Below, one piece after another: positions 1-64,000 of a stretch of DNA of 64,000 bases. Positions within the stretch are counted from its first letter, which is position 1. Each line of letters starts with the position of its first letter. This DNA comes from Spirochaetia bacterium. GTDB lineage: Bacteria; Spirochaetota; Spirochaetia; UBA9216. The notes under the pieces were generated by a model, which saw only the letters and a program-made list of their open reading frames with translations, was not told where the DNA came from and did not search any database. The DNA lies in the NCBI GenBank assembly GCA_963675665.1, contig OY776510.1, positions 3,808,001 to 3,872,000 of the forward strand, written 5' to 3'. The translations under genes and the position numbers were made by a program.

Positions 1-1085
1 CCGCCCATTGCATATTTTGCATTTTCCGCAAGCTTTTTGATCTCATCAACGGTGATGCCGTAATCTGACATCTTAAGATTGTCGACCCCGCAGTCTTTCT
101 GCAGTTGAACAAGGGCTTTTACAAAGTTTTCGGGTTTTGTATCCATTCCCATTGCAGCCGCCATATCAGCGAAACGATCCGGAACGATCTTCTCAAAGAA
201 TGTGAAATATTCTTTCGACAGCATAATCAAACCGGCTCCATGAGGAAGTTTCGGGTGATATGCGCTCATTGCATGTTCCATTGAGTGCTCGGACGTACAG
301 GATGACGTTGATTCAACAAAACCTGCAAGGGTATTCGCAAGAGCAACGTCTGTGCGGGCTTCAATATTATTTCCGTCTTTCACTGCCGCTGCAAGAGATT
401 TTGCAATCAGCCTGATACTGGCAAGTGCATAAGAATCACTTACAGGCGTAGCTATTTTAGCAATATAGCCTTCAACAGCATGAAACAGGGCGTCAAATCC
501 CTGGTAGGCGGTCAGATGCGGCGGAATGGAAACCATCAACTCAGGATCAACAATCGACAGAGTCGGAAAAGTTTCTTCGGTTCCGAAACCTATTTTTTCA
601 TCATTTTCCTGATGCGTAATTACCGTCCAGGGATCAGCCTCAGTCCCTGTTCCGGCAGTTGTAGTGATTGCTACAATCGGTAATACACCGTTTTGCACCG
701 GCTTGCCTTTTCCCGAACCGCCGTTGATATAGTCCCAGTAATTACCTGGATTTTTTGCCATAATGGCAATACTCTTTGCCGAATCAATACTGCTGCCGCC
801 GCCAAGGCCGACAATAAAATCACAATTCTCTTTTTTTGCAAGCTCGGCACCTTCCGTAACATGCTCAAGAATCGGGTTCGGCAGGATTTTATCAAAAACT
901 GCAGATTCAACTCCCTGTTCAGCAAGAAGTTTCTGAACACGATCAAGATACCCATATTTTTTCATTGAAGAGCCGCTGCTTATTACAATAAGGGCTTTTT
1001 TACCTGGCAGTTTTTCTTTAGCAAGATCATTAAGCTTTCCCGGACCGAATAAAACTTTTGTCGGTATAAAATAGTTAAATGTCAT
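1..1085 (-). CDS. Iron-containing alcohol dehydrogenase (3' end runs off the window)
   Basis: Not in the ORF track. Manual translation from ATG 1085 gives MTFNYFIPTKVLFGPG...GLGGGSSIDSAK...TTTAGTGTE...SIVDPEL...FDALFHAVEGY...EHSMEHAMSA...PHG, which are Fe-ADH motifs. Confidence 0.92.
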   Translation of the reverse strand, partial: MTFNYFIPTKVLFGPGKLNDLAKEKLPGKKALIVISSGSSMKKYGYLDRVQKLLAEQGVESAVFDKILPNPILEHVTEGAELAKKENCDFIVGLGGGSSIDSAKSIAIMAKNPGNYWDYINGGSGKGKPVQNGVLPIVAITTTAGTGTEADPWTVITHQENDEKIGFGTEETFPTLSIVDPELMVSIPPHLTAYQGFDALFHAVEGYIAKIATPVSDSYALASIRLIAKSLAAAVKDGNNIEARTDVALANTLAGFVESTSSCTSEHSMEHAMSAYHPKLPHGAGLIMLSKEYFTFFEKIVPDRFADMAAAMGMDTKPENFVKALVQLQKDCGVDNLKMSDYGITVDEIKKLAENAKYAMG

Positions 1086-1263
1086 TTAGTTACTCCAATT
1101 ATTGTATCTTTATTTAAAAAATCTATTAACAATTTCCATAAAAGTCAAGATAACAAATATTTTTCCATATATAAAATTTGTTCATTAAATCATTATTGAA
1201 CACACTGTTATAATAAAGTACTAAATCGTTGATAAAAAGGAAAGAATAAAATAGAATCCCGGT

Positions 1264-1941
1264 ATGAATAATAAATTAAGCAAAGACGGAAGTATCCATG
1301 TAACGGATGAGATAATAAACACAATTACCCATACAGCAGGAGCAATTTTTTCCCTGCTTGGAATGGTTCTTCTTATTGTTCTTTCAGCAGTACAGGGCAA
1401 GACATGGCATATCGTCGGCTTTTCAATATACGGACTGAGCCTTTTTATGCTTTTTCTGGCCAGTACATTTCACCACGGTATAGACCATACTGAAAAAGTA
1501 AATAATTTTTTCCGTCTTTTTGATTATCTTTCAATCTTCGCCCTTATTGCCGGAACCTATACCCCGATTTGTCTTATCATAAGCCGCGACGCATGGGGGT
1601 GGAGCATCTTCGGGGTTATATGGGCCCTTGCCGCTGCAGGCATAACCATAAAAGCAGTTTTCCCGTCTATTCCAAAATGGTTTACAAATACATTGTATGT
1701 CTGCATGGGATGGGTCGGCGTAGCTTTGATATTTCACGTCCTGCCGGCAATTCAATTGACCGGACTGCTGCTAATCCTTATCGGCGGTATTTTTTATTCA
1801 GCCGGAGCAGTAATCTTTTATATTGAAAAACCCAACCCGGTTCCCGGTAAGTTCGGATTTCACGAAATATGGCATCTGTTCGTGCTTGCCGGAGCCATCG
1901 TACATTTTCTTTTTATGTTTTTTATTGCCCTGCCGTTCTGA
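1264..1941 (+). CDS. Hemolysin III / PAQR family membrane protein
   Basis: Seven hydrophobic segments; DEIINTITH, ASTFHH, DYLSIFALIAGTYTP and FHEIWHLFV motifs. Confidence 0.92.
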   Translation: MNNKLSKDGSIHVTDEIINTITHTAGAIFSLLGMVLLIVLSAVQGKTWHIVGFSIYGLSLFMLFLASTFHHGIDHTEKVNNFFRLFDYLSIFALIAGTYTPICLIISRDAWGWSIFGVIWALAAAGITIKAVFPSIPKWFTNTLYVCMGWVGVALIFHVLPAIQLTGLLLILIGGIFYSAGAVIFYIEKPNPVPGKFGFHEIWHLFVLAGAIVHFLFMFFIALPF

Positions 1942-1967
1942 TACCGTCCGGCATCTGCAAGTTTCAA

Positions 1968-2510
1968 TTATCTCATTGAAAACTCGCATCCGCAGTAATT
2001 CTGCCGGTACAAACCGATTTTTTCCGATAACAGAATACTCCGCCTGTATCCGTCCTTTTTTTTGAAGTCGTAATCAACGAACCGGCTGCTCTTACCACGA
2101 CCGGCGGCTGTCCCTTTTTCAAATAATACACGGGAAACCTTATGAGGACTTACCGTAAGCGTGGTACAAAAACCGTCGTATTCACCGGCATCGGCAGCTT
2201 CAGATGTTCTGTCAAGGCTGTATCCGAAACAGAAGCTGCATCGTGCTCCCTTTTCAGGCTCGCTCTCATATCCTGCCACCGTCTTCAGCCAGTCTTGATG
2301 ATCATAGCTATCTTCAATCAGTTTCAAACCGAACCATTCGGCGGTTCTTACAGCGCCATCAAGACGTTTATCATATTCTTCTTTTGGTGAAATATTCGAA
2401 TTACTGAAGAACATATCCACTTCCCAGCCATCGCCAAGAAGCTGTTCTATCGACGAGGTTGCGCATGGCCCACAGCACACATGCAAGAGCATTCTTTTCA
2501 CATGTTCCAT
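1968..2510 (-). CDS. queH: Epoxyqueuosine reductase QueH (DUF208)
   Basis: LLHVCCGPC, EKGARCSFC, TTLTVSPHK and YRQNYCGCEFS. Confidence 0.92.
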   Translation of the reverse strand: MEHVKRMLLHVCCGPCATSSIEQLLGDGWEVDMFFSNSNISPKEEYDKRLDGAVRTAEWFGLKLIEDSYDHQDWLKTVAGYESEPEKGARCSFCFGYSLDRTSEAADAGEYDGFCTTLTVSPHKVSRVLFEKGTAAGRGKSSRFVDYDFKKKDGYRRSILLSEKIGLYRQNYCGCEFSMR

Positions 2511-2572
2511 ACACAGATATTACTATATCGAAGGGAAACTGGTAAACAGGTGATTTTTGTATGATGTAATGT

Positions 2573-3220
2573 TTACTGCTTGGTATTTCTTCGCCTTGAA
2601 TTCACAAACCGGATAAAATCACTGATATTCCGGACTAAAATGCGATCATCGTAAATATCCACCCGCCTCTGCACCATAAAATGGTTTAGAATAGTTCTGC
2701 ACCGTTCGGGCGACATTCCGGCCCAGTGGGCTACGTCATCAACACTTGTTTTAAATTCACGCATCTCTTCAGACGGGGCATCAACGGTTCCGGTCTCGTT
2801 CAACATCAGAAAAACATCGGCAACCCTGGCCTGTTCATCTTCAAGAGTCAGAATCATAAAACGGCGTTTCTGGTCATATATTCTTTTTGTGAAAAGTTTG
2901 AGCAGCTTAAGGGCAATCTGAGGGTTTCCCATCATAAGAATTTCAAAATTCTCACGGTTAAACTCAAGAACTTTTACCTGATCAAGCGCTATGGCCGAAG
3001 CTGATCTCGGAGCACCTTCAAGGATAGCCATTTCACCGAATATTTCACCGGGATTCAGAATATCAATGGTTTTTTCGATATTATCAATTATCTTTGTAAT
3101 TTCGACCCGGCCTGATTGTATCAGGTAAAATGTATCACCCGGTTCAAACTCGCAGAACAGAATATCATTCTTTTGAAATGTTTTAGCAAATCGTTCAAAT
3201 ACGGACAAATCCAGTGCCAT
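2573..3220 (-). CDS. Crp/Fnr-family cNMP-binding transcriptional regulator
   Basis: cNMP domain GEIFGEMAILEGAPRSASA plus a C-terminal HTH-like segment (SVDDVAHWAGMSPE). Confidence 0.85.
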   Translation of the reverse strand: MALDLSVFERFAKTFQKNDILFCEFEPGDTFYLIQSGRVEITKIIDNIEKTIDILNPGEIFGEMAILEGAPRSASAIALDQVKVLEFNRENFEILMMGNPQIALKLLKLFTKRIYDQKRRFMILTLEDEQARVADVFLMLNETGTVDAPSEEMREFKTSVDDVAHWAGMSPERCRTILNHFMVQRRVDIYDDRILVRNISDFIRFVNSRRRNTKQ

Positions 3221-3224
3221 CTGA

Positions 3225-4229
3225 TTACCCTTTTAACCCGTCAAGAGCCCTGCCGGCCTTTTTATGAATGGGAGTACCTTCCGATGCCATTGAGAGTACT
3301 TTATTGTAAAAACCGGAAGCCTTGGCAGTATCATTCTTCTTTTCATACGAATTTCCGACACAGAACAGCGCTTCCAGCATATCAGGATGCTTGGGATATT
3401 TCTGAATCATGGCAGAAAAGTGTTTAATACAGGTATCATAATTTTTCATACTGTACAGGCAGCGACCGACTTCAAACTGGGCTTTTGCCTGGAACTCGGA
3501 ATCCCCGCCCGATACTATCACATTTTTGAAAACATTAAGCGCTTCGTTATATTTTTCCTGGCTAAAGAGGTTAACTCCCCGGTAATACTCTTTCGCAGTT
3601 TCAGACATCGAACCGCCTGAAGATGAAGACGAAGAACCACCTCCGGATGCTGCCGGAGCAACAGAAGGAGAAGCCACGGTGTTTCTGGGTGCATTCTGCA
3701 CCATGATTTCAACTCTCTGCAGGTTCTCATTGGCTTCAGAAACATATTTTCCCGAAGGATAATAAGTCAGGTAACTGCGCAAGGCATACAAGGCCTGAAC
3801 ATTTTTCCCGCATTTCTGGTAATAGCTGCCGATCTTGAATAAACCGGTCTCGGGGTCTTCATCCTCGCCGGTTGAAATCAGGTTGCTTAGCTGCTTGTGA
3901 ATACGTCTCAGCTGATTTGAAAACACCTTCAGCATTTTCATTATTATTCTTGTGTTCTGCATTACAACAGCTTCGAATTCAGGAACAGTAAAAGACAACA
4001 TCTCGGCATCTTTTACTACAAAGGCTGTTTCTTCACGGGGATATTTTCCTAATGCTGATTTTACACCGAAGAATTCCCCGGTGCTGATAATATCCTGCAA
4101 TTCCTGCCCGGTTTCTATATCCTGGTATTTCAGGATCACCGATCCGCTTTTCAGAATATATACAGACTCGTTAAGATCGCCTTTAAAATAAACGATGGAA
4201 TTGGCTTTATATCTTACCGGTTTAGGCAT
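3225..4229 (-). CDS. cNMP-binding domain + TPR protein
   Basis: N-terminal GEFFGVKSALGKYPREETA, Ser/Gly linker, then TPRs (AQFEVGRCLY, ALFCVGNSY). Confidence 0.85.
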   Translation of the reverse strand: MPKPVRYKANSIVYFKGDLNESVYILKSGSVILKYQDIETGQELQDIISTGEFFGVKSALGKYPREETAFVVKDAEMLSFTVPEFEAVVMQNTRIIMKMLKVFSNQLRRIHKQLSNLISTGEDEDPETGLFKIGSYYQKCGKNVQALYALRSYLTYYPSGKYVSEANENLQRVEIMVQNAPRNTVASPSVAPAASGGGSSSSSSGGSMSETAKEYYRGVNLFSQEKYNEALNVFKNVIVSGGDSEFQAKAQFEVGRCLYSMKNYDTCIKHFSAMIQKYPKHPDMLEALFCVGNSYEKKNDTAKASGFYNKVLSMASEGTPIHKKAGRALDGLKG

Positions 4230-4378
4230 TATCTCTCCCGATTTTTTTCATTCATCATGATTGTAATTCCCTGACAATTTGCTGTCAACGACCTGTACAG
4301 AATAATTACCTTTTTTTGATTATCGGCATATATAGTCTATGGACGACCGTTTTTTTTACTGTTAAATTGGATCTGACA

Positions 4379-5293
4379 ATGAACAGATTACTGCATATTG
4401 TGCTTTTTATTTTTATCATCGCTATACCTCTTCCTCAATACTCTGCAGCACAATCAGCCGGAAACCTTTACCCCGTTATTGAAAGACTTGATTTTACCGA
4501 TCTGAACTACAGACAGCTTCAGGAAGATATTGAATTTTACTATAAAGCTGCCGGTGCAGGAAAAGAGCTTCCTCCCCTGCTTTTTTATTCTTACTCCGTC
4601 GACTCGGATATCAACATCTTTTCTATCTCGTCACAATCCGGACTCACCTATGAAACAATAGCAACATTCAACAGAATAAGCTCAACCGCCGACAATCTTG
4701 AAAACAGAACGCTGCTGCTGCCGAGCCAGCCCGGAATATTTCTTCCTGAAACACCCGCTACGGATCTTGAGTTTATTGCCATGTCATGGAGGGCCCCCTT
4801 ATTACAGGATTCGTATAATGTCTCTGTTGAAGGAAACAATTACTTCTTTTTCCCGGGCGAATCGTTTCATAATGTTGAACGGGCTTTTTTTCTGCGTATT
4901 CTTTTTGCAAATCCTCTTCCGGAAGGAATCGTAACCTCAAAATACGGTTACAGAAAAAGTCCGTTTACAGGACACAATACTTTCCATAACGGTATTGATA
5001 TAGCAGCTCCGGAAGGTACAGAAGTCCGCTCGGCAAGAGACGGTATAATAAGTTTAACCGGATTCAATGAAACATACGGGAATTTCATTCAAATCAGCCA
5101 TAGCGGAGGGTACGAAACATTCTATGGCCACCTAAATAAAATTTTTGTTGAGTTGCATGATAAGGTAAATTCTACTATGATAATAGCAGAAGTCGGCAGT
5201 ACCGGATTATCAACCGGGCCGCATCTGCATTTTGAGGTTAGAAGAGACGGAAGAGCTACAGATCCGTCATCACTAACCCCCGGATTGGATTAA
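4379..5293 (+). CDS. M23 family peptidase (possible LysM), exported
   Basis: Signal peptide from ATG 4379; HNGID and HLH Zn motifs (GLSTGPHLHFEV). Confidence 0.88.
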   Translation: MNRLLHIVLFIFIIAIPLPQYSAAQSAGNLYPVIERLDFTDLNYRQLQEDIEFYYKAAGAGKELPPLLFYSYSVDSDINIFSISSQSGLTYETIATFNRISSTADNLENRTLLLPSQPGIFLPETPATDLEFIAMSWRAPLLQDSYNVSVEGNNYFFFPGESFHNVERAFFLRILFANPLPEGIVTSKYGYRKSPFTGHNTFHNGIDIAAPEGTEVRSARDGIISLTGFNETYGNFIQISHSGGYETFYGHLNKIFVELHDKVNSTMIIAEVGSTGLSTGPHLHFEVRRDGRATDPSSLTPGLD

Positions 5294-6282
5294 TGAGAAA
5301 ACTGTTACCTTTATTTATTATTTTTTTGGCACTTTTCCCCATGTTTTCAGTATTCGGGGATAATATCAGGGGAGATGTAGTTAAGCATATTATCTTAACC
5401 GATGCTTCTTCAAAAGAAACATTCACAATGAGCATTGAAGATGTTTTTGCAGTATCTTTTGAGCGTAATTCTGAATTCATCCGTGGCGTAGAAATTGAAA
5501 TTTTGATTCCGACCAGCCTCAGAGATTATAGCGGAAGCTTCGCATTCAATATTTTTAAAAAAATAAGCCCTGAAATAACCTCAGGAATCGGCACTTATTA
5601 TGGTAAAAAATACAATACCTTTATTCTCCCGGACGCAGCAAAGTTTTATATCCAAATTCCGTATAAGGAAAGTATTGCAGGCGAAGCATCACCGTATACA
5701 AAAGTTATTGAAGAAATTCTGCAATATAACGATTCTCCGTTGATGGTTACCGTATTGCCGATCATGAAAGGTTTTCCATCAAGTATTTACGGCAGCAATT
5801 TCACAATAAAAATTTCTTCGATATTGAAAGAAAGCGGCAATCTTATCCTTAATGTTTCCATTCCTGAGGATCTGGACAGCCGACAGCTGTCGCTTAATGT
5901 AGACGGCGGGAGCGTTTTGGTCAAAGACGGGAAAGCAGTTATTGCGCTTTCAGCCGGGAATCATAATATTTCCGCTGATATTCCCGGAGGAATCGCCGTG
6001 AACAGAACCGTAACGATTCAGGCCGGTAAAAGCACCGAAATTGAACTTGATATAGAAAAACTTGAAAGCCATGCAATAATAGATGTGCCTGTAAATACTG
6101 TTGTTTACATGGACGGAGCCAGGGTTGAACCCGGTTCCGACGGGAGACTTGCCCTGGAACCCGGACAGCATATAGTGCTGTTCAAGATTGGAGACTATAA
6201 AATAAGTAAAAAATTCGACATTTCACCCGGTAAGGACTGTAAAATTTCACTTTTTCTTGATATTTTTATAGAGGAGAACTAA
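5293..6282 (+). CDS. Exported hypothetical protein with C-terminal PEGA-like beta domains
   Basis: Signal peptide; VYMDG...LEPGQHIV pattern; TAATG coupling to the M23 gene. Confidence 0.6.
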   Translation: MRKLLPLFIIFLALFPMFSVFGDNIRGDVVKHIILTDASSKETFTMSIEDVFAVSFERNSEFIRGVEIEILIPTSLRDYSGSFAFNIFKKISPEITSGIGTYYGKKYNTFILPDAAKFYIQIPYKESIAGEASPYTKVIEEILQYNDSPLMVTVLPIMKGFPSSIYGSNFTIKISSILKESGNLILNVSIPEDLDSRQLSLNVDGGSVLVKDGKAVIALSAGNHNISADIPGGIAVNRTVTIQAGKSTEIELDIEKLESHAIIDVPVNTVVYMDGARVEPGSDGRLALEPGQHIVLFKIGDYKISKKFDISPGKDCKISLFLDIFIEEN

Positions 6283-6310
6283 ATCTTTGTTTAGTTCCAG
6301 TCGATAATAA

Positions 6311-6399
6311 TTGTGTCGGGACAAAAAATATAGTTCCCCTCCCAGTTTACTATATTAACCGACACAATAGGCCGGTCTTTTAGACCGGCCACTTTTTTT
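6311..6399 (+). ncRNA. Candidate small RNA: hairpin with C-rich loop followed by an intrinsic terminator
   Basis: Stems TTGTGTCGG/CCGACACAA and AATATAGT/ACTATATT enclose the loop TCCCCTCCCAGTTT. Sigma28-like TAAA-N16-GTCGATAA lies at 6280-6307. Confidence 0.45.
6370..6399 (+). terminator. Intrinsic terminator
   Basis: GGCCGGTCT-TTT-AGACCGGCC followed by ACTTTTTTT. Confidence 0.85.
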
Positions 6400-6495
6400 A
6401 TTATCCTATGCTTTTAACCTTACGCCAGATTCTGATTGGCTGATTTTTGCCCCTATCGCTTGACAAAATCAAAGCATGAACATACTGTAATCGAT

Positions 6496-9003
6496 ATGGT
6501 TTCCGACAAAAAGAAGCGCCGAAGAATTGAAACAATACTTGCTGTCTGTATCATCCTTTCCGTTATTATAGGAGTAATAATCGGTAAAGTACTAAGCGAG
6601 ATAAAGAATGTTGATATCCGAGCAGATCTGCAGAGCTATGAACCCGCACTTCCGACTCAAATCCTGGATCGAAACGGCAATCTGATAACCGAGTTATTCT
6701 CTGATGAAAAAAGAGAAATAGTCCCGGTTGATGAACTTCCAAAACATCTTATTTATGCCCTGATCAGCCGTGAAGATGCCAATTTCTATGAACATAACGG
6801 TTTAAGTTATAAGCATTTTTTCAGGGCACTCTATAACATTGTCACTGGCAGATACTTTTCAGGCTTCAGTACTTTAACAATGCAGGTTGCCGGCGCGCAC
6901 TATGCCGACAGAACGGAAATAACGCTTACGCGAAAAATCAAGGAAGTCTGGTACGCATTCCAGATAGAAAAAGCCCTGACAAAAAACGAAATTCTTGGAA
7001 TATATATCAACGAGGTATATTTCGGCCACGGAACCTATGGGGTTGAATCCGCATCACAGTTCTATTTCGGACATTCGTCACGGGATATATCGCTTGCCGA
7101 ATCAGCTATACTTGTAATTCAGCTTGCAAGCCCTGCGCTGTACTCGCCCATTAATCACCCCGACACTGCAAGAAACCGGCAGATAGATGTTCTGAACGAG
7201 ATGGTGGAGCTCGGGTATTGCAGCCGGGAAGCTGCCGATGATTCATTTGCCGAATACTGGGATAATTACGACTACAGCCGGTCGAATATCGCCAGCGCTT
7301 ATATAGGTAACGACAGCCTTGCACCGTACTTCAGCGAATACGTACGTATTGAATTAAACGATATGCTTTACGGCGCAGTAGATGTAAACAAAGACGGTTA
7401 TGTTGTTCATACAACACTTGATCTTGATATTCAGAATACAGCCCAACGGATAATGGACCAGGCCTACCATGAAATCAATGTTAAATACAGGCAGTATTCT
7501 GATGACCGCTATGATATAGTAAACGAAAATTTCATCAATATAGTTGATCTTCTGTCTTTAACATTCAATATCAGCGATATCCGCGTAACAGGCGCCAAAC
7601 AGAAAGCTGCGGCATCCGACACCTTCTATGATTCTCTGAATCCTACGCTTTATATGCTCTCGTCCCTATTCGGCCTTACAGATCTTAACAAGGCAACAAT
7701 AACCGGGTTTAACAAAAACAAAACCCGGACTGAAAAAAATACCGTGGAAGGCGCTCTGATAACGCTTGAAAACAATACAGGCCGGATTATTGCAATGATC
7801 GGCGGAAGCGATTTCGAAACGAAGCAGTATAACCGGGCAGTTGATGCTACAGTTCAACCCGGCTCCTGCATTAAACCGCTGTACTACTCGGCGGCCGTGT
7901 CTTCCCGGGTTATAACTCCCGCCACCCGTCTTTATGACGGTCCCGTTGTTTTTTATGATGAAAGCGGCAATGCATATGAACCTTTGAATTACCTTGGAGA
8001 CTGGGAAGGTTCTGTTCTTGCCCGCTATGCTCTTGCTACATCAATGAACGTTCCGTCATTACAGGTTCTGGACAAGGTAGGGTTTAATACCGCAATCGAA
8101 CGAATATCAAAAATGACGGGGCTTTACGACAAACGAAATGATGAAGTTCTTTTCCCGCGCGGGTTTCCTCTCGGTCTCGGTGTTACCGCTCTTGCTCCAA
8201 TTAATATGGCCAGGGCTTTCGCCACCTTTCCAAACCAGGGCAAGGAAGTAGTGCCTATTGCCATTATCAGTGTAGAAGACCGTGAGGGCAATATTGTACT
8301 TGAACCGGAAAAAGAGAGACTGCGCGAAAAGCAGAAGAACAAGGGTGAAGACCAGATTATGACGCCCCAGGAAGCATATATTATGACGGATATGCTTCAA
8401 AGTACTGTAGAATACGGAACGCTTGCCAATCGGCGCCGTTACGTCGGAGGATTCGACGGAATGCCAATTGCAGGGAAAACCGGAACAACACAGAACTGGG
8501 AAGCGGCATGGACATGCGGATTTTCACCCTATTACACTACTGCAGTCTGGTTCGGTTTCGACATGCCCGGCAACTCTCTTGGGCGTTATCTTACCGGTGC
8601 TACTGCTGCAGGTCCGTACTGGGCAATGTATATGAAAGAAATTCACAGCGACCTGGAAATCAAGGAATTTCCCGAACCTGAATCAGGCCTTATCAAAGTC
8701 AGGGTTTGCCGCGTATCAGGACTGCTTCCTACAAACGACTGCGACGACGGAACAATCGAGGAATTGTTTCTTGTAGGAACCGAACCCAGACAGACCTGCG
8801 ATATACATAAATTCGAGAAGCAGCGTGATGAGGAGCTGCTAAGAAGACTTCAGGATAACCTGCTGATTGAAGATGTCCCCTTTAATGCATTTGATGTTCC
8901 GCAGCTTGAGCTTCCCGATTTTATGCTTGATCTGAACGGCAAACCGGATTCGGATATTAACGACTCATCTGATAACGGAGATTACAACCCCCTGCTTGAT
9001 TAA
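6496..9003 (+). CDS. Class A penicillin-binding protein (PBP1A family)
   Basis: N-terminal TM anchor; GT motifs EDANFYEHNG, FSTLTMQ, RKIKE; TP motifs SCIK, SMN, KTGT. Start moved to ATG 6496. Confidence 0.93.
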   Translation: MVSDKKKRRRIETILAVCIILSVIIGVIIGKVLSEIKNVDIRADLQSYEPALPTQILDRNGNLITELFSDEKREIVPVDELPKHLIYALISREDANFYEHNGLSYKHFFRALYNIVTGRYFSGFSTLTMQVAGAHYADRTEITLTRKIKEVWYAFQIEKALTKNEILGIYINEVYFGHGTYGVESASQFYFGHSSRDISLAESAILVIQLASPALYSPINHPDTARNRQIDVLNEMVELGYCSREAADDSFAEYWDNYDYSRSNIASAYIGNDSLAPYFSEYVRIELNDMLYGAVDVNKDGYVVHTTLDLDIQNTAQRIMDQAYHEINVKYRQYSDDRYDIVNENFINIVDLLSLTFNISDIRVTGAKQKAAASDTFYDSLNPTLYMLSSLFGLTDLNKATITGFNKNKTRTEKNTVEGALITLENNTGRIIAMIGGSDFETKQYNRAVDATVQPGSCIKPLYYSAAVSSRVITPATRLYDGPVVFYDESGNAYEPLNYLGDWEGSVLARYALATSMNVPSLQVLDKVGFNTAIERISKMTGLYDKRNDEVLFPRGFPLGLGVTALAPINMARAFATFPNQGKEVVPIAIISVEDREGNIVLEPEKERLREKQKNKGEDQIMTPQEAYIMTDMLQSTVEYGTLANRRRYVGGFDGMPIAGKTGTTQNWEAAWTCGFSPYYTTAVWFGFDMPGNSLGRYLTGATAAGPYWAMYMKEIHSDLEIKEFPEPESGLIKVRVCRVSGLLPTNDCDDGTIEELFLVGTEPRQTCDIHKFEKQRDEELLRRLQDNLLIEDVPFNAFDVPQLELPDFMLDLNGKPDSDINDSSDNGDYNPLLD

Positions 9004-9047
9004 TTTTTTTACTTTGTTTTTTCTACAGCTGTAGTTATACTAAATGT

Positions 9048-9452
9048 ATGCAGATGCGGGTAGATGAAATAATCGTTCGAAAACGAATCAGGCGTGATCT
9101 GGGTGATTTGAACGAACTTTCGGAAAGTATAGAAAAGCATGGTCTTCTCAATCCGGTAATCGTTAATAACAGGAAAGTACTGCTTGCAGGAGAACGAAGA
9201 CTGGAAGCGGTAAAACTGCTGAACTGGAAAACAATACCCGTCAGGATCCTTGAAAACCCGTCAAAACTTGAAGAACTTGAGATCGAAATAGATGAAAACC
9301 TGCACAGAAAACCCTTCAACCCGGATGAAGCCGGGGATGCATTCAGGTTGCTTGAAAAACTGAAAAATCCGGGCTGGTTTCGAAAGCTCCTTTCAGCTGT
9401 CGGTGCTTTTTTCCGCAGGATTGCAGCCTTTTTTAAAAAGCCGGAGCCCTGA
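9048..9452 (+). CDS. Stand-alone ParB N-terminal (CTPase-like) domain protein
   Basis: LSESIEKHGLLNPV, LLAGERRLEA, ENLHRKPFNP; amphipathic C-terminal tail. Confidence 0.85.
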   Translation: MQMRVDEIIVRKRIRRDLGDLNELSESIEKHGLLNPVIVNNRKVLLAGERRLEAVKLLNWKTIPVRILENPSKLEELEIEIDENLHRKPFNPDEAGDAFRLLEKLKNPGWFRKLLSAVGAFFRRIAAFFKKPEP

Positions 9453-10986
9453 ATTCTTCGTTGCCTATCCTGATTATGCTGCCTGCCGGGTTCTGGGCAA
9501 TTACACTGTCTTTTCTAACGACAATATCAGTTGCAGCAAAAACCTCTGCATCGGACAATCCCGTCAATTTAAGTGCTTTATCAAAAATCCCTATTTTCCA
9601 TTCTGAACCGTCTTTGACTACGGCATAATAATTACCGCCCGATTCTATTACCGCAGAATCAATATAGACTTCAGCGGTTCCGGATTCAGTAATTTCGAGA
9701 CTCTCAGGATCAATTTTCACCAGACTTACTATCCTTGTTCCGCCAGAACTGCCTGCTACGGATATGATTCCGTTATTACTGAATTTATATCCCCGCAATC
9801 TGATAGTATCTATTGAAGACTGCCTGATAATCTTTCCGCTTACGGAATCCACCATTACCAGCTGCCCTGTATATGAACCGGCATCTCCGCTCACCTTAAT
9901 AAAAGGAACAGCATCAACAGAGGGTTTGGCTTTTGCCGGTTGGGCGGAAGTAACAACCGCCGCATCTGAAAGATCTTCTTTCTCTATTTCCGCAGCCTGG
10001 TCTTCTGTAATGCGTTCTCTTTCCTCAATGACCTTTTCTTCCCGTTCTGCAAGCTTTTCTTCCCGTTCATCAAGGGCCTTTTCTTCGGTTGCAACAACTT
10101 CCTTCTCTTTTTCAACATCAGCAAGCTCATCCTTTATCTCTTCAGCGCGCCCGGAATCTTCAGTCTGCCTGAGTTCCTCTTCAAGCCCGGCTTTCTTCTC
10201 ATCCAGTTCTTTTTCCTTAACTGCGATATCTTCACGTTTCTGTTCGATTACAGTGCGTTCTTCATCGATCTCGTCATCTTTCAATTCTACAAGTTCACGT
10301 CGCTGCTCAATACCCCGATCATCTTCGCTTCTTAGCTGGTCTATTACCATTTCATCTGAAAGCAAATCGGTATCGAGATCGCTGATTACATTAGTACCGG
10401 CCTGCGGAGTCAAAGGAATAAGCATCATGGTGTTTCCGGGCCATTCAACATAACTTAGAGCTATTCCGCATTTTTTCGGATCAAGGTTGCGGTTAACAAT
10501 ATCCTTGTAATGTATTGTGAAATATTCGATGTCGCCGCGATGTACAGCATTGTATATTGTAATAAATTCCGCCAGAAGGTCGGCCTGATCTGTTTCATAA
10601 CCATAGGCGGCTTCCAGATACCCGGCAATTATTCTTCTGAGGTTTTTTATATGGTCTACTGCGGCAGTTTTCTCCAGGATAAAAATATCAGCATCAAGAC
10701 CGTTTTTATCAGAATAATCTACAGCATGTATGACCCTGTATTTATCGAAAAAATTGAAGCTTTCCATTTCCCTTTCAACATTCCGGCCCAGATACCCGCC
10801 GATGCCGCGTATCTCGTCTGCTGTATCGATTTTATTGTGCGGTCCGGAATAATTCTGAAAAACAATTCCGGCGCTGTCGGCGGCCGTTTGAAGCTCTTCA
10901 AGAAAAACTGTTTCGGCGGCAAGATTGACGGCAGCCAAACAGATCAGAATCAGAAAAACTCCACTGAAAAATGTTTTTGTTTTCAT
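9433..10986 (-). CDS. P83/100 family spirochaetal exported protein
   Basis: Signal peptide; VDHIKNLRRIIAGYL and LAEFITIYNAVHRGD resemble Borrelia P83; central E/K coiled coil. Confidence 0.8.
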   Translation of the reverse strand: MKTKTFFSGVFLILICLAAVNLAAETVFLEELQTAADSAGIVFQNYSGPHNKIDTADEIRGIGGYLGRNVEREMESFNFFDKYRVIHAVDYSDKNGLDADIFILEKTAAVDHIKNLRRIIAGYLEAAYGYETDQADLLAEFITIYNAVHRGDIEYFTIHYKDIVNRNLDPKKCGIALSYVEWPGNTMMLIPLTPQAGTNVISDLDTDLLSDEMVIDQLRSEDDRGIEQRRELVELKDDEIDEERTVIEQKREDIAVKEKELDEKKAGLEEELRQTEDSGRAEEIKDELADVEKEKEVVATEEKALDEREEKLAEREEKVIEERERITEDQAAEIEKEDLSDAAVVTSAQPAKAKPSVDAVPFIKVSGDAGSYTGQLVMVDSVSGKIIRQSSIDTIRLRGYKFSNNGIISVAGSSGGTRIVSLVKIDPESLEITESGTAEVYIDSAVIESGGNYYAVVKDGSEWKIGIFDKALKLTGLSDAEVFAATDIVVRKDSVIAQNPAGSIIRIGNEEFRAPAF

Positions 10987-12716
10987 TTCATACTCCTTAA
11001 AACCTCACCGGCTTTTCTTCTTGTCCCGGCAGAATAGTTACCGCGGAAAATTTCAAGCAGGGTCCTGTAGCCGTACCCGGATACAGCAGCTCCGCTGTAA
11101 TCCGTAATTTTACCCACCGCACTGACTGCGGCAAGAGCCAGACGTTCACTGCCTTTTCCATTATCGTCGATTACAACCTTATTGTAAATTGCTTCAAGCG
11201 GCAGCCCGTTAAAATCGGACCCGAGAGAGCCGAGCGCCAGAATCATGGAGGCACTTGCATCTTCATATTTCTCCTCTCCGAGGACTACAGTTAAAAGCTC
11301 AATAGATTCAAAATTTCCGTACTTTCCCAGAATATCCGCCGCTTTTTTTCTGACTGAAGGATAATCATCCGCTGCCGGGAAAATACCCGATTCCATTGTG
11401 AGAAGACTTTCAGAAAGCGCAAGATGAACAAGATGAAGAAGATAGTTTTCTCCCCTGTCTGCACCTTCAGCAGCTATTCTGTCCGAGATCTCTTCAAGGG
11501 CCCTGATTTTATCATTTATATCGCCGGATTGAATTGTTTCCCGAAGATAAAGGTAATCCATATCTGAAAGAAACAGCGTTTCATTAAAATGCCATTTACG
11601 GACGCCTGAGGTGCCGTCATGGGCTGCACCGCCGCCTTTCTGTGTCCAACCATCACCAAGGCTGCTTTCAGCCGTAAAAGCGCAGGCTACCCATTCCTCA
11701 GAGCCGCAGACAAGCAGATTGTTTCCAAGTACCGGCTGTGTCAGTGTTATACCCGAAGGTTCCGTATCATAAAGAATTTTCCCGGTAAAATCCATAATGG
11801 TAATCTTTGAGCCGCGCATTATATAGATGCTGTTGTCTCCGGCTGCCGGATAAGAGCTGTAACCGGCCCCCTGCCCTGACCATAGCAATTCTCCGGTAAA
11901 ATCCAATGCTTCCGTAAGTCCGTCTGAATACAGGACAAACAACCCCTTTTCTTCGGGCAGGACTATCAGGGCCGAGATATCATCACGCATTTCATCCGAC
12001 CACAGGACCTCCCCCTCCGGGGTCAACGCCTGCAGGTTCCTTCCCAGAGAAGTATAAAGAACATGCCTGTTTACCGCAGCATGCCGAACAGCCTTGAGTT
12101 TATTAACATTATCATCCGACTGCCCGGCGGCCGGCATAGTCCAGCGCAGTTCACCCCACTGAGTTCGGCAGCTTATCGCTCCCGTATCATCGAATGTGTA
12201 AACAGCTTCACCGGCATCGACCACCGGCGGCTGCAGAATTGCGTTCCCCGTATCAATGCTCCAGCGTTCAAAACCCAGATGGCTTACAGCACAAAGCCTG
12301 CCTGATTTATGGGCCAGATAAACAGTGCCGTCTATTGCAGCGGCAGGTTCGCCGGCGGGTGCCCCGTCCGTATCGACCTGCCAGATTAGTCTTCCGGCTG
12401 AATTTACAGCATATAATTTACCGTCATCAGTACATGCGTACACTGTGCCGTCGGCTCCTATTGACAACGAATCTGCCGGGCGGCCGGAAAGCCTGAATTT
12501 CCACCGGACTGCTCCCTGCGGCGTAAGAGCATGTATTTGTCTGTCTTCGGAATAAAGATAGATGCCGGCAGCAGAAACAGCAGGTCTGCTGATCAGCTCG
12601 CCTCCGGCTGCATATTTCCATAAAAACACCATTTCCTCTCCATTGGAAAACAATGGAAAAGTCGGTTCCAAAATTAGAAAAATGATTAAAAGTAAATTGT
12701 TTCTTATGCCGGGCAC
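10983..12716 (-). CDS. Exported PQQ-like beta-propeller protein with C-terminal HEAT-like repeats
   Basis: Repeated G.vrW motifs (GAVRWKF, GRLIWQV, GELRWTM); helical C-terminus VRKKAADILGKYG. Confidence 0.78.
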   Translation of the reverse strand: MPGIRNNLLLIIFLILEPTFPLFSNGEEMVFLWKYAAGGELISRPAVSAAGIYLYSEDRQIHALTPQGAVRWKFRLSGRPADSLSIGADGTVYACTDDGKLYAVNSAGRLIWQVDTDGAPAGEPAAAIDGTVYLAHKSGRLCAVSHLGFERWSIDTGNAILQPPVVDAGEAVYTFDDTGAISCRTQWGELRWTMPAAGQSDDNVNKLKAVRHAAVNRHVLYTSLGRNLQALTPEGEVLWSDEMRDDISALIVLPEEKGLFVLYSDGLTEALDFTGELLWSGQGAGYSSYPAAGDNSIYIMRGSKITIMDFTGKILYDTEPSGITLTQPVLGNNLLVCGSEEWVACAFTAESSLGDGWTQKGGGAAHDGTSGVRKWHFNETLFLSDMDYLYLRETIQSGDINDKIRALEEISDRIAAEGADRGENYLLHLVHLALSESLLTMESGIFPAADDYPSVRKKAADILGKYGNFESIELLTVVLGEEKYEDASASMILALGSLGSDFNGLPLEAIYNKVVIDDNGKGSERLALAAVSAVGKITDYSGAAVSGYGYRTLLEIFRGNYSAGTRRKAGEVLRSMK

Positions 12717-12718
12717 TC

Positions 12719-13243
12719 CTATTTATCCGATAATTCGGCCAATAGATTATCCAGTTCACCAATCTGGACTTCGCACATTTTTTCAAATGCCAGTTCCTGA
12801 TTTGTTCCTCTGAGTTTTTTAAGAAGACTGTGAATTATTACCAGCAGCAGCTTATTTCCTGTAGCGGGGTTCTCTTTTATGAAATCCATAAGAACAGTTC
12901 TGGGTATGCTCAGGATAACCGATTCATCAAGACTGACAATATTGGCTGTTCTTCTTACACGCAGGAACATACCCGCCTCGCCGAAAATCTCACCTTCCTC
13001 GATTGAACATATATAGACATCCTTGCCGCTTTCCTGCCTGACGTTAACCTGGACCATCCCGTTTACAACGACAAGAATGTTCTGCGCAATATCGCCCTGG
13101 TTTACGATTTTTTCCGTATCGGAATAATGAAAAAGCTCACTTTCACCGACAATATACAGAATTTCAGCAGCCGACATGAATTTGAAAATAGACAGTTTCC
13201 TGTATTCTTCTATATAGGCCCTTTTTTCCTGAATTACTTTCAT
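12719..13243 (-). CDS. Stand-alone cNMP-binding domain protein
   Basis: GEIFGEAGMFLRVRRTANI; no obvious HTH. Confidence 0.85.
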   Translation of the reverse strand: MKVIQEKRAYIEEYRKLSIFKFMSAAEILYIVGESELFHYSDTEKIVNQGDIAQNILVVVNGMVQVNVRQESGKDVYICSIEEGEIFGEAGMFLRVRRTANIVSLDESVILSIPRTVLMDFIKENPATGNKLLLVIIHSLLKKLRGTNQELAFEKMCEVQIGELDNLLAELSDK

Positions 13244-13291
13244 TACTTTCTACCTCCTGTATACATTAATCAATATTGTTCATTCTTGCAA

Positions 13292-14056
13292 TCATTTTCT
13301 TTTTTTACATTTCTGTGAAAGCGGACAACCTGTACACCTTATTGCTTTTGAACAGAATTTTTTTGCATGTTTCACTATAAGCGCATGATATTCCTGCCAG
13401 GAATTAATATCAGTTCGAAAAACTCTTTCTACTGATACTCTCAGCTCATCATAATCAGCAGAATTAATCTCATCAATTCCGGTAAATCTTGAAAGAACAC
13501 GCCGGGTGTACGTATCGATAATGAAATAGGGCTTGTTGAATGCATAAAGCATTATTGAATCTGCCGTCTCCGGTCCGATTCCCCATACTGAAAGCAGGTC
13601 TTCCCTTGTCGGCTCGCGTGATCCCAGGTTAATCATCAGGGCTGCAAGGCCTTTCAGCTTTACGGCTTTCTGATTGTAATAACCGCTTGATTTGATAATT
13701 TCCGCCAGTCCGGTCGCTTCCGTTTCAAGTATTTTCTCAGGGCTCAGCAGCCCCGTCTTTATCAGGGAATCAAGCGCCGAGGAAGCATTTCTCCAGTTGG
13801 TATTCTGAGTGAGTACAGCGCCTGCGGCTATCTCGAATATATCGTTTGCTAAGGGCACATAATTTGTACCGGGATGATATCCGCTGCTGTTAAAACCAAG
13901 GGTGCTGCAGGCTTCGGCCCCGGCGCCTATACGACGGGAACGCAGCGGCCACCATCCCTGAGGGCCGTAATAATTGTACAATATTCTGTATAAGCCCGTT
14001 ATACTTTTTCCCGGTAATTCAATTCTGTAATCGCAAATCTGCTTTCCTTCCACCAT
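13292..14056 (-). CDS. HhH-GPD / endonuclease III-related protein
   Basis: GPQGWWP, AVLTQNTNW, GIGPETAD, IDTYTRR and C-terminal C-x6-C-x2-C-x5-C. Confidence 0.88.
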   Translation of the reverse strand: MVEGKQICDYRIELPGKSITGLYRILYNYYGPQGWWPLRSRRIGAGAEACSTLGFNSSGYHPGTNYVPLANDIFEIAAGAVLTQNTNWRNASSALDSLIKTGLLSPEKILETEATGLAEIIKSSGYYNQKAVKLKGLAALMINLGSREPTREDLLSVWGIGPETADSIMLYAFNKPYFIIDTYTRRVLSRFTGIDEINSADYDELRVSVERVFRTDINSWQEYHALIVKHAKKFCSKAIRCTGCPLSQKCKKRK

Positions 14057-14098
14057 ATTTTTAATTATAACACAAAGTCCTTTTCCATCCTTTGTTAC

Positions 14099-14129
14099 AA
14101 AAAAAAAGAGCTGCCGGTTAAGGCAGCTC
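14099..14129 (-). terminator. Intrinsic terminator of ppdK
   Basis: GAGCTGCC-N6-GGCAGCTC next to an A-tract, which is a U-tract on the minus strand. Confidence 0.8.
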
Positions 14130-14137
14130 CGTAAAAT

Positions 14138-14182
14138 ATTGAGGCTCTTTCAAAACTCCCCGAGTTTTGAAAGAGCCTCAAT
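14138..14182. repeat. Perfect 21-bp inverted repeat
   Basis: ATTGAGGCTCTTTCAAAACTC-CCC-GAGTTTTGAAAGAGCCTCAAT. Confidence 0.9.
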
Positions 14183-14190
14183 TACATTGT

Positions 14191-16860
14191 TTATTTCTTG
14201 TTTCTCAGTACTGCCTGCGCTGCCGCATGCCGTGCAATAGGAACCCTGAACGGAGAACATGAAACATAATTCAGTTTGTTTCTGTAACAGAAATCAATTG
14301 ATGCAGGGTCGCCTCCGTGCTCGCCGCATATTCCAAGCTTGAGATCACTCTTAATACCGCGACCAAGACTTGCAGCCATCGTAACAAGCTTGCCTACACC
14401 GTTCTGATCAAGCGATGCCGTCGGGTCAACCTCAAGAATGCCCTGTGAAATATACGAAGGCAGAAATGCACCGGCGTCATCACGTGAAAAACCGAAGGTC
14501 ATCTGGGTAAGGTCGTTAGTACCGAAAGAAAAGAAGTCTGCGTGCTCGGCAACTTCATCGGCCGTAAGTGCCGCTCTCGGTATTTCAATCATTGTTCCAA
14601 TCTTGTACTCAACCTTTTTGTTTGTTTTCTCAAAAACCCCGGCAATAACAATTTCAGCATTGTCTCTGAGAATTTTTAATTCCTGCCAGGTTCCGACCAA
14701 CGGAATCATGATCTCGGGAAGGACTTTATCGCCTTCCGCTTCAACCTCAACGGCTGCGCTTATTATTGCTTCAACCTGCATATCGTATATTTCAGGATAT
14801 GTAACTCCAAGCCGGCATCCGCGGTGACCGAGCATGGGATTATGTTCATGAAGCGCTTCAATCTTCTGCTTAAGCGCAGTTGGAGTAATTCCCGCCATTA
14901 CAGCAATATTTTTGATATCCTCATCAGTCTGGGGAACAAATTCGTGTAACGGAGGATCAAGAAGCCTTACAGTAACAGGAAGACCGCTCATTGCCTTGAA
15001 AATACCTTTAAAATCCGCTTTCTGCAGACTGAGGATTTTACCAAGAGCTTTCTTTCTGTCGTCAGTTGTGTCTGCCACAATCATCTGCTGAAAATATTCA
15101 AGTTTTCCGGCATCAAAAAACATATGCTCGGTACGGCACAAACCTATGCCTTCAGCGCCAAGGCTTCTTGCAAGCTTTGCGTCTTCGGGCTGATCTGCAT
15201 TTGTTCTTACAAGAAAACCTTTCTGCTCAAGACCATCCCGTTCATCAGCCAGCCTGATATTATCGGCCCAGGAAAGGAAGTCAACCAGTTCTCCGGACAT
15301 CTCCGGGGCTATTGTTTCAACCTGCCCGGCAAAGACCTCGCCGGTTGTTCCGTCGATAGTAATCCAGTCGCCTTCCCTGTACTCTTTTCCACCGACCTTC
15401 ATTATTTTTCCGGATATTGCAACATCCTTGCATCCTGCTACACACGGACGGCCCATACCTCTTGCAACAACAGCGGCATGGCTTGTCATACCCCCGGTAG
15501 AAGTCAGGATTCCCTGTGCTACATTCATTCCGCCTATATCATCAGGAGAGGTTTCTTTTCTTACCAGAAGGACCTTCAAATCTCCGCGTTCAACCCACAT
15601 TTCTGCATCATCGGCCGAGAAGACAATCTTGCCGGTTGCAGCTCCAGGAGAAGCGTTAAGACCTTTGGCCAGCGGTTTTAAAGTTTTTTTAACTTTCGGA
15701 TCTATCATAGGGTGAAAAAGCTGATCAAGCTGGTCCGAATCAACACGGAACATGGCTTCTTCTTTGGTTATAAGCCCTTCTTTGGCCATATCCACGGCGA
15801 CCTTAACTGCTGAAGCGCCGGTCCTTTTACCGTTTCTTGTCTGAAGAATGAAAAGATTACCCTGCTGTATTGTAAACTCCATATCCTGCATATCACGATA
15901 ATGTGTTTCAAGTTTGTCCTTGATATTAACAAGCTGGGAATAGATATTCTCGTCCTGATCGGCAAGCTGCGACAGTTTTTCGGGGGTCCTTATGCCGGCT
16001 ACAACATCTTCGCCCTGTGCATTCATCAAATACTCACCGTAAAAAACATTTTCTCCCGTCGACGGGTCTCTGGAGAAGCAAACGCCTGTTCCCGAATCGT
16101 CTCCGAAGTTACCGAAGACCATGCATTGAACATTTACCGCTGTGCCCTTGAGATTTTTGATTCCGTTAATATCTCTGTATTTAATTGCTTTCGGATTGTT
16201 CCAGGAGCCGAATACTGCATCAATAGCAGCCTGAAGCTGCTCAAGCGGTTGCTGGGGAAAATCCTTGTTCTGATTTCCTTTAAAAGCAATTTTATAAAGC
16301 TCAACAAGTTTTTTCAAATCATCAGCATCGAGCTCCGTATCCTGCTCAACGCCTTTTTTCTTTTTCATATCCTCAAGGATGTCCTCGAAAACATTAATAT
16401 CCATACCCAGTGCAACATTACTGAACATCTGAATGAATCTTCTGTACGCGTCCCATGCAAATCTCGGGTTTCCCGTTATCGCGGAAAGACCTTCGACGGC
16501 ATTGTCGTTCATTCCAAGGTTAAGTATAGTATCCATCATACCTGGCATTGAAACAGCAGCTCCGGAACGAACTGAAACAAGCAGCGGATCTTTCGGATCT
16601 CCGAGTTTTTTGCCCATCAGGCTCTCAAGTTTTCCAAGAGTTGATTTCAACTCTGCATCAAGGCCTTCAGGATACTGCCTGTTGTTCCTGTAAAACATAT
16701 CGCAGACTTCGGTAGCAATAGTAAATCCGGGCGGTACAGGAATACCAAGATTTGTCATTTCAGCGAGGTTTGCACCTTTTCCTCCAAGCAATTCTTTCAT
16801 GCTTGCGTCCCCTTCGGCCTTACCGTCGCCGAAGAAATAAATAAATTTCGTGTCACTCAT
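14191..16860 (-). CDS. ppdK: Pyruvate, phosphate dikinase
   Basis: LLGGKGANLAEM, GGMTSHAAVVAR (phospho-His), FSFGTNDLTQ, GICGEHGG; 889 aa. Confidence 0.98.
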   Translation of the reverse strand: MSDTKFIYFFGDGKAEGDASMKELLGGKGANLAEMTNLGIPVPPGFTIATEVCDMFYRNNRQYPEGLDAELKSTLGKLESLMGKKLGDPKDPLLVSVRSGAAVSMPGMMDTILNLGMNDNAVEGLSAITGNPRFAWDAYRRFIQMFSNVALGMDINVFEDILEDMKKKKGVEQDTELDADDLKKLVELYKIAFKGNQNKDFPQQPLEQLQAAIDAVFGSWNNPKAIKYRDINGIKNLKGTAVNVQCMVFGNFGDDSGTGVCFSRDPSTGENVFYGEYLMNAQGEDVVAGIRTPEKLSQLADQDENIYSQLVNIKDKLETHYRDMQDMEFTIQQGNLFILQTRNGKRTGASAVKVAVDMAKEGLITKEEAMFRVDSDQLDQLFHPMIDPKVKKTLKPLAKGLNASPGAATGKIVFSADDAEMWVERGDLKVLLVRKETSPDDIGGMNVAQGILTSTGGMTSHAAVVARGMGRPCVAGCKDVAISGKIMKVGGKEYREGDWITIDGTTGEVFAGQVETIAPEMSGELVDFLSWADNIRLADERDGLEQKGFLVRTNADQPEDAKLARSLGAEGIGLCRTEHMFFDAGKLEYFQQMIVADTTDDRKKALGKILSLQKADFKGIFKAMSGLPVTVRLLDPPLHEFVPQTDEDIKNIAVMAGITPTALKQKIEALHEHNPMLGHRGCRLGVTYPEIYDMQVEAIISAAVEVEAEGDKVLPEIMIPLVGTWQELKILRDNAEIVIAGVFEKTNKKVEYKIGTMIEIPRAALTADEVAEHADFFSFGTNDLTQMTFGFSRDDAGAFLPSYISQGILEVDPTASLDQNGVGKLVTMAASLGRGIKSDLKLGICGEHGGDPASIDFCYRNKLNYVSCSPFRVPIARHAAAQAVLRNKK

Positions 16861-17027
16861 AGAAATACGTAACCCTCCGTGTATGTATGAGTAGTATATA
16901 TAGTTATTTTGTAGACAATTGATACCTTGCCCGAAAAGAAAGAACTGTCGGGCGTTCTGAAGTGCTTATATAAAAACTGAAGTCAATTTTCACAAAAGTA
17001 CTTCACCGGAACTTTTGTTTACGTCTA

Positions 17028-17073
17028 AAGGTAGAATAATAATGCCCCAATGTCAATATAACATTGGGGCATT
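17028..17073 (-). promoter_or_regulatory. Sigma70-type ppdK promoter overlapping a 13-bp hairpin downstream of the sigma-factor gene
   Basis: Minus strand TTGACA-N17-TACCTT (17056-17028); hairpin AATGCCCCAATGT/ACATTGGGGCATT at 17041-17073. Confidence 0.6.
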
Positions 17074-17109
17074 CGTCTAATCTGCTGAACATATGTTCAT
17101 TTTTCAGCT

Positions 17110-17973
17110 TCAGGCAGTTTGCATTTCAACATATGCCTCGAGGTATTTGCTTCTGGATGGGTGCCTTAACCTGGCGAGGGCTTTTTTCTCTATCTGGCGT
17201 ATTCTTTCCTTTGTCAGATTATATTTATCGCCTATCTCTTTGAGCGACATCGGAGCTTTTCCGTTAAGTCCGAACCGCATATTGATTATATCCGCTTCTT
17301 TGTCACTGAGGGTAGCAAGAATCGAGTTAATATCTTTCCTCAGAGAGTTTGCAACTGCGGCCTCTTCGGGGCTGGTATAATCTTCATCCTCAATAAAGTC
17401 TCCAAGCTGTGAAGAATCACGTTCTTCATAAACCGGAGTTTCAAGCGAGATGTGTTCCCGTGAAACATTAAGAAGGTTTGAAACATGGTCTTTATCCATG
17501 TTTACCGCCCAGGCTATATCCTCCAGATCCGGATTCTCACCTTTGTCAGAAAGAAGTTCCTTTTTTGCCTTCTCAATCTGAACAAGCTCATTAGCCCTGT
17601 TCAAAGGAAGCCGTATCATTCTTGACTTCTCGCATATAGCTTTAAGAATTGCCTGCCGTATCCACCAGACCGCATACGAAATGAAATGATAACCTTTATC
17701 AACATCATATCTTTCGATCGCATTCATAAGGCCTATATTACCTTCATTAATAAGGTCAGACAGAGGCAGTCCCTGATTCTGATATTTTTTCGCCACATTT
17801 ACAACAAACCGCAGGTTTGCTTTGACAATCGCGTCTATTGCATATTTTTCACCCTTTGCAGCCCGTCTTGCATAATCATCTTCTTCTTCCCGGGTCAGCA
17901 ACGGAATCCTGTTTATTTCTTTGAGGTAAATGGAAAGAACATTCTCATCTTCATATCTTTTAGTATTAGCCAT
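17110..17973 (-). CDS. Short sigma70-family factor without region 1.1 (RpoS-like)
   Basis: LSIYLKEINRIPLLT, ANLRFVVNVAKKY, SYAVWWIRQAI, TKERIRQIEKKAL; 287 aa. Confidence 0.9.
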   Translation of the reverse strand: MANTKRYEDENVLSIYLKEINRIPLLTREEEDDYARRAAKGEKYAIDAIVKANLRFVVNVAKKYQNQGLPLSDLINEGNIGLMNAIERYDVDKGYHFISYAVWWIRQAILKAICEKSRMIRLPLNRANELVQIEKAKKELLSDKGENPDLEDIAWAVNMDKDHVSNLLNVSREHISLETPVYEERDSSQLGDFIEDEDYTSPEEAAVANSLRKDINSILATLSDKEADIINMRFGLNGKAPMSLKEIGDKYNLTKERIRQIEKKALARLRHPSRSKYLEAYVEMQTA

Positions 17974-17997
17974 ATTCTTCCTCCTGTATATACATAC

Positions 17998-18012
17998 GCA
18001 GGAAACATGCCA
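17998..18012 (-). promoter_or_regulatory. Sigma54 (-24/-12) promoter of the sigma-factor gene
   Basis: Minus strand TGGCATGTTTCCTGC with exact GG-N10-GC spacing; the predicted TSS lies just before the AGGAGG SD. Confidence 0.7.
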
Positions 18013-18147
18013 AAAACCGTAAAATACAGAATGTTTATAATTTCTTATAGTGTAATGAATTACTTAAGCCATTATTTTTATATGATTTTTAAATATTTAC
18101 AAGTGGGTCAGAATGCCCCTATGATTTTTTTCATCTTCCTATATGGG

Positions 18148-18810
18148 TCAAAACAGCCCATTTTTAAGCTCATCAATAGATTTTATGCGTCCGCAGCACC
18201 ACATATACGGCAGTCCGCTTCCGCACGCACATAGATCATTGCCGAAATCAACATATCTGATATTCTCCGGTTTATTTTCGGTTAGGTCAGGAACAGTCAA
18301 AGAAGGGAAAAAAATAACAAATTCCCTGAATTTTGCAATTTTCTCCCTGGTATTCAGTTCTGAAAAATCATTTCTGTCACAGCAGTCTTTCCAGGCATCA
18401 GACACAAGTTCGAAAATCATATCTCTCTCTGCAAGAGTGCCGAAACGACCGGATTTCTTGGTGTACAGATATCTCATTACATGTATTGCCGTAAAAGCCG
18501 CCTCATCATCAAGTTTTTTATCAGATTTGGCCGGCATTCCATATTCATTAAGAAGACAGTTGAGCATATTTTTTGTGTGAGGTTCTTCGATTCCCATCTT
18601 GACAGCGGCAATCATATTCTTAACTGCAATACCCCGCATTCCAAGACCGAAAAAAGATCTTCCTATTTCAAAAATAATATTCCCGGCAATAGACGAATCA
18701 CTGTCAGGACACCCTTCGAGAGCAGCCTCAAGCAGTTTAACAGCCTGTTCGTAGTTTTCACAGCTGTTCTGATCTTTTCCCTGTTGAAAATAAATCTTCC
18801 AATCTTCCAT
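18148..18810 (-). CDS. TPR + SEC-C motif protein
   Basis: N-terminal TPR-like helices; C-terminal CACGSGLPYMWCCG. Start moved to ATG 18810. Confidence 0.75.
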   Translation of the reverse strand: MEDWKIYFQQGKDQNSCENYEQAVKLLEAALEGCPDSDSSIAGNIIFEIGRSFFGLGMRGIAVKNMIAAVKMGIEEPHTKNMLNCLLNEYGMPAKSDKKLDDEAAFTAIHVMRYLYTKKSGRFGTLAERDMIFELVSDAWKDCCDRNDFSELNTREKIAKFREFVIFFPSLTVPDLTENKPENIRYVDFGNDLCACGSGLPYMWCCGRIKSIDELKNGLF

Positions 18811-18999
18811 GCTTCGTTTTCCTTTATATAATCTACAAAAAAACTGCCGGAGGGGCAAATAAAAACTTAATGTAAATTGAACACATTTATTTATGATTTT
18901 AATCTTTTTTACTTGACGATAATTTCAATCCTCCGTATATTTTTTTTAAACATTATGAAATAATTCTTAATCTCATTAAGATTCAGGAGGACAGGAAAT

Positions 19000-19266
19000 A
19001 TGAAGATTAAACCTCTCGCAGACAGAGTGCTTATCAAGGTTGAGTCGGAAGAAACACAGAAAGTTGGCAGTCTCTTTATTCCGCAGACAGCCCAGGAAAA
19101 AACTAACACCGGTGTGGTTGCTGAAATCGGAGATGACAAAGACGTCATTACCGTAAAAGTCGGCGACAAGGTTATGTTTGACAAATATGCCGGAACAAAA
19201 CTTGAAGCAGACGGCAGCGAATATCTGCTTGTAAGAATAGCAGACGTACTAGCCATTGTAGAATAA
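19000..19266 (+). CDS. groES: Co-chaperonin GroES
   Basis: KIKPLADRVLIK, VKVGDKVMFDKYAG; promoter TTGACG-N17-TATATT upstream. Confidence 0.96.
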   Translation: MKIKPLADRVLIKVESEETQKVGSLFIPQTAQEKTNTGVVAEIGDDKDVITVKVGDKVMFDKYAGTKLEADGSEYLLVRIADVLAIVE

Positions 19267-19289
19267 ATTATCAAAAATCATTATGGCAG

Positions 19290-19325
19290 GGCCGTTTCGG
19301 ATTTATCCGATAACGGTCTTTTTTT
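19290..19325 (+). terminator. Intrinsic terminator after groES
   Basis: GGCCGTTTCGGA-TTTA-TCCGATAACGGTC followed by a T-tract. Confidence 0.75.
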
Positions 19326-19373
19326 ATTCTCATTTTTTTAATTTAAAGAAAGTAATCGTTCCGGCCTTTTATC

Positions 19374-21836
19374 TCAACCGATAAAAAGATAATTTTCAGC
19401 ATCTCGCAAAATTCCCTCTGCAGGTTTAATGCTTCTGGCTGTATCCGGAAGTGAATTTATAAAGATTCTGCCGTATGCTTTTCTCACTATTCGTGAGTCC
19501 AGTACGGCAACAACACCCGAATCAGTACCGCGACGCATCAGGCGGCCGAACCCCTGCTTCAGCCTTATAACAGCTTCCGGAAGCATGTATTCCATAAACT
19601 GGTTGCCTCCGCGCTGTTCAACTGCTTCCATACGTGCTGCAATAACAGGATCCGTCGGTACCATAAACGGTAATTTACAGATTATTACCACCTTAAGCGT
19701 GTCTCCGGGACTGTCGATTCCCTCCCAGAACGAAGAGGTTGCAAAAAGGACGCTGGCGGTATCGGTTTTGAAACGCTCGAGCAGTCTTGTCCGGTCGTCA
19801 TCACCCTGCTTGAGCGCCGTTATCCCCAGCTCATCGAGCCTTGGTTTCAGCACGTCGAAGGTTTCCGTCAGCATTTTATATGAAGTAAAAAGCACAAGGG
19901 CCCGTCCTTCTGAAAGCTCAATCAGCCGGATTGAAAAATCCTGTACAAATTCCTGGTAGGCTTCGGTATTCGGCTCCGGGGCATCTTCGGGCAGGCCGAG
20001 CAAAACCCTCTCCTTGTAAGGGAAAGGAGATTTAAAGATTGATGCGCCTACTTCCCTATCCTCAAAGCCGTTCAGACCTACCCTGGCCGACCAGAAACGA
20101 AAATCCCGGTTAACCGACAGCGTCGCCGAAGTGCATACTACGGTTTCATATGGAGTAAAAACTGATTCCCGCATCATCCCTGATATATCAAGGGGTGTAA
20201 TCACAAAGCGCGCGAAAGACTCTCCGGAACTGCTTCTGCTTTTTTCTACCCAGAAAATATCCCCCTTTTTTTCTTCCCAGAGTGTAAACGACTGACAGAT
20301 CGAAGCAAAGACTTCCAGCCTGCGCTCCAGCATTCTCACCTCGTATACAACAGGAAGTTCCAGGTCTTTTTCATCAAGACGCCTCACAATATTCTCTACT
20401 GAATGCAGACAGTCCAGTATGCGCTTTTGAAGCTCGATCATTGCGGGAAAAATCCTGTCTTTAAAAAACTCCGATGTTTCTTCCTTTAACCGGAGATTTA
20501 TTCCGTTATCCGGAAGTTCCACAGCAATCTTATCAAGCAGCTGTGCCTGCTCCTTTATACCGTCGACAAGTCCCGGAATACATTCGTCCTCTTCCACCGC
20601 CCCGGCTTCAATTTGCAGATTGATAACCGCTCCGAATTTCCTGGCGCCCCTGCGGGTATAAAGCCTGTTAACCTGTTTCAGCACGGCGAATATATTCAAT
20701 TCCCTGGAAAAAAAGCTTGTGGCGCTCGATTCCATGTTGTGGGCTTCATCAAATACAATCCGGGTAAAAGGCGGAAGCACAACCGAGTTGTCAAAACCGG
20801 CGCCTTCAAGCCTCATGGCAAGATCGGAAAAAAGCAGATGATGATTAACTACAAGAAGCTGGGCCGAGGCTGCTTCCTTTTTGGATTTCAAAACAAAGCA
20901 TTTTTCACGATATTTACAGCGAAGGCCAAGACATGAATCGCCTTCGGAATTAACCTTGCTCCAGAGCCCTCCGGTCGGCATGAAAGAAATATCGTCCCTG
21001 GTTCCGGTTGAAGTTGTTTCGGCCCATTTGCTGATTGAATCAAGTTCCCCGCTATCCTCATCAAACAGTGTCTGCTCATCAATTGCGGTCGCAAGCCGCC
21101 GGAGGCAAATATAGTTGCCGCGGCCTTTCACAAGCACGGTTTTACAGTTTTTTGCAGATTCGTTAACCGTCTCCAGTATTTTTTTTGCAAGCGGAATATC
21201 CTTGTCTATAAGCTGATGCTGCAGATTGATGGTGGCAGTTGAAACAATCACTCTTTCATCATTGTTCGCAGCCCAGTTGAGGGCCGGAAGAAGATAAGCC
21301 ATGGACTTGCCTACTCCGGTGCCGGCCTCGGCAACACAGATTCTGCTTTTATTAAAGCTCTCTGCAATCCGCTCGAGCATCGCCACCTGGGACGGCCGAT
21401 ATTCATAATAGCCGCCGGTTTCCATTGCCTGCGCAAGCGCGCCCCCGGGTTCAAGAAGGGCCGTCAGCTCTTCAACTTCCAGAAGCCTCTTCTCTTTTAC
21501 GGTTACCGGCTCAACAACCGCGTATACGCGTTTTACCTCGTTATCAACGATAAAAAAACCGATTCCGTGTTCTCCGAGCCTGCCGGCAACCTGCATGTCG
21601 GCCGCCGAGGGTTTGAGCACCCCGCCCGGATGATTATGAATAACTACATCGCCTTTTTCCATATGCCCGGCAACCGCAGGTACAGCTGCTTCGTCCCCCC
21701 GGGCGGCAACTTCAGCCTCTGCCACTATACCGTCCGTAACCTTTCCCCACGCCATAACCTCATTCCCGTCGGAATCGATTATTGCCCCGCGAAGCTTTTC
21801 AATTACGGCCTGTGACAGTTTTTCAGCTGCATCCAT
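19374..21836 (-). CDS. DinG/XPD-family SF2 helicase with N-terminal JAB/RadC-like domain
   Basis: HNHPGGVLKPSAAD; EAGTGVGKS, DEAH, four Fe-S Cys, FWEGID, QGFGRLMR. Start probably ATG 21836. Confidence 0.9.
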   Translation of the reverse strand: MDAAEKLSQAVIEKLRGAIIDSDGNEVMAWGKVTDGIVAEAEVAARGDEAAVPAVAGHMEKGDVVIHNHPGGVLKPSAADMQVAGRLGEHGIGFFIVDNEVKRVYAVVEPVTVKEKRLLEVEELTALLEPGGALAQAMETGGYYEYRPSQVAMLERIAESFNKSRICVAEAGTGVGKSMAYLLPALNWAANNDERVIVSTATINLQHQLIDKDIPLAKKILETVNESAKNCKTVLVKGRGNYICLRRLATAIDEQTLFDEDSGELDSISKWAETTSTGTRDDISFMPTGGLWSKVNSEGDSCLGLRCKYREKCFVLKSKKEAASAQLLVVNHHLLFSDLAMRLEGAGFDNSVVLPPFTRIVFDEAHNMESSATSFFSRELNIFAVLKQVNRLYTRRGARKFGAVINLQIEAGAVEEDECIPGLVDGIKEQAQLLDKIAVELPDNGINLRLKEETSEFFKDRIFPAMIELQKRILDCLHSVENIVRRLDEKDLELPVVYEVRMLERRLEVFASICQSFTLWEEKKGDIFWVEKSRSSSGESFARFVITPLDISGMMRESVFTPYETVVCTSATLSVNRDFRFWSARVGLNGFEDREVGASIFKSPFPYKERVLLGLPEDAPEPNTEAYQEFVQDFSIRLIELSEGRALVLFTSYKMLTETFDVLKPRLDELGITALKQGDDDRTRLLERFKTDTASVLFATSSFWEGIDSPGDTLKVVIICKLPFMVPTDPVIAARMEAVEQRGGNQFMEYMLPEAVIRLKQGFGRLMRRGTDSGVVAVLDSRIVRKAYGRIFINSLPDTARSIKPAEGILRDAENYLFIG

Positions 21837-21934
21837 GCGGCTATTATTCAATTTAATCAGTCCGCTGTCAAAGGGTTTTTCCATCTTGACTATATATGCA
21901 AGTCATGATAGAAAAGAGCATAATTTTTCCGGGT

Positions 21935-22100
21935 CAATAGAGGCGCGGACGTCATCAGTAGTCTGCCGAGAAATCGGGCATTTCAGTGAAGCAGAAACGA
22001 AAGGGGTCGTCCGCCGAAGAAACAGGCAAACCCGAAAGCCGTTTTCTGGGCTCAGTGGATAATATCCCTGAGACTGTCACTTAAAAGTGGAGAGCTATTG
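21935..22100 (+). promoter_or_regulatory. Lysine riboswitch aptamer
   Basis: P1 CAATAG/CTATTG; conserved AGAGGCGC, AGTA, GAAAGG, GCCGAA, CTGTC and GGAGAGCTA; upstream of aspartokinase; promoter TTGACT-N17-TAGAAA at 21887. Confidence 0.93.
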
Positions 22101-22102
22101 AA

Positions 22103-22153
22103 CTGCAGAGTCTTGAAGGCCCAGCCTTCGGCGCTGCTTTGCAGGCAGTTTTT
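22103..22153 (+). terminator. Riboswitch expression-platform terminator
   Basis: CTGCAGAG...CTTTGCAG stem with inner GAAGGC/GCCTTC, followed by GCAGTTTTT. Confidence 0.6.
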
Positions 22154-22317
22154 CCATTCTTTAGACTATGGATTCGGAGTCATTGAAGCAATCGTAAATA
22201 ATTGCTTTCGAAGTGTTTTGACATCGAGCCATAGAACGTTTGTTTTACCGCTTTCAGTCAGAATACTTCATCTCACAAACCACCTTTCAAGACGTAAGGT
22301 TTTATAGGAGACTAAAA

Positions 22318-23655
22318 ATGATAGTGATGAAGTTCGGCGGAACATCCGTCCAGAACACAGAGATGATCGACTGTGCAATCAGAATAGCGGAAAAACAACT
22401 GGACAGGTCGCCGCTTCTGATTTCATCCGCAATGGGCAAAACTACAGACAAACTGGTTGCAATTTCGCAGGCCGCTGTTGCAGGCGACACCGAGCTTGCT
22501 TTTTCAATCTACAACGAGATAAAAGCCAATCATTTCATGGCAATAAACGGTTTTCTGTCGGGCGCCAATCTTCAGTTTGCCACGGAACGGGCCGAGGCTC
22601 TTTTTGAGGAACTGGCCTCGCTTACAAAAGGATTATCGATGCTCAGGGAATGCAGTCCACGCAGCACAGATGCCGTTCTATCTTTCGGCGAACTGCTTTC
22701 AACAATTATTATCGCTGCAAGGGCAAGAGAACTTGGAATTAACTGCACTCTTCTCGACTCGCGAAAACTTGTAAAAACTGATGACAACTTCACGGCTGCC
22801 GTGCCTCTTATGGATAAAACCGGCGAACTTATCCGCGGGGCGGTAACTCCGGCTCCCGGCAAGCTGTATGTTGCACAGGGTTTTATCGCAACAAATCTGG
22901 ACGGCGCTACAACGACCCTCGGCCGCGGCGGCTCGGACTATACGGCTACAATTTACGGTTCGTCGCTTGACGCTGAAGAAGTGCAGATATGGACTGACGT
23001 AAACGGAATAATGACTTCAGATCCGCGGATTATAAGCGATGCCAGAACGATCGAAACAGTCAGTTATGACGAAGCTGCCGAGCTTGCATTTTTCGGCGCA
23101 AAGGTTGTTCATCCTTCGACAATAGTTCCGGCAGTAGATCGCGAAATACCGGTTCTTGTAAAAAGTACCAGGGACCCTGACGGAGTATTCACCACAATTG
23201 CCCCGTCTTCCGGCAAAACCGGACTTAAGGCTATCTCAACCAAAAAGAATATAACCTTAATCGAAATTAAAACGGGCAGAATGGTAAATGCCTACGGTTT
23301 TCTGGCAAAGATATTCTCGGTATTCGAAAAACATCAGACTTCGGTTGATATTGTAACAACATCTGAGGTTTCTGTTTCAATGACGATTGAGAACCAGTCC
23401 AAACTGCATGCAATAATAGAAGATCTTAACCACTTCGGACGAGTTTCGGTTGAAGATGATAAAAGCATTGTCTGTCTTGTAGGACAGGACCTGTGGCAGG
23501 ATTCAACAGTAATCTCAAAGCTCTTTCAAACACTGGAAGGCATGCCGATCAGAATGATATCGCTTGGGGCTTCCCGAATCAATTTAACACTGGTGGTACC
23601 GGAATCTCATTGCGATGAAGCGCTGAAGCGTATTCACACAGAGTTTTTTAAGTAG
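22318..23655 (+). CDS. lysC: Aspartate kinase (lysine-sensitive type, two ACT domains)
   Basis: MKFGGTS, LGRGGSDYTA, IWTDVNG, ELAFFGAKV; SD AGGAG before ATG 22318. Confidence 0.95.
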   Translation: MIVMKFGGTSVQNTEMIDCAIRIAEKQLDRSPLLISSAMGKTTDKLVAISQAAVAGDTELAFSIYNEIKANHFMAINGFLSGANLQFATERAEALFEELASLTKGLSMLRECSPRSTDAVLSFGELLSTIIIAARARELGINCTLLDSRKLVKTDDNFTAAVPLMDKTGELIRGAVTPAPGKLYVAQGFIATNLDGATTTLGRGGSDYTATIYGSSLDAEEVQIWTDVNGIMTSDPRIISDARTIETVSYDEAAELAFFGAKVVHPSTIVPAVDREIPVLVKSTRDPDGVFTTIAPSSGKTGLKAISTKKNITLIEIKTGRMVNAYGFLAKIFSVFEKHQTSVDIVTTSEVSVSMTIENQSKLHAIIEDLNHFGRVSVEDDKSIVCLVGQDLWQDSTVISKLFQTLEGMPIRMISLGASRINLTLVVPESHCDEALKRIHTEFFK

Positions 23656-23658
23656 AGC

Positions 23659-23706
23659 AAACAAGCAAGCCTGAACTTTACGGATGCATCCGGTTCAGGC
23701 TTGTTT
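23659..23706. terminator. Probable bidirectional terminator between convergent genes
   Basis: CAAGCCTGAAC...GTTCAGGCTTG stem. Confidence 0.6.
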
Positions 23707-24394
23707 ACTGAATTATCTCTTCTGTTTCCGGGACAATGCTGACCTTCGGTTTTACTGAAACCGGACGCAACTTTCGGTACAGAATAAAACCGGAAATAAC
23801 CGGCAGCCCGGCGGTTATCAGAACCATAGGAAGCGTATATGAGAGCCTCCAGAACATCGATCCCGCCGCCGTTATAAAAGGAATTGCCAGACAGATTGTA
23901 AAGAACAGGATTCGCAGTATCCCCCTGTGCTTTAAACCTTCGGAAAACAACAGGCTAAATGCTGCAATAACACCTATTCTCTGTACGGGAACAACCAGCA
24001 GAAGATGCGAACTATACCAGCCGTATCCTATTATCATGTCGTTGATGCTCCAGAAACAGTAGAATCCGCACATAAACGCAAACATTCTGTTTACTGCATG
24101 ATGATGGGATTCAAAATCGGTAAAGCCGAATACAAGCAGGTATCCTGCTACAGCCAGGCCGAATTGCAGCAGGCTGTCATGAAACAGGTAGTACAGATAT
24201 ACTCCCGATACGGTATATTCAGGTTTTATAAAAATCAGTCTTATTATGTTATATATTATTAAAGCCGCAATAAAACATATAAAACCGTATGCAAAAGGTT
24301 TATAACTGTCGTCTATTCTGCCGTGCAGATCCGATACAAGACTGTCCATTGCAAGATAAAACAGAGGTACCGCGGTCAATAAAAAGATAATCAT
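23705..24394 (-). CDS. Hypothetical multi-pass membrane protein
   Basis: About seven hydrophobic segments; no family recognised. Confidence 0.7.
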   Translation of the reverse strand: MIIFLLTAVPLFYLAMDSLVSDLHGRIDDSYKPFAYGFICFIAALIIYNIIRLIFIKPEYTVSGVYLYYLFHDSLLQFGLAVAGYLLVFGFTDFESHHHAVNRMFAFMCGFYCFWSINDMIIGYGWYSSHLLLVVPVQRIGVIAAFSLLFSEGLKHRGILRILFFTICLAIPFITAAGSMFWRLSYTLPMVLITAGLPVISGFILYRKLRPVSVKPKVSIVPETEEIIQ

Positions 24395-24434
24395 AACAGC
24401 AGATTATCATAGAGAACTTTATTCATCAAGTAAA

Positions 24435-24723
24435 CTGTATAAGCATCAGCAATTCTCAATATGGCTGCGATCAAATGAAGACACAGCCCTTGCTGACCCC
24501 TGCACTGATGAAAAACTTGAGCAGAAACCTGCTATGTTTTCCGTCAGCACAGGGGCCCCCAGCTGCGGCACATAACTGCAGCCATATTGAGTAATACTGA
24601 CTGCCCGGAAGCGTGATTTTGTACTAATAAATGTAAGGGAAAGAGAATTATAATAATCTTTCAGGGATTCTATAATTATTCAAACGCTTCCGGAGCTAAT
24701 AATTATAATTGCTGTATAAGCAT
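24435..24723. other. Structured intergenic element: two long imperfect hairpins between 12-bp direct repeats
   Basis: CTGTATAAGCAT at 24435 and 24712; stems CTCAATATGGCTGC/GCAGCCATATTGAG and CCGGAAGCGT/ACGCTTCCGG. Confidence 0.6.
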
Positions 24724-24775
24724 TATCAGCACTGTAAAAAAAACAATACAAAGCGGAAATGCCGGTCAAACCCCT

Positions 24776-24804
24776 TTGACTCTTTTTACAAGTGGTGCTA
24801 TATT
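24776..24804 (+). promoter_or_regulatory. Sigma70 promoter of the infC operon
   Basis: TTGACT-N17-TATATT with an extended -10 TG. Confidence 0.7.
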
Positions 24805-24839
24805 AGCTTAATCTTTTTGGCTTCAATAAATAAGGAGGA

Positions 24840-25361
24840 ATGTTGGCTTCAAAAGAAATGCGGATTAACGAAAAAATTCGCTTGAAAGAGGTAAGACTGA
24901 TCGATGACGCCGGGAACCAGCACGGAGTTATTGCGTTTGACGATGCCCTCAATATGGCGAAAGAAGCCGGTTTGGATCTGGTTGAGGTAGCCCCGCAGGC
25001 AAATCCCCCGGTTTGTAAGATTCTTGATTACGGCAAGTACAAATTTGAGCAGGAAAAAAAGCTCAAAGAGTCTAAAAAGAAACAGAAACTTGTCAAAATT
25101 AAAGAAATTCGTATGCAGCCCAAGATTGAGAAACACGATCTTGAGTTTAAAGCCAAGCATGTTAAAACATTCCTGGAAGAAGGCAATAAGGTTAAGGTAA
25201 CAGTTCGCTTCAGGGGACGGGAGCTGGCTCATACCGAACTGGGAAAAGTTGTTCTGGAGAAAGTAATGGAAGCTATCGACGGAACATTTAATCTCGACAG
25301 ACCTCCTCAGATGGAAGGCAGGTTCATGTCCATGATTCTTAGCCCGAAAAATAAGAATTAA
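24840..25361 (+). CDS. infC: Translation initiation factor IF-3
   Basis: [34 protein letters not shown]. Start may be TTG 24843. Confidence 0.97.
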
Positions 25362-25377
25362 TTATAAGAGGATTACT

Positions 25378-25575
25378 ATGCCTAAGATGAAAACAAGAAA
25401 AGCCGCCTCAAAGCGTTACTCTTTCACCGGAACAGGTAAGGTTAAATACAAGAAACAGGGATTGAGGCACATTCTTACAAAAAAAAGCACAAAGAGAAAA
25501 AGAAACCTGAGAAAATCGGGTATTCTCAGTGAAGCAGAAACAGCAAAAGTAAAAAAACTGTTGCCTTACGGTTAA
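25378..25575 (+). CDS. rpmI: 50S ribosomal protein L35
   Basis: MPKMKT...HILTKK; position in the operon. Confidence 0.97.
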
Positions 25576-25618
25576 CCTGACGGTTACCACAGGTTAATTT
25601 TCTATAGGAGACTGAATA

Positions 25619-25978
25619 ATGCCCAGAGCAGTTGACGGCACAAGACGAGCCGAAAGAAGAAAGAAGATATTAAAAGACGCTAAAGGTTTTTACGGAAGAA
25701 GAAGTACAAACTTCCGTGCTGCAAAAGATGCAATCGCAAAAGCCGGTGTTTATGCATACAGAGACAGAAAAAGAAAGAAAAGGGAATTCAGAAGACTCTG
25801 GATTACCAGGATTTCAGCAGGATGCAAACAGAACGGAATGAATTATTCCCAATTTATGTACGGCCTTTCAAAGACAGGAATTGAGCTTAACAGAAAGGCT
25901 CTTTCAAATATGGCTATTGAGGATCCCAAAGCTTTTTCAGCGCTTATTGAAAAATCAAAAGCAGCTATCGGAGCATAA
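25619..25978 (+). CDS. rplT: 50S ribosomal protein L20
   Basis: AYRDRKRKKREFRRLWITRI, LNRKALSNMA. Confidence 0.97.
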   Translation: MPRAVDGTRRAERRKKILKDAKGFYGRRSTNFRAAKDAIAKAGVYAYRDRKRKKREFRRLWITRISAGCKQNGMNYSQFMYGLSKTGIELNRKALSNMAIEDPKAFSALIEKSKAAIGA

Positions 25979-25981
25979 TAT

Positions 25982-26443
25982 ATGTTAACAGTCGAGCAGG
26001 TGCGTAATCTTGATAATAAAGTGCGTAAAGCGCTTGATTTGATCGGCAATCTGAAAAGTGAAAACAGCATGCTTAAAGGCAAGCTCGACGAATATAAACA
26101 GCGTATTGATCAGCTTGAAGCCGTTGTAGACGGTTTCAAGCTTGAACAGCTTGAAATTGAGGAAGGCATCAAGGACGTTTTAACCCAGCTTGATATGCTT
26201 GAGGACCAGATAACGGCCCCTGCGCCCTCCTTAACTGAAAGCGGCACAAAATCTGAATACACAGAGGCGTTGCCTGTCTCTGATTCATCTGAAAAATCTT
26301 CAACAGAATCGGAGTCCCATGTTTCTCCGGCTATTCCGGCACATGTTTCAGAATCTGAGCAGAACAAATTTTCCGGATTATCCGGCAACACTTCCAAACC
26401 GGAGCCGGTGGAGCAGCAACCGCCTGAACTGGAAATCTTTTAA
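25982..26443 (+). CDS. ZapB-like coiled-coil protein with low-complexity tail
   Basis: LDNKVRKALDLIGNLKSEN heptads; directly upstream of zapA. Confidence 0.7.
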   Translation: MLTVEQVRNLDNKVRKALDLIGNLKSENSMLKGKLDEYKQRIDQLEAVVDGFKLEQLEIEEGIKDVLTQLDMLEDQITAPAPSLTESGTKSEYTEALPVSDSSEKSSTESESHVSPAIPAHVSESEQNKFSGLSGNTSKPEPVEQQPPELEIF

Positions 26444-26445
26444 TT

Positions 26446-26742
26446 ATGAACAAGAATCTTTTTCAGATAAATATATTGGGTTCTTCATTCTCAATCCAGA
26501 CTGATGAAGCACCTGACAGAATGAAAGAGATCATTTCAATTTTAAAATCAAAAACAGAAATGGTTGAATCTGATTTATCTGTAAATGATCCTTTGAAAAA
26601 TTTGGTTATTTCAAGTATTATTATAATTGATGAACTTTTAAAAGAAAGACAGAGATCTGGTGAATATGGAAGTTCGGATTCTGAAGAGGTTGAGAGATTA
26701 ACGCTCCAGATAATGGAGAGAATTGACAAAAGTCTTGAATAA
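26446..26742 (+). CDS. zapA: Cell division protein ZapA
   Basis: INILGSSFSI, IIDELL; 98 aa; lies between a zapB-like gene and 6S RNA. Confidence 0.75.
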   Translation: MNKNLFQINILGSSFSIQTDEAPDRMKEIISILKSKTEMVESDLSVNDPLKNLVISSIIIIDELLKERQRSGEYGSSDSEEVERLTLQIMERIDKSLE

Positions 26743-26747
26743 TTATT

Positions 26748-26918
26748 ACCCTGCGGTGTGCGGGCGGGGGCGTAAATCTCTTGGGTCAAACCTCAGAAAA
26801 GGGATTCTATATTTCCGAGTTGAATTGTTCACTGTTTACAGAGAGCAGGATGCTCAGAAACGGAAACCCACTTGAACCCTGGAGTTCAAGAGATTTTCCT
26901 CAAGCGGCATCGCGGGGT
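26748..26918 (+). ncRNA. ssrS: 6S RNA
   Basis: About 170-nt rod: ACCCTGCGGTGT/GCATCGCGGGGT closing stem, AAATCTCTTGG/TCAAGAGATTT stem, CTTGAACC...GTTCAAG 3' motif; canonical position after zapA. Confidence 0.82.
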
Positions 26919-26925
26919 TTTTTAT

Positions 26926-27750
26926 ATGGCAGTAATTACAGGACAGCAGATATCAAACTATTATCAGCAGTTTGGTGACGTTGAAGTGGCTTTTAACAAA
27001 GAAGTAATTCGGGTAACCGGACTGCAAACCAGAAATAACCTTGTAAAATGCAAGGGGGCCTACTGGCCGTGTTTTGTTTACTCAAGCTCGATGCGTCAGG
27101 CTAAAATTGTAGCAAGCGTAAAAGAAGATTTCTTTAAATTTACAAAAGAAGCCAATAATATTGTATCATTGCAATTCACCTTTTTGACCGCTGAGAAATC
27201 AACGCCTTTGATTTTGCGAATTGCCGCCAAACTGTCCGGTATTGCAAAATACGGTGAAGAATCGTCGGGACTGTCGCTGCTTACCCTTACCTATACACAA
27301 AGACCTCCTGACGATCTTATTATTATTCTTGGAAGACTTCTGGAATCAAACCTCAATTCACAGAAAAGAAAAGAGGAACGTATTCAGATTAATGATCAGG
27401 TTATCAGAAAGATGGGTCTTAAAACAAAGAATATAATAATAGCAATCGACAATATTCCGCGAAAAGCACTTTTAAGGGATCTTTCTTTTTCAGGAGCCAA
27501 GCTGCTGCTAGCCGGTTTGGCCAAGTTTCTCGTTAATAAATCGATAATTATCAGGCTTGAGACTGAAGATACCGATGAGGTTTTTAATCTGGTTGGAAAA
27601 GTTCTCAGATTCGAACCAATTGAAAATCGCAAGGATATTGCGTCCATAGCCGTACAATTTGATGAAACAAGAGTACCTACTGAATATAAGCTTTTTTTTA
27701 ACGATTATCTGACAAAACTACGTCCGCCCAAATCCGGCGAACAGGTATAA
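26926..27750 (+). CDS. PilZ-domain c-di-GMP receptor (PlzA-like)
   Basis: RKEER (RxxxR) and DLSFSG (DxSxxG). Start is ATG 26926 because the longer ORF overlaps 6S. Confidence 0.85.
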   Translation: MAVITGQQISNYYQQFGDVEVAFNKEVIRVTGLQTRNNLVKCKGAYWPCFVYSSSMRQAKIVASVKEDFFKFTKEANNIVSLQFTFLTAEKSTPLILRIAAKLSGIAKYGEESSGLSLLTLTYTQRPPDDLIIILGRLLESNLNSQKRKEERIQINDQVIRKMGLKTKNIIIAIDNIPRKALLRDLSFSGAKLLLAGLAKFLVNKSIIIRLETEDTDEVFNLVGKVLRFEPIENRKDIASIAVQFDETRVPTEYKLFFNDYLTKLRPPKSGEQV

Positions 27751-27766
27751 ATAACGGAGACCCGAT

Positions 27767-28864
27767 ATGGAACCCGCAGATCCTCTCAAAAATATTGTAT
27801 ATATTTCTTTGCCCGAAGATATGCAGAGTTATAAGATTCTGCCGCTTGAACCGTCCATACTGCTTCCGGTGGAGATTGATCCTGATAACGGTTACGCTGA
27901 TATTTCCAATCTCAGTTGGGAGATGATCATCGCTGCAATGCTGAAAATTCTTGCTCATAACAGCGGACATGAAAATGCTGATTATTTCAGGACCCTAATA
28001 CTTGCCATACGTCCCGACATAAACAGCGAACTGACTACCGCAGCAATTGCGAAAGCCAAAGAGAAAGATTTTGATATAGCCGAAGAGATCTTTATTTCTT
28101 TAAAAAACCTTCTTCCAGGCAATTTTTCATCAACCCTGAATCTTTCTCTTCTTTACGAGGAACGGGCTGACTCCTATGCCTCTTCAGGCCGCAATGATTT
28201 ATCCGAAATTTATAATGAAAAAGCATTCAGTTCATATAAAGAACTTCTTGAAATTAACCCTGAATCGGCGGAAGCCCATTTCAATTTCGGATTATTTTTC
28301 CTCAAGCGCAATAGTATCGAAAAAGCATCAGATCATCTTGAGGTATTTCTGTCGCTCAGTACTGATACGAAAAAAAATAAAAAGGTAAAAGATATCCTTG
28401 CCAGGCTATCCGAAAAAAAGGATTCAGACGAGTTGTTTCTCGCTGCCTATGACGCCATCAGAATGGGCAGAGAGGATGATGCAATTGAAAAGATTAACCA
28501 TTATCTGAAAATTGCTCCCGAAGTATGGAATGCATGGTTTCTGCTGGGATGGGCCTATCGGCGGAAAAAAATGTATGCAGAAGGAGCCGAAGCCTTTCGA
28601 AAAGCCCTGTCTTTGGGTTCCGATCAGCTTGATCTTTATAACGAACTTGCTATCTGCCTGATGGAACTCGGACAGCTTGAAGAAAGCAGAAATTATCTAC
28701 TGACAGCCCTTAAAGCGGAACCCGATAATATAAAGATCTTGTCCAATCTCGGTATTGTCTCAATGAAGGAAAACAATCCGGCTGCCGCTGAAGAGTATTT
28801 CCGTTCCGTACTTGCGGTAGCTCCTGATGATAAAATTGCCGCCGAATACCTTTCAAGACTTTAA
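27767..28864 (+). CDS. TPR repeat protein
   Basis: Multiple TPRs (AEAHFNFGLF, WNAWFLLGWAY, LYNELAICL, ILSNLGIV). Confidence 0.85.
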   Translation: MEPADPLKNIVYISLPEDMQSYKILPLEPSILLPVEIDPDNGYADISNLSWEMIIAAMLKILAHNSGHENADYFRTLILAIRPDINSELTTAAIAKAKEKDFDIAEEIFISLKNLLPGNFSSTLNLSLLYEERADSYASSGRNDLSEIYNEKAFSSYKELLEINPESAEAHFNFGLFFLKRNSIEKASDHLEVFLSLSTDTKKNKKVKDILARLSEKKDSDELFLAAYDAIRMGREDDAIEKINHYLKIAPEVWNAWFLLGWAYRRKKMYAEGAEAFRKALSLGSDQLDLYNELAICLMELGQLEESRNYLLTALKAEPDNIKILSNLGIVSMKENNPAAAEEYFRSVLAVAPDDKIAAEYLSRL

Positions 28865-30216
28865 ACCAGAATATCCTTTCTGCCGAGCCGGAATGAAGCC
28901 GCAACCATTGATGTTATTGATAATATGACAAACAAACCGGCACGCCACCAGATCAGACTGTAATCGTCAGCATTAATATCCATATCTATCCATGAAAAAG
29001 GGCTGATTAAACCTATTAATCTGATTGTTCCGGAAAACCCGGCGGCGATTTCGGTTATGGATTTTAGAAAATAAAACAGCAGAACAATCCCTATTGCAAA
29101 TCCCAATACCGATGCTCCCCGCCTGATTAAAAGTGAGATGAACAGGACACAACATCCCACGCTTGTCAAAAGAAGAAAAACATAAAAACAGAAAACCGCA
29201 AGCTTTTCTACATTGTATTTCCTGAAAATTCGATTCTCAAAATCACCGGGCAAGGCAAATACAGAAACAACATCAGACATAGAACCGGTTTCATCGCAGA
29301 ATTGATCAAGCGCAAGTGCAGGCTTTTCATTCAGAAACTGCAGAAATATATCCGGAGAATTATAAAAACTATCCTTCGTTTTATAATATTCAATTCGTTC
29401 ATTTTCGACGTTGTGCAGAAATTCGTCGCGCTGGTCCGAACCCATTGAAAACATGGACATATATTCTTCCGGGTTTTCAAGCACAGATTCAAAAAACAAT
29501 TCAGGGCTGTTCCCCACCCTTTCAAGAAGGATATTCATATCTTCAATATCCAGGTCCATCTGTTCCATCTCTGTAGTATTACTCTGAAGAAGTGAAGCAG
29601 CATAAGACAGTGAATATTCTTTAAAACTTTCGTTATCAAGGTTGAAAACCTCATAAATTTCATCAGGTTTCTTTTCGATCTGCGCTATCAACAGTTCTTT
29701 ATCTTTATTTGAAATATCAAGCTGACGGAATGCATCTTTCTTGACTACTTCCATTGAAATCCAGCTGGTGAAAAAGAACACCATGCTCATGGCCGCTATG
29801 TATGTTAACAGAACTGCCGATTTACTGATAAATATATTCAGTCTTGAAACCGGTTTAGTGAATAAAAATTCTGCCGTTCTGTCAGCTTCTTCCCGGGCAA
29901 GCAGGTTTCCCGCAAGAACTGCTGCAAATATGCATCCCAAGAGAATATTATAGATGGAGTTATATGTTACGTAGAATCCCATCAGATTTCCCAGATTTGA
30001 AAGATCTGCACCAAATACCGCAAGCACACTCTTCATCATCGTACTTTCAAAAATCGGTTCTATAGTGTCAAGCAAATTACCAGCATTGATTGCAGGATAG
30101 AACATCATTCCCAAAAAAAGAATTCCGCAGATTGCTGCTGCCCAGATTAAAAACACACGGAAATTCCGCAGCATTTCCATTCTGTAAATATTAAAACTGA
30201 AAATAGTATTAACCAT
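28861..30216 (-). CDS. ABC-2 type permease with large internal soluble insertion
   Basis: LAREEADRTAEFLFTKPVSR, ISPFSW, RKDILV. Start probably ATG 30216. Confidence 0.82.
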   Translation of the reverse strand: MVNTIFSFNIYRMEMLRNFRVFLIWAAAICGILFLGMMFYPAINAGNLLDTIEPIFESTMMKSVLAVFGADLSNLGNLMGFYVTYNSIYNILLGCIFAAVLAGNLLAREEADRTAEFLFTKPVSRLNIFISKSAVLLTYIAAMSMVFFFTSWISMEVVKKDAFRQLDISNKDKELLIAQIEKKPDEIYEVFNLDNESFKEYSLSYAASLLQSNTTEMEQMDLDIEDMNILLERVGNSPELFFESVLENPEEYMSMFSMGSDQRDEFLHNVENERIEYYKTKDSFYNSPDIFLQFLNEKPALALDQFCDETGSMSDVVSVFALPGDFENRIFRKYNVEKLAVFCFYVFLLLTSVGCCVLFISLLIRRGASVLGFAIGIVLLFYFLKSITEIAAGFSGTIRLIGLISPFSWIDMDINADDYSLIWWRAGLFVILSITSMVAASFRLGRKDILV

Positions 30217-31141
30217 CTGACTGTCCCGCTTTCTGAATATGATCCGGCTCGCTGTAATAATGCATAAATATTTCCTCAAGACTTGGGTCTTCAATTACAA
30301 TATCCTCTATTTGAAAAGACGATAAAAGCTGTAGCAGTTCATCTGCCTTTCCCGAATGAAGACCTTCCACGCTTCTTTCTGTTATTTTAAGTTCGGAAAC
30401 ATTTCTAAATGCAGATTTATCCGGGGTTTGGCCTTCAGCCAGAATCAGCCGAAAACGCTTCAGATACATTTTTCTGAGCTCATCAAGACCGCTTATATTA
30501 ACAATCCGTCCGTCCCTGATAATTGCAACCCTTCTGCACAATCTTTCAACTTCCGAAAGGGTATGTGATGAGAAAAATATGGTACACCCGCGTGACTGCT
30601 CCTCACGCAGGATTTCATAAAACCTCGACTGAATCAGCGGGTCAAGCCCGCTTGTAGGCTCATCCAGAATCAATAATTCAGGTTTATGCAGCAAAGCCTG
30701 TACAAGGGCCACCTTCTTTTTATTTCCAAGCGACAGATCGTTTATTTTTCTTTTCTGCTCCAGTTTCAGACGTTCGCAATAAAGATTAATCCTCTCTTTT
30801 GCGCCGTTTTTATAGAACCCGGCAGAATACTCAAGCATCTGTTTTACGCTCAACCCATCGTAATAATTCAGGTCGGACGGGACAAAACCGATTTTACTTC
30901 GGACATCCGCAGAGTTTTTCATGACTTCCGTTCCAAACATTTTAACGGTTCCGGAATTCTGATGTAAAAGCCCCATAATCGTTCTGATTGTTGTTGATTT
31001 GCCTGCACCGTTCGGACCTATAAACCCGAAGATTTCCCCCTTCTCTACTTTTATGCATATATCTTCGATTCCCCGGGATTTACCGTAGCTTTTTGTCAAT
31101 CCATGTGTTTCAAGTACAATATCCCTGTCATTATTATTCAT
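30209..31141 (-). CDS. ABC exporter ATP-binding protein
   Basis: GPNGAGKST, LSLGNKKK, LDEPTSGLD, SSH. Confidence 0.93.
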   Translation of the reverse strand: MNNNDRDIVLETHGLTKSYGKSRGIEDICIKVEKGEIFGFIGPNGAGKSTTIRTIMGLLHQNSGTVKMFGTEVMKNSADVRSKIGFVPSDLNYYDGLSVKQMLEYSAGFYKNGAKERINLYCERLKLEQKRKINDLSLGNKKKVALVQALLHKPELLILDEPTSGLDPLIQSRFYEILREEQSRGCTIFFSSHTLSEVERLCRRVAIIRDGRIVNISGLDELRKMYLKRFRLILAEGQTPDKSAFRNVSELKITERSVEGLHSGKADELLQLLSSFQIEDIVIEDPSLEEIFMHYYSEPDHIQKAGQSDG

Positions 31142-31151
31142 GCCGTATTCC

Positions 31152-31754
31152 CTATTTTTTTATCATTTTCTCAATAACTGCATCCAGCAGAAAATCAATC
31201 ACATCCATAAATCTCTCACTTCCTACATCTTCCCTATGCATAAAAACCATAAAAACCGCTCTCAGAACCCCGGTTATAAGTTCAGTGTCATCGACTTTCA
31301 GCTTCCCGTTCCGTCTCCAGATTCCGGTCAGTTGTGATGCAAAATCTATATCAGTTTGAAAGGCAGCTTCTACCTGCTGCGGGCTTAATCTCCGTCTCAG
31401 ATAGTCATACTCATTTTTTGCAAGCAGCCTCTGAAAGAAAAAATCGTTTTCAACGGTTTTGATTATTTCTTTCAATACTTCTTTCATTTTTTGCCGGTCG
31501 TCTCCGGAATCTTTGTTCAGCAGTTCAAATATCCTGTTCTGTATTTCCTTTTCGTACTGCCCCAGTATTGAAAAATACAGATCTTCTTTGGATTGAAAAA
31601 ACATGTAGAAAGCGCCTTTTGAAATACCCGCTGATTTTGCAAGCTCATCAACACTTGTTTTCTTTATTCCGAATCGCCCAAACGCATCCTTTCCCGCAGA
31701 TATCAAAGACAACTCGATATTTTTCTTTTCCTGGTCTGTAAATCCCTTCGGCAT
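31152..31754 (-). CDS. TetR/AcrR family regulator
   Basis: GIKKTSVDELAKSAGISKGAFYMFFQSKEDL HTH. Confidence 0.93.
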   Translation of the reverse strand: MPKGFTDQEKKNIELSLISAGKDAFGRFGIKKTSVDELAKSAGISKGAFYMFFQSKEDLYFSILGQYEKEIQNRIFELLNKDSGDDRQKMKEVLKEIIKTVENDFFFQRLLAKNEYDYLRRRLSPQQVEAAFQTDIDFASQLTGIWRRNGKLKVDDTELITGVLRAVFMVFMHREDVGSERFMDVIDFLLDAVIEKMIKK

Positions 31755-31776
31755 TTTATTATCCTGTAAATAAATT

Positions 31777-31810
31777 CTATATGACTATATTTTCATATTT
31801 AGTCATATAG
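31777..31810. promoter_or_regulatory. Probable TetR operator
   Basis: CTATATGACTA-N12-TAGTCATATAG, just upstream of the tetR start. Confidence 0.65.
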
Positions 31811-31899
31811 TATCCATTATGCCATGCTTTGTCAATAAAGACTTTTCTTTTAGTGTTATTTTCATTATTATCTATTTATATTTCGGCAATGGAGTTTTT

Positions 31900-32613
31900 T
31901 TGAAAGATCCGCTTGAAATTCTTTGCATAGCAGATCATGTTGATCCTCTGATTTATTCCAAATCTCTAAAAGACAGGTTCGGCAGAGTTGATGCGGTACT
32001 GTCCTGCGGCGATTTGAAGCGCAACTATTATGAGTTTATTGTTACAAATCTCAATGTTCCATTTTTATATGTTTTGGGAAATCACAGCCCTTTTTCAATA
32101 GAAAAACCTGCACCTCTGTGCTGCAATTCCGAAAATACCGGTTACCCTGATTATGAAAAATGCGGAACACTTTTTAACGGCGGAACACTTGTCGACGGCA
32201 GATCCGTATATCTTAAAAAACTCGACCTTATTGTCGCCGGATTCGGCGGATCTGTCAGGTATAATCGCGGAGACAACCAATATACTGAAAACGAAATGCT
32301 GTTCAGAATATTGAAACTTATACCGCGGCTTATTTTGAATAAAATAATTCACGGCAGGTATCTCGACATTTTTATAACGCACGCCCCGCCCAGACATGTG
32401 AATGATCGCGAAGATCCATGCCACCGGGGATTCAGAGTCTTCCGCTGGTTTATCAGGAATTTCAAACCGAAGTGCATGATTCACGGGCATATTCACCTTT
32501 ACAGTTATGATACATCAAGAGAAACAGAATATTCGGATGTTCCGGTTATTAATGCTTACGATCATTATATTCTTAAACTGCCGAAAGAGAGAAACTTTGA
32601 TGAAGGAAAATAA
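31900..32613 (+). CDS. Calcineurin-like metallophosphoesterase
   Basis: IADH, CGDL, GNH, THAPP, HGHIH. Start probably TTG 31900. Confidence 0.87.
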   Translation: MKDPLEILCIADHVDPLIYSKSLKDRFGRVDAVLSCGDLKRNYYEFIVTNLNVPFLYVLGNHSPFSIEKPAPLCCNSENTGYPDYEKCGTLFNGGTLVDGRSVYLKKLDLIVAGFGGSVRYNRGDNQYTENEMLFRILKLIPRLILNKIIHGRYLDIFITHAPPRHVNDREDPCHRGFRVFRWFIRNFKPKCMIHGHIHLYSYDTSRETEYSDVPVINAYDHYILKLPKERNFDEGK

Positions 32614-33469
32614 TTTTCAGGAATCCGACTATCATTTCAATAAAGCCAGGATGCGCGAATTCAGGGAAAGCATATTCTCGATTCTGCGTCCGGAAAAAAA
32701 AGAGCTGCTTTCATTTTATGATATTAAAAAATTAATCAAACCCAAAGCCGAATTTTACAAAGGAGTAAAAACTATTCCCCTGGATAAAATCGTCGGAAGC
32801 GAAGGCCGTTATAATGATTTCAACAGGGCCTTTCTGCCCAAACGGGAACACCTCAGAACCCGCTGGCGTGCGATTAATATTGCAGCGCTTGAAGATGTTA
32901 ATCTGCCGCCGATAAAAGTTTTTAAAATTGGCGATACTTTTTTTGTACGTGACGGAAACCACCGGGTATCGGTTGCCAGACAGCGCGGACAAATTGATAT
33001 TGATGCCGAAATAACAGAAATTACTTCTGAGATAGAAATGTCGCCGGATATTACAGTTTCCGAATTGCGGAAAAAGGTTATTGCTTATGAGCTGAACCGA
33101 ATACGTGAACGTACCGGTCTGGACAAGTGGATAGACTTTCAGGAAATACAATTTACTTCACCGGGACGTTATGAAGAAATTCTTGGTCATATCATGGGTC
33201 ATCGTGAATACCTGAACCATACATCAATGAAACCGGTAAAGCTTGAACAGGCAGCACACTCATGGTTTTTGACGATTTATCTGCCGATAGTTGATATTAT
33301 TCTGAACGAAGATCTTCTCGACCGTTTCCCGGGCCGGACAAAAGCCGATTTATATGTCTGGGTAATAAAGCACTGGGATGCTCTTGAAAACCGTTATGGT
33401 TCATTCCCGAATATTGCTTCAAAAAAAACGAAAGGAATTTTCAGAAAATTAAAAAACAAGCTACGTTAA
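32600..33469 (+). CDS. ParB/Srx-like domain protein (DUF4032-associated type)
   Basis: IPLDKIVGS, LPPIKVFKIGDTFFVRDGNHRVSVA, FPGRTKADLYVW; overlaps the upstream gene. Confidence 0.75.
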   Translation: MKENNFQESDYHFNKARMREFRESIFSILRPEKKELLSFYDIKKLIKPKAEFYKGVKTIPLDKIVGSEGRYNDFNRAFLPKREHLRTRWRAINIAALEDVNLPPIKVFKIGDTFFVRDGNHRVSVARQRGQIDIDAEITEITSEIEMSPDITVSELRKKVIAYELNRIRERTGLDKWIDFQEIQFTSPGRYEEILGHIMGHREYLNHTSMKPVKLEQAAHSWFLTIYLPIVDIILNEDLLDRFPGRTKADLYVWVIKHWDALENRYGSFPNIASKKTKGIFRKLKNKLR

Positions 33470-33636
33470 AAATCGCCCGCCATTCGCAAGTCATTAAGAT
33501 ATAACAGCATAACAGACGGAAATCCGCTTTATTTTTAATAACTGACATTACCAAACTTTACGGCATTGAATTTATGAGTATATAATTATTGATCCGGATA
33601 ATCCGGTTACAGCATGATTTTTAAAAAGGAACCGAT

Positions 33637-34824
33637 ATGAGCAGAGAACTGTTAAATCACCTTGCAGAAGAAACCGGGCAACTTAAAACCAAAGGTTTGT
33701 TTAAAAACGAACGAATAATAAGTTCGCCCCAGAATGCGGAAATAAAACTTGAAGACGGGAGGAAAGTTTTAAATTTCTGTGCAAATAATTATCTTGGACT
33801 GGCGGATAATCCTGACATAATCGAAAGCGCAAAAAAGGGAATGGCTGATTACGGTTACGGATTGTCGTCAGTTCGTTTTATTTGCGGCACACAGACCATC
33901 CACCGCCGTCTTGAAAGAGAAATCAGCAATTATCTCGGAACTGAAGACACAATACTGTATTCTTCCTGTTTCGATGCAAACGGAGGTCTTTTCGAAACCC
34001 TTTTCGGTGAAGAAGATGCAGTAATATCAGATGCCCTTAACCATGCAAGTATAATAGACGGAATCAGGCTCTGCAGGGCCAAACGCTACAGATACGCAAA
34101 CAACAACATGGATGAACTTGAAAAATGCCTGAAGCAGAGTCGTAATAACCGCTTCCGACTGATCGCTACAGACGGAGTCTTTTCAATGGACGGCACCATT
34201 GCCGATCTCAGGGGAATATGCAGGCTTGCCGAACGCCATGATGCACTTGTCATGGTCGACGATTCGCATGCCGTCGGGTTCATCGGTAATACGGGCGCAG
34301 GCACCCCGGAATACTGCGGTGTTTCCGAACAGGTCGATATAGTTACAGGAACCCTGGGGAAAGCCCTGGGCGGGGCTTCCGGCGGATATACATCCGGAAG
34401 AAAAGAAATTATTGAATGGCTGCGTCAGCGATCACGCCCCTATCTTTTTTCAAACTCCCTTTCTCCCGTTATGGTTTCAGCAGCCCTGAAAACCCTGGAA
34501 ATTGTAAGGGAATCCGACAACCTGCGTTCAATACTGACAAAAAATACAGAAACGTTCAGAAGCGGTTTGAAAGCTGCAGGATTTTCAATCATCGACGGAG
34601 TTCACCCTATTGTCCCGCTCATACTGTTCGACGCACCGCTTGCCGTTAAAATGGCGGATATTCTTCTTGAACGCGGAATATATGCTGTAGGATTCAGTTA
34701 TCCTGTTGTCCCGGTTAACCAGGCCCGGATAAGGTTCCAGATGTCTGCCGCCCACAGCACGGCACAGATTAAACAAGCCGTTAAAACAATAACCGAAACC
34801 GGAAAAGATCTTGGAGTAATCTGA
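33637..34824 (+). CDS. kbl: Glycine C-acetyltransferase (2-amino-3-ketobutyrate CoA ligase)
   Basis: [45 protein letters not shown]. Confidence 0.96.
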
Positions 34825-35864
34825 TGGATAACAACAGGATGAAAGCACTCGCAAAAACCAGGCCTGAACCCGGTCTATGGATGATTGACGCTCCGATACC
34901 CGAATGCGGACCGAACGATCTGCTGATAAAAATTCGTGTCACTGCAATCTGCGGCACGGATGTTCATATATACAACTGGAACGAATGGGCGCAGAAGACA
35001 ATTCCTGTCCCGATGATTACCGGCCACGAATTTGCCGGAGTTGTCGAACAAGTCGGCAGTGAGGTGGACGGTTTCACTGTCGGAGACAGAGTCACCGGCG
35101 AAGGGCACCTTACATGCGGTCACTGCCGCAACTGCCGTGCCGGTAAGCGTCATCTATGCCACTATTCAAGCGGTATAGGAGTAAACCGGACAGGCTGTTT
35201 CGCCGAATACCTTGTGCTGCCTGCCTACAACGCCTTCAAGCTGGACGACTATATTCCGGATGACATTGCCGCAGTTTTTGACCCACTTGGGAATGCCGTT
35301 CATACAGCTCTGTCTTTCGATCTTGTAGGCGAAGATGTTCTGATAACCGGGGCCGGACCGATAGGAATAATGGCTGCCGCAGTTGCACGCCATGCCGGCG
35401 CACGTTATGTGATAATCACCGATTTAAATGAATACCGCCTTGAACTTGCACGCGCTTTCGGCGTTACAAGAGCTGTAAATGCCAATCGCGAGAAACTATC
35501 AGACGTTATGAGCGAACTTCATATGCTTGAAGGCTTCGATGTCGGACTTGAAATGTCCGGCAGTCCTGCAGCTCAGAAACAGATGTTTTCGCTTATGAAT
35601 AACGGCGGACGCGTTTCGCTTCTGGGAATACCTGAAGGAATATGCGAGATTAACTGGAACGAGATTATCTTCAAAGGTCTAACTCTCAAGGGTATCTACG
35701 GCCGGGAAATGTTTGAAACCTGGTACAAAATGGCGGCGATGGTAAGAACAGGTCTGAATATCAGACCGATAATCACACATAAAATGCCGGTAGAACACTT
35801 TCTTGAAGGTTTTGAAATCATGCGATCCGGCAAATCCGGCAAAGTACTTCTGCTATGGGAATAA
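34824..35864 (+). CDS. tdh: L-threonine 3-dehydrogenase
   Basis: [20 protein letters not shown]...[15 protein letters not shown]; coupled to kbl. Confidence 0.96.
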
Positions 35865-35896
35865 TCCTTATATTTCCGATTAAAATCCAATAAAAA

Positions 35897-35949
35897 TAAA
35901 TTACTTTTTTTATATATCCGATAAAGTTTAAGTTCGCTAAGGACGATAT
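35897..35949 (+). promoter_or_regulatory. Tandem sigma28-like promoters upstream of flagellin
   Basis: TAAA-N16-TCCGATAA (35897-35924) and TAAA-N16-GACGATAT (35922-35949). Confidence 0.55.
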
Positions 35950-36086
35950 AAGAAATAAGGGTAAAACCCGGAGATTTCTAAATAAATCAACCGGATCTTC
36001 CCCTCTGGTATTATTATCGGGAAAAAATTACGCCTGCTTAGTAATATCTGAAAAATTTTTGTTAATAGCTCTGCGTATGCAGGGTC

Positions 36087-36120
36087 GGGCATGGATGCCC
36101 TTATATATTTCCACGGAGGA
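36087..36120 (+). promoter_or_regulatory. CsrA-binding sites in the first flaB leader
   Basis: GGGCA-TGGA-TGCCC hairpin plus ACGGA in the SD. Confidence 0.75.
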
Positions 36121-36124
36121 AAAC

Positions 36125-36985
36125 ATGATTATTAATCACAATGTAAGTGCCATGTTTGCTAACAGACAACTTGGTCACACCAACAAACTGGTCGGAAAGG
36201 ACATGGAAAAACTGTCATCCGGACTCAGAATCAACAGAGCCGGTGATGATGCATCAGGACTTGCTGTATCCGAAAAGATGCGCTCACAGATCAGAGGTTT
36301 AAAACAGGCTTCGGACAATGCAGAAAACGCTATATCCTTTATCCAGGCTACAGAAGGTTATCTCGGAAACACCCAGAGTATTCTTCAGAGAATGAGAGAA
36401 CTTTCAGTTCAGTCTGCAAACGGTATATACAGCGAAGAAGACAGAATGCAGATTCAGGTCGAAATTTCACAGCTCGTAGATGAAGTTGACCGAATTGCGT
36501 CTCACGCACAGTTCAACGGTATGAACATGCTGACCGGCCGTTTTGCTGCCGAAACCGGCGAAAACACAGTTACTGCATCAATGTGGTTTCATATCGGAGC
36601 AAACATCGATCAGAGAGAACGTGTTTATATCGGAACAATGACTTCAACAGCTCTCGGTGTCAGGGAAATCGGAAGTGAGCAGATTCTGTCGCTCGAAACC
36701 CCGGAAAGTTCCAACATGGCTATCGGTGTTATCGACAGTGCTCTCAGAACTGTCAACAAACAGAGAGCAGATCTTGGCGCCTATCAGAACAGACTTGATC
36801 ATGCTGTTCAGGGTCTCGATGTCGGTGCTGAAAATCTTCAGGCTGCTGAATCCAGGATCAGGGACGCTGATATGGCAGAGCAGATGGTTAATTACACAAA
36901 GAACCAGATTCTTGTACAGGCTGGAACAGCAATGCTTGCCCAGGCAAACATGAAAACACAATCTGTATTGCAATTGCTTGGATAA
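36125..36985 (+). CDS. flaB: Periplasmic flagellar core flagellin FlaB
   Basis: [41 protein letters not shown]; start at ATG 36125 after the SD. Confidence 0.97.
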
Positions 36986-37042
36986 GGGACTATAATCTTA
37001 GGAGAATAGTACCAATATACTTGGTTGCAAGTTCTTTGAAAA
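36968..37042 (+). promoter_or_regulatory. Sigma70 promoter and boxA-like element for the second flaB
   Basis: TTGCAA-N17-TATAAT (36968-36996); GTTCTTTGAAAA at 37031-37042. Confidence 0.55.
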
Positions 37043-37199
37043 ACACCCTCTAGGCATGGTAGAGTGAGGAGATCTTTCGATTTCTGTAAAGGAATCGGAA
37101 TTTCTCCTTGTTGTGCAGGAGACAGGCGGAGTATTTATCCGTTAAGGAGCGGAGGAAGCGCGAGAATCTTCCGGTTTTCTGTACTGCTATGCAAAAAAT

Positions 37200-37236
37200 G
37201 AAGGCAAGGGATGCCTTCTTAACCTATCAAGGAGGG
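37200..37236 (+). promoter_or_regulatory. CsrA-binding sites in the second flaB leader
   Basis: GAAGGCA-AGGGA-TGCCTTC hairpin plus AAGGA in the SD. Confidence 0.72.
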
Positions 37237-37240
37237 TTAT

Positions 37241-38092
37241 ATGATAATTAATCACAACTTGAGTGCTGAATACGCCAACAGACAATTAGGCGTTAAATCA
37301 TCAGACATGAGCGGCAATCTTGAGAAGCTTAGTTCCGGTATGAGGATCAACAAGGGCGGTGATGACGCTTCCGGTCTGGCAGTATCTGAGAAACTCAGAA
37401 GCCAGATTAGAGGTCTTAATCAGGCTGAAAGAAATATTGAAAACGGTGTTTCTTTTATCCAGACCACCGAAGGGTTCCTTCAGAATACCCAGGACATTCT
37501 TCACAGGCTCCGGGAATTGTCTGTACAATCAGCTAACGGTATCTACACTGAAGAAGACAGAATGCAGATTCAGGTAGAAGTATCGCAGCTTGTTGATGAG
37601 ATTAATAGAATTGCTTCTCATGCCCAGTTTAACGGCATGAACATGTTAACAGGTGCTTTTGCTACAGATTCAGCAACCGGACAGATTATGCAGTTCCAGG
37701 TTGGTGCCAATATGGACCAGAATGAAAGAATTTATGTTGGAACTATGACCGCAGCCGCTCTAGGAATTGAAAATATCCAGGGTGGAGAAGGAACTATCTC
37801 AATCGAAACCCCTGAAGACGCAAATATGGCAATTGGTCTTGTTGACAGCGCACTCAAACAGGTTTCCAAGCAGAGAGCCGATCTTGGTGCTTACCAGAAC
37901 CGGTTCGATACAGCTTCCAAAGGTGTTGCAATTGCAGCAGAAAACCTTCAGGCAGCTGAATCTTCAATCAGAGACGTTGACATGGCAGCCGAGATGTCTG
38001 AATACGTTAAGAACCAGATACTTACACAGTCAAGTACTGCAGTTCTTGCTCAGGCGAACACTCAGCCGCAGTCTATTTTACAGCTTCTTTGA
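37241..38092 (+). CDS. flaB: Periplasmic flagellar core flagellin FlaB (paralog)
   Basis: [26 protein letters not shown]. Confidence 0.97.
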
Positions 38093-38138
38093 TTCAAACT
38101 TTGTAAAAAGATTTCTGGACGTTATCTTTTTACGTTTC

Positions 38139-38168
38139 GGGAGGGGCTCGCGCCCCCTTCCCTCTTTT
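38139..38168 (+). terminator. Intrinsic terminator after the second flaB
   Basis: GGGAGGGG...CCCCTTCCC followed by TCTTTT. Confidence 0.75.
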
Positions 38169-38287
38169 AATTACGTTGATTGTCATGTAAACAATCGGCG
38201 TTTCAGCGTTGATAGGTTCGCTGGCATTGCATTGCAATGCAAATGTATACCGGTTTATCCGGTCTGCATCAACCAGGGAGTGGTGAT

Positions 38288-38716
38288 ATGGAAATTGATT
38301 TAATGACTATAAATTCAACTTCTGTGCCAGTAAAAGCGCCGGCCAAAAAACAAACTGACGCTTCTTCTACTTCGAATGAGACATCCAAAGTTAAGGCCCG
38401 AACCGAAGAGACCGTAAAACAGCAGCAGGAGATGAAAGAAACTGCTATAAAACAGCTTGAAGTGGAACTTCAGAAAACGGAAGAACAACGGCAGAGAATT
38501 GACGCAGAAAAATATCTCAAGGAAATAATTAAAATAACAGAGACCTTTAACAGAAAGCTCAAATACAGTATAGATAAGGATTTAGGCCAGGTAATCGTAA
38601 AGGTCGTTGACGCGGAAACCGATAATGTTATAAAGGAGCTCCCTCCGGAAGAGCTGAAAAGGCTGTATGCCAAAATGAAAGAAGCTATTGGATCGATTAT
38701 AGATACCATTATCTGA
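38288..38716 (+). CDS. flaG: Flagellar protein FlaG
   Basis: LKYSID...VIVKVVDAETDNVIKELPPEE; lies between flaB and fliD. Confidence 0.9.
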   Translation: MEIDLMTINSTSVPVKAPAKKQTDASSTSNETSKVKARTEETVKQQQEMKETAIKQLEVELQKTEEQRQRIDAEKYLKEIIKITETFNRKLKYSIDKDLGQVIVKVVDAETDNVIKELPPEELKRLYAKMKEAIGSIIDTII

Positions 38717-38747
38717 AAAACCGCTCGGAGGGACAGGTTAGCAGCTG

Positions 38748-40742
38748 ATGTCTGATATAACAATCCCCGGTGTAAACAGCGGCCTGAATACAGAAAGTAT
38801 AGTGTCTAAGCTTATGGAGCTTGAGCGAATCCCTTTGGATCGCAAAGAAGACGAGCTTGAAAATTATCAAAATGAAAAGAAAATATGGCAGGATCTGTCT
38901 AAAAACATAACAAAACTTGAGAACTCGGCAAAAAGCCTTTACGGCGCCGAGAACCCTTTTAACGAACGAATTGTTGAATCTTCAAATGAAAAAGCACTCA
39001 CCGCAATAGCAGAAAGAGGAGCTCTTGAGCAGGAAAAAGAAATAACGGTTTTGCAGAAAGCCTCTGCAGATCGCTTTCTTTCAGACTCAATAGATAATGA
39101 TTATGAAGCGCCTTCGGGCACCTACTCGTTTTCCGTCGGCGAAGAAGAGATTAATTTTAATTTCAGGGGAGGTTCAATCAACAGGCTTGCCGAACGGATA
39201 AACAGTCGTGGCCGCGGTATAATCAGAGCCCAGGTTATAAAAGATACCCCTGATACAACCGTTATTCTGCTGGAATCCACAAAGGAAGGTCTTGCAAATC
39301 GTCTTGAATTTAAAGAAGGAACTGCTCTCGAATTTGCGGTATCGTCCGGCATTCTTAAAAGAACCGATTCATCTCTGAGAATCATAACTGCCGGAGATTT
39401 GGAAGGCGCTGCCGGTGTTGAAGAAACTTCCGACGGAAAAACAAAGCTTAACCCCGGAGCTGCCGGTATTTTTAAAATCGATCCGCCGGTAAAGGACAAC
39501 GGCAACCTTGTTCTTGAATTTGAGGTTAAAATAAACGATATTGAAGAAGAAGTCTGGACGCCCCCTGCCCCGCCTGCAGGACCGGACAGCCCTGTTTCAA
39601 CAGGAATCGATTTTAAAGGTATTTATATACAGAACTCGGCCACCGCAATAAGTCTTCCTGCCTGGCAGGCGCCGAAACCCCCGGAAAAAATAGTTGATTT
39701 CGAGATTTTTTCCTCAATATCCGGCCAATCTGAAAAAATTCTTCCTGCGCTTCGTGACACCGGTCAAACACAGAAAATTTCAGTTAAGCTTGCCGATATC
39801 GGAGGGCTTACCGGCGGAATAAAATTCCTTAATAAAAATACATACAAGGAAATCAGTATATCCGATATAAAGATCTTTGATCCTGATGCCCGCGGAGACT
39901 GGGAGCCCGCAAGACCGGTTGAAACAGCCTCAAATTCCAAACTTGAAGTCGACGGCATTGAAATTATTCGTGAAAGTAATACCATTGACGATATTGTTCC
40001 CGGTGTAACTCTTACTATCAAGGGCGAAGATGACGACCCTGTTGATCTGAAAATAACTCCCGATGTTGAACTTATTAAAGACCAGATTATCAGTTTTATC
40101 GGGAATTATAACCGTGTACAGGCTGACCTCGGAATTCTGACGTCAAACGATTCCGATATAATTGCAGAACTTGATTATTTTACAGAGGAAGAAACCGAAA
40201 AAGCCAACGAAAGGCTCGGTCATTTTCAGGGTGATTCAACGCTTGTTCAGATGAAATCGCGCCTTCAGCTGATAATGATGGAACCCTATTCCGCCTCAAC
40301 TGATGAAACACTAAGGCTTCTTTCTCAAATCGGAATTTCAACAAATTCATCTGGCTTCGGCGGAGTAAACAATTCAAAGCTTAGAGGCTATATTGAAATT
40401 GATGAGGATATGCTGGATACTTCACTGGAAAATAATATTCAGAGTGTTAAAGACCTTTTCGGCATTGATTCAGACGGCGACTTAATTATTGACAACGGTG
40501 CAGCATATAAAGCTCAGGAATATATCAAACCTTATATAGGCACAAATGGTATTATTTCATACAGAATGACAAGCCTTGATTCAAGAATTGATCGTACAGA
40601 ACGGGATATTTCAAGTTATGAACTAAAGCTTGAAGACAAGGAAGCTGAGCTTAAAAATAAATATGCGATTATGGAAGGAAACATAAACGCTATGCAGCAG
40701 AATTCAAATGCATTGAATAATCTCAATTATAATAATGATTAG
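38748..40742 (+). CDS. fliD: Flagellar filament cap FliD (long spirochaetal form)
   Basis: PGVNSGLNTESIVSKLM, RESNTIDDIVPGVTL, LSQIGIST. Confidence 0.93.
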   Translation: MSDITIPGVNSGLNTESIVSKLMELERIPLDRKEDELENYQNEKKIWQDLSKNITKLENSAKSLYGAENPFNERIVESSNEKALTAIAERGALEQEKEITVLQKASADRFLSDSIDNDYEAPSGTYSFSVGEEEINFNFRGGSINRLAERINSRGRGIIRAQVIKDTPDTTVILLESTKEGLANRLEFKEGTALEFAVSSGILKRTDSSLRIITAGDLEGAAGVEETSDGKTKLNPGAAGIFKIDPPVKDNGNLVLEFEVKINDIEEEVWTPPAPPAGPDSPVSTGIDFKGIYIQNSATAISLPAWQAPKPPEKIVDFEIFSSISGQSEKILPALRDTGQTQKISVKLADIGGLTGGIKFLNKNTYKEISISDIKIFDPDARGDWEPARPVETASNSKLEVDGIEIIRESNTIDDIVPGVTLTIKGEDDDPVDLKITPDVELIKDQIISFIGNYNRVQADLGILTSNDSDIIAELDYFTEEETEKANERLGHFQGDSTLVQMKSRLQLIMMEPYSASTDETLRLLSQIGISTNSSGFGGVNNSKLRGYIEIDEDMLDTSLENNIQSVKDLFGIDSDGDLIIDNGAAYKAQEYIKPYIGTNGIISYRMTSLDSRIDRTERDISSYELKLEDKEAELKNKYAIMEGNINAMQQNSNALNNLNYNND

Positions 40743-40750
40743 CGGGGAGA

Positions 40751-41671
40751 ATGAGCATGGAGATATTCATTAACGACGAAAAAATAGATTTCAGACTTGA
40801 GAATGAGAATTTTCTTGAAGAAGTCGTATCTGAACTTGAACGTTGGGCTTCGGAAAACAACGTACTCATTCAAAAGATTCTTTATGATCAGAATACATAT
40901 AATTCTGCAAATGAAATTTGCAGACAGTTCCCGGTAGAAAATGTAACATCGCTTAAAATATCAGTTAAAAGCCTTTTTGAGGTTCATCAGGACAATCTTC
41001 AATTGCTATACCAGTTTATAAGCCTTCTTTTAAAGGCAATAGAGGGTCAGAACAACAAGCTGATAGCAGAACTGCAGGCTGAGGTCGAACCGATAGCAAA
41101 CCTTCTGGCAGATTTTCTGGAAGAATCCGTTAATTCTGCCGAATCGGTCAGCAGAACATTTCTTGATAATATACTCAGATATAACCCCGATAACCCGGAC
41201 GCAGATACTGAGCTGCTTGCCAACTTACTTCAACAGCTTAAAGGTTTAAAGATTATTCTCAATGAACGTATGGCTGAACTTGTCGACCCTATTGTTGAAC
41301 TTGGAAAAACAATAACAGCACTCAGACTTTCTCTTGAAGAAATAAATGATATATCGGTCCTTATTCAGTCCGGAAAAGACAGAGATGCGCTTAACAGTAT
41401 AATAAAATATTCAGAAATCAGTCAAAAAACCCTGAGACTCTACCCGATTCTTAAAGGCAGAGGAATATTTGATTTTGAACAGCTTGTTATAGATGGTGTA
41501 AGTATATCCGACTATTATATTGATCTTAACAGCATCCTGTCGGAACTTCTTGAGGCTTTTTCCGCAAATGACAGCGTACTCATTGGAGATCTGCTTGAAT
41601 ATGAGGTTGCTCCCAGACTTGAGAGTCTTACTGATGTTCTTGAGGAAATCCAGAAGGAGCATTTAAAATGA
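40751..41671 (+). CDS. Hypothetical helical protein in the fliD operon
   Basis: 306-aa ORF with SD; DSVLIGDLLEYE motif; family not assigned. Confidence 0.7.
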   Translation: MSMEIFINDEKIDFRLENENFLEEVVSELERWASENNVLIQKILYDQNTYNSANEICRQFPVENVTSLKISVKSLFEVHQDNLQLLYQFISLLLKAIEGQNNKLIAELQAEVEPIANLLADFLEESVNSAESVSRTFLDNILRYNPDNPDADTELLANLLQQLKGLKIILNERMAELVDPIVELGKTITALRLSLEEINDISVLIQSGKDRDALNSIIKYSEISQKTLRLYPILKGRGIFDFEQLVIDGVSISDYYIDLNSILSELLEAFSANDSVLIGDLLEYEVAPRLESLTDVLEEIQKEHLK

Positions 41672-42783
41672 TTAATTTCCCTCTTTTACAACGATATCTT
41701 CCCAGTATCCAGAGCAGCAGCGGTACAGAGAACTGGATTACATTGGTTGTTATTATTGGGATTATTATCGTAATTATTGCCGCAAGCAGAATCTCGGCTT
41801 CCGGACGCGCGTCTTCCGGCTCAGGAGGCTCGGGTTTGGGCAGTTCAAAACCGCAGAAGTTCAGTCGGCGAAAATTTATCAGAAAATCAACAATAATGGG
41901 CCTTACAAAAGTCCAGGCAAATACGCTTGCAAACCTTGTTTTAAAATACAAAATGAAAAATCCATATATGGTTTTTACACACGGAAACCAGCTTGATGCT
42001 CTGCTGCGAAAATCCATTAGTGAAATAGAATCGCAGGTATCCTCGGATCAGGTGAAAGAAGCCCAGAAAATTACAATTTTTAGAATTAAACAGGCTCTTG
42101 AACGTAATTCGAATAAAAGTAAATCTTTTATATCTACTACCACCATTCCAGCCGGTCAATCAATTGCTATCACTCCCGAAAACGGAGGAAGATACCAGTC
42201 CAAAATTAATACTAATCTCCGCAACTACCTTAGCGCCACAGTACCTGCAGATCCTTCCGGAGCACAGGTCCGCTGGAAGAAATGGACAACAGTAAAAGTA
42301 TTTTTCTGGAAAAAGAACGGACAGGGTTTTACATTTGATTCAAAGGTTACAGGCTACAGTGTAATCAGGGGCGTACCTAGCGTTCTTCTTCAGCATTCCG
42401 GCAAGGTAAAACAGGCACAGCAGCGCAAATTCCGCCGAAAAGAATTAAGCCGTCCGGCGTACTTTTTCCCGGTTAAAATCATTCCTGTAGGTGTCGGCAA
42501 AAAAGCTAAAAAACGGGCTATTGTTGAAAATGACCGTGGGGCACTGGGCACTTTGGTTGATATTTCAGCAGGCGGATGCGCAATAAAATCTACCAAACCA
42601 ATACCAAAAGCCGGTTTGATAAAACTTCAGTTTGAAACGGGTGAAGGACATTCAATCTGGTGTTTCGGTAAGGTGATTAATATCAGAAAAGCACCGCCTC
42701 TCGGCGGAATTATGCATATTGTATTTACAAAAGTAACTCATAAAAACCTTAATTCTATCAATTCGTTTGTATATGATTATTAG
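41668..42783 (+). CDS. Membrane-anchored PilZ protein (YcgR/flagellar-brake-like)
   Basis: N-terminal TM; QRKFRR and DISAGG motifs. Confidence 0.83.
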   Translation: MINFPLLQRYLPSIQSSSGTENWITLVVIIGIIIVIIAASRISASGRASSGSGGSGLGSSKPQKFSRRKFIRKSTIMGLTKVQANTLANLVLKYKMKNPYMVFTHGNQLDALLRKSISEIESQVSSDQVKEAQKITIFRIKQALERNSNKSKSFISTTTIPAGQSIAITPENGGRYQSKINTNLRNYLSATVPADPSGAQVRWKKWTTVKVFFWKKNGQGFTFDSKVTGYSVIRGVPSVLLQHSGKVKQAQQRKFRRKELSRPAYFFPVKIIPVGVGKKAKKRAIVENDRGALGTLVDISAGGCAIKSTKPIPKAGLIKLQFETGEGHSIWCFGKVINIRKAPPLGGIMHIVFTKVTHKNLNSINSFVYDY

Positions 42784-42822
42784 AATTGATATACTGAAAA
42801 AAAGTAAATATTCGGAGACTGT

Positions 42823-43074
42823 ATGGAATTTATTGAACTGAAAAATATTGTCAGAAAAGACTCCCCTATTCATTATATCAATGAATATCATGGATTGCTT
42901 GTTTTTAATAACGAAAACGGTATCAAGGAACACATGATAGAAATTATTCTGGAAAAAACGGCCCTCGGTTTAACCAACATTCAGCTTCATTTTACAGATA
43001 AAGATTTACTTGCCAATATTGAAGAACTTAGAAACTTTATTGATGAAAAAAACAAACAGGGTTACTTTGAATAG
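42823..43074 (+). CDS. Small hypothetical protein
   Basis: 83 aa with GGAG SD; fills the operon gap. Confidence 0.6.
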   Translation: MEFIELKNIVRKDSPIHYINEYHGLLVFNNENGIKEHMIEIILEKTALGLTNIQLHFTDKDLLANIEELRNFIDEKNKQGYFE

Positions 43075-43495
43075 CAGTATATCCAGCTTTTCTGCAGTTG
43101 ATACAATAAAAATCGGAGCTGAACTTTCAGAAAAAATCAAACCCGGAGCTGTTGTAGCATTAACAGGCAGCCTTGGTGCCGGTAAAACAACCTTTGTAAA
43201 AGGTGTTGCATCAGGTTTAGGCATTAAATCAGAAATAACCAGCCCCAGCTTTACAATTATCAAGGAATATTATGAAGGCCGTATTCCCCTTTATCATATG
43301 GATTTGTACAGAATCGATAATTATGAAGAACTTTACATGATCGGCTTTGAAGAATTGATTTACGGCGTCGGGTTGTCTATAATTGAATGGAGTGAAAAAG
43401 CAGAAGAATTGCTTCCGTCTGAAAGAATCGATGTAGATATTGCAATAAATATTGACGGAAGCCGGCAAATAACTACCAGGGGGCTTTACTTTTGA
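43067..43495 (+). CDS. tsaE: t6A biosynthesis ATPase TsaE
   Basis: GSLGAGKTTF, TSPSF, HMDLYR, IIEW. Start probably TTG 43067. Confidence 0.94.
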   Translation: MNSSISSFSAVDTIKIGAELSEKIKPGAVVALTGSLGAGKTTFVKGVASGLGIKSEITSPSFTIIKEYYEGRIPLYHMDLYRIDNYEELYMIGFEELIYGVGLSIIEWSEKAEELLPSERIDVDIAINIDGSRQITTRGLYF

Positions 43496-44163
43496 ATATT
43501 CTTGCTTTCGATACATCAGGAGTTTTTCTCAGCGTTTGTGTTAAAACTGAAAAATATTTTTTTGAAGAAACCAGATACGCCGGCATGAAACATTCCGAGC
43601 ACCTTCTGCCTGTAATTAATCATCTTATGGAGCAGTCTAATCTGACATTCGATAATCTCGATTTGATTGTTTGTTCCAAAGGCCCGGGTTCATTTACAGG
43701 CCTCAGAATCGGAATGTCCACTGCCAAGGGCATTTCCACCGGCTGTAATGCGCCTTTGGTTTCTGTCAACACACTTGATGCCATGGCACACAAGCTTGAT
43801 TTTTTCGACGGTGCTGTCGTTCCTGTTATTGATGCAAGAAAAAACCGTTTTTATACTGCTGTATATGTTAACGGAAATCTTGAATCTGATTATCTTGATG
43901 TTTCCGTTGAAACTCTTTCTTTACTGCTGAACAAAAGGAATAAAGTTCTTTTTGCAGGTACCGACTGTGCAATGCTTGAATCATTACTGGCAGACATGGA
44001 ACCGGCTGCTGAATTCGATTATTTTTTTTATCATTCATTATCAGGACTTTCATCAACTTTTGCTGAAACAGGACAAAAGCTTTTTGAAGCCAACGGACCT
44101 GATCCTGATGATGCAGGGCCGTTGTATATAAGGTTAAGTGACGCGGAATTATCAAGACTATGA
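43492..44163 (+). CDS. tsaB: t6A biosynthesis protein TsaB
   Basis: ILAFDTS, HSEHLLP, GPGSFTGLRIG, IDARK, PLYIR. Confidence 0.94.
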   Translation: MNILAFDTSGVFLSVCVKTEKYFFEETRYAGMKHSEHLLPVINHLMEQSNLTFDNLDLIVCSKGPGSFTGLRIGMSTAKGISTGCNAPLVSVNTLDAMAHKLDFFDGAVVPVIDARKNRFYTAVYVNGNLESDYLDVSVETLSLLLNKRNKVLFAGTDCAMLESLLADMEPAAEFDYFFYHSLSGLSSTFAETGQKLFEANGPDPDDAGPLYIRLSDAELSRL

Positions 44164-45203
44164 ATGACTGTATAAAACAGATGTTTGTACTTTACAAACA
44201 ATCACAAATCCCGGTTGTTATTTTTTCTGATGAAATGGAAATAATCTGGAACAATACTCCTTTCGGAAAATATTTCGGTAAAACATCTCTCGAAGGAGAG
44301 AATCTCTCGGCTCTTACCAAAACAGCCTTAAGAAAAAAACTTCTTTCATCGCAGGGCTTTTCCATAAGACTTCAGGCAACTATCAGCCCGGCTGATTATA
44401 TATCATCAATAATTGTACTGCTTATCTTCCCGCTTGATATATCAAATTCCGCGCCTACTGCCTTTATCGGTTATATTGATGATATTACAAGCGAGCGCAA
44501 TATGATGCTCAGAAAAACCTATATGGGTCTTCTTGAAGCATCAAAGCTGAAGGACGACGATACGGGCAACCATATTAAACGCGTGGGAGCTTATGCAAGA
44601 AGACTCAGTGAAGAATGCTATAAACGCGGCGGCTATCCTCAAATAAATCCTGATTTTATAGACAAAATTCATTTTCTTGCACCGATGCATGATGTAGGTA
44701 AAATAGGTACTCCCGACGAAATTCTTACAAAGCGCGGCTCTCTTGATGAAACTGAATGGGCAATTATGAAACAGCATACTATAAACGGAGCCCTTATTCT
44801 TTCAAATTATCCCGATAAAATGGCTTCTGAAATCGCCAGAGCACACCATGAGAGGTGGGACGGCAGCGGTTATCTTTTTGGTCTGGAAGGCGAAGACATT
44901 CCTTTGGCGGCAAGAATTACCACAATTGCCGATGTATATGATGCTCTGCGAATGAAACGCAGTTATAAAGACGCCTTTTCCCATGAAAAAGCTATTGAAA
45001 TCATTAAATCTGACAGCGGCAAACTGTTTGATCCTGCTCTTGCAGATATATTCTTTTCTATAAATGAATCATTTCTGAATATCTATAATGCGCTTTCGGA
45101 TGAACCCGATAAATCAGGCTCAACGGTTATTGAAGATCTGCCTGTTTATATGGAAGATGCATTTGACGATCTGGAAGAAATTGAGGAGCTCGAAGAACTT
45201 TAA
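44160..45203 (+). CDS. HD-GYP domain phosphodiesterase with N-terminal PAS-like region
   Basis: TGNHIKRV, MHDVGKIG, HHERWDGSGYL, IADVYDAL. Confidence 0.88.
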   Translation: MNDCIKQMFVLYKQSQIPVVIFSDEMEIIWNNTPFGKYFGKTSLEGENLSALTKTALRKKLLSSQGFSIRLQATISPADYISSIIVLLIFPLDISNSAPTAFIGYIDDITSERNMMLRKTYMGLLEASKLKDDDTGNHIKRVGAYARRLSEECYKRGGYPQINPDFIDKIHFLAPMHDVGKIGTPDEILTKRGSLDETEWAIMKQHTINGALILSNYPDKMASEIARAHHERWDGSGYLFGLEGEDIPLAARITTIADVYDALRMKRSYKDAFSHEKAIEIIKSDSGKLFDPALADIFFSINESFLNIYNALSDEPDKSGSTVIEDLPVYMEDAFDDLEEIEELEEL

Positions 45204-45227
45204 TCAGAGTTCAGAACCCTGATAATA

Positions 45228-45467
45228 TCAATCTTTATCTTTTTGTTCGTTCAGCAGGCTGCCGATAACAGGAAGCTCCGCTTTAGTCATTGCAGCCGCC
45301 CTGTTTTCTTCCTGAATTGCGATATAGACTTCTTTTCTATAAACTTTTATTTCTCTTGGCGCATTAATGCCGAGCTTGACCTGGTCACCTTTTATTTCAA
45401 TTACAGAAACTTCTATACTGTCGCCTATAGTTATGCTTTCATTCAATTTTCTTGTGAGTATCAGCAT
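45228..45467 (-). CDS. csrA: Carbon storage regulator CsrA
   Basis: [21 protein letters not shown] and C-terminal EENRAA extension typical of FliW-binding CsrA. Confidence 0.96.
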
Positions 45468-45922
45468 GCCCTTTCCCTGCTGCCTGAAAGTTCTTCAAGA
45501 ATATAATGTCTTGTTTTCCACTTTGGATTCAACGAAATGGACTGACGCCCGGTTTTATTATTTCGGTTAATAATAACGGGGCCCTGCAGATTCGCCGACA
45601 TTTTTTGCTGGTTTTCAGGTACGGTAACAATCGCAAAGATAAGCAAATTTTCATCGTTAATATCTTCCAGTCCTATCTCATCCAGATCAGCGTTCAGAAC
45701 TTCCAGTTTATAATCCTTTCTGAATACAACAGGATTAATAAGCACAAATGCAGTTTCTTTTACATCAAGTGACTGCAACCAGTAAAAAGGCTGCTGCTCC
45801 GCATCAAGAAGTATAAATTCCTTTAAATTCTCAAATCCGAAGATTCCGAATGGGAACTGTATTTTCTGTCTTTCATCAACATCAATAATCCCGTAGGCTT
45901 TAGTATTTACAGTCAGCATCAA
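45461..45922 (-). CDS. fliW: Flagellar assembly factor FliW
   Basis: [26 protein letters not shown]. Confidence 0.94.
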
Positions 45923-47170
45923 TTACCTCAGATAATCCAGCAATGTGGGTTTCAGTACTTTTGCGGCAGTCTGCAAAGTAGCCTGCTGCGTTTTCTCCAT
46001 CATTTTTAATTCTGTTATTGCTTCGGCAAAATCCAGATCAACAGCGTTTGAATTCATCTGCTGGATGTTTGGTATTTCATATGAAATTCTTTCGTATACG
46101 GTCTGAAGCCTGGCATCTTCCGCCCCAAGCCTGGATAACTCCGAAAGCATATTGTTATGGGCCATATCAATACCCTTAAGCGCCATTCCGCCTATATCGA
46201 TAGTATTGCCAGCAAAAAGATTATCCCGCAGATTTATTATTGTGTCAAACAGTGAGCCTCCGGAGACTCTTGCATCGCGGTGAATATTGGCCGGCGGACT
46301 GCCTGCGTTTTCCGAGACAAGCCCGAGGTCTTTTAATACCCTTCCGCCTTCTGCGTCTTCCATCCATATCTGGTGTGGAGTTGTAGTTTTAAGTATAACT
46401 GAATTGGTAACAGGATCCAGCTGGGCCTTTACTGCGATATCCGCCCGGTTAATTTTGGAGATAACGGCATATACGTTATCTCCGGCATTAAGGCTTATTT
46501 CTTCACCGTCAATAAGTATTTTACTGTCGGATAACAGATTATAATTTGTGGAATCAACAGCCGAAAAAATCTGCTGCTGTTCGGCCCAGAAAACCCTGTT
46601 CCCGGGAAAATCAACATTTACATAACTGTTTTCAGAAACTTCCGCTTTCTGGTTATTAACCGTTCCGACATAATCAACCGATGTTATCCTCTTGCCCGAG
46701 ACTCCCGGCACCATTCCCGAGTCTGCCCTGAATGCAAGGCCCTTGTTCTTGTCGCCCGCAAATATGGTTACACCGCTTCCGTTTTCAGCATTTGCAACAG
46801 CAACAAGTTCATTAAGCAGCTGGTCCACCTCTTCAGCCATATAGGCCTTATCCTGCTTTGAATATGTGTCGTTTGCACCCTGGACGGCAAGCTCGCGTAC
46901 TCTCAGGATTATATCGTTCGCACTTGTAATATAACCTTCTGCAATTCTGTGGTCGCTCTGTATTGTTTCAATGTTCTCAGAAAATCTTGTCAGTCTTGTT
47001 ATCTTCGACTGAAACCTTGTGGAATGCGCTGCAGCCAGCGGGTCGTCCCTTAATTCCTTAACTCTGGTCTGCGAGGCTATTTTCGACTGCAAATCGCCCA
47101 TTTTCCATTCCTGAAGACGCATCCTGTACTGATAATCATCGTTCGGCATGTATGTGCTTATACGTTTCAT
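45923..47170 (-). CDS. flgL: Hook-associated protein 3
   Basis: LRDDPLAA, RELAVQGANDTY, TLLDYLR. Confidence 0.93.
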   Translation of the reverse strand: MKRISTYMPNDDYQYRMRLQEWKMGDLQSKIASQTRVKELRDDPLAAAHSTRFQSKITRLTRFSENIETIQSDHRIAEGYITSANDIILRVRELAVQGANDTYSKQDKAYMAEEVDQLLNELVAVANAENGSGVTIFAGDKNKGLAFRADSGMVPGVSGKRITSVDYVGTVNNQKAEVSENSYVNVDFPGNRVFWAEQQQIFSAVDSTNYNLLSDSKILIDGEEISLNAGDNVYAVISKINRADIAVKAQLDPVTNSVILKTTTPHQIWMEDAEGGRVLKDLGLVSENAGSPPANIHRDARVSGGSLFDTIINLRDNLFAGNTIDIGGMALKGIDMAHNNMLSELSRLGAEDARLQTVYERISYEIPNIQQMNSNAVDLDFAEAITELKMMEKTQQATLQTAAKVLKPTLLDYLR

Positions 47171-47174
47171 TTAA

Positions 47175-49052
47175 CTACGCCCCCATCCTGTTTATTATGG
47201 TATCCAGCATTTCATCAAAGGTGTTTACGACACGTGCAGCCGCTGTATAACCATGCTGAAATTTAATCATGTTAGCCAGTTCCTCGTCCATATTTACCCC
47301 GGAAATTGATTCCTGAAGCCCTTTCAGTTCTTTCATTATTATTTCTTCTGTCTCCAGCGCCCGTTCTGCCGTTTCGCCTTTCAATCCGATATCTGCAACT
47401 GTTTTAGCAAAATATTCATCAAACCCGGGAACATCTCCGACCATAACCTGGTTGTTTCGAAGCGCTGCTATTGCAACCGCAGCAGTCCCGTCGCCCGGTT
47501 TTGCCGGTCTTCCGTTTTCCCCGAATCCTGCAGCAACCGCACCCGGATCATTTTTAACCGTATCGCTTACTTCCATATATGCCGAAGGGTGCGATAAAGG
47601 CGCTACGGCATAAAGTGTTTCCGGCCCCTGAAGAGCATTCACTGCATCTGCTGTTTCCCAGTCGTACGCGCCATCCGCGCCAGATTGGGACAGGATTCCT
47701 GCGTAACCGACAAGAAACTGCCCTGAATCTTCCACATGTCTGATAACAAAATCAGGATTTTCCATCAGTGCCGCCGGAGCAGCCTTAAGCGTCAGTTGGC
47801 CAAGCCGGTTCAATCCGGCCGTAACCTCTGAGCCCGAATAATTTATCCTGTCTATAACATCCTGTACCGTATCTGTCGGGAAATATTCCAACGTATTGTT
47901 GCCTTCGGCAGACGACAAGGTGATTGTACCGCTTATGCCTATCTGTTCCTGCGCGCCGAGGCTGTTTGCGCCGTTTATACGGAAAATCCAGCTTGAATCA
48001 TATGCCCCGTCACCGTTTCGGTCGTAATTTCCGGCTAAATTATTTATAAACGGATATTCCTTGAAGAAATCAACCCCTGTGCGACCGTTAAGACCGTAGC
48101 CAGCATTGTGATTTTCATTAACGAGATCAACAAAATTTACGACCATCATATCGAAATTCTGAATTTCCTGCCGCACATCGCCGTCGCGCAGTTGCATAAG
48201 TGAAGCAAGTTTGCCCCCTCCGAACCAGGCCTTTTCACCGCTATCTGCCCATACAACGTCAAGATAACCTTCATTCTGCGGACTCGGCTCGGCCCTGAAA
48301 CCGTTGACAAGTTTTCCCTGCATCAGATGAAGACCACCTGTATGTATTGTAAATTCGTCCGGGTCGCGTCCGTCAGTCGTAATATTGATAATTGAAGACA
48401 AATCCCTTACAAACCTGTCGCGCTGATCATAGAGATCATTCGGATTATCACCTATAGCTTCTATCTTTACTATCTGTTCATTAAGGCTTGAGATTTCATT
48501 AAGAATCGAATTCACACGGTCAACTGTAACCTGCACATCTTCATCGATCATTGTCCTGATTTCTTTCAGCGCTTCAGCTCTATCCTTAATGCCGTCGGCA
48601 AGCGCCCCTCCTCTTTCAATTACAGCCTGGCGGGCCGGCATTTCATCCGGATACAATGAAAGCTCCTGCCAGGAATCCCAGAATTTATCCATCAGGGTCC
48701 GTATCGATGATTCTGTGGGTTCATTGTAGACCTGTTCCACCATCAGAATGTACTTGTCCCGGGCCTCCCACCAACCCTGGTCGTCACCCTGGGCAACTAT
48801 TCTGTTTTCCAGGATCATATCGCGGATACGCTCTACACGGTTTATCTGAACACCCTGACCTAGCTGCCCGGGAGTATTCTCCCTGTTCAAACCGGGCATA
48901 TACAGCGGGTCGACAGCACTCATTTCAACCCTCTGACGCGAATAGCCATCTACCGACGCATTACTTACATTGTGCCCTATTGTAGACAGCCCCTGTGTAT
49001 GAGCTATCAGGCTTCTTTTTCCCATTTCTATTCCGCTGAAGGTAGACTGCAT
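47175..49052 (-). CDS. flgK: Hook-associated protein 1
   Basis: GHNVSNASVDGYSRQRV, SGVNMDEELANMIKFQHGY. Confidence 0.95.
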   Translation of the reverse strand: MQSTFSGIEMGKRSLIAHTQGLSTIGHNVSNASVDGYSRQRVEMSAVDPLYMPGLNRENTPGQLGQGVQINRVERIRDMILENRIVAQGDDQGWWEARDKYILMVEQVYNEPTESSIRTLMDKFWDSWQELSLYPDEMPARQAVIERGGALADGIKDRAEALKEIRTMIDEDVQVTVDRVNSILNEISSLNEQIVKIEAIGDNPNDLYDQRDRFVRDLSSIINITTDGRDPDEFTIHTGGLHLMQGKLVNGFRAEPSPQNEGYLDVVWADSGEKAWFGGGKLASLMQLRDGDVRQEIQNFDMMVVNFVDLVNENHNAGYGLNGRTGVDFFKEYPFINNLAGNYDRNGDGAYDSSWIFRINGANSLGAQEQIGISGTITLSSAEGNNTLEYFPTDTVQDVIDRINYSGSEVTAGLNRLGQLTLKAAPAALMENPDFVIRHVEDSGQFLVGYAGILSQSGADGAYDWETADAVNALQGPETLYAVAPLSHPSAYMEVSDTVKNDPGAVAAGFGENGRPAKPGDGTAAVAIAALRNNQVMVGDVPGFDEYFAKTVADIGLKGETAERALETEEIIMKELKGLQESISGVNMDEELANMIKFQHGYTAAARVVNTFDEMLDTIINRMGA

Positions 49053-49201
49053 TAGTTACTCCTGTAAAATCTGCCATGAAAGACAGTTCCGTATAATTTA
49101 ATTACATGCCAGTAATTAAATTATTCTTACTCCTATAAAAACATCCACCATTGAAGGTGATCAATACTTTTGAAGTTTGTAAACAAACTTCAGTAGTTTA
49201 A

Positions 49202-49702
49202 TTACAGATGACGGCTAAAAACCATCGGGTCCGCCTGAACCGGCTTTGCAATTCCATTGTTTGAATAGATTTTGCCTTTTCTGTGCGGAAAAACTTCATC
49301 CAGCACCAATCGGCTGGTTTCTCCCACTATTCTTACATACTGATCAATTCCTGCGGTTATTCCCTGCATCTTTAACAGGGCTATTTTCATTTTACGGTAA
49401 CCACTCAGACAATTTTCGCGGGTCATGCCTTTCATATGCATTGCAACGGCATAAAAACCGTCTTTCTCGCTCTTGTTCAGTTTAACCTTAAGCTTTTTAT
49501 AAATTTTATCCCTTTCCGCTTCTACCTTTTCCATCTTAACCGACAGCGGATTCAGGCCTTTTATTATTGTTTCCATTTCATCCCAGCTGTTTTTTCGAAG
49601 AGCTTTTTGAAGTTTTTCTTCTTCACAACAAATCTCGTTCAATATTCCGGTTTCTTCTTCCATCAGCCCTGCAAGTTTTTCGCTTAATGTATCAACATTC
49701 AT
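49202..49702 (-). CDS. FlgN-like flagellar export chaperone
   Basis: Helical 166-aa protein upstream of flgK; weak sigma28-like TAAA-N15-TCCGAACA upstream. Confidence 0.7.
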   Translation of the reverse strand: MNVDTLSEKLAGLMEEETGILNEICCEEEKLQKALRKNSWDEMETIIKGLNPLSVKMEKVEAERDKIYKKLKVKLNKSEKDGFYAVAMHMKGMTRENCLSGYRKMKIALLKMQGITAGIDQYVRIVGETSRLVLDEVFPHRKGKIYSNNGIAKPVQADPMVFSRHL

Positions 49703-49835
49703 AAGACTACACCTCATTTCTATGTTCGGAATCTTAAAAAAGTTTTTTAGGAGAATTTTAATAAATTTGATACTATTATAACCTGATAAAAGTTAAGCTT
49801 TTGGGAGGAAGCTTTAATAATTCCAATATTGGGTA

Positions 49836-51314
49836 TTAGAGATTCTCCTTTATCTTTCCGGTATACCCCCCGTCCGGATGCGGAACAAGTTCAAGTGTGT
49901 TTGTTATCTCTTCCATTCTGTAATAAGGATCATGACTCACATAAAGTAATACCGAATGATCATGTTTTATTACCCGCTTTGCCACTGCAAGTACAAAGCC
50001 TGAATTATGATCATCCAGTCCCTGGCATGGTTCATCAAGAATGAGAACCTGCGGTCTTTTAACTATTGCACGTATTATCAGAACAGCCCTTTTCATTCCT
50101 TCGGATAAACTGTCAAACGGCCTCTGAAGATAGTCGGCAACACCGAATTCGGCACACCAGCCCCTGGCTTTTTCGACCTGTACCGGATCGGGACGATCGT
50201 AAAGCCCTATTGTATCAAAGAAACCCGAGATTACTATATTGAATACATTCTGTGTTATTCGGTGTTCCTTCTGCAAAGTTCCTGACACATATCCTATCCT
50301 CTGCTTTATGTCCCAGATGGTCTCGCCGCTTCCGCGTTTTATTCCGAACAGGTATATGTCCTGCCCGTAAGCTTTTGGGCTGTCGCCGTTTACAAGGCTA
50401 AGCAGGCTTGATTTGCCGGAACCGTTTGGCCCGCTTATCTGCCAATGTTCACCGTTTTTAACTGTCCAGTTTATATCTGTAAGGATTTTCTCATCATAAT
50501 AACTCATTCTTACATTATTCATCCGTATAAGTTCACAGTCCTGATTTTCAGCGGACGTAATCCCCAATTCATTGGTCTCAGACTCATCAGAAATCATGCT
50601 AAGCGGGTTATCATTTCCAAGAATCCCGCTGACATCATTTTCAGTCTTGAATTCCAGAAGAGTCATATTATGAAGCAGATATTTTTTCTCTGTTCTTTTT
50701 ATATCATCCAGCCTGCCGGAAACCAGCATAAGGGCTTTTACCCTGCTCTTTATTTCGAGGATCAGGCCTGCCAGCAAGTGTCTTGTTTCAATATCAAGCC
50801 CGGTATACGGATCGTCAAGCACTATGATGTCCGGTTTTGACAGCAGCGCTCGGACAATCATCATTTTCCGGAATTCTCCGGTCGACAGGAATTTTATGCC
50901 CCGATCCATAATATGGTTTATTTCAAATAATTTAACGTAATGTTTTATTTCGTTTAACGGTGCCGACTGATCCATTGTCAGCCTGAGAATATCAGTAACT
51001 GTACGACCGGGATCTGTTTTACCTTCCATGAATTCCGAATCATCATTATGTCGGTCTTCTTCAAGCATCCTTTTTTGTTCAGCTGATGATACTACTGCTG
51101 TTTTCAGTCCGTCCCGTTTTATAATTTCTGCTGAACCGGTTTTTAATGCTCCGCCGATTAACTCCGACAACAGGCTTTTTCCGCTTCCGTTCAAACCGTA
51201 TATACCTGTATAATCTCCGGCCCGGATAACAAGATTGAGGTTTTTCAGTTTTTCCTTTCTCTTTATACTGAGTCCGGCATTTTTAAGCTGCAATAACATT
51301 TGCGGTTTATTCAT
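49836..51314 (-). CDS. Tandem-domain ABC ATPase (ModF-like)
   Basis: Two GxNGSGKS Walker A motifs; LSTGEFRK; GSGETIWDIKQRIGYVS; LDEPCQGLD. Confidence 0.85.
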   Translation of the reverse strand: MNKPQMLLQLKNAGLSIKRKEKLKNLNLVIRAGDYTGIYGLNGSGKSLLSELIGGALKTGSAEIIKRDGLKTAVVSSAEQKRMLEEDRHNDDSEFMEGKTDPGRTVTDILRLTMDQSAPLNEIKHYVKLFEINHIMDRGIKFLSTGEFRKMMIVRALLSKPDIIVLDDPYTGLDIETRHLLAGLILEIKSRVKALMLVSGRLDDIKRTEKKYLLHNMTLLEFKTENDVSGILGNDNPLSMISDESETNELGITSAENQDCELIRMNNVRMSYYDEKILTDINWTVKNGEHWQISGPNGSGKSSLLSLVNGDSPKAYGQDIYLFGIKRGSGETIWDIKQRIGYVSGTLQKEHRITQNVFNIVISGFFDTIGLYDRPDPVQVEKARGWCAEFGVADYLQRPFDSLSEGMKRAVLIIRAIVKRPQVLILDEPCQGLDDHNSGFVLAVAKRVIKHDHSVLLYVSHDPYYRMEEITNTLELVPHPDGGYTGKIKENL

Positions 51315-51453
51315 TACTGAACAATTCTCCCCGTTGATGACAGCATGTTGCATATACTGCAAACACTTATAGTAATATTTGCAATAATCGCAAGGTTGAC
51401 ATCAACTGGTTTCAGTTATATCCTTTCTGTAACCAATATACAAGGATATAAAC

Positions 51454-52920
51454 ATGAATTATTTTAATTCCATACCGTTAAGAGAACAACTTAAACAACT
51501 CGGCACATGTGATTTTCTTGATAAATCCGAATTTTCCGGAGTCGAAAAACTCAAAGGTAAAAAAATCGTAATAGTCGGCTGCGGAGCACAAGGACTTAAC
51601 CAGGGCCTTAACCTTCGCGATTCCGGCCTGGATGTAAGTTATGCCTTGAGAAAGGAAGCCATAGAACAAAAAAGACAGTCATATCTTAATGCAAGCGAAA
51701 ACGGGTTTGCCGTAGGAACCCATGAAGAAATGATCCCCAAAGCCGATCTTGTAGCAAATCTTACTCCGGACAAGCAGCATTCTAATGTAGTCGGAAAAAT
51801 TATGCCTTTAATGAAAAAAGGCGCAGCGCTTTCATACTCACACGGGTTCAACATTGTTGAGGAAGGAATGCAGATTCGCAAAGACATTACCGTTGTAATG
51901 ATTGCGCCGAAATCACCCGGCTCCGAAGTGCGTGAAGAATACAAACGCGGTTTCGGGGTTCCGACGCTTATTGCCGTACACCCCGAGAACGACCCCAACG
52001 GCGACGGAATGGAAATAGCAAAAGCATACTGCTGCGGAACGGGCGGCGACCGCGCGGGAGTTCTCGGCTCTTCATTCGTAGCCGAGGTTAAATCCGACCT
52101 TATGGGTGAGCAGACAATTCTCTGTGGAATGCTTCAGACCGGAAGTCTTCTCTGTTTTGACAAGATGATTGAAGAAGGAGTTGATGCCGGTTACGCTTCA
52201 AAACTTATCCAGTTCGGATGGGAGACAATTACTGAGGCAATGAAGCACGGCGGACTTACAAACATGATGGACAGATTGTCCAACCCGGCCAAGATTAAAG
52301 CGAACGAGCTTTCAAAACAGATGAAAGCTATAATGTCCGATCTTTACCAGAAGCATATGGATGACATCATCTCCGGAGAATTCTCATCCACAATGATGAA
52401 GGACTGGGCCGACGATGATAAGAATCTTCTTGCATGGCGTGAAGAAACAGGCGCATCCGCGTTTGAAACAACACCTGCCGGCAGCATGGAAATCAGCGAA
52501 CAGGAATACTTCGATAACGGCGTTCTTATGGTTGCAATGATTAAAGCTGGCGTTGAACTTGCATTCGAAACAATGACGGCTTCCGGCATCAAGGCCGAAT
52601 CAGCTTACTACGAATCACTTCATGAAACTCCGCTTATTGCAAACCTTATCAGCCGGAAAAAACTTTACGAGATGAACAAGGTTATTTCAGACACAGCTGA
52701 ATACGGATGTTATCTTTTTGCCAATACTTGTGTTCCTCTGCTTTCAGACTTTATGAAAGCCATCAAGTCTGACGTTATAGGAAAACCCTATATGGAAGGC
52801 GAAAACGATGTTGATAATATTGAACTTATCAAGGTCAACGATGAAATCAGAAACCATCCTGTAGAAATTATAGGCCGCACCCTTCGCGGTTATATGACCG
52901 CAATGAAGTCAATTCTGTAA
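51454..52920 (+). CDS. ilvC: Ketol-acid reductoisomerase (long class II form)
   Basis: [36 protein letters not shown]; 488 aa. Confidence 0.97.
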
Positions 52921-52983
52921 GAATTGCCAATCCTATAGGAATTGCCGATTTCATAATCATACGCTATTATAACGCAAAATTCT

Positions 52984-53016
52984 TCCCCGGACGGTTTCAG
53001 CTGTCCGGGGATTTTT
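52984..53016 (+). terminator. Intrinsic terminator after ilvC
   Basis: TCCCCGGACGG...CTGTCCGGGGA followed by TTTTT. Confidence 0.8.
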
Positions 53017-53119
53017 AATTTATTCCTGAATTCGTTTTATTCATTCAGACGACCATCTACGCTTCTATTTAAAAAGATTTACTTGATTATAAAGAACATT
53101 ACAGCTACGATACCAAGCA

Positions 53120-54652
53120 ATGGAAAGACAAATTTTAGCATTCTTTATTATCACCTTTTTTGCAATGCTCATTATGCTCTGGCTTTCTGTTTATTCATGG
53201 AAACGCCGACCTGCAAAGTGCGCTGATACACTGACTTTTATGTTTCTGAGCGTCACTATATGGATGGGCGCAATTCTATTCGGATTAGTTGTCAGAACCG
53301 AACCTGTATCATACTTCTGGTCGGTGATCCGGATGATCGGAGTCTTTGCCGCACCGGTTTTCTGGTTCATTCTGGCTTTACAATATTCCGGCAACGACAA
53401 AAAGCTGCACCCGGTTATTATCCTGCTTCTGTGGATTATTCCGTTAATCTCACTCATCTTGATGATAAGCAATAAGTATCATCATCTGTTTCTTTCCGGA
53501 ATTATTTATGAACGTCACGGGCCTTTTCTTGTTGATTCCCAATGGCTTCTTGGCCCCTGGTTTCCGATCCACGTTGCGTATTCATATTCACTTGTATTGA
53601 TCGGGAACTTTTTCTTCTTTCGTCAAGCTGTCAGACTTGTTTCCGGTTTTTTTGGTCAGGCAGTGTCACTTTTCCTTGGCGCAATGATTCCGCTGGTTGT
53701 TAATATAATTTATGTTTTCGATCTCATTCCAGGTGTCATAGTAAATTATGATCCGCTTGGATTTGTGATCGCCGGAATAATTTTTTCTGCATGCCTTTTT
53801 CGTTTCCGATTTCTTGACATTATTCCCATAGCCCGCCGTTATCTTGTTGATAATATGCAGGACGGACTTATTGTCATTGATACCCTGAACCGGATTATAG
53901 ATATTAATCCGGAAGCAATACGTAATCTTGGATTTTCAGATACTGAGGTACTCGGTAAGGATGCCGACAGTATTTTCCCATGGCTGACGGCAGATAATGA
54001 GATCACACTCAATGCATTGGTTTTCGACTTGCGGAAGTCTCCATTGATTGTAGGCGGCGAAACTGTAGGACATTTACTGATTATGCGTGATATCACACGG
54101 CAAAAAAAGCTGGAGTCGCAGTTAAGGGAATTAGCACAAACAGATCCACTGACAGGCATATTTAACCGCAGACATTTTCTAAAATTGGCAGATGATGAAA
54201 TTGCACGGGCATTTCGCTACAAGCATATGATTTCAGTTTTGATGATCGACTGCGACCGCTTTAAATCCATCAATGACCGGTTCGGGCATCAGGTCGGTGA
54301 TCAGGTACTTGTCGCATTATCAGGCATCTGCCAAAAAACAATCCGTGAAACCGATATTCTTTGCCGCTACGGAGGAGAAGAGTTTATCATTCTGTCACCC
54401 GAAACCTCTCTGGAGGACGCAGCCCTCCTGGCAGAACGTTTGAGAATAGCAATTGAAGATATGAATTTTCACACAAACGATATACATGTTCCCATAACTA
54501 TCAGTATCGGAATAGCTTCAATGAGCGGTGAGTCTCTTGGGGTTGAAAATGCTCTTGATACCGTTATAGAGCAGACCGACAAGGCTTTGTATAAGGCAAA
54601 AACCTCCGGACGCAACCGAACACATTTTTACATAGGAGAAAAACGTCTGTAG
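53120..54652 (+). CDS. Diguanylate cyclase (HisKA_7TM-type N-terminus, PAS, GGEEF)
   Basis: Seven TM; DPLTGIFNRR, DRFKSINDRFGH, RETD I-site, RYGGEEF. Confidence 0.93.
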   Translation: MERQILAFFIITFFAMLIMLWLSVYSWKRRPAKCADTLTFMFLSVTIWMGAILFGLVVRTEPVSYFWSVIRMIGVFAAPVFWFILALQYSGNDKKLHPVIILLLWIIPLISLILMISNKYHHLFLSGIIYERHGPFLVDSQWLLGPWFPIHVAYSYSLVLIGNFFFFRQAVRLVSGFFGQAVSLFLGAMIPLVVNIIYVFDLIPGVIVNYDPLGFVIAGIIFSACLFRFRFLDIIPIARRYLVDNMQDGLIVIDTLNRIIDINPEAIRNLGFSDTEVLGKDADSIFPWLTADNEITLNALVFDLRKSPLIVGGETVGHLLIMRDITRQKKLESQLRELAQTDPLTGIFNRRHFLKLADDEIARAFRYKHMISVLMIDCDRFKSINDRFGHQVGDQVLVALSGICQKTIRETDILCRYGGEEFIILSPETSLEDAALLAERLRIAIEDMNFHTNDIHVPITISIGIASMSGESLGVENALDTVIEQTDKALYKAKTSGRNRTHFYIGEKRL

Positions 54653-54740
54653 TTTAAGTATTGATTAACTATAGCACCATGTAAAATTTATCAGGTTCAT
54701 TATATCGACGAGAGTTCACTCACAACAGCGCCTTAACTAA

Positions 54741-55289
54741 TCAACCTGACGCCCAGGCTTTTCCGACAATATCGCCAAGAACGTAATAATTGTTTGCGGG
54801 CATCGTCAGCATAAGGGCTTTTATTTTGCTGTCATCCGGTTTTCCGGAAGATAAATACTTTTTTTCCGAATAAATACCCTTTACTTCACCAATGAATATT
54901 GAGTGTTTCAAGATCTCAATTACTTTAAATAAAGAACATTCCATTGCAACAGGACATTCTTCAATCATTGGCGCGAAACATAGTTCACCCTTAAATAAAT
55001 TAAATATTTGCGATTTATCAACTGTACGGCCGGATTTTGTACCGCAGTAATCAACTTCCGACACAATCCTGTCGTCAGGTATATTTATGCTGAATTCATT
55101 ATTTTCCCTGATGCCGATATTTGTATAATGATTTGCCAGCGCAACTGCTATTAACGGCGGAAAGCTCTCTATCCTGGCAGCCCATGCAGCAGTCATAAAA
55201 TTTGTTTTCCCTTCTGTAACTGAACCTATCAAAACTACAGGCATCGGAAAACCGAACGATTTTGTGTTATCCAGTTTTATTTTATTCAT
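54741..55289 (-). CDS. Flavin reductase family protein (flavoredoxin-like)
   Basis: PMPVVLIG, NFMTAAW, EFSINIP, DYCGTKSG, APMIEECP. Confidence 0.88.
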   Translation of the reverse strand: MNKIKLDNTKSFGFPMPVVLIGSVTEGKTNFMTAAWAARIESFPPLIAVALANHYTNIGIRENNEFSINIPDDRIVSEVDYCGTKSGRTVDKSQIFNLFKGELCFAPMIEECPVAMECSLFKVIEILKHSIFIGEVKGIYSEKKYLSSGKPDDSKIKALMLTMPANNYYVLGDIVGKAWASG

Positions 55290-55300
55290 AACATAAAAAC

Positions 55301-55338
55301 AACTTTCTCCCACCCTGTAACAGGAATGGGAGAAAGTT
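55301..55338 (-). terminator. Terminator hairpin after the sugar-binding protein gene
   Basis: AACTTTCTCCCA/TGGGAGAAAGTT 12-bp stem. Confidence 0.7.
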
Positions 55339-55346
55339 TTGCTTTA

Positions 55347-56891
55347 TTATTTCGCCTTATCACCCAGGACTTCTGCAAAAATTTCTGCAGTGTGGTCCAT
55401 AGCTTCTTTCACAGTCATCTCTCCTGAAATGGTATTGCTTATGCTCAACACCATTGCTTCAACCAACTCTTCCTGTTCAGGAAATGTCGGTTTTGGTACC
55501 AATGTAACTTCAGTTGTTTTGGTTGCAGGATTAATAGCTTCCATATATCTTCTTGGAACACCCCAACCTGAGGCATCACCCTGTTCACGTATACCGATAA
55601 CTTCAGCTCCCCTGGTTTTCAGGTATACAGCAGTCGGCGTATAAGGCAATTTTTCTATATCGGGATCATTATAAACAGAACGTACTGCAGACTGTCCGCC
55701 AATTTCCATCTGTTTCTTCTGTGTAAGATCTCCCATTGCCCACTGTATGAATAACCATGCCAATTCAGGTTTTTTTGATTTCTTGGGAATCAGGTAACTC
55801 CATCCTTCAACCTGTACCGCTTTTTCCATTTCAATCGGAGGTCCCGAATATGCTATCTTTCCGGCAACCAATGATTCTTTCGGATTCTCAACTGCGCCTA
55901 CGGCATCATCCCATTCTATACCCATTGCGGCAATATCCTGCTGCATTGCTGCCTGTGATTCATCCCATCCGAATGTCAGAACTCCCGGCGGGCAGAAAGG
56001 AACGAGGGAATTATAGTATTCCATAGCCTTAACGGCCTGAGGAGAATTAATTCCGATTTTTCCGTAATCCGAGCCTTTTTCTATATAAAGCTCTCTTCCG
56101 CCGAACGGATACAGAAAGTTAAGAAAATCATACCATGATGATACGTGTCTTTTACCCTGAATAGTATTTCCGTAGAAGTCTCTGTCAAGCACCTTGCCTG
56201 CCAGTTTTTCACCCTTTGCCCTGGTAAAGAACTCGGCAACATCGTAGTATTCCTTTGCTGTTACCGGCGGGTTCGGAAGATCATATCCATATTTGCTCTT
56301 GAATGCACTGATTTCTGTTGCATTTTCAAAAATGTCATACCTGTACCATAGATACATTGTGATGAAATGAAACGGTAACCCGTAAGCCTGATCGTTATAC
56401 CATGATACTTCATGCCAGTAATATTCATCGAGAAGAGCCCCGCCTTCAATGTTAAAATCCGGGTCTCTTAATTTATCGTTGCTGAGAAAATCTCCCAACG
56501 GTAAAATCCAGTCGTTTTCAACATAGGCGCCAAGCTGCCTGTGGGGACTTATTATCAGGTCATATATCCGCGTACCGCCTACAAAATCAGCCATGGTTTT
56601 TTCTATAACCTCAGCCTGACCATACTGCTCGATTTCAACCTTTACACCTGTTATGGCTTCAAATTCTGCTTTTACATCCGCCAGAGCTTCAAGAGGCGGT
56701 AATGCCTCTCCAATAAACCGTAACGTTTCACCCTTCCAGGGCGCCGCAGCTTCCGCCAAAGTCCAGCCGTCTTTGAAAGTAATGTCAGCAGAACTTGCTC
56801 CGGCCTCCTTATTACCCGAGGCAAACAGCCCTGCAGCAGAGAACAACATCATGATGATACAAACCGCTAATTGAACTTTCGATTTCTTCAT
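55347..56891 (-). CDS. Carbohydrate ABC transporter substrate-binding protein
   Basis: Spirochaete-like signal (LFASGNKE), FEAITGVKVEIE, YGLPF, WYRYD, AWLFIQW. Confidence 0.87.
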   Translation of the reverse strand: MKKSKVQLAVCIIMMLFSAAGLFASGNKEAGASSADITFKDGWTLAEAAAPWKGETLRFIGEALPPLEALADVKAEFEAITGVKVEIEQYGQAEVIEKTMADFVGGTRIYDLIISPHRQLGAYVENDWILPLGDFLSNDKLRDPDFNIEGGALLDEYYWHEVSWYNDQAYGLPFHFITMYLWYRYDIFENATEISAFKSKYGYDLPNPPVTAKEYYDVAEFFTRAKGEKLAGKVLDRDFYGNTIQGKRHVSSWYDFLNFLYPFGGRELYIEKGSDYGKIGINSPQAVKAMEYYNSLVPFCPPGVLTFGWDESQAAMQQDIAAMGIEWDDAVGAVENPKESLVAGKIAYSGPPIEMEKAVQVEGWSYLIPKKSKKPELAWLFIQWAMGDLTQKKQMEIGGQSAVRSVYNDPDIEKLPYTPTAVYLKTRGAEVIGIREQGDASGWGVPRRYMEAINPATKTTEVTLVPKPTFPEQEELVEAMVLSISNTISGEMTVKEAMDHTAEIFAEVLGDKAK

Positions 56892-56913
56892 ACCAATTTT
56901 TCCTCCTAAACTT

Positions 56914-58032
56914 TTAAGGGATTAAATTTTCCCCTGTTTCACAATTAAAAAGATAAGAATTTTGACTCTCCCACTTAAGCCAGATCTTTTTTTCCGTATC
57001 AATCATGTTGTTGCGATCCAGTTCCTGTACTACGACAAGCTTTAATTCTTCATTAACAGCTGTAATAACAACCTTCTCCCCGTTTATCTGGAAAAAGTCA
57101 ATTGAGCACTCAAGATAATCTTCTTCCTGCTTTTTTTCGAATGATATTTCAAGGTCGGAATACCGTATTCCGCAAATCACCTTATCGGGGATATTATTTT
57201 CCTCTATTGTTTTGCTTATCTGTTTCGGTATTTTAAAATTTACATTACCTTTCTTTAAATACATGGATTTGTTCTTTCTGACAATCTCCGCATCTATAAG
57301 CGTAATCTTGGGCTCACCGATTGTAGAAGCTACAAATGTATTAACCGGGTGGAAATACAACTCTTTCGGCGTACCTATCTGCTGTATCTTACCCTTATTT
57401 AAAACTGCTATCCTGTCAGCCATTGCCACAGCTTCCGATTGGTCAGGCGTTGCAAAAATTGCAGGAATACCCTGTTCCTGTTGCAGTCTTTTAAGTTCTC
57501 TTCTCATCTGATGTCTTAATTTGGCATCCAGATGGGCTATCGGTTCATCAAGAAGATATACATTTGGTTTCCTGACCAGGGTCCTGCCGAGAGCAACGCG
57601 CTGCCTCTGGCCGCCTGAAAGTTCTCTCGGATACCGATCAAGCAACGGGTCTATCTGCAACAGCTTTGCCATATTCCGCACGATCTTGTCTTTTTCGGCA
57701 TCATCCAAATCTTTTTTTCTAACCGGAGCTTCAAGCGGAAACCGGATATTCTGATATACGGTCCTGTTCGGATATAAAGCATAAGACTCAAACGCTACCG
57801 CGACATTTCTGTTTCCGGGTTTTAGTTTGTTTACTTTTGTATCGCCGATATAAATATCACCTTCGGTTATTGGAATTAATCCTGAAATTAAATTAAATAT
57901 GGTTGATTTTCCGGCACCCGACGGACCGAGCAGAAAGAAGAATTCTCCTTCTTTTGTTTCAAAACTCACATTATCAACAGCCTTTACCCCGCCGAATGTT
58001 TTCGTCAGATTGGATATTTTTACTACTGCCAT
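56914..58032 (-). CDS. Sugar ABC ATPase (second subunit)
   Basis: GPSGAGKST, LSGGQRQR, LDEP; H-loop reads ATPDQ. Confidence 0.9.
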   Translation of the reverse strand: MAVVKISNLTKTFGGVKAVDNVSFETKEGEFFFLLGPSGAGKSTIFNLISGLIPITEGDIYIGDTKVNKLKPGNRNVAVAFESYALYPNRTVYQNIRFPLEAPVRKKDLDDAEKDKIVRNMAKLLQIDPLLDRYPRELSGGQRQRVALGRTLVRKPNVYLLDEPIAHLDAKLRHQMRRELKRLQQEQGIPAIFATPDQSEAVAMADRIAVLNKGKIQQIGTPKELYFHPVNTFVASTIGEPKITLIDAEIVRKNKSMYLKKGNVNFKIPKQISKTIEENNIPDKVICGIRYSDLEISFEKKQEEDYLECSIDFFQINGEKVVITAVNEELKLVVVQELDRNNMIDTEKKIWLKWESQNSYLFNCETGENLIP

Positions 58033-59123
58033 AAGTCCCTCCTCAAGTCCAGGTTCTTTTCAGTCGCAGGATTAAAGAAATTCAGTTTCGGGTATTCCAG
58101 TTGAAATGAGACAGGTTTATTCATCTCGAAATCGTTGCTTAATCCTGTTGATACAAGAAGGCTTTGACTTCCCAGTTTTACTGTTATTATCTGTTCTTCA
58201 TTTCTCGGTTCTATGAAGATTACTTCGCCTTTTATAGAGTTTTCTGTTTTTTCGGGAACAAAATTAATATGAGTATCCCTTATTCCGACTGTTACTTCTG
58301 ATAACCCGGTCTCGTTGAGAGGATTCATCAGCTCTTCAGGAATGAACAGATCATTTTCCTCAAAAAACAGCTTATTATCATGAAGGTTACCGGAAAGAAA
58401 ATTCATTGGCGGTTCGCCGATAAATCCTCCGACAAATATATTTGAGGGGTGTTCATATACTTCACTGGCAGTATCAAACTGCTGCAGGACTCCGTAATTC
58501 ATTATTGCAATTCTGTCGGCCATAACCATAGCTTCGATCTGGTCATGGGTAACATAGATAGTGGTTACCCCGATTTTTCGCTGCAACTTTTTCAAATCTT
58601 CCCGCATTCTTGCTTTCAGTTCTTCTTCCAGATGAGATATGGGCTCATCCAAAAGAAGCACTTTGGGATTTCGGACAAGAGCCCTTGCTACTCCTGTTCT
58701 CTGCTGTGCGCCTCCGCTTAAGTCCTTGACATTCTCATTCAGAATTGAACGTATTCCCATAAGCTCTGCCGCTTCGATGACTTTGTTTCTGACAACAGAA
58801 TCTTCAACCTTTCTTATTCTCAACGGAAATGCAATATTTTCGCCAACGCTGAGATGCGGATATAAAGCATAATTTTCAAATGCCATTGCAATATCCCGGT
58901 CTTTCGGACTCATCTCATTCACAACCTGACCGTCGATAACGAGCTCTCCGCCGGTTATTTTCTCCAACCCTGCTATCATCCGCAAGGTTGTTGATTTTCC
59001 GCAACCCGACGGGCCCAGTAAACATACAAATTCACCATCTTTAATTGATAAATCTATATCATTAACCGCCAGAACATCATTTTTGTAAACTTTCCGAATA
59101 CTTTTAAGTGCAACTTCAGCCAT
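58023..59123 (-). CDS. Sugar ABC ATPase (first subunit)
   Basis: GPSGCGKST, YALYPH, LSGGAQQR, VTHDQ. Confidence 0.92.
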   Translation of the reverse strand: MAEVALKSIRKVYKNDVLAVNDIDLSIKDGEFVCLLGPSGCGKSTTLRMIAGLEKITGGELVIDGQVVNEMSPKDRDIAMAFENYALYPHLSVGENIAFPLRIRKVEDSVVRNKVIEAAELMGIRSILNENVKDLSGGAQQRTGVARALVRNPKVLLLDEPISHLEEELKARMREDLKKLQRKIGVTTIYVTHDQIEAMVMADRIAIMNYGVLQQFDTASEVYEHPSNIFVGGFIGEPPMNFLSGNLHDNKLFFEENDLFIPEELMNPLNETGLSEVTVGIRDTHINFVPEKTENSIKGEVIFIEPRNEEQIITVKLGSQSLLVSTGLSNDFEMNKPVSFQLEYPKLNFFNPATEKNLDLRRDLWQ

Positions 59124-59391
59124 CTTGTTCCCTCTTTTTTGCAGAGCGGGTTTTGAAATATTCTCTCCAGATTAGAAAAACTATCCCTGCCCAAACGATT
59201 AGTGAAAATTTGACATTTATCCCTATTCTTTCAATCGTAAAAAGCCATATCAGCGCAAGAAGACATTCGGAAAGAATTGTGTAAAAGATACAATCTCCCA
59301 ATTCAACCTCCTGTCCCCAGAGGAATTTATATAAACCTTCTCCGACTGACGCATGCTTTCTTTTCCTGAAATCAGTATTATTATTTTCCAT
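59116..59391 (-). CDS. Small two-TM accessory membrane protein (GlpU/DUF2160-like)
   Basis: 91 aa; LGDCIF...LIWL pattern; lies between permease and ATPase genes. Confidence 0.55.
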   Translation of the reverse strand: MENNNTDFRKRKHASVGEGLYKFLWGQEVELGDCIFYTILSECLLALIWLFTIERIGINVKFSLIVWAGIVFLIWREYFKTRSAKKREQDG

Positions 59392-59395
59392 TGTT

Positions 59396-60232
59396 CTATC
59401 CCTTTACCGCGCCCATGGACAAACCTCTTATGAGATGTTTTTGAAGTATGATTGCCAGAATGATAATCGGGAGAGTAACAACCCCTGATGCCGCACACAA
59501 CTGTCCCCAGAAGGTGCCGTGCGGAGTTATCAATCCGCTGAAACTTGCCGGCAGGGTTCTTGCTGCATGTCCCCCAAGAATCAATGAGAAAAGCAATTCG
59601 TTCCACGAAAAAATAAAGGAGATCAGCGCAGTGGAAACAACAGCAGGTTTAACAATAGGAAAAATAACATGTCTGAAGGCTCCCCATTCTGAATAACCGT
59701 CAACAAGAGCGGCATTATCCAGATCAACCGGAATATCATCGAAAAATGCCCTCATTACGTAAATTACCAGTGCAACTATAAAGGTACAGTGTGCCAATAC
59801 AAGCCCCGGAGTTTTTCCAAGGAGTCCAAGCTTGCTGAACATTATGTACAGCGGCAAAGCTTCCGCAACGCCCGGGCACATACGTGTTGTAAGAAAGTAA
59901 AAGTACAAGTGTTTTTTACCGAAAATATGATACCTGCTGAAAGCATACCCGGCGGGAATTCCTACCAGCAGACATAATATTACAGCAAAAACTGCAGTTA
60001 AAACTGAATTCTTGAGATACAGAATAAATCCGTTCTCAATAAATACTTTTGGGAAATTCTCAAGAGTCGGCGTAAAAAACAGCTTGGGTGTTGTAGAAAG
60101 AATATCGGTCCGAACTTTGAAACCGGAAAGAAAAGTCCATAGATATGGAAGCAACGCAAGCAGACAGGCAACAATGATGACTATGATTTCAAATGTTGTC
60201 AGCGTCCATTTTAATTTATTATTCTTAAGCAT
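59396..60232 (-). CDS. Carbohydrate ABC permease
   Basis: IPVDLDNAALVDG EAA loop, FSWNE, GLSMGAVKG. Confidence 0.92.
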   Translation of the reverse strand: MLKNNKLKWTLTTFEIIVIIVACLLALLPYLWTFLSGFKVRTDILSTTPKLFFTPTLENFPKVFIENGFILYLKNSVLTAVFAVILCLLVGIPAGYAFSRYHIFGKKHLYFYFLTTRMCPGVAEALPLYIMFSKLGLLGKTPGLVLAHCTFIVALVIYVMRAFFDDIPVDLDNAALVDGYSEWGAFRHVIFPIVKPAVVSTALISFIFSWNELLFSLILGGHAARTLPASFSGLITPHGTFWGQLCAASGVVTLPIIILAIILQKHLIRGLSMGAVKG

Positions 60233-60247
60233 TACAATCTCCTTTTC

Positions 60248-61126
60248 TTAATTGATCTTTTTTTCCGGCGGTATAACCAGGTGGAAAAAGATCAGGGTAA
60301 TCAGGTAACTCACCAGAAACAGAATTACAACAACTGCCGATCCGTATCCTATATGCCAGTATTTAAAATTTACCCGGTATCCGTATATACTTAATGCTTC
60401 CGTAGCCATTCCCGGTCCGCCTGTAGTCATCATCCATATCTTGTCGAATATTTTATAGGCATCAGTAAATCTTAAAAGAAAAGCAACCGTAAAAATCGGT
60501 CTTAATGCCGGTAAAGTTACCCTTCTGAAAGTCTGAACAGCGCTTGCGCCGTCAACCTGTGCAGCTTCCAAAGGTTCTTTCGGCTGCCCCAGAAGCCCGG
60601 CCAGAAACAGCAGGAACAGGAACGGAGTCCATTGCCAGATATCAATCGCAATAATGGTACCGAGCGCCGTTTTAGAACTGCCCAGAAGACCGTCATTTGC
60701 TATGCCGAGATTTTTAAGAAATATTCCTACAACTCCAAAATTGGGATTCAGATTCAGCCTCCAGATAAGACCTACTACAGTAGGAGAAATTATCATTGGA
60801 ATCAAAAGTATGGGTACTACAAATTTCTGAGTAAAAATATGCCGTGAAACAAGAACCGCAAGGGCCAAGCCCAATAACAATTCTACAGGAAGAGAAACAA
60901 GCAGAAACTTAATTGTTACCCAGATACTTGTTCGAAATGCAGTATCGGTAAAAACCTTTCTGTAATTATCCAGGGCTATAAACCCGCCGGAGCCGATTTT
61001 GGTATAACTCAGACTGAAAAAACTGTTGTATATCATTATCAGCCACGGAGTCAGTGATATAACAAAACATAAAATCACTGCCGGAAGAATCCAGGCATTC
61101 CAGCCTTGCCATTTACTTAGTCGCAT
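60248..61126 (-). CDS. Carbohydrate ABC permease
   Basis: DIWQWTPF, EAAQVDGA, TTGGPG. Confidence 0.92.
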   Translation of the reverse strand: MRLSKWQGWNAWILPAVILCFVISLTPWLIMIYNSFFSLSYTKIGSGGFIALDNYRKVFTDTAFRTSIWVTIKFLLVSLPVELLLGLALAVLVSRHIFTQKFVVPILLIPMIISPTVVGLIWRLNLNPNFGVVGIFLKNLGIANDGLLGSSKTALGTIIAIDIWQWTPFLFLLFLAGLLGQPKEPLEAAQVDGASAVQTFRRVTLPALRPIFTVAFLLRFTDAYKIFDKIWMMTTGGPGMATEALSIYGYRVNFKYWHIGYGSAVVVILFLVSYLITLIFFHLVIPPEKKIN

Positions 61127-61141
61127 AATACACTCCTATTT

Positions 61142-61918
61142 TCAGCTTTTCATAACACGCAGACCGGGACCGTACCCCAAGGTTTCGCCCTGATCAATGA
61201 TAACCGCTGAGCCTTTCATGGCGCTTGATTCATCCGACGCAAGAAATGCCACAAGATTCGCTACCTCTTCAGGGGTTGATATCTGCCCCATGCTTTCCAT
61301 AACGGCCTCAGGATCGTCTTCAAGACTTAGCTGCCGTTCCAGCAAAGGCGTCACCATATTGCCGGGACAGACAACATTTATACGTATATTGTCTTTTGCA
61401 TGATCCAGAGCCAGTGCTCTTGCAAAAGCAACTACCCCGCCCTTTGAAGCGGCATAACTTGTAAAACCGGGATCACATACATATGCCCAGTTTGATCCTG
61501 TAAAAACAATTACACCCTTGTCCTGTTTCAACATTTGAGTTATTCCATACTTTGCAGAAAGAAAAGCGCCGTTCAGATTGACATCTACAACCTTTTTCCA
61601 ATCGTCAAATGAAAGTTCTGAAACAAATTTTACTTTGTCTATAATTCCAGTGTTGATATGAAGTATATCTACTGAACCAAAAGCGGAAACAACCTGTTTG
61701 AAGGCATTAATAACATCAGCTTCCTGTGTTACATCACAGTGAATAAATAACCCCTCGGTTCCGGCATCATTGCATTCTTTAACAACAGCTTCACCTTTTT
61801 TATCATCTATATCAAAGATTGCTACTTTTGCTTTGCCGGAAGCAAATTTTAATACAGAGGCTCTGCCCAGCCCTGAAGCTCCTCCGGTTACAACAGCTAT
61901 CTTACCGTTAAAATCCAT
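61142..61918 (-). CDS. SDR family oxidoreductase
   Basis: TGGASGLG, YAASK, NVVCPG. Start probably ATG 61918. Confidence 0.92.
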   Translation of the reverse strand: MDFNGKIAVVTGGASGLGRASVLKFASGKAKVAIFDIDDKKGEAVVKECNDAGTEGLFIHCDVTQEADVINAFKQVVSAFGSVDILHINTGIIDKVKFVSELSFDDWKKVVDVNLNGAFLSAKYGITQMLKQDKGVIVFTGSNWAYVCDPGFTSYAASKGGVVAFARALALDHAKDNIRINVVCPGNMVTPLLERQLSLEDDPEAVMESMGQISTPEEVANLVAFLASDESSAMKGSAVIIDQGETLGYGPGLRVMKS

Positions 61919-61944
61919 AAATTCCCCCAATTATTACTTTAATT

Positions 61945-63468
61945 TTAATCACCGGTCTCTTTTGCAAACATCGATTTCAATGAAGCATACAGTTCAATAT
62001 ATTTGCTGTATACGACATCATAGATTTCCTTATTCGTATGGTTCGGTTCATACCGTTCTTTCACCGTTACCATTCTTCTGGATGCCTCTTTCAGATTTTG
62101 AAACATTCCTATTCCTGCACCTGCAACAATGGCAGCTCCCAGACATGCTTCTTCCTCATTGTCAGTGACTATTACGGTTTTCCCTGTTACATCGGCCTTG
62201 AGCTGGCTCCAGAACGGACTTTTAGCCCCGCCGCCGAGGCTGCGAATTTCATTAACAGGAATTCCAAGCTCTTCAATAACTTCTATATTCTTTCTCAGAA
62301 TAAAGGCTATCCCTTCCATAATTGCCCTGGTGAAGTGGGCCCTGTTATGTGCCAGGGTAACACCGTAGAAGACCCCCTTTGCCTTTGGATCATTCTCAGG
62401 AGCCATTGCACCCTGAAGATGAGGAAGCATTACCAGTCCGTCAGCTCCGGGAGCCACTTCCGCTGCAGCAAGGCTCATCAGTTCGTAAGCATCAATTCCT
62501 GATCTGTCTCCGACAATAATCTCATTTTCACAGAACTTGTCCCTGAACCACTTCAAAACCATGCCGCCTGTTGTAAAGGTATGGGCCATGTAGGTATCAG
62601 GCATTCCATGGTAGTGGCAGGGCATTCTCTTTAACGGATCAAAGACCGGTTTGTCGACAGTAGAGACAATTGCCAGGGCGGAACCTGTGCTTTCCGAGAA
62701 GACTCCCGGTTCAACATTTCCAACACCTATTGCTCCCGCCGCCTGATCAAGAACCCCGGTACAGACAACAGTTTTGGAAGAAAGTCCTGTTTCATCTGCG
62801 ACATTTTCCTTAACCGGCCCTACAACATCACCCGATTCATGGATTTCAGGAAGTTGTTCTTTGGTTATACCAAGATAATCCAGCATATCTGACCAGTATT
62901 CTTTTGTAGTTATATCCCAGAATACCGTAGAACAAAGTAAGGAGCCCTCCGCCGCAAATTTTCCTGTTAGACGGTAAATGAAATAATCTTCGATCAAAAG
63001 GTATTTTGAAACCCTGGCGAATAAGTCGGGCTCATTCTTCTTCATCCATAATATTTTGGAAGCCGGCCATGTCGGAACAATACTGACCTGACCGGTTATT
63101 CCATAAATATCACTGTTTTGAAAAGCCTTTTGCAGTTCATCAGCCTCATCCTGGGCCCGGTTATCCATCCATACTATTGCATTTCTCAGAGGGTTGCCTG
63201 AATTATCAACCGGAATCAGGGTTTCACCCTGAGCCGAGATGCCTATGGCGCGTATTGAATCGGAATTAATTCCGCTTTTTTGTAAAACTTCGCGTACGCC
63301 GGCCTTGAATGCTTTCCAGTATGTTTCAACTTCCATTTCAACTGAAAGCGCTGTAGGTGTAAGAAGAGTATATTCCTGATTTGAAGATGCAACCAAACCG
63401 CCTTTTTCATTAAACAAAGCGGTTTTTATCGCTGAAGTTCCTAAATCAAGACTTAAAATATATTCCAT
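61945..63468 (-). CDS. FGGY-family carbohydrate kinase (xylulokinase-like)
   Basis: LDLGTSAIK, WMDNRA, DQAAGAIG, GGGAKS, LGAA. Confidence 0.9.
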   Translation of the reverse strand: MEYILSLDLGTSAIKTALFNEKGGLVASSNQEYTLLTPTALSVEMEVETYWKAFKAGVREVLQKSGINSDSIRAIGISAQGETLIPVDNSGNPLRNAIVWMDNRAQDEADELQKAFQNSDIYGITGQVSIVPTWPASKILWMKKNEPDLFARVSKYLLIEDYFIYRLTGKFAAEGSLLCSTVFWDITTKEYWSDMLDYLGITKEQLPEIHESGDVVGPVKENVADETGLSSKTVVCTGVLDQAAGAIGVGNVEPGVFSESTGSALAIVSTVDKPVFDPLKRMPCHYHGMPDTYMAHTFTTGGMVLKWFRDKFCENEIIVGDRSGIDAYELMSLAAAEVAPGADGLVMLPHLQGAMAPENDPKAKGVFYGVTLAHNRAHFTRAIMEGIAFILRKNIEVIEELGIPVNEIRSLGGGAKSPFWSQLKADVTGKTVIVTDNEEEACLGAAIVAGAGIGMFQNLKEASRRMVTVKERYEPNHTNKEIYDVVYSKYIELYASLKSMFAKETGD

Positions 63469-63485
63469 AAAAACTCCTAACTTTT

Positions 63486-63821
63486 TTATTTTTCAGGCGG
63501 TCCCATTGTCCAGGTTACTACTGCTTTCTCCTCACCGATATTTATCAGAGTATGCGAAACCCCTTCGGGCATAAGAATACAATCACCTTCATTCAGTTCA
63601 AAATAGCGATCCTGTTCTTCAACAAACATAAGAACATGCCCTCTTGAAACAAAAAAAACTTCGTGAGAATCCGGGTGCCCGGGGTCCTTAGCCCCTCTCT
63701 GTCCGGGCAATAATTCAGATGAGCCGAATACAATCTTGTCCGTATGCAGATACTCGCGACAATGTTCAACTCCTTCCATGAAATTTCTTGCATCCTTCTT
63801 TTCTACCTTTAAAACATCCAT
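63486..63821 (-). CDS. Cupin domain protein
   Basis: HPDSHEVFFVSRG...GDCILMPEGVSH. Start probably ATG 63821. Confidence 0.82.
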   Translation of the reverse strand: MDVLKVEKKDARNFMEGVEHCREYLHTDKIVFGSSELLPGQRGAKDPGHPDSHEVFFVSRGHVLMFVEEQDRYFELNEGDCILMPEGVSHTLINIGEEKAVVTWTMGPPEK

Positions 63822-63847
63822 TTTTCTTCCTACTTCTCCAAAGTCAT

Positions 63848-64000
63848 TTATTTTTGCAGGTAATCGTAACTTGCAACTACCTGTTCCCTGAAAGAACCTT
63901 CTTTTACAAATTTCTGTTGGAAATACGCTGTACCGATAGTAAATGCCCATGGGTTTATTCTTTTCATTACATCAATTCGGTCAAAGCTTGATATACTTCC
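63848..64000 (-). CDS. C-terminal end of an upstream operon gene (possibly a TIM-barrel protein; partial)
   Basis: Manual translation GSISSFDRIDVMKRINPWAFTIGTAYFQQKF...LQK*; frame is open from the window edge. Confidence 0.6.
   Translation of the reverse strand, partial: GSISSFDRIDVMKRINPWAFTIGTAYFQQKFVKEGSFREQVVASYDYLQK

Follow-up and report, generated by a model that had tools for sequence, protein, structure and literature searches.

Genomic locus

The window, the whole 64,000-nucleotide stretch of spirochaete DNA analysed here, contains a short element between an ORF without family assignment and a gene of the PBP1A family. The element consists of a sigma-28-type promoter, a two-part hairpin with a large loop and an intrinsic terminator (Table 1). 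The TAAA, the 16-nt spacer, the −10 element, the stems, the loop and the terminator were all located where a first-pass annotation of this DNA had placed them.

Table 1. Features of the sRNA locus, in window positions
Feature	Position	Strand	Remarks
Upstream ORF, 329 aa, without family	5293-6282	+	its 3′ end, stop codon included, overlaps the sRNA promoter
−35 element TAAA	6280-6283	+	contains the TAA that terminates ORF 5293-6282
−10 element GTCGATAA	6300-6307	+	16-nt spacer from TAAA
Predicted sRNA transcript, about 85 nt	about 6313-6399	+	start predicted from promoter geometry; end is the terminator U-run
Outer stem, 5′ arm GUGUCGG (DNA GTGTCGG)	6313-6319	+	pairs with 6359-6365
Inner stem, 5′ arm AAUAUAGU (DNA AATATAGT)	6327-6334	+	pairs with 6349-6356
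14-nt loop UCCCCUCCCAGUUU (DNA TCCCCTCCCAGTTT)	6335-6348	+	unpaired in the MFE fold
Inner stem, 3′ arm ACUAUAUU (DNA ACTATATT)	6349-6356	+	pairs with 6327-6334
Outer stem, 3′ arm CCGACAC	6359-6365	+	pairs with 6313-6319
Intrinsic terminator, 9-bp G+C-rich stem GGCCGGTCT/AGACCGGCC	6370-6390	+	3-nt loop
Terminator tail, AC then U7 (T7 at 6393-6399)	to 6399	+	
PBP1A-family gene	6496-9003	+	conserved downstream neighbour

The covariance model built in this analysis matches window positions 6305-6399 with 89.1 bits (E = 2.5e-16). The element is present as a single copy in this genome, which rules out a repeat or mobile element. Two further candidates were tried and rejected. An antisense gene does not fit the strand of the signals: the T-run is confined to the + strand and the SD-like complement on the − strand has no start codon after it. 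As to a small ORF within the RNA, the sole open frame from the predicted 5′ end has 6 codons (from GUG) and is not conserved. With its own promoter, an intrinsic terminator and no conserved ORF, the sRNA appears to be an independent transcription unit.

None of the Rfam 15 families, SorX, mmgR/suhB, RsaE and Termite-flg among them, matched the sRNA region at its gathering threshold. The best match, SorX, reached 17.1 bits (E = 0.32) where the gathering score is 46.6, and all 7 listed matches were far under threshold. No publication describing the sRNA was found in the literature searched, which had most subscription journals outside it; the loop sequence gave four matches there, all in unrelated context.

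Secondary structure and conservation

The minimum free energy (MFE) fold of 6308-6402 (−36.1 kcal/mol) consists of exactly the outer stem, the inner stem and the terminator. It has a z-score of −8.0, with none of 200 shuffled sequences folding as well, and it makes up 25% of the ensemble and is identical to the centroid. Across 123 distinct homologues 16 of the 20 pairs, distributed over three helices, show compensatory changes and 95.9% of cells are paired. This level of covariation was reached by none of 500 shuffles, and slid controls pair at 32-53%. The outer stem (helix 1) has compensatory changes at 4 of 5 pairs with 95.4% of cells paired, and the terminator (helix 3) has them at all nine. 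In the inner stem (helix 2) they are seen at three of six pairs; the three pairs next to the loop show no variation, or variation in one partner only. A filter requiring the terminator hairpin and T-run was passed by 123 distinct sequences and failed by 5. Such conservation and covariation, seen over more than 120 distinct sequences, are far beyond chance. Judged from sequence comparison, the window element is a real, unannotated and widely conserved RNA gene.

The loop core UUCCCCUCCCA(G) is identical in all homologues seen, including those found solely by the covariance model. Most homologues in the alignment (L022-L140) were gathered by exact loop match, so that part of the invariance was built in; the blastn and covariance-model matches supply the independent evidence. 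The sRNA appears to have a conserved single-stranded seed.

Homologues were found with the covariance model in 32 of 41 related genomes, which, being related, are non-independent samples. The presence calls included false negatives: on re-inspection G045, G052 and G127 carry divergent copies. The sRNA also occurs in other classes of the phylum Spirochaetota, and an exact-motif scan of 185,579 species returned at least 119 loci, with all 80 listed titles being spirochaetes. None of the six genomes without FliF among the 41 relatives carries the sRNA; G134 is an exception in which the sRNA is present and FliF was not found by protein search or PF01514. The Borrelia-like genome G035 has neither FliA nor the sRNA, and its Shine-Dalgarno sequences are plain.

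Promoter and gene context

The sigma-28 −10 consensus is GCCGATAA. The geometry TAAA-N15-GNCGATAA is retained in 127 of 130 distinct copies of the element. CGA[TA]A precedes the loop motif by 24-30 nt in 127 of these 130, the commonest −10 forms being GACGATAA (52) and GTCGATAA (33). In the 127 anchored copies a TAA stands 21-19 nt upstream of the C of CGATAA, with T in 71%, A in 90% and A in 89%. The first-pass annotation had likened the spacing to that of the flagellin promoter, and the likeness is exact: upstream of the flagellin ORF, positions 35897-35924 read TAAA-N16-TCCGATAA. The mapped sigma-28 promoter of T. denticola flaB2 contains CCGATAA (PMC9481697). FliA itself is encoded in the genome, with TIGR02479 over its cut-off at G000:C1:3954515-3955192. 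A sigma-28 pattern has 4 matches in the window against 1.05 expected. A looser pattern, TAA[AGT]-N14-16-NCGATA[AT], gave 383 matches genome-wide against 290 in the reversed-sequence control and was thus uninformative. In motif, geometry and genome content the sRNA promoter is of the FliA (sigma-28) type, and we infer that FliA transcribes it.

In 78 of 138 loci a homologue of the upstream ORF ends at the sRNA promoter. No terminator separates this ORF from the element, and read-through transcripts would share the sRNA terminator. One could thus regard the element as the functionless 3′ UTR and terminator of the upstream operon, next to a chance promoter-like motif. We consider this very improbable. 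Element and promoter motif are conserved phylum-wide with covariation, and the element also persists beside a different or oppositely oriented upstream gene: the promoter is kept in 32 such loci, 8 of them with an opposite-strand gene. The possibility that loop and promoter would not be conserved in relatives, raised in the first-pass annotation, is answered by these counts, and the covariance-model and covariation analyses it had proposed both support an RNA gene.

On the downstream side PBP1A lies on the same strand, 60-700 nt from the sRNA, in 90 of the 138 loci. Of the 32 loci with full flanks but without the usual upstream gene, 29 retain it. This association would be expected if the RNA were a sigma-28-driven cis leader or attenuator of PBP1A, without trans targets, in which read-through of the terminator couples cell-wall synthesis to flagellar stage. 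The strong terminator and U-run found in nearly all copies speak against it, as does a TTGACA-type element that comes after the terminator, both in this window and in many relatives. No alternative antiterminator pairing was noticed in passing, and the one MFE fold is also the centroid. At least 48 of the 138 loci have no PBP1A match, though many of these have short flanks. A cis leader would also leave the conserved complementary sites at fliF and ftsZ (see below) unexplained, and we give it little credence.

Predicted mRNA targets

The first-pass annotation had proposed a flagellar riboregulator with an anti-Shine-Dalgarno loop. The conserved promoter, the covariation, the invariant seed and the presence of FliA strongly favour that proposal; the targets it named within the window are weak (6-8 nt). 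It had pointed to GGGAGGGG at 38139-38146, in the terminator arm between flaB and flaG. The sequence is indeed there, and it is an 8-nt match buried inside the terminator stem. The caution that such a match might be chance was well placed, as GGGAGGGG occurs 51 times in the genome. The annotation had also named GGAGGG sites before the second flaB, fliD and ppdK; the one at the second flaB can form just 6 bp with the loop. Neither this site nor the terminator arm makes a convincing target.

A much longer, conserved complementarity to the loop lies about 150 kb away, outside the window, at fliF, ftsZ, fliI, fliO, fliP and fliQ; all lengths given here count G-U pairs. In all 31 sRNA-bearing class members examined, 9-14 nt of the fliF Shine-Dalgarno region are complementary to the loop. 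In 29 of 29 sRNA-bearing genomes this is the longest site in each 4.7-kb locus, and G036 and G026 complete the 31. At ftsZ at least 9 nt are complementary in 27 of 31 sRNA-bearing genomes and at fliI in 16 of 27; distant families have the pattern ahead of fliO, fliP and fliQ as well. Sites of at least 9 nt are found as well in sRNA-bearing members of other classes of the phylum, at fliF in 5 of 5 and at ftsZ in 3 of 5. The genomes lacking the sRNA have an ordinary GGAGG at ftsZ (8 of 8) and none of the eight exceeds 7 nt of complementarity; the flagellated ones G011, G013 and G035 have a plain Shine-Dalgarno sequence at fliF too. There are exceptions. G042 has an 11-nt site at fliF and the sRNA was not found in it, and G055 and G106 combine a divergent sRNA with merely 7-8 nt at both fliF and ftsZ. 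A pattern scan of G014 was uninformative because this genome is G+C-rich and control matches equalled test matches. G042, G055 and G106 excepted, the predicted target sites are conserved across species and track the presence of the sRNA.

Within this genome the duplex energies were ranked over a crude set of 4537 translation-initiation regions (TIRs), where fliP is 1st, ftsZ 2nd, fliF 8th, fliI 9th and fliO 15th. Contiguous complementarity reaches at least 9 nt in 27 of the 4537 TIRs and at least 10 nt in 8, and fliP, fliF, ftsZ and fliI are four of these eight. We note that the 9-nt mark is reached by 23 further TIRs of this genome. In a whole-genome scan ignoring gene starts the strongest duplexes fall inside long ORFs, at 3051863, 1424299, 3111183 and 3692805.

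At fliF and ftsZ the paired stretch is the Shine-Dalgarno sequence itself, ending 0-3 nt before the start codon. The 3′ end of the 16S rRNA is canonical (CACCUCCUUUCU), and the conserved flanks of the sites are therefore not explained by pairing with the ribosome. The mRNA sites could instead be conserved by a protein recognising GGGAGGGG, or by selection for very strong initiation.

A related reading turns on the sRNA rather than the mRNAs. It would be a protein-binding RNA, a decoy or scaffold with the loop and the loop-proximal stem as recognition site, and the mRNA GGGAGGGG sites would be conserved for other reasons. In its favour, about 15 nt of loop and the three adjoining base pairs show either no variation or one-sided variation only, more constraint than a seed of 10-12 nt strictly requires, and the sequence of the terminator stem is also unusually constant. 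However, the invariant part is the stretch complementary to fliF and ftsZ while the non-complementary 3′ part of the loop varies, the mRNA sites occur where the sRNA does, and no candidate protein was found. We regard this reading as improbable.

Proposed mechanism

The reading we prefer is that of a late sigma-28 sRNA which occludes the ribosome-binding sites of early flagellar genes and ftsZ, a feedback coupled to FtsZ; we put its probability at roughly 0.6. A FliA (sigma-28)-type promoter, placed at the very end of the upstream coding sequence and over its stop codon, would drive the sRNA of about 85 nt. Having its own sigma-28 promoter, the sRNA would therefore be made late in flagellar assembly, once sigma-28 is active. 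The two-part hairpin would display the invariant C-rich loop with its seed UUCCCCUCCCAG of 11-12 nt. This seed is predicted to pair with (C/U)UGGGAGGGGA(A), a Shine-Dalgarno sequence of unusual, extended form lying immediately next to the start codon of fliF (encoding the MS ring), of ftsZ and, depending on lineage, of the same-operon export-apparatus genes fliI, fliO, fliP and fliQ. Pairing would cover about −13 to −1, block 30S binding and thereby lower translation. The outcome would be negative feedback from late to early genes, limiting the founding of new basal bodies and coupled to the division protein FtsZ. The match between seed and sites suggests a switch linking the start of flagellum assembly to cell division.

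The direction of the effect is assumed to be repression because of the site geometry only. Pairing with the Shine-Dalgarno sequence beside the start codon is the classical geometry of sRNA repression by ribosome occlusion. The same sRNA and the same targets would also be compatible with pairing that activates or stabilises the polycistronic mRNA of the flgB operon, or protects it from cleavage. Several sites do lie within one long operon, where control of processing or stability is plausible. Against this, the paired stretch is the Shine-Dalgarno sequence itself at 0-3 nt before the start codon, and we think a positive effect unlikely.

Repression by ribosome occlusion may be extended, tentatively, to a wider picture that we would hold at rather less than even odds. 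The sRNA would be a phylum-wide riboregulator which, produced only after release of sigma-28, shuts the fliF, export-gate and ftsZ sites simultaneously through one invariant 12-nt seed. Once a set of periplasmic flagella is complete, no further motors would be founded, which would set flagellar number, and cytokinesis would be gated as well. Seed and target sites would have evolved together from a time before the classes of Spirochaetota diverged, with joint loss in Borrelia-like and non-flagellate lineages.

Relation to known systems

A spirochaete has to settle how many periplasmic flagella each pole carries, and must also assemble new flagella where the cell will later divide. None of the spirochaete papers retrieved describes post-transcriptional control of early flagellar genes. 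The candidate offers a concrete link between flagellum and division, with a defined promoter, a 12-nt seed, and fliF and ftsZ sites across dozens of families. If the reading is right, the sRNA, absent from Rfam 15, would be among the most widely conserved in the phylum; the covariance model from this analysis can be used to annotate it.

In Firmicutes the sRNAs RsaE/RoxS, RNAIII and LhrC use unpaired C-rich motifs in hairpin loops to pair with the G-rich ribosome-binding sites of several mRNAs. The spirochaete sRNA differs from these in having one such loop rather than several, a sigma-28-type promoter and no Rfam match at threshold, and its 11-12-nt seed is invariant across the phylum.

Sigma-28-dependent sRNAs are known from E. 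coli, where UhpU, MotR, FliX and FlgO are associated with Hfq (PMC10578931). UhpU comes from the 3′ UTR of another gene, and the spirochaete sRNA similarly lies at the 3′ end of an ORF with its own promoter. The E. coli sRNAs have no sequence or Rfam relationship to the spirochaete sRNA, and unlike theirs its predicted sites are the Shine-Dalgarno regions of fliF, the export-gate genes and ftsZ. In Campylobacter jejuni CJnc170 is FliA-dependent and its overexpression shortens flagella and cuts motility, while CJnc230 is RpoN-dependent and targets flgM and a flagella-interaction regulator (abstract of PMC11187230). These sRNAs resemble ours in being tied to a tier of the flagellar hierarchy and in tuning the balance of hierarchically expressed components. 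They differ in phylum, sequence and targets, and the abstract states no link to fliF or ftsZ (PMC11187230). To this small E. coli and Campylobacter set the spirochaete sRNA would, if our reading is correct, add late-to-early feedback on the first assembly step.

In Borrelia burgdorferi FlhF and FlhG control flagellar number and couple it to division, and how spirochaete flagellar biogenesis is coupled to division is described as still unclear in a 2026 paper (PMC13712777). Both that work and the present candidate bear on one problem, with FliF as an early assembly component and flagellation to be coordinated with cytokinesis in spirochaetes. FlhF/FlhG, in the account given there, is a protein-based spatial control, and FlhG leaves the levels of the examined flagellar proteins unchanged (PMC13712777). 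In the wider picture outlined above, the sRNA would connect the flagellar checkpoint to cell division directly, through an RNA.

The RNA element and its conservation

The promoter, two-part stem, loop and terminator proposed in the first-pass annotation are all found in the window sequence and its fold (Table). The minimum free energy and centroid structures of 6308-6402 both correspond to this arrangement, at -36.1 kcal/mol against -14.5 ± 2.7 kcal/mol for shuffled sequences (native z = -8.0). The element is single copy in the genome, G000 (5.15 Mb, one contig, 43% G+C).

Table. Features of the sRNA element and further sigma-28-type sites in the window
Feature	Position	Strand	Basis or remark
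-35 element, TAAA	6280-6283	+	TAA is the stop codon of the 329-aa ORF (5293-6282)
-10 element, GTCGATAA	6300-6307	+	16 bases after TAAA
Outer stem, GUGUCGG / CCGACAC	6313-6319 / 6359-6365	+	sequence and fold
Inner stem, AAUAUAGU / ACUAUAUU	6327-6334 / 6349-6356	+	sequence and fold
14-nt loop, UCCCCUCCCAGUUU, displayed by the inner stem	6335-6348	+	sequence and fold
Terminator, 9-bp G+C-rich stem then U7	stem 6370-6390	+	
TAAA-N16-19-CGATAA site	35897-35924	+	window pattern scan; upstream of the first flagellin gene
TAAA-N16-19-CGATAA site	38598-38625	+	window pattern scan; within flaG, ~125 nt ahead of fliD (38748)
TAAA-N16-19-CGATAA site	15873-15901	+	window pattern scan

Among 40 relatives, a blastn search with 6200-6520 found matches at the corresponding location in many families; in the alignment the hairpin top is constant and the -10 element nearly so, and the stems are variable yet still pair. 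An exact scan with a 21-letter loop pattern, using one genome for each of 185,579 species, gave at least 119 loci. Among the matches listed, all 80 with titles were spirochaete records, including Spirochaetaceae, Treponemataceae, Rectinemataceae, Sediminispirochaeta, Alkalispirochaeta and Salinispira. From the scan and blastn loci 135 regions were cut (130 distinct; four loci too short at one end), and a hairpin-plus-T-run filter left 123 distinct transcripts, two being dropped for N and five for want of a clear T-run. RNAalifold placed three helices on their alignment, with standard pairs in 95.9% of 2421 cells and changes on both sides at 16 of 20 pairs. None of 500 shuffles matched any of the five measures used, and sliding the partners by 1-3 columns as a control lowered pairing to 32-53%. 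Compensatory changes are found at all nine pairs of the terminator helix and four of five in the outer stem; the three loop-adjacent pairs are invariant or changed on one side only. As loci L022-L140 were retrieved by exact loop match, loop invariance there arises by construction, and the evidence for it is the blastn and covariance-model matches; these independent copies all keep UAGUUCCCCUCCCAG, or at least UUCCCCUCCCA. Loop and promoter, whose conservation in relatives had been put forward as a check, are both kept. That the RNA gene itself is real and conserved is close to certain. We note that the terminator stem (columns 84-92 and 104-113 of the homologue alignment A1) is unusually constant for a pairing-only helix, GGCCGG...CCGGCC reaching at least 90% in several columns.

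Promoter and genomic neighbourhood

When 130 distinct copies were anchored on the -10 element, CGA[T/A]A preceded the loop motif by 24-30 nt in 127, with G two bases before CGA[T/A]A in 83%. The three bases at 21-19 nt before the C are T (71%), A (90%) and A (89%), giving TAAA-N15-GNCGATAA, which is the FliA promoter geometry; the window copy has N16 rather than N15. UGUC follows 12-15 nt after the C (87-95%), which places the predicted transcript start at the base of the outer stem. In T. denticola, the mapped flaB2 sigma-28 promoter has -10 CCGATAA and -35 TTAA (PMC9481697). A FliA gene (TIGR02479, above cut-off) is present in G000 and in 34 of the 41 genomes of the relatives set. The spacing was said to be that of the flagellin promoter and indeed TAAA-N16-NCCGATAA stands 135-160 nt upstream of the flagellin gene 36059-36985, which is followed by a second flagellin gene, flaG and fliD. 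From its sequence, the sRNA promoter is probably a FliA promoter, and the site within flaG may be an internal sigma-28 promoter.

A homologue of the 329-aa ORF terminates at the sRNA promoter in 78 of 138 loci. A different upstream gene is found in 32 of 90 full-flank loci, on the opposite strand in eight of these, with the promoter motif still kept; the RNA is, on this comparison, independent of its upstream gene. The same observation opposes the alternative that the element is just a functionless 3′ UTR of the upstream operon, which is hardly credible. In 90 of 138 loci a PBP1A-family gene lies downstream in the same orientation; that the element acts in cis as a leader of this gene is nevertheless improbable.

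The 329-aa ORF (+ strand) belongs to no Pfam or NCBIfam family; on one side it has the gene for an M23 peptidoglycan endopeptidase (4316-5293), on the other that for PBP1A. The final codons of the ORF (...FLDIFIEEN in G000) are conserved even in DNA, and they overlap the sequence ahead of the sRNA promoter. Two adjoining genes at 2573-4229 (-) encode cyclic-nucleotide-binding domain proteins, one fused to TPR repeats. Elsewhere in G000, an identical 27-nt string occurs seven times with a 525-bp period at C1:1215163-1218313, which points to a tandem repeat of unit ~525 bp, and a run of ~16 G, a type of homopolymer tract capable of length variation, immediately precedes the start of a 490-aa ORF near C1:4563007.

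Distribution

The covariance model (R1) detected the sRNA in 32 of the 41 genomes of the relatives set. Six of those in which it was not detected also gave no FliF match (G015, G021, G023, G028, G029, G034); G023 is 84% complete with FliA and FliI, and may simply be incomplete. The other three (G011, G013, G035) have FliF, and G035 (1.2 Mb) is also without FliA. A phylum-wide sample of 151 genomes gave 25 matches under strict filters, including families outside the class (f41, 8/9; f44, 2/2; also f54, f61 and f64); two large families gave 0/21 each under these filters. The out-of-class copies have a TAAAG-N15-NCCGAAAAT promoter and their loops again contain UUCCCCUCCCA. Second looks recovered divergent copies in G045 (three hairpins carrying the seed), G052 (-10 element TCGATAG) and the 1.1-Mb genome G127. 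The strict search therefore misses divergent forms, and the absence counts are upper bounds. The three hairpins of G045, an out-of-class genome, are separate (L324, L329, L333) and share the seed (UUCCCCUCCCAGUCUAC or a close variant); for at least one of them the promoter is of sigma-70-like type, TTGCAT-N17-TATACT, not sigma-28. The seed hairpin can thus be multi-copy and differently wired.

Predicted targets

Within the window, the loop had been matched to an 8-mer at 38139-38146 and to GGAGGG before the second flagellin gene. Both are present, the former in a terminator stem and the latter forming 6 bp with the loop, but they are short (6-8 nt) and GGGAGGGG occurs 51 times in G000. Downstream of the second flagellin gene, the terminator at 38139-38170 (+) reads GGGAGGGGC-UCGC-GCCCCCUUCCC. 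The 8-mer forms its 5′ arm, and the 3′ arm is similar to the seed of the sRNA (CCCCUUCCC).

Only nine of the 51 sites lie 1-15 nt before the start codon of an ORF of at least 60 aa, among them ftsZ and three genes of the long flgB-to-flhB operon, as annotated by Pfam (fliF, fliI and fliO). Ranked by duplex energy with the 22-nt hairpin top over the 4537 translation-initiation regions of a crude gene call (median -9.1, first percentile -19.3 kcal/mol), fliP is 1st, ftsZ 2nd, fliF 8th, fliI 9th and fliO 15th. With G-U allowed, at least nine contiguous pairs with the 14-nt core are found in only 27 of these regions and at least ten in only eight, four of which are fliP, fliF, ftsZ and fliI. The 16S rRNA 3′ end is canonical (GGAUCACCUCCUUUCU), so the ribosome can account for the GGAGG core of (C/U)UGGGAGGGGA(A) but leaves its conserved flanks unexplained. 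In G000:C1, ftsZ (locus L142, 3987424-3988600) is only ~9 kb upstream of the flgB-flhB operon (locus L141, 3960001-3980000) on the same strand, and fliA (3954515-3955192) is ~5 kb past flhB; predicted targets and sigma factor are thus clustered, ~150 kb from the sRNA gene.

For fliF, 30 loci of ~4.7 kb each were fetched (the fliF start of G025, off its contig, is not included); counts here and below come from related genomes and are not independent samples. The site directly adjoins the start codon (UGGGAGGGGAA-AUG in G000, AACUGGGAGGGGAAC-AUG in G024). It is 9-14 nt in 29/29 sRNA-bearing genomes and the longest on either strand of every locus; sequence further upstream is not conserved between families. 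The sole exception, G013 (GUGGGAGGUGAACGUAUG), is without the sRNA, and the remaining two flagellated genomes that lack the sRNA read CAGGAGGUUCGGAUG and UAAGGAGCUAUG here. Two more sRNA-bearing genomes have fliF sites of 9 and 10 nt. At ftsZ the site is 9-13 nt in 27 of 31 sRNA-bearing genomes, typically GCU(U)CUGGGAGGGGG, and 7-8 nt in the remaining four (one view being cut at its edge); eight sRNA-less genomes have 5-7 nt, plain GGAGG. The fliI site reaches at least 9 nt in 16 of 27 genomes, omitting three loci whose match fell short of the N-terminus. Pattern scans in distant families located the site upstream of fliF, fliO, fliP and a FlgJ-like, rod-binding gene (G040), of fliF, fliI and fliQ (G018) and of fliF (G019). 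In the five out-of-class sRNA-bearing genomes, the site is 9-13 nt at fliF in all five and at least 9 nt at ftsZ in three.

Five genomes were negative in the initial covariance-model search. Of these G048 has no site, G051 has 8 nt at fliF and 5 nt at ftsZ, and G045, G052 and G042 have sites; G045 and G052 proved to carry divergent seed hairpins, and G042 has an 11-nt fliF site yet no sRNA was detected, including on the second look. The sRNA of G055 and G106 is divergent (loop UUCCCCUCCCACCC), and their fliF and ftsZ sites reach only 7-8 nt. In G134 (99% complete) the sRNA has an intact TAAA-N15-GCCGATAT promoter (L261, L352) and the ftsZ site is a G-run; no FliF was found by protein search or PF01514. 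Either its flagellar genes were missed, or the RNA may have a role independent of flagella, perhaps at ftsZ. G042, G055, G106 and G134 speak against the function proposed below. The constant hairpin top could alternatively be a protein-binding site, which beside the matching fliF and ftsZ sites is quite unlikely.

Proposed function and relation to known systems

Judged by complementarity, the sRNA probably pairs with fliF and ftsZ. The most likely reading, to which we assign a probability of roughly 0.6, is that FliA drives transcription of a trans-acting sRNA whose loop would occlude the ribosome-binding sites of fliF, export-gate genes and ftsZ. It would exert late-to-early feedback on the initiation of new motors and provide a link to division. 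Repression is what we infer from the site geometry; the same pairing with a positive effect is unlikely, if less so than protein binding.

No Rfam 15 family matches the sRNA region. In the literature searched, which left most subscription journals outside its scope, we found no relevant occurrence of the loop sequence and no account of fliF or ftsZ being controlled by an sRNA in spirochaetes. By its sequence the RNA would be a base-pairing sRNA of the flagellar regulon, a known kind; its conservation is unusually wide and the predicted ftsZ link is new. Its nearest known counterparts are the E. coli sRNAs under sigma-28 control (PMC10578931) and, in C. jejuni, sRNAs linked to FliA or to RpoN (PMC11187230). 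As those papers describe them, they share its logic and differ from it in sequence, seed type and targets.
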